25,663 nt of DNA, from positions 1 to 25,663 of IMG/VR virus record IMGVR_UViG_3300027533_000085. One strand, 5' to 3'. The stretch comes from a virus. Taxonomy: Duplodnaviria; Caudoviricetes. Positions 1-25,663 of the stretch are shown here, in pieces. The translations under genes were made by a program, and so were the position numbers. The notes beneath the pieces are model-generated. The model saw nothing but the letters and a program-made list of their open reading frames with translations, was not told the origin of the DNA and made no database searches. Positions within the stretch are counted from its first letter, which is position 1, and every line of letters begins with the position of its first letter.

Positions 1-214
1 CCAATGCCTTCTCAAGCTTGCGAGATGCCATTGCAACTTCAGCCTCCATCAGCGCCAAGCTATCCTTGGCAACCTTCAACTCCGCTTCGCACCGTTCGAC
101 CTGCCGTATGCAAGCCGCCATGTGAGAACGCACCTGCGCCCGTACTTCAGCCGCCCGCTGGATCTTATCCAGGATTGCTGGGTTCTTCATAACGTAAATC
201 GAAGCCTCCTTCAT
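1..214 (-). CDS. Hypothetical coiled-coil protein, partial (runs off the window start)
   Basis: Not in the ORF track. ATG at 214 (alternative at 190), each preceded by GGAGG. Reads MKEASIYVMKNPAILDKIQRAAEVRAQ...EAELKVAKDSLALMEAEVAMASRKLEKAL with no stop before position 1; heptad-like pattern. Confidence 0.7.
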   Translation of the reverse strand, partial: MKEASIYVMKNPAILDKIQRAAEVRAQVRSHMAACIRQVERCEAELKVAKDSLALMEAEVAMASRKLEKAL

Positions 215-232
215 AACTTAAATCGAAACCTC
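185..232. repeat. 24-bp tandem duplication covering an RBS and start codon
   Basis: cttcataacgtaaatcgaagcctc (185-208) and cttcataacttaaatcgaaacctc (209-232), 22/24 identical. Confidence 0.9.
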
Positions 233-2323
233 CCACAATTCATTCTTCGTCCTAGTCGTCGCCACATACTGCAGCCAGTCTTCCTGTTCCTTCTCCCAAT
301 CCAGCTTGGCCCATTTCACCGGGCAGGTTTCTGCCCTGCCCCAGAGCACCACCAACTCCCACTCCAGCCCCTTGGACTTATGGAAGCTGCTCAACGTGAC
401 CGCATTGGGCCTTTCTCCACTTCCCTCGACCGCATCGGCTTGGTCACTAAAAATTCGCTCGATCTCTTCCTGCAGCAGGTCGATCGGCACTTCGGCTTCA
501 TCCCCTTCCTCCTTCGCTTCCGCCAAGTAATCCTCTTCATACCGGGCCAGCACATTCTGCGCGATCGTCATCAGGCAATCGACAGAGTCTCGAATCATTC
601 CGATCTCCCCTGACCGGCCAGCCTTCTGCATCTTAGCCTCTTCACGACTCCACCATTGTTCTAGCTTCTCCACAAATTGCTGAACCGTGCCAACCTTGAA
701 CCTGCCGGCCAGCGCCAACAGTTTCTTCCCAATATCCCGACCTTCGATCCGCGCTGGAATCCCCATCAGCATCAACTTGTAGTAGATGCCTGCTAATGGT
801 GCATTCAACCTGCACAAGATCGCCTTCTCGCCATGCTTGGTTGCCTCCCATGCGGCATGTGCAGCCAGCAGATCCGGGTTAGGCGGCTCTCCCTTGGCTG
901 CGACCATAGACTTTCCAGCGGCGTACCAGAACTGCCCCTGGCGCATGTTTCGAATCTCACCATCCCTTGCTTCATCCGCCGCTTCAAATTCCGGCGCCCA
1001 CTTCTTCGCCAACGCCACCACCTTCTTAGGGCATCGCCTTGTGATGCTCAGCGGCAGCATCGTGGGCATCAGCTCCAACCTGGGCTCCTCGTCCTGCACC
1101 GGCACTCGCGCATCTTCCCAGCCGTTCTCGATGATCGTCTGCCGGCCAACAGCTAACGCAAGGTTCTTCATGCTCTGGGAATCCGCCCCCGTGAATCCAA
1201 AGATCGCCTGATGCTTATCCCCGACGATCACCAATTTCCCAATCCCGGGCTTCATCATTCTCAACAAGACTTCCCGCTTAATCACATTAAGATCCTGCGC
1301 CTCGTCGCCTAGCACCCAATCGAACTGGGGAAATTCCGGAGCACCAAATTTCCCATCCGCCCATGGGCAATCCTGCAAGGTTAGGGGGAGATAAATCATC
1401 TCGGTGAAGGTGATGGAGTCCAACATGCGATCCTTCCCAATCACCAGCTGGGCCAGTTTAATGACGTCCCGCTCCACCTTCTGGCTCTTGAATCTCACGT
1501 CGAAATGCTTCATGATCCTCAGCCATGGCGCGACGTCATCGAACTTCTCTCTCGCCTCTTGGCTAACCCCGCATAGGTTGAGGCCAATTCCAAACTGCAT
1601 CACCATGTCGATCAGCCAAGCGACAACGCCAACGCCCCCAATTTCCTTTTCAACCAACGTGGCCTCTGCCCTTCTCCCGGGCAAGGGCTTCCGCTCCCAT
1701 GGCTTCTGTCCCTTGGTTGGGGGTCCATAAATCAGCAGATCCAGAGCCTTCTCCCATTTCCTTTCATCGAGCATCGGCGGGTTCAGCCGCACCTGCCTGC
1801 ACCATCTCAACAAACTCTGCCAGCAGAGTGAATGCACGGTCGATGCTTCGACCAATCCACCGGCCCCAGCCCATCCACCATTGGTCTGTTTGCCATAGCA
1901 ACGCGCCAACCGAATCGGCTCGAGCTTCCTCGAGATCTCCCGCGCAATCGGCTTGGCAAACGCGCCAAACCAGACATCTCCCGGCATGTGCTCTTCAATC
2001 CCCCGCAACATAGTCGAGGTCTTGCCGGTCCCGGCCAGCGCCCCAACGATCAGCACGCGATCATAGAGCGGCCAGGGATAGACCATAGTGCCGGCGTGGT
2101 GACCGCCCCAGTCAACAGCGTTGGCGGTGCGGTGCTTGCACCAGTCGAAGATGTCTTGCTGTTGGGAGGATGGAGCCCAACGTTCTTGGACGAGCTGCGC
2201 CTCGGCTTCGTTTGTCAGGCGATGGACCTCGGGCCAGGGCTCTATTGCCGGCACTGGGGCATCGTCCCTGACCATCCCCTCAATCAATCGATCCAACTCT
2301 TCCCCGTCAATTCGCTTAGCCAT
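218..2323 (-). CDS. UvrD/Rep-like superfamily 1 DNA helicase (phage type)
   Basis: SF1 motifs in order: Walker A GALAGTGKTS, TVHSL, DEAQD, VGDKHQAIFGFTGA, LSITRRCP, FHKSKGLEW, LQYVATTRTK. AAGGGGA RBS upstream. Confidence 0.92.
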   Translation of the reverse strand: MAKRIDGEELDRLIEGMVRDDAPVPAIEPWPEVHRLTNEAEAQLVQERWAPSSQQQDIFDWCKHRTANAVDWGGHHAGTMVYPWPLYDRVLIVGALAGTGKTSTMLRGIEEHMPGDVWFGAFAKPIAREISRKLEPIRLARCYGKQTNGGWAGAGGLVEASTVHSLCWQSLLRWCRQVRLNPPMLDERKWEKALDLLIYGPPTKGQKPWERKPLPGRRAEATLVEKEIGGVGVVAWLIDMVMQFGIGLNLCGVSQEAREKFDDVAPWLRIMKHFDVRFKSQKVERDVIKLAQLVIGKDRMLDSITFTEMIYLPLTLQDCPWADGKFGAPEFPQFDWVLGDEAQDLNVIKREVLLRMMKPGIGKLVIVGDKHQAIFGFTGADSQSMKNLALAVGRQTIIENGWEDARVPVQDEEPRLELMPTMLPLSITRRCPKKVVALAKKWAPEFEAADEARDGEIRNMRQGQFWYAAGKSMVAAKGEPPNPDLLAAHAAWEATKHGEKAILCRLNAPLAGIYYKLMLMGIPARIEGRDIGKKLLALAGRFKVGTVQQFVEKLEQWWSREEAKMQKAGRSGEIGMIRDSVDCLMTIAQNVLARYEEDYLAEAKEEGDEAEVPIDLLQEEIERIFSDQADAVEGSGERPNAVTLSSFHKSKGLEWELVVLWGRAETCPVKWAKLDWEKEQEDWLQYVATTRTKNELWEVSI

Positions 2324-2339
2324 CCTTATTTCCCCTTCC

Positions 2340-2525
2340 TCAACCTTGAACCATCATCGAAAACACGATGCAGATAATCGCGCCGACCACCAGCCCCAAA
2401 ACAACCGCCATTATTGACCCAATCGTAATTCCTGGCGGATCTTCAATCTCCTTGGCCCGCAGCTTTTGATACTCCGCCCATTTTTGATACTCCGCCCATT
2501 CAGCATCGTCGATTCTCTTGGCCAT
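2340..2525 (-). CDS. Small membrane protein (one C-terminal TM helix)
   Basis: Hydrophobic stretch IGSIMAVVLGLVVGAIICIVFSMM; GGGAG RBS; packed between neighbours; internal WAEYQK duplication. Confidence 0.7.
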   Translation of the reverse strand: MAKRIDDAEWAEYQKWAEYQKLRAKEIEDPPGITIGSIMAVVLGLVVGAIICIVFSMMVQG

Positions 2526-2526
2526 C

Positions 2527-2937
2527 TTATTTCTCCCGCTCCCGCTTCCCCAACTCCACCAGCATCTTCACCGCCGCCCCGACCGCCGCCATCCCCAACC
2601 CACCAAACCCGACCATCACCAGCGTCAGCACGACCGACATCCTGGCCACTCGCTCATTAGGCTGGTTGAAAATCCCGCCCTCGCCATATCCGGTCAGGTC
2701 TTTAATCAAGACCCATCCGAATGGGGCATAAACAACCGCCATCGTTATAAACGCACCGGCCAGCAGCCCCTTGGCCAGTGCTTCCGCCAAGCGATGCCAC
2801 TCGGGCTCGACCGGCTCTCTAAGGTCGATAGGTGGTGCAAGGTGAGCTTGGGTATCGTAACGAGTATCGATTCGGCCCCAGCGATAAGGCGGCGGGTCGG
2901 GGCGGTCCCAGATCTTCCAGCGATCCCAGATTTTCAT
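2527..2937 (-). CDS. Membrane protein (two TM helices)
   Basis: Hydrophobic segments GLLAGAFITMAVVYAPFGWVLI and VVLTLVMVGFGGLGMAAVGAAV; ATGA overlap with the upstream stop. Confidence 0.7.
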   Translation of the reverse strand: MKIWDRWKIWDRPDPPPYRWGRIDTRYDTQAHLAPPIDLREPVEPEWHRLAEALAKGLLAGAFITMAVVYAPFGWVLIKDLTGYGEGGIFNQPNERVARMSVVLTLVMVGFGGLGMAAVGAAVKMLVELGKREREK

Positions 2938-3194
2938 TTCTTGCCTGCCTTTCCCCTTATCAACTCCCGCTTCTCCCGGCGCGTCAGCCCCGACAGACGC
3001 TGCCCGTTGTGATGGTCATACATTGTCTCCGCCGCCTTGCGTACATCAACCGCCCCGGCATTGTGCGCGGCAAACAAGCAGTTCTGCCACAGCGGCAGAT
3101 CACCATGCGCCTGCTTGTCATACCACGTCCAGCAACTGATGTCGTCCGGACGTTGGAGTTCAATGGTCTTTGCGTCGAGCATGTTGGTGATCAA
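2934..3194 (-). CDS. Hypothetical protein
   Basis: ORF track 2934..3233. Start moved to TTG at 3194, which overlaps the upstream stop (TTGA) and has GGAGG 6 nt upstream. Confidence 0.6.
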   Translation of the reverse strand: MITNMLDAKTIELQRPDDISCWTWYDKQAHGDLPLWQNCLFAAHNAGAVDVRKAAETMYDHHNGQRLSGLTRREKRELIRGKAGKK

Positions 3195-3541
3195 AGCGCA
3201 CCTCCTGCCCTTCCCCAGCCCTCGGGCTCCCATCCGTTCTTGTCATCCTTCTGCCAGTCCCTGCCGGCAATCGCCGTTGGAACCCCGCCATCAAAAAAGA
3301 AGATCGTCTTCAAGCCCAGGTCATGGTGCTCCTGCGCCTGCAGTTCTTGCGCTTCCAGATCAAGCTCCTCCTGGTCCCAGTCATCATCTGCATCACTATT
3401 CAGCGCAGCCATCAGCGGCGCCATCCCGACCCGCACCGGCGAGCCATGCTCATTCTTTGGAACCACCGCCCCACCTGGAATGGGATTGTAAACTGCGCGT
3501 CTATAGGCCGACTTTAAAAACCGTGAGTGTCGAACGTCCAT
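3191..3541 (-). CDS. Hypothetical protein with an acidic central stretch
   Basis: ORF track 3191..3580. ATG at 3541 preferred (AAAGGAG RBS, downstream of the promoter at 3580-3608). Confidence 0.65.
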   Translation of the reverse strand: MDVRHSRFLKSAYRRAVYNPIPGGAVVPKNEHGSPVRVGMAPLMAALNSDADDDWDQEELDLEAQELQAQEHHDLGLKTIFFFDGGVPTAIAGRDWQKDDKNGWEPEGWGRAGGAL

Positions 3542-3579
3542 CTTCAAATCTCCTTTCAACTGTCCCGTTGGTTCGATCA

Positions 3580-3608
3580 AGCATACCAGTTCTTGCTAGA
3601 ACTGACAA
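3580..3608 (-). promoter_or_regulatory. Sigma70-like promoter
   Basis: Minus strand reads TTGTCA - 17 bp - TATGCT, with an extended -10 TG. Confidence 0.7.
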
Positions 3609-3609
3609 G
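3592..3609. promoter_or_regulatory. Putative operator, copy 1 (CTTGCTAGAACTGACAAG)
   Basis: Imperfect palindrome CTTG-N10-CAAG overlapping the -35; near-identical copies at 5329 and 13059. Confidence 0.65.
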
Positions 3610-3610
3610 C

Positions 3611-3658
3611 AAAAAGGGGGCAGGAATTCTGGCCTCTCGACCAATCCCCTGCCCCCTT
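3611..3658 (-). terminator. Rho-independent terminator
   Basis: Minus strand AAGGGGGCAGG...CCTGCCCCCTT followed by TTT, just after the stop at 3672. Confidence 0.7.
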
Positions 3659-3671
3659 GCTTCTTGCCCTT

Positions 3672-4187
3672 CTAAAGATTGGGCCATGCCTGCGGATCGC
3701 AGATATCGCAACTCTCGCCAGCCGGCAGGTTGGAGCAGTCATGATCCGGCCACCGCTGCCCCTGCATCTCACAAGCAGAATCATGCTCGTCCCCGTACCA
3801 CGACCGGTCGTCGCAGGTGCATTCGGGCTCATAATCATCCTCATCTTTGTCTTTGGGAGCCCCTAGGACGACCGGCATCCGCCCCTTCTCATCGGCCAGC
3901 ACCATCTCTTCCCCAACGACCCCGGGCAGCACGCAGATCGCCACGCCCAGCCGCGCATCGAGCATCATATCGCTGATTGCTTCCTCGGCATCTCTTCCTT
4001 TAACCGTGATGGCCAGCACGCGGCCCCAGTTGTCCAATCCAATCCCAGTCCACTTGACCCGGTTCTTGCTCGAGAAATCACGACCTCGCGCCGGCTGGCG
4101 GATGTAGCGGGTCAGCGGCCGGCCGTCTGCCCCTAGCGGCTCAGTGCCCTTCTTAGGCCTTCCTGGTCCACGTTTCACGATTGTCAC
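3672..4187 (-). CDS. Hypothetical protein with an N-terminal AT-hook-like motif and a C-terminal Cys/His cluster
   Basis: KRGPGRPKK at the N-terminus; CTC...H..C...HDC...CDIC at the C-terminus; GGAGG RBS; GTG start overlaps the upstream stop. Confidence 0.7.
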   Translation of the reverse strand: MTIVKRGPGRPKKGTEPLGADGRPLTRYIRQPARGRDFSSKNRVKWTGIGLDNWGRVLAITVKGRDAEEAISDMMLDARLGVAICVLPGVVGEEMVLADEKGRMPVVLGAPKDKDEDDYEPECTCDDRSWYGDEHDSACEMQGQRWPDHDCSNLPAGESCDICDPQAWPNL

Positions 4188-4426
4188 GATTGCACCTCCC
4201 TTACTACCGACCTTACCGACCTTGCCGACCCATCCCCAACGGGAGGCAAATCCCGCCAGTAAACTTCTTTCCTCCGTTCAAACTCCGCCAGTGCATCCGC
4301 CTTGGCCAGCAGCCATCCCGCCACCTTCATGCAGTGGTAGCGGGATTGCAGCATGATGACGAATGCACCAATGGCCGTGATGAGAATGAGGGTTGATGCG
4401 TTGCTGAGGAATTCCAGGAGCATCAC
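4184..4426 (-). CDS. Small membrane-anchored protein
   Basis: N-terminal hydrophobic segment TLILITAIGAFVIML; start and stop overlap both neighbours. Confidence 0.65.
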   Translation of the reverse strand: MMLLEFLSNASTLILITAIGAFVIMLQSRYHCMKVAGWLLAKADALAEFERRKEVYWRDLPPVGDGSARSVRSVVREVQS

Positions 4427-5088
4427 TTCACCGCCTGCGCAGCAGCCCAGATGGCCGCAGCATCTGCCCTCACCTCAGCCTTCGCGCAGCATGCGGGGCA
4501 AAGCTCATAGCCATCCCCGCCCCAATCCGCCTTGTCCTTGGGATCGATCTCGACCTTCCCGCATTCCTGGCAGGTGTAGATCTTGGCTTCAATATCACCA
4601 ACCCACAACCAAGCCTGCACATAAGCTCCGTCGTCGTCCCCAAACGAGACAACCGCGTTGTCATCAACCTCTAACTCCCCTTCCTTGCCACTGACCTCAT
4701 CCTTCGCCGCTTGGCGATAAGCCGCTGCCAACTCCCCGTCCTGGTCCCCGCCGCCCACGATCGCAACATCCGTTGCCGCGCCGACCCACCTTGCGATCCG
4801 CGCCGTCGCCGTCTCCGGTCCCTCATCCGCCGCAGCATATCCTGCAACGTCTTTCAACATAAACCCCCGCGCCTCTGCCGCCATGATCACGTCGATCACA
4901 AAGTCTTGAAACTCTGTCCCATCAGCCTTGGCATAAAGCGCATAAGCCGCCTCGGCATGGTTGATGTGGTCCTGCCGCGAGGGGAAGACCCCGCAGGTTT
5001 TGTCCCCGGGGCATTTCGGATTCGAGCAAGTGACCTTGTCATGAGCCCACTTGATCGTTGATTTTCCAGCCGTCCATTTGTTGATCAT
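4423..5088 (-). CDS. Hypothetical protein with two putative Zn-binding clusters
   Basis: ORF track 4423..5151. ATG at 5088 preferred (ATGA overlap, GGAGG/GGAG RBS). Contains CSNPKC...C and CQEC...CPAC. Confidence 0.7.
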   Translation of the reverse strand: MINKWTAGKSTIKWAHDKVTCSNPKCPGDKTCGVFPSRQDHINHAEAAYALYAKADGTEFQDFVIDVIMAAEARGFMLKDVAGYAAADEGPETATARIARWVGAATDVAIVGGGDQDGELAAAYRQAAKDEVSGKEGELEVDDNAVVSFGDDDGAYVQAWLWVGDIEAKIYTCQECGKVEIDPKDKADWGGDGYELCPACCAKAEVRADAAAIWAAAQAVK

Positions 5089-5285
5089 GACTCCACCTCC
5101 TCGGTGAGCCCGGCCTCTTTGCGCTCGATGGTAGCTTCCACCACTCGCCACTCACGCACCGCCATCCAACGCCCCGCCAAGTTGGCTCCTGCTTCCTCGG
5201 CTGCTTCATGCGTGTCGTACACCAGGGCATTCGAGCACCACTTCCCCGATGAATCGGCGATCACTTCCACCTTAAACTTCTTCAT
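5085..5285 (-). CDS. Small phage hypothetical protein
   Basis: ATG at 5285 after AAGGGGAA. EVIADSSGKWCSNAL...RWMAVREWRVVE resembles a recurring phage small-protein family (recalled, not searched). Confidence 0.75.
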   Translation of the reverse strand: MKKFKVEVIADSSGKWCSNALVYDTHEAAEEAGANLAGRWMAVREWRVVEATIERKEAGLTEEVES

Positions 5286-5320
5286 TTCGTTCCCCTTTCT
5301 TAAATTTTCCAGCCATCCCA

Positions 5321-5349
5321 ACTATACGCTTGCCAACTCTGACAAGCAA
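5321..5349 (-). promoter_or_regulatory. Sigma70-like promoter
   Basis: Minus strand reads TTGCTT - 17 bp - TATAGT, in an intergenic gap with AT-rich sequence upstream. Confidence 0.7.
5329..5346. promoter_or_regulatory. Putative operator, copy 2 (CTTGCCAACTCTGACAAG)
   Basis: Same CTTG-N10-CAAG palindrome, covering the promoter spacer and part of the -35. Confidence 0.65.
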
Positions 5350-5387
5350 TAGGTTGGGCAATAAAATATCACACTTCCTGCGAATTT

Positions 5388-5585
5388 TTATTTCGCCTGA
5401 TCATAAGGCGAAATAACAACCGGCTCGTTATGCGGCCTGATCGTCGCGATCCCCAGGCTATTCGCCTTGACCTTGCAGACCTTGCCGCAGCTTGGGCAGT
5501 GGACCCATCTCCTGACGTTCTCATAAGACGAGATCGTCATCGGGCCTGCGCAATTGCACTGGCGTTTCGCTGGGGTCGAGGTCAT
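5388..5585 (-). CDS. Small putative Zn-ribbon protein
   Basis: CNC...HCPSC...RPH; ATGA overlap with the upstream gene. Confidence 0.65.
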   Translation of the reverse strand: MTSTPAKRQCNCAGPMTISSYENVRRWVHCPSCGKVCKVKANSLGIATIRPHNEPVVISPYDQAK

Positions 5586-5773
5586 GACTTAACCCTCACT
5601 TCCCCAAGGTCCAGCCCCGGAGCCCTCTCCCCTTCCAGCTGGCTCACCACAGCCGTTGCGGTCGGCACTTGCCCCGCGCCGACCGGCGGCTTGGCCGGCG
5701 GCTTGGCATCGACCATCGCGAAGATAGACCGCAGCCGGTCCATGTCGGTCTTTACTGCTTTCAAGATCGTCAT
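5582..5773 (-). CDS. Hypothetical protein
   Basis: ORF track 5582..5794. ATG at 5773 preferred, after the AAGGGGAA RBS. Confidence 0.6.
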   Translation of the reverse strand: MTILKAVKTDMDRLRSIFAMVDAKPPAKPPVGAGQVPTATAVVSQLEGERAPGLDLGEVRVKS

Positions 5774-5787
5774 TCGAATTCGTTCCC

Positions 5788-5839
5788 CTTTCACTTGAGC
5801 CCATCGACCATCCCCGCTGGCCGATGAGCCCCTTGAAAG
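5788..5839 (-). promoter_or_regulatory. Long interrupted mRNA stem-loop next to an RBS (possible RNase III or translational control site)
   Basis: 6-bp stem, internal loop, then 14-bp stem. Three positions pair only as G-U on the minus (coding) strand. Confidence 0.55.
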
Positions 5840-5848
5840 TCCGGAGCC

Positions 5849-6160
5849 CTATTGCCCCGGCTCTACCGTCTCGCCTTCCTCCTGCGCTCTCACCTTGGCC
5901 AACTGCTCAGCCACTTCGTACCAGGACGTCGCCAACCCGGTAAAGATCCGATGCAGGCTTTTGTTTCCCAACTGCAGGCAGATGAGCGCCACCTGATTGC
6001 ATGAATCCGCCTTGTTCATGGCGCATTCCGGATCGATATCTTCGCCACCTTTGCGCACGAACTTAACGTACTCCTCCTGGTCAGCCGCGCCCCATTCAAA
6101 GGCGGTTGTCATGGCGTCCAACTGATCAAAGCTCAGTTCCAAAACCGTTGGTTTGTACAT
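5849..6160 (-). CDS. Hypothetical protein
   Basis: 103-aa ORF with an AAAGGAG RBS. Confidence 0.7.
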   Translation of the reverse strand: MYKPTVLELSFDQLDAMTTAFEWGAADQEEYVKFVRKGGEDIDPECAMNKADSCNQVALICLQLGNKSLHRIFTGLATSWYEVAEQLAKVRAQEEGETVEPGQ

Positions 6161-6187
6161 CAGCTTTTTGCTCCTTTCAAAATTCCC

Positions 6188-6385
6188 CTAGTCCCCGATA
6201 TCGACCTGCGCCACCAACGAGGTCCAGTGCTTCTCACCTTCCCGCTGGTAATAAATCCGGATATCCCGTGTCGCGAATAGGATATTCAGCGACGACGCCA
6301 CCTCATGGGCCTTCGCCGATGGAACCCCGCGCAGCACATAATCCAAGTCTTCCCCGGTTGACCTTCTAATCACAACTTTTGCCAT
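6188..6385 (-). CDS. Hypothetical protein
   Basis: 65-aa ORF with an AAAGGGGAA RBS. Confidence 0.7.
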   Translation of the reverse strand: MAKVVIRRSTGEDLDYVLRGVPSAKAHEVASSLNILFATRDIRIYYQREGEKHWTSLVAQVDIGD

Positions 6386-6392
6386 TGCTCAA

Positions 6393-6510
6393 TTCCCCTT
6401 TCAAAATCTCGAGCCTGCAATCCGCAGAATTCTCGAGTGCGATCTACTCGCATTTGAACCGGCTCGCCTGCGCATGCCGGTCCCTTGCGATTATTCCGCC
6501 ATCACCTATC
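6393..6510 (-). promoter_or_regulatory. Structured intergenic element, copy A (homologous to 8585-8670)
   Basis: Three hairpins. Shares TCAAA, TGCGA-N5-TCGCATTTG, TCCCTTGC, CGCCA and ACCTATC, in the same order, with 8585-8670. Confidence 0.55.
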
Positions 6511-6976
6511 CCTTGCTCGCCACTCGCGCATCCATCTCGCGTATCATCCGCTCGCGCTGAATGAACCGATCGCCTGCCTTGCTCTGCAGGCTCCTGCAGT
6601 GCGGCTCCCCGCTATCCAAGCTCGCCTGATGTTGCTCTTTGGGCTCCCCGCACATCTGGCACGTTGCTAGCCCATCCGGACCCGCCGTTGCAAGCTCCAT
6701 CAGCTTGGCTGCAATCTCGCGCAACTCCCGCCTCCAAGCCGCCCCAGTCGCATCGTGCCCGGTCAGCGCCATGTCGCGAGACTTCGCGAGCAACGCCTGC
6801 ACAGCGCACCGGATCGCCCCCCTAGTCCTGCGCACCGGCCGTTGCTTAACGTCCCCCAGCATGTGCCCCAGCGTTTCTGGAAGCAACCCATCGCTGGAGT
6901 AATAAAGCTCGTTCCATTCTCCCGTGGTGAAATGCACGGGATCGATCGTGACCAACTTAGCCTTTGCCATTTTCAT
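6506..6976 (-). CDS. Hypothetical protein with a C-terminal CxxC..H..HC cluster
   Basis: ORF track 6506..7054. Start at 6976 (ATGA overlap) or 6970. Contains CQMCGEPKEQH...HC. Confidence 0.7.
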   Translation of the reverse strand: MKMAKAKLVTIDPVHFTTGEWNELYYSSDGLLPETLGHMLGDVKQRPVRRTRGAIRCAVQALLAKSRDMALTGHDATGAAWRRELREIAAKLMELATAGPDGLATCQMCGEPKEQHQASLDSGEPHCRSLQSKAGDRFIQRERMIREMDARVASKG

Positions 6977-7242
6977 ACCAACCTTTCCATCTTCGCTTCG
7001 TTGTTTTCGGTGTAGTGCCGCTCGACTTTGTTTGCCCCATGCGAGAGCGCCCATTTGACCGCTTCCTCAACCGTGCCGACCCATGCCCCGCCGATGAAAT
7101 AAACACCGTGCCATTCCAGCAGTTCGACATAGACCCGGCTTGGGTCTATCCAGGTGTAGACTACGGCGTTTCGGGCTCCTTTGGCCAGCTTATAAGGCGT
7201 TGGCTCACCGACCCGCCGCAACGCTTCCATTGCTTTTGCCAT
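6973..7242 (-). CDS. Hypothetical protein
   Basis: ORF track 6973..7278. ATG at 7242 follows an AAGGGGGG RBS. Confidence 0.65.
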   Translation of the reverse strand: MAKAMEALRRVGEPTPYKLAKGARNAVVYTWIDPSRVYVELLEWHGVYFIGGAWVGTVEEAVKWALSHGANKVERHYTENNEAKMERLV

Positions 7243-7246
7243 CGGC

Positions 7247-7525
7247 CTAAATCCCCCCTTCTTTCCGAATCTCGGCAAGGTTCATTGCCATCGCCCATTT
7301 CAACATCGCGCCTGCGAGCTTAACAGGCGATTCAAACGTCCCCAGCAGCCGCAGCCGACCGCTGTTTATCAAAGCGACCCGGCTGGCAGGAACCACTTCA
7401 TTGGCTCCACAGAGCCACGCCACGCCCCCGCCGCCGCCATCGCCTTCCGCCCCGACCCACACGGTTATGGGAAACTCCCGCCGCGCTATCTCATTGGCTT
7501 TTGCCAGCAACTTAGGATTCATCAT
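7247..7525 (-). CDS. Hypothetical protein
   Basis: ORF track 7247..7534. ATG at 7525 overlaps the upstream TGA; AAGGAG RBS. Confidence 0.65.
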   Translation of the reverse strand: MMNPKLLAKANEIARREFPITVWVGAEGDGGGGGVAWLCGANEVVPASRVALINSGRLRLLGTFESPVKLAGAMLKWAMAMNLAEIRKEGGI

Positions 7526-7803
7526 TTGGAACAAAGCTCCTTTATCCGCAACTTGACCGCTTTGGCAACCGGTCCCCGATAGCTGAACGCCTGCCCCAGG
7601 AACCGCAGGCCAATATGCCGACCGTATTCCTGGTAATACTGCTGGTCGAACGAGTCCATCTCCAGCAGCGCCTGCAGATAAGGCACAGCGCCGAAATAAA
7701 CCTTGCCGCCCCAGTCGGCTTTGACAATCGCGCCCAACGTCGCCGGGCTCTCAGCCCGGGCAATATGCTGCAGCAGTTCGTTAGTCACTTCAAGTTTTGC
7801 CAT
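7522..7803 (-). CDS. Conserved phage early-region hypothetical protein
   Basis: ATG at 7803 after AAAGGGGAA. ADW..VYFGAVPYLQAL...FL..A..YRG..AK.VK matches a widespread phage family of unknown function (recalled, not searched). Confidence 0.8.
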   Translation of the reverse strand: MAKLEVTNELLQHIARAESPATLGAIVKADWGGKVYFGAVPYLQALLEMDSFDQQYYQEYGRHIGLRFLGQAFSYRGPVAKAVKLRIKELCSK

Positions 7804-7897
7804 TTGACTATTCCCCTTTGCTCTAGAATTCCAACTTTGGGAAAATATCCCGGCATGCCGACCGACCTTTGCTAGTCGGCATGCTGCGATGCTTTCA

Positions 7898-8044
7898 CTA
7901 ATCGAACCACTCAAACCGCAACGGGATCGATGGGGGCAGTTTGTGATACTCCCGCTCAGATGCGATATGCATAAAATCCACCATATCGCCGAATAGATGC
8001 GCAGTCAGCCGCTTGTGATCAATCCGCCTAATTTGTCTCAGCAT
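7898..8044 (-). CDS. Small hypothetical protein (48 aa, too short for the ORF track)
   Basis: Manual translation MLRQIRRIDHKRLTAHLFGDMVDFMHIASEREYHKLPPSIPLRFEWFD*; GGGGG RBS at 8051-8055; tandem TAG TGA stops; fills the gap between genes. Confidence 0.55.
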   Translation of the reverse strand: MLRQIRRIDHKRLTAHLFGDMVDFMHIASEREYHKLPPSIPLRFEWFD

Positions 8045-8059
8045 TTTGAACCCCCAAAG

Positions 8060-8293
8060 CTATTCGCCATGCTCGGCAATCCGGATAAGCTCCGCCATTT
8101 CCCGCGCCTGATTCAACGCATATTCCGCCTCTTCAGGCGAGAATCCCAACTTGGCGAGCTTAGCCCTTATCCGCCGATTTGCGCCTCGCTGAATCCGCCT
8201 TGCATGGCCACCATCGCGCCTATGCGCCCATCGGTCGATTCCACTGTTCACAGTCTCAATATATTCATCTTGCAGGCCGATTAGATTATGCAT
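8060..8293 (-). CDS. Hypothetical basic protein
   Basis: ORF track 8060..8398. ATG at 8293 has a GAGG RBS and overlaps the end of the upstream gene. Confidence 0.65.
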   Translation of the reverse strand: MHNLIGLQDEYIETVNSGIDRWAHRRDGGHARRIQRGANRRIRAKLAKLGFSPEEAEYALNQAREMAELIRIAEHGE

Positions 8294-8579
8294 TTGCGAC
8301 CTCGTTTTCCTTCGATTCAACCACCTGACGGACCATGTGCAAATCAGACATTCCAAGCCCGAAATTTGTGCCATGGCGAGTAACCAACGCGAGCGCAAAT
8401 GCTCGCCACGCTCGCCAAACGCGATCGCCAGCCGACCGTTCTAGCACGTCTGTTTCAACGTCCACATGGACATGCGCAGTCCCTTCACATCGAACATGCA
8501 AACCTGCGTCTCGGAACTTTTCCGCCATCGATTGGACCAACGTCGGCCCGACATAAACTCTCAGATGCCATCGGAACAT
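8286..8579 (-). CDS. Hypothetical protein
   Basis: ORF track 8286..8597. ATG at 8579 follows AGGGGAA. Confidence 0.65.
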   Translation of the reverse strand: MFRWHLRVYVGPTLVQSMAEKFRDAGLHVRCEGTAHVHVDVETDVLERSAGDRVWRAWRAFALALVTRHGTNFGLGMSDLHMVRQVVESKENEVANA

Positions 8580-8584
8580 TGTTT

Positions 8585-8670
8585 TTCCCCTATTCAAATT
8601 TGCGACATGATCGCATTTGGAACGAGCCCATCACACTAGGGCTCGTTCCCTTGCTATCTCGCCACCTATC
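8585..8670 (-). promoter_or_regulatory. Structured intergenic element, copy B
   Basis: Perfect 11-bp stem GGAACGAGCCC/GGGCTCGTTCC (8619-8649), plus a TGCGA-N5-TCGCA hairpin; same layout as 6393-6510. Confidence 0.55.
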
Positions 8671-8681
8671 GCCGCCCCACG

Positions 8682-9389
8682 CTATGAGAGCACAACAAAC
8701 GGGCTCGCGATCGCCTTTTTCGCAGGCCCCTTTGCGCGCAGGCCGACCACGCATCCAACCGGATCTAGAAACCTTGCGTCATGCTCGTCTCCGTCAATAA
8801 CCGGATAGCCATTCCACATCGCAGGCAATGGCGAGCCTTTCTTGACCATGAAGACGACCGAAACATTGACGCCATGCTTCAAACAATCCATAGCGTCTTG
8901 AAAATTCTCGCCAGAGTACGAAAACGTGATGTGATAATTGGCTCGCCTGCGCAACCATGGGCGTTCAATTTTCGTATAGTCATAAAATTGCAAGTCTGGA
9001 TTCTCTTTAGCTAATTGCATTGCGACATCAGGCCGATCGGAAGTTCCGTTGAATCGCACGGCAGGCCTGCGCTTGTTTCGCTTGGCTCGCCTGCGCAAGG
9101 ATTTAATATCCCGTCTCGCCTGCGTCATGAATCCGTCTCTATCCTCAAAGAACCATTTGGTCTTAGCGATTCGCGCTACCTGCGTGCTATTGAAAGCACC
9201 ACGGCCTGCTTTGTTAAGACAGAATTTTGTGCAACCAACAGTGCGCCTAACGCACATCTCATATCCCGATGAATCCGCAGGCGCAAGGTAGCAAATGCCT
9301 GTTTCGATACCCAATGGCTCGCCTTTGATCGTCTTTGCGTCGCCAGCGAAGCGCAGAACGGTCCGTCTCTTTAATGGAGGTTTTCCCAT
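8682..9389 (-). CDS. Phage gp88-like protein (radical-SAM-like Cys cluster)
   Basis: LAPA...C-x6-C-x3-C (CVRRTVGCTKFC) followed by GRG, RFNGTSD, FYDYTK, YHITFS, DGDEHDARFLD and VGLRAKG, a motif set typical of the GP88 family; AGGGGAA RBS. Confidence 0.8.
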   Translation of the reverse strand: MGKPPLKRRTVLRFAGDAKTIKGEPLGIETGICYLAPADSSGYEMCVRRTVGCTKFCLNKAGRGAFNSTQVARIAKTKWFFEDRDGFMTQARRDIKSLRRRAKRNKRRPAVRFNGTSDRPDVAMQLAKENPDLQFYDYTKIERPWLRRRANYHITFSYSGENFQDAMDCLKHGVNVSVVFMVKKGSPLPAMWNGYPVIDGDEHDARFLDPVGCVVGLRAKGPAKKAIASPFVVLS

Positions 9390-9478
9390 TTCATTCCCCT
9401 ATAGCCTGATTTTCATTTCGCAGTAGGCTATGCTGCGCGATGGGCTCGCCGATCGCCTGCGCAGGCGAGCCCATTTCA

Positions 9479-9772
9479 CTATCCTAGGGATTGCACGTCA
9501 TCCGATCGCATCGGGTAATGTTCCATGGCAATATCGCCATCGCGAAACATCGTTACAGATTCTCCGCTCGCCTTTGTTTTTGAATCGTCGGAAAGTTCGC
9601 AGTAGCAAGCGTAAACATATCCTGCTACGGTCGGATTCGATCCGGAATAAACGAGCCCGATGTTTCCGCAGTAGACTTCATACGTCGGGCTCGTTAGGTC
9701 AATTCGAGACGGAGCGAGCGATTCATACGGTCGGTCGGGCTCGCCTGCGCGATTAATTCGAACGTTTTTCAT
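9479..9772 (-). CDS. Hypothetical protein (first gene of the leftward operon)
   Basis: 97-aa ORF with an AAGGGGAAAG RBS, directly downstream of the promoter at 9816-9844. Confidence 0.7.
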   Translation of the reverse strand: MKNVRINRAGEPDRPYESLAPSRIDLTSPTYEVYCGNIGLVYSGSNPTVAGYVYACYCELSDDSKTKASGESVTMFRDGDIAMEHYPMRSDDVQSLG

Positions 9773-9815
9773 CTTCTTTCCCCTTTTTCCCTTAGGTCTT
9801 TATCTATCTGACATA

Positions 9816-9844
9816 ATCATAATGCGCCTTTACTTTGCAGTCTA
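9816..9844 (-). promoter_or_regulatory. Sigma70-like early promoter
   Basis: Minus strand reads TAGACT - 17 bp - TATGAT, with an overlapping alternative TTGTAG - 17 bp - CATTAT. Confidence 0.6.
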
Positions 9845-10068
9845 CAATACCCCCATTTGTGGGGGGTCTCAGTTAGACGCCCATCTAACTGTTATGGATA
9901 AGTAGTAATGTTTGCATAGACTTGCGGAGAACAGTTTGATGGTCATCTAAGTGTTGGTTCAAAATAAAATATAGGCGATGGCGATATTTTTTAAAGCAGG
10001 CGATCGCCGATGGGCTCGCAGGCCGACCGATCGCCTGCGTAATTGGAAGCTTAGTGTACAAATGACAC

Positions 10069-10100
10069 TTTGACTGGTAGCAAATTTGACTGGTAGCAAA
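10069..10100. repeat. Perfect 16-bp tandem repeat
   Basis: TTTGACTGGTAGCAAA occurs twice. Confidence 0.9.
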
Positions 10101-10748
10101 GGTTTGGCTATGGGCTCGCCTGCGATCGCCTGCGCGAGCATGAGAGGATAGCAGGCCTGCGCGAGCCCATCGGCGATGGGTCGGCCTGCGCATGGGTCGG
10201 CCTGCGCAATGGCGAGCCCGTCGGCCTGCGATCGCCTGCGCGAGCATGGTAGCAGGCGAGCATGACCTAAAGATTAGATGGGGGTAGAATCTGCAACACC
10301 ACGTCTCGTTATCTCTAAACAATACGCTAGTATGGAAACCCATAAAGGCGCAATTGTCGCAATTGTCCAATGCCGACAATGTCCAATTGCGCGAGCCCGG
10401 TAAATGGGCTCGCATGCTTCCATAGGCTATAAGATGCGACAATGGCGAGCCCGGGCTTGCATTTCTCGAGCCCAGCAACACGACCAACCCCCACCACCCC
10501 CTTTTTCCTGTGGGGCCCCCGCTCGTCGCGGGGGCGGATTGCTTAATTCCCCCCTATTCGACAAAGACCTAATCCCATTTCCCCGCCTAAACTTTAGGTT
10601 TCTAATTCCCGTTGGCAAAATTCCCCAGGGTCCACCCCCTTCTCGGCCGGCAATTCAGCCCCGGTTGTCTCCATTAAATGCCTTCTAAATGCCCCGGTTG
10701 CCCCAATTCAACCATTTTGGGTCATTTAAATCGCCTTGGAACCATTTT

Positions 10749-11105
10749 TGGGTCCAACTTTTGCCTCGGGTCCAACTTTGGGTCCAACTTCTCGATTCCC
10801 GCTAACCTATTGAAATAAAGGAGTGGGTCCAATGGGTCCAACTGGTCCCACTCTAATCTACTATTTCAAATCCAGAAGGGATGAAAAACTTACAAGAGTT
10901 CTAATATCGCGCACACGCATACGCGAAGATAGAGGGATGGAGGGGGAATAACACTAAAGATTAGGTGGAGATCTCCTGGAGAATCCCTGCAGGGGTCAAA
11001 AGTGGGTGGACCAGTTGGACCCATTGGACCCAGTCTTTGTTTTCTTGGGGATAGCGGGAATGACTAAGTTGGACCCAGGCTGGGGAGAAGTTGGACCTTG
11101 GACCC
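10749..11105. other. Probable replication origin with inverted iteron arrays
   Basis: GGGTCCAA-type iterons at 10750, 10768, 10780, 10825, 10834 and (variant) 10843; reversed TTGGACCC-type at 11006 (variant), 11015, 11024, 11069, 11091 (variant) and 11098. Inverted 70-bp arms at 10779-10848 and 11008-11077 (57/70 identical) around an A/T-richer core; next to the D5-like helicase gene. Confidence 0.75.
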
Positions 11106-11236
11106 AAGAGGCCCAAACGCCAAAACGCCGGCCGCTTTGTGGCTCAAATTGGTGGGGAAACCAATCTGGGAAGCGGCCGGCGCTGGTGGCGAACTCGGGG
11201 AACGAGTATCGGGACTCACGATCGGCAGATTGAAGT

Positions 11237-12985
11237 TTAGACGACTGGTGGCGGCAATGTCAAGAGGGGATCTTCACCGGGCTTTGGCGCCCCAGGGACA
11301 TCGGCAATGGCAACGTCTATGACGTAGTCTACGTCTACGCCGGCGCCATCGGCATCATCCTCATCGTCATCCACCTCCCTAGCCGCCTCATCGACCACCG
11401 CGGGGAGCAGATGGGGCCAGATAGCCCATCCTCGCGCCCTGGGAGCCTCTCTGGGCTCGTTGCTTGGCCTGGGGCGCACGATGACGAACGCCGCTGGCGC
11501 GTTCGCCTTGAGCCATTTGGTGAGGAATGCCATGGATTGTGGCGCCCGCCGGTTCTCCTTGCACCACTTGAGGTAGAAATCGTAGACCCAGACTTTGTCT
11601 TTGAACCAGGAGGCATGCCAGCCAGGATGGGTGACATGGGATTTCTGTGGTTGGGGCTCCTCGACCTCCAGATGCCGGCAGATCTGGGTGATCATGTCGT
11701 GGTGGACGTCGCGGAGCTGGCGGAATTCGGTGCTGGCGGAGGCGATGGAGGCGGGAGAGGAGAATTTACGGGCGAATTGGAGCTGGCGGAGGGCTTGGAC
11801 GCCGCGGATCAATGCTCCAGAACGGGATTGGGGCGTTAGGAGCCGCTCGAGGATGGAAGATTGGGCGCCGGCGGCGCGGGGGAGGGGGGAATGTGCGCCA
11901 TTTGCCCCGTTTTTGGCCCCATTTTGCGCGCCGCCGTCGGAAACGGGCTTGAAATTGGCCAAAAACGGGACAATCAGCAGGCGCCGGAAGAATCCATGGG
12001 TGACGTCCTTGGAATCGGGCAATTCGTTGCCGCTGAGGAGCAATCTGCAGAACGGTTTGAAGTCGAAAGCCTTCTCGCCTTTGTTTTCGGCGCGGATTCC
12101 ATCGCCACCCGTGATCTTTTTCAAGGGCGCAACCGACTTCCACCGGCCGATCTCCACGTCGGTGTCAACGTTCAGCAATTTTCCTTCAAGTCCAGCTGCC
12201 GCAAAGCGATTCTCGGAGATGTCGGGAACGGAAATTCTTGAAACGTTGCTGTTGCCAAGCAGCCCGCAGAGGGCTTCTATGAACGTCGACTTTCCATTGC
12301 TCCCTGAACCGCTAAGGAATGGAATTTCTTGAATATCCGGGTTTGGGACCAGACATGAGCCGATGATTTCGTAAGCAAATTGGACGGCATCGGCCGGGAA
12401 GAGCGAGAGGATGAAGTTGTCCCATTCGACCGTTGGGGCAGATGGATCCCATTGAATTGGCAGCTGGATGGTGGAGAGCCATCCAGGTGAATGGTCGAGC
12501 ATCATCAGGGATCGCAGGTCTAAAATTCCATTCTCGAGGTTGATCAGGTGGGAGGGGGGCGCCGGCCAGAGCATTGGCTGGCCGATCTGCAGGTAGGAAA
12601 CCAAACGGTTGGCTTGGTCAGGTCTCCACAATTCTGAGAGCCTGTGCTGGACCAGGAAGCTCTTGAACCAGCCGTGGATCCATTGGGCGGCTTTTGGGAC
12701 ATATCGCCCCTGCTCATAGCGGAAGAGCTGGTCGTCGGGGCCGATTGCGAAATGTTGCTCGCGAGCAAGAATCCCCGCGGCATGAGCAAAGATCGCATTC
12801 GCTTGCGACGGACCTTTGTCTTGTGTAGATCGCTTGGCCGGTTTTGTCTCAACCGCCTTCTCGACTGTCGGTTTTGCCTCAACCGCCGGTGTCGTCACGA
12901 CCACGGTCGTTACTTCTATTTCATCCACTGGTCTGATCGGTAATGCTGCCACCTTAGCTCCCGTTTCCCCTTGTTCCCCAATCAC
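11237..12985 (-). CDS. D5/P4-alpha-like SF3 helicase (phage/plasmid primase C-terminal family), no evident primase domain
   Basis: D5_N-like LINLENGILDL...HSP; Walker A GSGSNGKST; GKLLNV; LKKITGGDGIRAENKG; GNELP; GFFRRLLIVPF; probable C-terminal winged helix (VYDFYLKWCKEN). ORF track start is 13021; GTG at 12985 has an AGGAG RBS. Confidence 0.88.
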   Translation of the reverse strand: MIGEQGETGAKVAALPIRPVDEIEVTTVVVTTPAVEAKPTVEKAVETKPAKRSTQDKGPSQANAIFAHAAGILAREQHFAIGPDDQLFRYEQGRYVPKAAQWIHGWFKSFLVQHRLSELWRPDQANRLVSYLQIGQPMLWPAPPSHLINLENGILDLRSLMMLDHSPGWLSTIQLPIQWDPSAPTVEWDNFILSLFPADAVQFAYEIIGSCLVPNPDIQEIPFLSGSGSNGKSTFIEALCGLLGNSNVSRISVPDISENRFAAAGLEGKLLNVDTDVEIGRWKSVAPLKKITGGDGIRAENKGEKAFDFKPFCRLLLSGNELPDSKDVTHGFFRRLLIVPFLANFKPVSDGGAQNGAKNGANGAHSPLPRAAGAQSSILERLLTPQSRSGALIRGVQALRQLQFARKFSSPASIASASTEFRQLRDVHHDMITQICRHLEVEEPQPQKSHVTHPGWHASWFKDKVWVYDFYLKWCKENRRAPQSMAFLTKWLKANAPAAFVIVRPRPSNEPREAPRARGWAIWPHLLPAVVDEAAREVDDDEDDADGAGVDVDYVIDVAIADVPGAPKPGEDPLLTLPPPVV

Positions 12986-13058
12986 TTCTGCTCCTGTTGC
13001 CCTCTTCCCTTGAGGGAGCAATCATGATAGGCTAGCGGGCTAGAGGTTGTTGCGGCCG

Positions 13059-13076
13059 CTTGCCAGAACTGACATG
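13059..13076. promoter_or_regulatory. Putative operator, copy 3 (CTTGCCAGAACTGACATG)
   Basis: 16/18 identical to the copy at 3592; lies in the divergent gap between the helicase gene and the structural operon. Confidence 0.6.
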
Positions 13077-13183
13077 ATCGCAGACCTGATGATATGCCAT
13101 CTTGCGAAATCCAGCAAGCCTTTTTGCCGCTTTCCGTAAAATTGCCGACATGGTATCGTAACGCCAGAAGGGGAATGAAGTCT

Positions 13184-13912
13184 ATGAAGAATCGCTTGTT
13201 GCACTTTGGGACGCTCGGGGGATCGTTAGTCCTGGTCATCCTGGCCGGCGCCACAATAGGCTGGCGGGCCGCGGAGTGGATCTCCCTTCCAATCCCTGTT
13301 GTGCAAGCCCAGGAGTCGTTGCAGTATCTCCCCGACGGTCCATCCCGCTATGCCTACGACGACCGGTTCTTTTACGATGGGTCGTCGCAGCTGGAATATG
13401 AATGCATCGCCCCGTCTTCCGGAAACTACCTGACCGTATTTGGCCGGCCGGGAGCCACATCCCAACCAACCTTGCCTGGAGGGGGCGCCGCTCCAACCCT
13501 CACCTCCATTACCGTCACGTCCAATGTCGCGATCGCTATTGTCTCTGGCGGTCATGGGTTTGGGGATGGATCGGTTGGGCATGGTTTAGGAACATTAATT
13601 GCCGTGCGGGGGGCAACTGTCTCGCCGGCGCTCAACTCCGGGGCCAGCTCCTGCCCGGCGTCCACCGGATGCTACAGCATAAGCTCCATCATCTCCGCCG
13701 ACGCTTTCTCCTTTGCGACCGTAGGCGTTGCGAATGGTCCTTACACAGAGTCTAGCCTCTATATCTCCACCACCAGCGCCCGCGAAACGCTGGCGATTTG
13801 GAGCATTACGAAACACTGGACCGTCGCGGGGCTGTTTCGACGGAGAGCCCCGGCACAGCAGAATGTCGCGATGAACAAGGTCTGCGCGAACCGGGCGAGT
13901 TATTTCCAATAG
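13184..13912 (+). CDS. Exported virion-associated/tail-type protein with an FCCH-like beta domain
   Basis: ATG at 13184 after AGGGGA (ORF track start 13094). Leader MKNRLL...LVLVILAGATIG...VVQA|Q; central SITVTSNVAIAIVSGGHG...IAVRGAT..LN...YSI domain; 4 Cys. Confidence 0.7.
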   Translation: MKNRLLHFGTLGGSLVLVILAGATIGWRAAEWISLPIPVVQAQESLQYLPDGPSRYAYDDRFFYDGSSQLEYECIAPSSGNYLTVFGRPGATSQPTLPGGGAAPTLTSITVTSNVAIAIVSGGHGFGDGSVGHGLGTLIAVRGATVSPALNSGASSCPASTGCYSISSIISADAFSFATVGVANGPYTESSLYISTTSARETLAIWSITKHWTVAGLFRRRAPAQQNVAMNKVCANRASYFQ

Positions 13913-13963
13913 GGCTGGGCTAAAGCCCACCACCATCCCCATGATCCCCATGAAAAAGGACTT

Positions 13964-14986
13964 ATGAAAATCCTCAAGATCCTCCTAATCCCCCTAGCCA
14001 TGGGCATGGCTTTTGCCCAACAAAAAACAGTCGTCGAACCCGACTGCTCCTCTGACTTTGTCTTAGTGGCAGCAGGCTCCTCCCCCACCTTCGACAACAA
14101 GCGCATGGGCGCCTGCATGTATTGGGTGGTGCAATACGAAAACACACCATCCACTGGTGCATTTACTGCCCTGACGATGACCTTCCAATCGGCGCCGGCA
14201 ACGGGATCGCAAGGTCAGACGGCCGGCACCTGGATCACCTTCGCCGGGACCACTCGAGATGGCGCGAATCCAATGACCAGCACGACGTCTACTTATTCAA
14301 GCTTCGTCGGCTACAATCCATTTGTTCGCGTGACTCTAAGTGGAATCACCGGCACCGGCGGGGCGGTTATAGGAAAGATTAGGGGATGGCGCCGCGAATC
14401 TGCAGGCGCCTCGGCTGGTGGCGTAGCAGGCGTCTCTTCCATCAACGGCACGGCTTTGCAAATTGCAGCATCCGCATCAACCGGCGCGGTTGTCTTGAGT
14501 ATCCCCACAAACCCTACCCTGCCCGGGACGACGACCGGAACGTTCTCGGGCAACCTGACCGGCAACGTCACGGGCAACGTCACGGGCGCCGTGACTGGCA
14601 ATGCTTCAACGGCAACCGCGCTAGCCGCCAATCCAGCTGATTGCTCCGCCGGCGATGTCGCAATCACCATTGCCGCTTCTGGAGCATTGACCTGCACCCC
14701 GCAATATTTTTTTCAAGGGGCCGACACGGGCGGGGATGACACTTACGTTCTTGCCCCTACAAACTTCCCCGCAGCCTACGTCACCGGACTGATGGTCACG
14801 ATCCTGGTGACGACAGGAAACACCGGTGGGGCCACCCTGGATTGCGGCCCTGGTGCAAAAGCCATCAAGCTCCCCGACGGCACCACCGATCCCACGACCG
14901 GCGACATCCCCGCTTTGAGCCTTCAACGGTTTCGTTATGATTCCACGGCCAACGCCGCTGCCGGCGCCTGGATAATGTTTCTCTAA
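13964..14986 (+). CDS. Tail fibre-like protein with signal peptide
   Basis: MKILKILLIPLAMGMAFA|QQ; GNLT/GNVT repeats and GNASTATAL typical of fibre shafts; C-terminal DTGG..Y...NTG..TL..G.GAKAIK...GD module. Confidence 0.8.
   Translation: MKILKILLIPLAMGMAFAQQKTVVEPDCSSDFVLVAAGSSPTFDNKRMGACMYWVVQYENTPSTGAFTALTMTFQSAPATGSQGQTAGTWITFAGTTRDGANPMTSTTSTYSSFVGYNPFVRVTLSGITGTGGAVIGKIRGWRRESAGASAGGVAGVSSINGTALQIAASASTGAVVLSIPTNPTLPGTTTGTFSGNLTGNVTGNVTGAVTGNASTATALAANPADCSAGDVAITIAASGALTCTPQYFFQGADTGGDDTYVLAPTNFPAAYVTGLMVTILVTTGNTGGATLDCGPGAKAIKLPDGTTDPTTGDIPALSLQRFRYDSTANAAAGAWIMFL
14717..14986 (+). repeat. 89-aa fibre module, copy 1
   Basis: Gap-free alignment to 16600-16869, 56/89 aa identical. 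Confidence 0.9.
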
Positions 14987-14994
14987 GGAATGTA

Positions 14995-16869
14995 ATGACG
15001 ATAATCCAACGTCTTCTTTTGCTTCCGCCCTTGCTCCTGCTCTCCGCGATTCCAATCCTGGCCCAAAATATCTACGTCTACAACCCCTTCACGCGCAAGC
15101 TGGACGCCGTCAACCCGGGCGGCGGCACCCCCATCACCGGCGGCGCCTGCCCCGCTGGTCAATATTCCACCGGCATTCAAGCCCTCGTGGGCGTTCCAAC
15201 ATGCTCTCAAGTGGCATTCACCCAGCTTAGCGGCTCAGCCACTAAAGCCCAGCAATTCGTCGCGACCGTCTATAACGACCAATCCAATTCCTGGGTCACC
15301 GGGACGCAATCCTTCGCCGATGCGATCGCGATCGTTTTAAAGACCGGCCCAGCCTATGCCCCGACCGTCTCTGGCCATGTCGGCTATGATTCGACGGCCA
15401 ACGATTACGTCGGCGGGGTCAATGGAACGTCCTTTAGATTTGCCCGTCGCGCCGCCGGCACTCCTACTGTCGGCCATTGCGTCCAATGGGGCGCTGGCGG
15501 AACATTGGACACCGCGGGGGCGATTTGTGGCTCTGGCGGCGGCGGGGGCGGGATCACGACCCTCAATGGGCTGACTCCGGTGACGCAATTGTTTGCAAAA
15601 GTGGACGACACCAACGTCACTTTGAATATTGGCTCGGCAACCGCCACGCACACCTTCACCTTGGGCTGGACCGGCCGGCTCTCCGCCGCCCGATCGCATG
15701 CCGATGCAGTTTATAATTCGCAGGTCAATGCTTACGTTGCCGGGATGAAGCAATCCTTTGCTTCAAATGGCACCAGCGCAGCCCTTCGCCTTGTCCCATT
15801 CGCCGGCGCCCCTTCCTCCCTTCAGGAAGGCGACATGTATTACGACGACGTTTCCCACTCGATGAAGTGCGTCGAGGATGCCGTCCCGACGGCCAAGGAT
15901 TGCGTCTTTTCTGGAGTGCATGACCCAGGCGGGAATGGCGTTGTCATCCGCACCTCGCCTACCACCACGACTTTCAATGTCGGGTCGGCCAACAGGATCA
16001 TGCGCTGGGTGACAACCACGACAGTCGGCGATTCGAACCTCGGCCAAAATGCCTCGACCGGCGCCCTCGAAAATCTAAAAGGCACCAGCGACCCCGCCAC
16101 CGTTGTCGCATCCGGCGGCACTCCGGTCTTCAATCTCTCCACCTCGGATTCCCAAGACCACACCCTGACCTCCAACATCACCTTCACCTTCTCCAATCCG
16201 CCCGCGGCCCCGGCCGGCGCCAAGTTCATCCGGATGATCTGGCGCCAGAACGGCACCGGCGGCTGGACGATCACTTGTCCTGGAACGGTCTTCAACTGCA
16301 TCCAACCGGATCCGACGCCAAATGCCGTCACCATTCAAATCCTGCAATTTGACGGGACCAATTATGCCGTTATTGCTTCAACGTGCGTTGCTACTTGTGC
16401 AAGTGGCTACACCGATTGGTATGGGAAGACGACCGGGCATGTCTCGTGGGGGGTCAGGGACGTCACCGGAACGCCGGCGGATGTGGATGTTCCTTCAGCG
16501 GATCCTACTGCTGCTGGTTATGTGCTTAAAGTAACCCAGGCCGGCAGCGGCGCCACGCCTACCCAATTGGGATGGGGGCCGGGGCCGCAGTTCTGCGCCG
16601 GCACCGACACCGGCGGGGATGACACTTATGTTATTTCTTGCCCCAATTTCCCAGCCGCCTACGCCCTGGATCTAACGATCAGGCTCACCGTTGCCACAGT
16701 AAACACTGGTGCGACAACCCTTGATGCCGGGCTGGGGGCGAAGGCTATCAAATTGGGGGATGGCACGACTGATCCAACTACTGGAGATCTGCCGGCTGGA
16801 TCCACCAGACTTTTGCGTTACGACCCCGCGGCCAATTCCGCGGCCGGTGCTTGGCTTTTGAGCTTTTGA
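14995..16869 (+). CDS. Multi-domain tail fibre-like protein with signal peptide
   Basis: MTIIQRLLLLPPLLLLSAIPILA|QN; YNPFTRKLD motif; TLTSNITFTFSNPP...RQNGTGGWTIT fibre domain; same C-terminal module as the previous gene; 12 Cys. Confidence 0.8.
   Translation: MTIIQRLLLLPPLLLLSAIPILAQNIYVYNPFTRKLDAVNPGGGTPITGGACPAGQYSTGIQALVGVPTCSQVAFTQLSGSATKAQQFVATVYNDQSNSWVTGTQSFADAIAIVLKTGPAYAPTVSGHVGYDSTANDYVGGVNGTSFRFARRAAGTPTVGHCVQWGAGGTLDTAGAICGSGGGGGGITTLNGLTPVTQLFAKVDDTNVTLNIGSATATHTFTLGWTGRLSAARSHADAVYNSQVNAYVAGMKQSFASNGTSAALRLVPFAGAPSSLQEGDMYYDDVSHSMKCVEDAVPTAKDCVFSGVHDPGGNGVVIRTSPTTTTFNVGSANRIMRWVTTTTVGDSNLGQNASTGALENLKGTSDPATVVASGGTPVFNLSTSDSQDHTLTSNITFTFSNPPAAPAGAKFIRMIWRQNGTGGWTITCPGTVFNCIQPDPTPNAVTIQILQFDGTNYAVIASTCVATCASGYTDWYGKTTGHVSWGVRDVTGTPADVDVPSADPTAAGYVLKVTQAGSGATPTQLGWGPGPQFCAGTDTGGDDTYVISCPNFPAAYALDLTIRLTVATVNTGATTLDAGLGAKAIKLGDGTTDPTTGDLPAGSTRLLRYDPAANSAAGAWLLSF
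16600..16869 (+). repeat. 89-aa fibre module, copy 2
   Basis: Gap-free alignment to 14717-14986; a more diverged third copy lies at about 17020-17290. Confidence 0.9.
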
Positions 16870-16893
16870 GCTTTTGACATTCTAGAAACGGGA

Positions 16894-17832
16894 ATGAAAA
16901 TGGGAATGAAAATGAATCTACGACTTATTCCTTGCCTTCTGATCCTCTGGGCAATGACCTCGCCGGCACTGGCCCAAAAGGCTCGCGTCCAGCGCACCGT
17001 CTGGTCTGACGCCACCCAAACGGCCGGCACCGGGGACGCCATCACGCTTGCGCCGTCGCCAGCCCTTGCCGCCCTAACTGATCTCGACACGGTCCCGCCA
17101 ACCCTCACCTGCTTTGTTGCAGAAGCCGTCAACACCACCACGGTGACGGTGGCGATTAGTGGCCTGACCGCCAAGCCGCTTTACAAAATGAACGGGGCGA
17201 TCACGACTGCTCTCGCCGCCAACGATCTGCGCGTCGGCCAAACGGTCTGCTTCGTCCGTTACGTCACCGGCGATGCATTCCAAATGACCACCCAGCTCGG
17301 CAACGCGACGGCCGGTGCTTCGACGCCTCCTCCGATTTACTTTAGGGCTGCTAAGTGCGTCAACGGGTCGGGAGGCCCGGGCATGAACTTGCCGCTCACA
17401 CTGGCCCCGGCGCCCGATTGCATCCCAGGCACCAATATCTTGAGTGGTGAACTCACCTTCCCTGATCTGGATGGCGAGTATAGCGTGCAGGATAGCTTCA
17501 AGGTTCCGACAGGATCCAGCGGCCCCACGGCCGTTAACATCAAATGGAGATCCGCCGGCAACAGCGGCAGCGTCGTGTGGCAGATCGCCGGCATTTGTAT
17601 AGCAGACGACGAAACGATGGATCCGGCGTTTGCGACGGCGCAAGCCACCACAGATGCCATTAAGGCTACTCCCAATGAGGTAAACGATGCCCAGATTCCT
17701 TCACTGACCGTTACGTCATGTGCCGCAGGTGAGATCTACTTCTTCCGATTCTTCAGGGATAGAAACCATGCCTCGGATTCGATCACCAGCACCACCACCG
17801 TGAAGCTGTTGTCGCTAGAGTTTGTCTTCTAG
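16894..17832 (+). CDS. Tail fibre/adaptor-like protein with signal peptide
   Basis: MNLRLIPCLLILWAMTSPALA|QK (start between 16894 and 16912); diverged N-terminal copy of the fibre module; C-terminal beta-sandwich (SVVWQIAGICIADD...FFRFFRD) resembling phage fibre tips. Confidence 0.75.
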   Translation: MKMGMKMNLRLIPCLLILWAMTSPALAQKARVQRTVWSDATQTAGTGDAITLAPSPALAALTDLDTVPPTLTCFVAEAVNTTTVTVAISGLTAKPLYKMNGAITTALAANDLRVGQTVCFVRYVTGDAFQMTTQLGNATAGASTPPPIYFRAAKCVNGSGGPGMNLPLTLAPAPDCIPGTNILSGELTFPDLDGEYSVQDSFKVPTGSSGPTAVNIKWRSAGNSGSVVWQIAGICIADDETMDPAFATAQATTDAIKATPNEVNDAQIPSLTVTSCAAGEIYFFRFFRDRNHASDSITSTTTVKLLSLEFVF

Positions 17833-17843
17833 GAAGGGGGCGC

Positions 17844-18599
17844 ATGTCAATGGGCCAATTAATGTTGAAACAACTTATCGCTGCGGTGCTGTTGATCTGC
17901 AACATGAGCACCCCCGCCCACGGTTCCATTCAGTTCAACGCCACCGGCGAGCGGTTGTCGGATAGCACTCCAACCAACCTAGACTTAACAGCCTTTACAC
18001 TGTGCGCCTGGGTTTATGTGGACACGTCACCGGCGGTGGCCGGGTACATTTTTAACGTTCAAGTGGGAGCTGGTGGGCACTCGCTGCTCAATATCACATC
18101 CACCAATCAAGTGGTTGGAACCAGAACCACCAGCAGCACCGCACGCTCTTCCACCTCCACTGGAACATTGACTGCCGCCACTTGGTATTTTGTCTGCTCC
18201 ACCTATGACGGGGCAGGATCGGCCCCCAAAGTATTCATCTCCAGCGGCTCTAGCGTCAACACGGTCATGACGGAAGTCTCCTACGCCAGCCAAACAGCCG
18301 GCACCGGGACTGATGTCACAACCCCCACCAACACGCTCATCGGCAATACTTCCGCCTTCAATCGAACCTTCCTTGGGCGGATCGCCGAAGTCTGGGTTTA
18401 CACGGTGGAGCTGACGACTGCGCAAATGAACAGCTTGGCTCGGGGCTACCCAATTGCCGGGGCCGTTTGCCACGTTCCGCTTACAAAGAAAAACACCCCC
18501 TCCGCGGATACTAGCGGCTCTGGCAACTCATATGCGTGGTCTACCGGCCCCACTTACGGGGAGCATGCGCCGGTTGCGCCAAGCTTTGGCTGGTGGTAG
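17844..18599 (+). CDS. LamG/concanavalin A-like lectin-domain protein with signal peptide
   Basis: MLKQLIAAVLLICNMSTPAHG|S; LamG_3-type motifs FTLCAWVY, TWYFVCSTYDG, LIGN...FLGRIAEVWVYTVELT, DTSGSGN. Confidence 0.85.
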   Translation: MSMGQLMLKQLIAAVLLICNMSTPAHGSIQFNATGERLSDSTPTNLDLTAFTLCAWVYVDTSPAVAGYIFNVQVGAGGHSLLNITSTNQVVGTRTTSSTARSSTSTGTLTAATWYFVCSTYDGAGSAPKVFISSGSSVNTVMTEVSYASQTAGTGTDVTTPTNTLIGNTSAFNRTFLGRIAEVWVYTVELTTAQMNSLARGYPIAGAVCHVPLTKKNTPSADTSGSGNSYAWSTGPTYGEHAPVAPSFGWW

Positions 18600-18625
18600 A
18601 TCTCGACAATAGCAAATTGGCAAAC

Positions 18626-21600
18626 ATGAAAATCCTTCCAGTCCTGGTTCTAATGGCCGTTCCGCTTCCGCTCTCCGCAGTAGATATCTACCTCCGCACT
18701 CATGACAACAAAAACTGCCGCGTCATCGGCGCCACCTTTGCCACTCCCATCGTCGTCACCTGCGCCGCAGCCCACAACATGGCCGCTGGCGACCGTGTCT
18801 GGTTCAGCAACATCGCAGGCAACTTCGCCACCAACGGCCTGCGTTACGTAGAAATCCCTTCCGCCACGACCTTGCGCCTTTATTCCGACGCTGCCATGAC
18901 GGTTCCCGTCATAGGAAGCGGCACCTGGATCAACGGCAACAACGGCGCAAACGCAGGCGGTTATCAAATCGCCGGCGTAGTCGCGCCCTACACTTTGCAA
19001 CCCAGCCCGCGCATCAGCTGGAATCCTGCCGGGGAGATGATTGAATTCGGAGCCTCCGTCGAAAATGGCCTGTTGGTCAACATCTCCGACAGCAGCACAA
19101 CGGCCACTGCAACCTACAGCCGCGCCCATGGGCTCGCCGTCGGCAACCGAATTTGCATCTTCGGCGCCACCGACCCCGACCTGAATTGCTCCAGCACCGC
19201 CGGCACCTCCGTCTATTTCACCATCACCGCAGTCCCATCCCCAACCACCATTCAATGGGTCACCGCATCGGTAACCGACGCCGTCTACAACAACACCAAC
19301 CTGACCATCTCCTCCTGGGCGCAAGGCGGCAACCCGGCCTGGATAGCCGTCAACAGCTTCCGGTCCTTCCTGACCGGCGGCTCCCCTCCTGCCTACACTC
19401 TTGGCAGGCGGGATTACCAAAAGGAGACTGCGTCCAGTCTGGCCACCATCTGCTACCTCAACCGTTCCGACACCGAAGCCTGCACCATCGCTGAGCACGC
19501 TATCAACAACCCGCAAACCGGCTGGCATAACGGCGGATGCGATGAAACCATCGCCAACTGCGGAGACGACGCGGGCGATTACGCCAGCATTGGTGGGGAA
19601 CACCTTGCCTACATTTATGACTTGATGAAAAACACCAGCTATCTCGACGCTGGTGAGAAGACCGCCTTTCGCAACGCCATGCTCAACGACCTGGGCGACT
19701 CTTGCACCAAGCTCGTCCCGGCCATTGGGGCCGGTTCTATTTCAGTGGTCGGAAACGAAGCGGTCAATGGTCTCCTGACCGGCACGGGCACCAACTTCCT
19801 CACTTCGGTAACGGTGGGATCGATCCTGGTTGCCCGGTACAATCCCGCCGATCCTATTTCTGCGGCCGAGACGATTCATGTCAACGCGGTGATCGATAAT
19901 GAGCACCTGACGGTCAACACCTCCACCTCTGTGCCAAACACGGCTAATCCCATGGGACTTTATTCCATCATCGATCCGCGCACTTCGACCTCCTGCGGCC
20001 TCTGGTGGTTTTTGAAGCATCACAACGGCACTCCACTCGCTCATCCAATCTACTATCCCCCGGTCGGCGGCTACACCCTTAGCGAGGCAGTTGATCCCAT
20101 CAACAACATGACCCAGTCGAAGCTGCATATCGCGATCCTGTTTGGCCTAGCCATGGCCGATGAGGATCCCCGGGCAGCGATTCTCCTCTCGGACGCCAGC
20201 GTCTGGTGGATGGACTACATGCAGCCCACTCAGCGCGGCCAATACACGGGCATGACCCAAGGCGGCAATAATTATTACTTTGCCCGTGTGGCTTACATGG
20301 CCGTGGATATTCCAACGTTTTGGCGGAACGGTTTCGTCGGTGGCCCGGACTGGACTGGCGCCGGTTATATCAAGCCCTTCCAGGACGCATTTAGATTTTT
20401 ATGGCATCCAAACGCCGCAGTGGGCACGAGGAATTGGTGCGTCTGGGCATTCGGCGCCGATGCCGACGGAACTGCATGCTGGAACGGCATGGGCGGGCAC
20501 ATGATCAGCTTCCCCGCTAGTTCTAGAATTTCTCCAGCGTCGGCAGAGACATCAAAGTTCATGTATTGGTATAACAACGTTGCCGGTTTCAACGCCAGCA
20601 CCATCAGCGCCGGCAACAGTTACCAAGCCAACAACATCTTCAAGCGTCAGCCTCCGAATCCCAACGTGGCCACCACCAATTACCTCAGCGACCCCACCCA
20701 ACGGCTATTTCGTGTGGCGGCATCCGACTTAACTTGGTGTACGGAAGTGGGCAGCACTATCCCATGCCCGCCAACCGGGTCGTCTGGAATGGCTTATATG
20801 TTCAGCCGCTCGGGCTGGACCAGCACAACCGACTCCGCGGTTAGTTATTCATCTGCGAGTTTCTATAGCGATCACGACACCCGACGAGCGGGAGATTACT
20901 GCATTGTGAAGGGGAATGGACTAATCTGCGGGGATAGCTATGCGGTCGCGCAATCCCTGGGCAATATGGGCAATAATGCGTCATTTGGCAGGATGAATAT
21001 GTATTTGTTTGGGGGGCTTACCACCAACCAGGGGCAGACGGGCGTCATCAACGGCAATGTCCAGGTGCAGCATTACCATGCGCCAATTTTGAGATGGGCC
21101 GGCGGGGCAAATAATGATGGCAGGAGCGATTCGGCATTTGCTTATGTCCTCTCCAATCTCGCCACCACATGGCAGAGCGGCCTGACCCGTCAGCACCGTG
21201 CGTTGCTGCATTACAAACGTTCCGGCAAACAAGAGCACGTTATCGTCTGGGATGACGTGCTGCGCACCGCCGCCGGGACGATTGAATATTTCGCCCACTT
21301 TGTCCAGGACGGCGAGAGCGGCGAAGGGACAACAAGTTGCCCCAGTGGCGACACCACCTGCGCCTCCGTCAACACCTCCAAGCAGGTTAATACTGCCACG
21401 GCCGGGTCGGCGCAATCGGTCGTTACCAAATTCTTTGCCCCGACCGGCTCGAATATGTTCCTCCAGGTGAACGCCGCGGATGGTTCATATTCCGGCGGTC
21501 TCAACCATACCTACCGCGTCACGAGGTGCGGCGGAACTTCATCCTGCGGATCCGTCACAGCCCTGGAGACCTTCACTGCCCATCAAGTCTCGTCGGGCGC

Positions 21601-22501
21601 GGTGACTACGTCTAGCTTGACGGAACTTAATCCTTCCGCTGATTGGTCTGGCGCTCAATACACCGACCTGACCTACCTGCATGCGCGGGGCGGCAGCACC
21701 TTCACCTCCGTTCCATCATTTACAACATCCGCCACCACAGACATAATTGCCGCCGGCCTCACCCCAGCCACCTATGAGGTGCGCCTTGGGGGCGTAGCGG
21801 TCAGCGGCTGCACCGCCATCGTTGTGATCACCGGGGACAACACGATCTACTGCCCAGACGTCGGGGCAGGGGCCATAACCATCGTCCAGAACGGCGCCGG
21901 CCCCGATCCCATCATCATCACCACCACAACATTGCCCGACGGCACCCAAGCCGTTCCCTATTCGCAAGCATTAACGCTCACCGGCGGGACTCCCGCTTAT
22001 AATTGCTCCATCATCAGCGGATCGCTGCCTGTTGGCCTCTCGATTTCCGTCGCAACGATCTCAGGCACACCCTCCAGCTTTGGCCTCTCGTCCTTCACGG
22101 TCTCCTGCACGGATAGTTTAGGCGCCACGCCCGACACTGCAGCCCTGACCATCAACATCATCTCCTCGGGAAGCCCCATCAACATCACTACGACCACCTT
22201 GCTGGATGGAACTCAAGGGGCAGCGTATTCGCAAACGCTCACCATCACCGGCGGGACTCCTCCTTACAATTGCTCGATTATCAGTGGTGCATTGCCCACC
22301 GGCCTGTCGATCTCGGTGGCGACGATCAGCGGAACGCCCAGCAGCGCCGGCTTGTCGTCATTTACGGTCTCCTGCACTGATTCGGTTGCCGGCACGCCCG
22401 ACACTGCAGCACTGACGATCCTGGTCAACCTGCCGGCTGCGTCTGGAGCCGGTGGACTGCGGCGTGGAGGGAAACAAGTCCAGGGCGGGAAGGTCTTCTA
22501 A
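18626..22501 (+). CDS. Large exported protein: two FCCH-like domains, heparinase II/III-like (putative polysaccharide lyase) core, two He_PIG/Ig-like repeats
   Basis: ATG at 18626 (ORF track start 18536): MKILPVLVLMAVPLPLSA|V; ATPIVVTCAAAHNMAAGDRV and AHGLAVGNRI; helical region with QGGNNY; MFSRSGW...DHDTRRAGDYCI; two TTTL.DGTQ...YSQ.LT.TGGTP.Y repeats; 26 Cys. Confidence 0.75.
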   Translation: MKILPVLVLMAVPLPLSAVDIYLRTHDNKNCRVIGATFATPIVVTCAAAHNMAAGDRVWFSNIAGNFATNGLRYVEIPSATTLRLYSDAAMTVPVIGSGTWINGNNGANAGGYQIAGVVAPYTLQPSPRISWNPAGEMIEFGASVENGLLVNISDSSTTATATYSRAHGLAVGNRICIFGATDPDLNCSSTAGTSVYFTITAVPSPTTIQWVTASVTDAVYNNTNLTISSWAQGGNPAWIAVNSFRSFLTGGSPPAYTLGRRDYQKETASSLATICYLNRSDTEACTIAEHAINNPQTGWHNGGCDETIANCGDDAGDYASIGGEHLAYIYDLMKNTSYLDAGEKTAFRNAMLNDLGDSCTKLVPAIGAGSISVVGNEAVNGLLTGTGTNFLTSVTVGSILVARYNPADPISAAETIHVNAVIDNEHLTVNTSTSVPNTANPMGLYSIIDPRTSTSCGLWWFLKHHNGTPLAHPIYYPPVGGYTLSEAVDPINNMTQSKLHIAILFGLAMADEDPRAAILLSDASVWWMDYMQPTQRGQYTGMTQGGNNYYFARVAYMAVDIPTFWRNGFVGGPDWTGAGYIKPFQDAFRFLWHPNAAVGTRNWCVWAFGADADGTACWNGMGGHMISFPASSRISPASAETSKFMYWYNNVAGFNASTISAGNSYQANNIFKRQPPNPNVATTNYLSDPTQRLFRVAASDLTWCTEVGSTIPCPPTGSSGMAYMFSRSGWTSTTDSAVSYSSASFYSDHDTRRAGDYCIVKGNGLICGDSYAVAQSLGNMGNNASFGRMNMYLFGGLTTNQGQTGVINGNVQVQHYHAPILRWAGGANNDGRSDSAFAYVLSNLATTWQSGLTRQHRALLHYKRSGKQEHVIVWDDVLRTAAGTIEYFAHFVQDGESGEGTTSCPSGDTTCASVNTSKQVNTATAGSAQSVVTKFFAPTGSNMFLQVNAADGSYSGGLNHTYRVTRCGGTSSCGSVTALETFTAHQVSSGAVTTSSLTELNPSADWSGAQYTDLTYLHARGGSTFTSVPSFTTSATTDIIAAGLTPATYEVRLGGVAVSGCTAIVVITGDNTIYCPDVGAGAITIVQNGAGPDPIIITTTTLPDGTQAVPYSQALTLTGGTPAYNCSIISGSLPVGLSISVATISGTPSSFGLSSFTVSCTDSLGATPDTAALTINIISSGSPINITTTTLLDGTQGAAYSQTLTITGGTPPYNCSIISGALPTGLSISVATISGTPSSAGLSSFTVSCTDSVAGTPDTAALTILVNLPAASGAGGLRRGGKQVQGGKVF
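21908..22441 (+). repeat. Two tandem 267-bp He_PIG/Ig-like domain repeats
   Basis: PIIITTTTLPDGTQ... and PINITTTTLLDGTQ..., period 89 aa, high protein identity with many synonymous differences. Confidence 0.9.
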
Positions 22502-22504
22502 AGG

Positions 22505-25051
22505 ATGGCCAGAAGGCGAACGGCACGGCAGACTCCAGCGACTGGTCTAGCCGTCCCGCAGGAGCAACTCTTTGAAGCCGCGGCGCAGGCGCACCAGCTT
22601 CGCCAATCGACTTTGGAAGCATTGGGAGGTGGGGGCTCCGCCGGCCCCAATGATGGATCTACTCCTGCTTATGTTCAAGCTCCAGAAATTGGAGCCCCCA
22701 AATGGGAAGCCCTCCCCTGCCGCGCCGTTTATCTCGCCATCAAGAACCACGGCCGCTATTCGTTGCAACACGTTGCGGCGCAGCAAATCGCCAACGACGC
22801 ATTGACCGCTTATATCTATGGCCAATCCTGGGCGGATCCTCTTTACCGTCCCAGCCCGCAGATGCGCGTTGCATATAGAAAGGAATTCGAAATTGGCATG
22901 GGCGGGGCAAAGGGCGGGGCGAAGACGTTCCTCCTGCCGATGTGGATGACCTGGGGCAATCCATGGTTGCCGGAATATGAGGACGGCCGGTTGATCCTCC
23001 ATCGCCGGTCCTATCTCTACCATCCCAATTTTATTGGCCTGATCCTGCGCCGCAACCAAGTCGATATGGTGGAGATCATTCAAAAGTCCAAGGACATCTT
23101 TGGGCTCTTTGGAGGTTATTATTCCACCGCAGACTCCACCTACCGTTTTCCTAATGGCGGCATGGTCGGGTTCGGGCATATTGCGGATAAGAATTCTTAC
23201 AAAAAATACTTTGGCCGCAACATCACCAAACTCGCCATCGATGAATTGGTGCAGGTTGAGGAATTGAAAACCTATGAGCAGATCAAATCCTGCGTCCGTT
23301 CAGCCTATCCAGACCTTCGCGCCCAAATTCTCTGCACCTTCAACCCCAAGGGCGGGCCGGGCGTTGCCTGGGTCTTTGATTACTACATAGAGCCTAAACA
23401 GAGGCATCCTACGGAAAAGGATGTGTTGATCCCCATTCTAGGGAGCGATGGGTTGCCTATAAAAGCATTCGACGGGGCCGGCCGGGCGACTTATCCAGAG
23501 CCATCCATCAAGGCCAAGGTCGATATGAAGATGGTCTATGCACGGCTTGGCGTGGAGGCGCCGGCCGGGACCAGCGATTCACTAGATAGATGCTTTATTC
23601 CAGCGTTTGTCACCGACAATCCATATCTTCTAGATGATCCCACCTACGTCAAATCCCTTGCCTCTCTAGACGAGGACGATAGAGATGCGTATTTATTTGG
23701 CAAATGGGAGATGGGCGGCGGGGCTTACTTTGCGAATTTTCGTCCCATGCGTTTAGAACATGAACCAGAGAATGCTTGTCATGTTGTGAAGGGACTAGGG
23801 CAATTCCATGTCCCTGGTGGGAGGCTTGATTCCCTAGGCCGGGAGATTGACCTAACCGACAAGAAGATCTTGTCTCGACCTATCTCCTTCTGGTGGGATC
23901 GCGACATCGGCGGGGACTGGGGATTCGGCCATGAGGCAGCTTTCTATTGGGGGGCGCAGAATCCATCCACCCATCAAATCGACGTTTATCGCGAGAGGGT
24001 CTTTCATGAGACCATGCCGGAATCGGTCGGCTTTGAAGTCGGGAGAGAATCTGCGCAGGAGTTGAGAGAGCATCCTGCCCATCGCATGAATCTTTGGCTA
24101 GGTGGAGACGTTGAGGAGAATAGATCAGGTGGTGGCCGGCAGATCATCGAGCTGATCGCCGCGGGGATCCGCCAAGCGATCGGGCCTAACATGGTCCACA
24201 TGCCGGATTATGTAGCGGCGCAAATTGCGCGAGCCCAGCGCGGCCGGGAGATGGAACGTGATTTTGCCTCAGCTGCGCAGATGCCCAATGGGCAGGAGGC
24301 TTCACCAATTGATTGGCTGGATCCAGAATCGCTTCGCCAAGTGAAGTTGCAACGGGCTAGTGGAATCATCATCCGTCGTGCGCTAAGCGACCGGGTTATT
24401 GGGTGGCAATTGTGCCGATCCATGATGCGATGGGCTCCGATTGTTCCATTTGATTCGCAGCAGTTCGATGCCAACGTTGCCCTCTCTACGCTCTTTAGTG
24501 GGATGGGATCTGGCGGGGGATCCTACGAATTCAACCAGTATATGAACGAGATGGCCAAGCAGCGTCTGGAGGTTCTTCCACGACTGCAGATCTGGGATAA
24601 CTGCGTGCGGTTGATTCAAGCCATTCCTCTAGCTAAGAAGGATGAGCGGCATCCGGACGTCGTTGACAAGACGCATTTCCGCGGGATGGACCTTCTAGAC
24701 GCTTGGCGATACTTATTGATGGGGATGAATGAGAGAAAGGTCGGGGAGAAGGAGCCGTTGGAGGTGGCGATCGAGCGGGAATTTGAACTCAACCTGCATA
24801 AATCTGAGCAAAGAACCGGCAAGGGAATGGACATCAACCAGATGATCCAGATGCGAGCCTTCATCGAGAGCGACATGCGCCGGCAGCGGGGGAAGGACAA
24901 AGGGATGCCGGTGGAGAATTTGATTGCCGCCAGGGGGAATGGCGCTGGAGCTACGGCAGTCAGCCGGCAGCTGGCGGCGCGAGCCCGCGTGCAGCAGATG
25001 TTGAAGGGGCAGTTGGGGCCGAATCTACAATCCGACTGGCGGCGGGGTTAG
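22505..25051 (+). CDS. terL: Terminase large subunit
   Basis: Walker A GGAKGGAKT; LILRR; Walker B AIDEL; TFNP.GGPG..WV; FIPAFVTDNPYL; nuclease motifs GGDWGF and DLLDAWRY. Confidence 0.92.
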   Translation: MARRRTARQTPATGLAVPQEQLFEAAAQAHQLRQSTLEALGGGGSAGPNDGSTPAYVQAPEIGAPKWEALPCRAVYLAIKNHGRYSLQHVAAQQIANDALTAYIYGQSWADPLYRPSPQMRVAYRKEFEIGMGGAKGGAKTFLLPMWMTWGNPWLPEYEDGRLILHRRSYLYHPNFIGLILRRNQVDMVEIIQKSKDIFGLFGGYYSTADSTYRFPNGGMVGFGHIADKNSYKKYFGRNITKLAIDELVQVEELKTYEQIKSCVRSAYPDLRAQILCTFNPKGGPGVAWVFDYYIEPKQRHPTEKDVLIPILGSDGLPIKAFDGAGRATYPEPSIKAKVDMKMVYARLGVEAPAGTSDSLDRCFIPAFVTDNPYLLDDPTYVKSLASLDEDDRDAYLFGKWEMGGGAYFANFRPMRLEHEPENACHVVKGLGQFHVPGGRLDSLGREIDLTDKKILSRPISFWWDRDIGGDWGFGHEAAFYWGAQNPSTHQIDVYRERVFHETMPESVGFEVGRESAQELREHPAHRMNLWLGGDVEENRSGGGRQIIELIAAGIRQAIGPNMVHMPDYVAAQIARAQRGREMERDFASAAQMPNGQEASPIDWLDPESLRQVKLQRASGIIIRRALSDRVIGWQLCRSMMRWAPIVPFDSQQFDANVALSTLFSGMGSGGGSYEFNQYMNEMAKQRLEVLPRLQIWDNCVRLIQAIPLAKKDERHPDVVDKTHFRGMDLLDAWRYLLMGMNERKVGEKEPLEVAIEREFELNLHKSEQRTGKGMDINQMIQMRAFIESDMRRQRGKDKGMPVENLIAARGNGAGATAVSRQLAARARVQQMLKGQLGPNLQSDWRRG

Positions 25052-25073
25052 GGAAGGGGTAGGATAGAAAGCA

Positions 25074-25517
25074 ATGCCGATCAAAGATTTGCGACCATCG
25101 TCGCAAGAATTTCGAATGGCGCAGGAGAGGGTTGCAGAACTCGAAGCGATGTTCCATCAAGCCCTCCAGCGGGCGATCTTCGCAGAAGCCTCTCGAGATG
25201 CTGCCCTGGAGACGAATTCGAAATTGTGGGATCTGTTGAAAGCGAATGTTGAAGCAAAGCCGGTTGCTCCTGTGGTTGCCGTTGCTCCGCCTCCAGTGCT
25301 CCCGCAGGCGCCCAACCTCATGGCCAAGGGAACATCGCCTGCTCTTGCCCCCAAGCCTCCTGCCCCACCAGATTCCCATCCGACCATGATCGACCGGCTG
25401 GCCAGCCAGATGGTTCTGCAGGACCACACCCGGCGGGACTGGCCGCATGATGTTGCGTTGCAAGCCGCCAATGATCAGCTCTTCCTTCCTGTTGTTCCAT
25501 CCATCGAGACCAACTAA
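25074..25517 (+). CDS. Hypothetical protein (N-terminal coiled coil, Pro-rich linker)
   Basis: 147-aa ORF right after terL with purine-rich sequence upstream. Confidence 0.7.
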   Translation: MPIKDLRPSSQEFRMAQERVAELEAMFHQALQRAIFAEASRDAALETNSKLWDLLKANVEAKPVAPVVAVAPPPVLPQAPNLMAKGTSPALAPKPPAPPDSHPTMIDRLASQMVLQDHTRRDWPHDVALQAANDQLFLPVVPSIETN

Positions 25518-25529
25518 TTTGAGAAAACA

Positions 25530-25663
25530 ATGATCCCCATCCTTCCGCCCGCCAACCTCCGCGGTTCCGGACCTGCGTCCTCCAACGGAAGGATCGATCC
25601 CTCGCAGCTCTGGGAGAATCAAACTTTTAGATCAGTCCTCTCCAAATTCCTGCACCATGTCGT
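25530..25663 (+). CDS. Partial CDS, possibly portal protein (by position only)
   Basis: ATG at 25530, open to the window end (MIPILPPANLRGSG...SKFLHHV); no diagnostic motif in the visible part. Confidence 0.45.
   Translation, partial: MIPILPPANLRGSGPASSNGRIDPSQLWENQTFRSVLSKFLHHV

Follow-up and report, generated by a model that had tools for sequence, protein, structure and literature searches.

The window analysed here, the whole 25,663-nt stretch of tailed-phage DNA (Caudoviricetes; IMGVR_UViG_3300027533_000085), carries six tightly packed genes, g1 to g6, directly upstream of the terminase gene, each opening with a Sec-type leader. Judging from the encoded sequences, the six products are very probably exported. 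By the usual teaching, tailed phages are assembled entirely in the cytoplasm. The best reading of the block, which we consider reasonably probable for a phage known from its genes alone, is that its products would be exported to the host periplasm and would dock onto finished particles at lysis.

Gene block and genomic setting

The features discussed are as follows:

13184..13912, + strand: g1, 242 aa; 4 Cys; leader long, perhaps a signal anchor; least certain gene of the block
13964..14986, + strand: g2, 340 aa; leader AFA|Q; fibre-like; paralogous to g3 (C-terminal half)
14995..16869, + strand: g3, 624 aa; leader ILA|Q; mosaic fibre; 12 Cys
15079..15105, + strand: YNPFTRKLD motif of g3, residues 29-37; five residues past the predicted cut; putative docking peptide
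16912..17832 (alternative starts 16894, 16900), + strand: g4, 306 aa; leader ALA|Q; N-domain and jelly-roll C-domain
17862..18599 (alternative start 17844), + strand: g5, 245 aa; leader AHG|S; LamG/concanavalin-A-like lectin domain
18626..22501, + strand: g6, 1291 aa; leader LSA|V; 26 Cys; two C-terminal Ig-like repeats
22505..25051, + strand: terL, terminase large subunit (PHROG 979, E 3.9e-27, and PHROG 2); leaderless
25530..25663, + strand: start of a portal-like gene, 905 aa in full; leaderless; cut by the window end

As the preliminary description had noted, terL starts (22505) 3 nt past the g6 stop (22501) and is not flagged as leader-bearing. L038, an extension of the window that is identical to it over 13,159 nt, continues past the portal-like gene with scaffold-like (686 aa) and capsid-like (464 aa) proteins, both leaderless. 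These head-gene names derive from position and from homology to genes in the same slots of L041, L045, L006 and G005; a PHROG search of the L038 head-module genes gave no direct match. A comparison with the head genes had been proposed earlier, and terL and the portal-, scaffold- and capsid-like genes all lack leaders. The block precedes terL, outside the usual tail slot. Promoter and terminator signals were no more frequent than expected by chance, and a search for an RNA holder yielded none.

Among cultured phages, no match was obtained for g3, the g4 tip, g5, L061 or the capsid-like protein, and terL identity was <28% throughout the best 20 of 112 matches. Scans of viral contigs with the single g6 or terL sequence, or with alignments A1, A3 and A8, returned no match, and PDB sequence searches gave nothing significant. 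We infer a host within Acidobacteriota; the text of PMC5837995 contains no mention of Acidobacteria. A complete relative, G005 (66.3 kb, with terminal repeats), has terL, portal-like and capsid-like genes in common with this phage and a g4 homologue that spans residues 21-296. It encodes nine leader-bearing late proteins (seven flagged, two recognized by eye) plus one that is lipoprotein-like; both of its long PHROG fibre matches are leader-bearing, and no leaderless long fibre was seen.

Leaders, cysteines and predicted export

Leaders were detected with a home-made n/h/c-region heuristic rather than SignalP. It flagged g2 to g6, and g1 if started at 13175 or 13184, against 0 of the 36 other ORFs of >=60 aa in the window and L038 and a background of 58 of 2960 random internal positions. 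It missed two G005 leaders that are plain by eye, and wrongly flagged L026 and L028. The six + strand ORFs and their leaders, reported earlier from inspection of the sequence, were thereby confirmed, and the cleavage-like sites (VQA|Q, AFA|Q, ILA|Q, ALA|Q, AHG|S and LSA|V) read as first described. All six leaders have a basic n-region, a hydrophobic h-region (hydropathy of the best 10-residue stretch, 2.5-3.1) and small residues at -3/-1, and no lipobox or Tat motif was seen in them; g2 to g6 have no transmembrane segment downstream of the leader. Cleavage would presumably fall to signal peptidase I. Four of the six predicted cut sites have Gln at +1, so pyroglutamate formation is possible.

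The leaders persist in homologues, a point that the preliminary description had wished to see checked: in 10 of 11 g4 relatives (read by eye), in 100 of 149 g3 relatives (against 58 of 2960 internal controls) and in both g6 homologues, P0007 and L001. A/G/S-Q sites occur in 78 of 93 leader-bearing relatives compared with 9 of 50 unflagged ones. At g4, g6 and the g3 motif the mature N-terminus is kept while the leader diverges, and in six g4 relatives with a common N-domain the sequence Q[KV][AG]RxQ stands right after divergent leaders.

Cysteine makes up 1.9% of the block and 0.8% of the head module (p 1e-4), and an even number of cysteines is present in 85 of 93 relatives with a leader versus 33 of 50 unflagged ones. 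Even numbers thus predominate among the unflagged relatives as well (33 of 50, p 0.03). Odd counts occur in g2 (n = 5) and g5 (n = 3). Of 27 viral loci, 22 retain the four cysteines of g4; the L013 homologue has lost Cys 149 and 170 together, and the leaderless homologues L026, L027 and L028 have none of the four, as is the case for L029 even though its leader is present. This pattern suggests disulfides C149-C170 and C229-C270 in g4, and paired cysteines point to the oxidising side of the membrane. Folding in the periplasm is a well-supported prediction from the conserved leaders, the mature ends in register and the co-varying cysteines.

Domains of the encoded proteins

The preliminary description had read the mature proteins as fibre-, lectin- or depolymerase-like, which holds for the fibres (g2 to g4) and the lectin (g5), with the depolymerase (g6) retained as a lead only. 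Homology to fibre domains supports the fibre identity of g2 to g4, for which no direct Pfam or PHROG tail match was found. The g2 and g3 proteins are 35% identical over 321 aa (E 7e-38), and g2 also matches leader-bearing fibre-like proteins of L004, L008, L013 and L022. For g3, which has 800 relatives at E <= 0.001, the top Atlas match is PF26209, a phage tail-fibre C-terminal domain (score 0.90). The YNPFTRKLD motif of g3 is an N-terminal motif typical of leaderless phage fibres. Among 102 distinct viral examples, 96 place it <=8 residues from the first Met, three after a leader and three elsewhere, two of the last being leader-like by eye; 7 of 18 tested proteins with the motif match PHROG tail families. 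In g3 the motif could serve as a docking peptide that becomes terminal on cleavage. No virion-anchor domain was recognized in g2 to g6, nor any N-terminal attachment element in g2 or g4 to g6.

The g4 N-domain is a repeat module known from leaderless tail fibres and its C-domain is a CBM6/35/36-like jelly roll, a fold match of carbohydrate-binding type (7ay3_A: Z 10.5, rmsd 2.9, 121 aligned; 2cdo_A: Z 10.2, rmsd 3.1, 131 aligned). Likeness of this tip to CBM6, CBM35 and CBM36 is of fold only, at ~9% identity, and sugar binding is putative. Because the N-domain is unresolved in the monomer model, Foldseek viral matches of g4 (collagen/C1q-type proteins) are weak. The predicted homotrimer scored 0.91 (best of three controls, 0.00), with contacts agreeing >=82% between runs and pLDDT >=82. 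Of proteins with structures solved as pairs, 20 of 30 attained the mark applied, as did 1 of the 23 known as single chains, and the score may mirror likeness to solved trimers. The g4 tip also ends the 2424-aa leaderless PHROG tail fibre of L027.

The lectin identity of g5 is supported by PF13385 (E 7.1e-13; 49.4 bits against a gathering cut-off of 27.6). For g6, a heparinase II/III-like polysaccharide lyase is a possible assignment pointed to by an Atlas score of 0.87 to Hepar_II_III_C clusters, with catalysis putative; searches against Pfam lyases and PDB sequences gave no match, and the AlphaFold model has a mean pLDDT of 28.7. The C-terminal repeats of g6 match the Ig extensions that occur on major tail proteins of phages. 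For g1, searches against Pfam, PHROG and NCBIfam returned no match. Its membership of a small family upstream of some FNPF fibres was not significant against shuffles, and a small repeat common to g1, g6 and an adaptor-like gene was not detected.

Proposed docking on the virion and competing readings

Under the periplasmic reading, the late-strand genes g1 to g6 would direct their products through the Sec route to the periplasm, where leader cleavage, disulfide formation and g4 trimerisation would take place. Lysis would open the inner membrane, and the exported proteins would then dock on finished particles through exposed N-terminal peptides, such as the g3 motif, or by way of small adaptors that have no leader and whose genes lie elsewhere. 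We think it fairly likely that at least g2 to g4 dock on the virion. No leaderless anchor for the block was identified. The tail module lies beyond L038, outside the sequence covered, so ordinary cytoplasmic fibres may exist in this phage. What looks like a split arrangement occurs in L012: a 234-aa tail-anchor gene without a leader (PHROG 1640, E 1.6e-25) stands immediately before the gene of a leader-bearing protein that has the g4 tip. Of the 27 g4-tip loci, at least 17 have these genes inside virion modules. The PHROG scan of those loci took in 127 ORFs (126 of the 218 unflagged ORFs of >=140 aa plus the L026 match), a partial set that cannot itself show core genes to be leaderless; the unbiased count is the 0 of 36 given above.

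The nearest cultured parallel is offered by Tunturi 1 and 2 (PP887698, PP885685; PMC11924767), described as plaque-forming podoviruses of Tunturiibacter. Like g1 to g6, their gp12-gp17 genes form a leader-bearing, Cys-rich block (fibre, spike and lyase annotations) beside leaderless core virion genes, with leaders on gp12, 13, 14, 16 and 17 and even Cys counts (10-34) in gp12, 13, 14 and 17. Their block follows the capsid genes, whereas that of g1 to g6 precedes terL, and their proteins have no direct homology to g1 to g6, with weak links to five g3 relatives. Neither 'signal peptide' nor 'mass spectrom' occurs in the main text of PMC11924767. The fibres of Tunturi 3, 4 and 5 are leaderless, one doubtful flag excepted, so the export route is not needed for infecting such hosts. 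Tunturi 1 and 2 grow to 10^8-10^9 PFU/mL according to the same source, and being in culture they make the exported-fibre model directly testable.

Ordinary cytoplasmic fibres and tailspikes (Gp53-like_C PF21882, S74-chaperoned, PF26209 and L027) also possess the g4 repeat module and tip, the g3 C-terminal module, the N-terminal motif and a predicted trimer, but are without a leader and have few Cys, unlike the leader-bearing g2 to g6. According to a preprint legend, the tailspike of P22 lacks a signal peptide, presumably as export is not needed. The capsid of phi24B is decorated by gp84, in a paper whose text does not contain 'signal peptide', and 'signal' is absent from the text of the HFTV1 structure preprint. 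Signal peptides are mentioned in PMC5723332 and PMC13001222, with no tie to fibres. Across the literature covered (main texts only, with subscription papers mostly outside the scope), no account of exported virion fibres was found.

That the proteins are exported yet never virion-borne is the alternative that survives best, although we regard it as unlikely: they would act as a set of adhesins, lectins and glycanases on or around the cell, infected or lysogenic, or be set free by lysis and loosen capsule or biofilm. The complete phage G001 lends itself to this interpretation, in that its g6 homologue (60% identical) adjoins a PEP-CTERM gene (TIGR02595 above cut-off) and coexists with a long collagen fibre, apparently leaderless, whose start wraps round the genome end. 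So do L037 (Bryobacterales), where a single homologue with both g4 domains stands in the chromosome and no phage genes were seen beside it, and blocks L032 and L033, which abut the same host genes. Two published systems point the same way. The MAT fibres of Bdellovibrio bacteriovorus are described in PMC10769870 as chromosomal, cell-borne, signal-peptide-bearing, mosaic, trimeric, phage-fibre-like adhesins, all 21 with a common ~130-aa domain after the signal peptide and 13 of 21 with an S74 chaperone. By contrast, g1 to g6 are phage-encoded on the late strand; all-against-all BLASTP found no common N-domain among them, and Pfam no S74 match. Porphyromonas gingivalis phages carry five Q-rule signal-peptide genes of unknown function, with a Sec leader and Gln at +1 as here, which PMC10367356 does not describe as fibres and which its authors read as possible modifiers of the host outer membrane or surface. 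Against a host-surface or released role, g2 to g6 have neither a PEP-CTERM-type anchor nor a lipobox (a test for a PEP-TM-basic tail or lipobox picked out only the L001 neighbour), no further genes for long fibres or spikes are apparent in G005 and Tunturi 1 and 2, L012 looks like a split fibre with a leaderless anchor and an exported body, and the loci lie mostly in virion modules.

Very unlikely, in our estimate, is that the leaders act as membrane tethers, uncleaved or transient, with fibres stationed at the inner membrane, or kept inactive outside the cytoplasm, until assembly picks them up. The anchors would then be g1, whose leader had been flagged earlier as a possible membrane anchor, and long-extension forms such as L006 and L017, in which ~85-100 cytoplasmic-type residues precede the hydrophobic stretch. 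The g1 leader may be a signal anchor because its cut site is ambiguous (heuristic cut after residue 23, VQA|Q at residue 42) and no g1 homologue was found; the short classical leaders, the contrast in A/G/S-Q sites, the mature N-terminus conserved from the cut onward and the paired cysteines all argue against tethering in general. Very unlikely, too, is an artefact of misplaced start codons or an island of secreted proteins derived from the host and unrelated to the phage programme, both raised in the preliminary description: g6 has no Shine-Dalgarno match upstream of 18626, and ATG, GTG or TTG codons occur inside leaders, but g3, g4 and g6 have no start codon from the cleavage site to 25 residues downstream, leaders are kept in relatives (the g6 start being accepted since two homologues carry leaders in the same register), and the island fails on GC and codon use matching the head genes (RSCU r 0.90) and on similar leader-bearing late-region blocks adjoining homologous terL genes in G005, L006, L041 and L045.

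Beyond this phage, we give roughly even chances to a widespread class of tailed phages whose heads and tail cores would be built in the cytoplasm while the whole host-recognition kit of disulfide-bonded trimeric fibres, lectins and glycan lyases would mature in the periplasm with the help of the host's Sec system, signal peptidase and oxidases. This kit would snap on at lysis through leader-unmasked N-terminal peptides and, since it would join particles only then, such phages are proposed to be infectious only once the membrane has broken. The parts are known folds; the novelty would lie in the route, and depends on the docking step that we infer. If true, a periplasmic branch of assembly would provide phages with receptor binders stabilised by disulfides, and the export and oxidation enzymes of the host would count among the factors that set host range. 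The apparent lack of annotated fibres in many soil phages would also be accounted for, and signal-peptide genes in viral contigs would not automatically be host 'morons'.

Gene setting and proposed course of export

The genes g1 to g6 encode six consecutive proteins with Sec-type leaders, and are arranged with their neighbours as follows:

Ahead of g1 to g6, minus strand: UvrD helicase, GP88 and D5-type primase genes
8682-9389, minus strand: GP88-family protein (PF17338, E 8.7e-39), among these early genes
13184-22501, plus strand: g1 to g6, then terL (22505-25051)
From 25530 and continuing beyond the window in contig L038: leaderless genes of 905, 686 and 464 aa, corresponding to those in the portal, scaffold and capsid positions in related phages

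Contig L038, recovered by a metagenome scan, is identical to the window over 13,159 nt and reaches approximately 9 kb beyond it. A PHROG search of its three listed genes gave no direct match, and their portal, scaffold and capsid names are putative, being based on position and on homology to genes in the corresponding slots of relatives. These head genes lack leaders, one of the checks proposed in the preliminary description; a tail module was not seen within the sequence covered by the window and L038. The GC content of the block is in line with that of the head genes and its codon use tracks theirs (RSCU r 0.90, versus 0.75 with early genes); g1 to g6 are therefore not a recent island, which speaks against the host-derived origin that had been considered. 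The terL product carries long N- and C-terminal extensions, and no terS-like gene was seen beside it. A switch in GC skew sign falls within a poorly coding stretch ahead of the primase gene (9000-11200), a possible replication origin. Because Acidobacteriota account for four of the eight GTDB loci with the g4 tip (the C-domain of g4), the phage host probably belongs to that phylum; the other loci were from Deltaproteobacteria, Bdellovibrionales, Acetobacteraceae and a small Bifidobacterium contig.

We consider it moderately probable that the six proteins are exported, mature in the periplasm and dock on particles at lysis. Judging by gene position, expression would be late; Sec export and SPI cleavage, which are strongly indicated, would precede disulfide formation and a predicted trimerization. 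The proteins would be stored in the periplasm, since they would be without an anchor, and docking at lysis, the weakest step, would proceed via unmasked N-termini or small adaptors.

Association with virions or cells

In favour of the virion, genes for heads, connectors or tails neighbour the g4-tip gene at 17 or more of the 27 loci; in L027 a leaderless tail fibre terminates in the g4 tip, and in L012 a separate leaderless tail anchor precedes the g4-tip protein. The complete phage G005 encodes homologues of g4 and terL (E 6e-48), along with those of the portal-like and capsid-like genes. Every recognised long fibre-like late gene of G005 is leader-bearing, including two directly after terL and a 187-aa gene. 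Leader-bearing genes also lie amid head genes in L041, L045 and L006 (with a g4-tip homologue in L006 only), and the cultured Tunturiibacter phages Tunturi 1 and 2 (PMC11924767) have the same design.

Against a virion location, the complete phage G001 has, in addition to a g6 homologue, a PEP-CTERM gene and a collagen fibre that appears to lack a leader; the homologue in L037 stands alone on a chromosome; the fibres of Tunturi 3-5 are leaderless; and no anchor for the g1-g6 block was recognised. A surface or released role of the exported proteins is a less likely alternative. The fates of the six proteins may differ, g6 being perhaps the likeliest free enzyme. The G001 PEP-CTERM protein (L001:13429-14130, TIGR02595 above cut-off) is encoded directly after the g6 homologue.

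In L007, L009, L010, L023, L005 and L035, a leaderless gene of 150-160 aa, with no PHROG match, stands directly before the leader-bearing g4-tip protein and behind a long tail-like gene, and is a candidate split fibre anchor. In two Acidobacteriaceae genomes (L032:549-5346, L033:326-11817), tail-like and leader-bearing genes adjoin the same host genes, which we take to be 2-oxoacid dehydrogenase-like; these blocks are possibly a domesticated tail element.

Leaders and their probable cleavage

The coordinates, leaders and 3-nt gap before terL agree with the preliminary description. Checks for a lipobox or Tat motif in the leaders, and for a later transmembrane segment in g2 to g6, found none, and the g1 leader type is ambiguous; leaders serving as a membrane tether appear improbable. 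Our home-made n/h/c-region heuristic, which errs in both directions (corrected by eye where stated) and fires at 58 of 2960 random internal positions, flagged g2 to g6, g1 when started at 13175 or 13184, and none of the 36 other ORFs in the window and L038. An artefact is very improbable.

Most of the homologues examined keep the leaders: they were seen by eye in 10 of 11 g4 relatives and flagged in 100 of the best 149 of 800 g3 relatives. Among the 27 viral g4-tip loci, 19 have a classical leader, two a long extension before the leader, three are leaderless and three are 5'-cut. In the six of the 11 g4 relatives that have the N-domain in common, conservation begins at the predicted +1 Gln. 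The fibres at L006:1492-3681 and L017:3622-7377 have some 85-100 residues with a common AYRLLTR stretch before a signal-peptide-like segment, possibly a cytoplasmic tether.

The predicted cut in g3 leaves five residues before YNPFTRKLD, the same register as in leaderless motif proteins, with no start codon between cut and motif; this register is the sharpest test of leader cleavage. A degenerate scan with [FY]NPFTGK[LF]D, a pattern set partly from background knowledge and stricter than g3's own motif, matched at least 128 loci, giving 102 distinct cases among the matches listed. The motif lies within eight residues of the first Met in 96 of these (many from related phages, hence not 96 independent events), behind a leader in three and unclassified in three. 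PHROG tail families were matched by 7 of 18 motif proteins tested. The motif heads many phage fibres (L048-L175), and 7 of 13 tested small genes upstream of them matched PHROG 26903, a possible adaptor partner.

Folding, identity and known systems

Cysteine makes up 1.9% of the block, compared with 0.8% across the head module (p 1e-4). Among the g3 relatives, 85 of 93 with a leader have an even count, compared with 33 of 50 unflagged ones; six of the 149 were omitted, namely g2 and five whose flags were doubtful. In both g2 and g5 the count is odd. The four g4-tip cysteines are retained in 22 of 27 loci and all five database matches, C149 and C170 are absent together in L013, and three leaderless homologues have none of the four, as does leader-bearing L029.

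The fibre, lectin or depolymerase character proposed initially stands for g2 to g4 as fibre likeness and for g5 as a LamG lectin domain; for g6, a putative similarity to heparinase II/III-type lyases (match score 0.87) is a lead only. g2 and g3 are paralogues, and the top language-model match of g3 is a phage tail-fibre C-terminal domain (0.90). The g4 N-domain recurs as repeats in proteins that lack leaders, some of which also have a Gp53-like_C or S74 domain. The modelled g4 C-domain (pLDDT mostly 70-85; whole model 50.5) is a jelly roll closest to CBM36/CBM6 (Z 10.5, rmsd 2.9, 121 aligned). Three g4 copies gave a predicted trimer score of 0.91 (best control 0.00), with contact agreement of at least 82% and pLDDT of at least 82; of proteins with solved structures, 20 of 30 pairs but 1 of 23 single chains attain this mark, and the pass may echo solved trimers. 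The Ig-like repeats of g6 resemble those of phage major tail proteins. With or without such repeats, the C-termini of g6 (22445-22501) and of its two homologues are similar Gly-rich tails of the type GG-x-x-x-x-GG-x-V, possibly a second docking signal.

Ordinary phage fibres have domains in common with the block proteins but no leader. Bdellovibrio MATs (trimeric fibres) are alike in leader and trimer but cellular (PMC10769870). Q-rule proteins of Porphyromonas phages are also among the closest known systems (PMC10367356). A literature search covering listings and passages of papers turned up no account of virion fibres that are exported. To this subject the window contributes the FNPF register test, a cysteine co-variation series, a trimer model and a complete relative.
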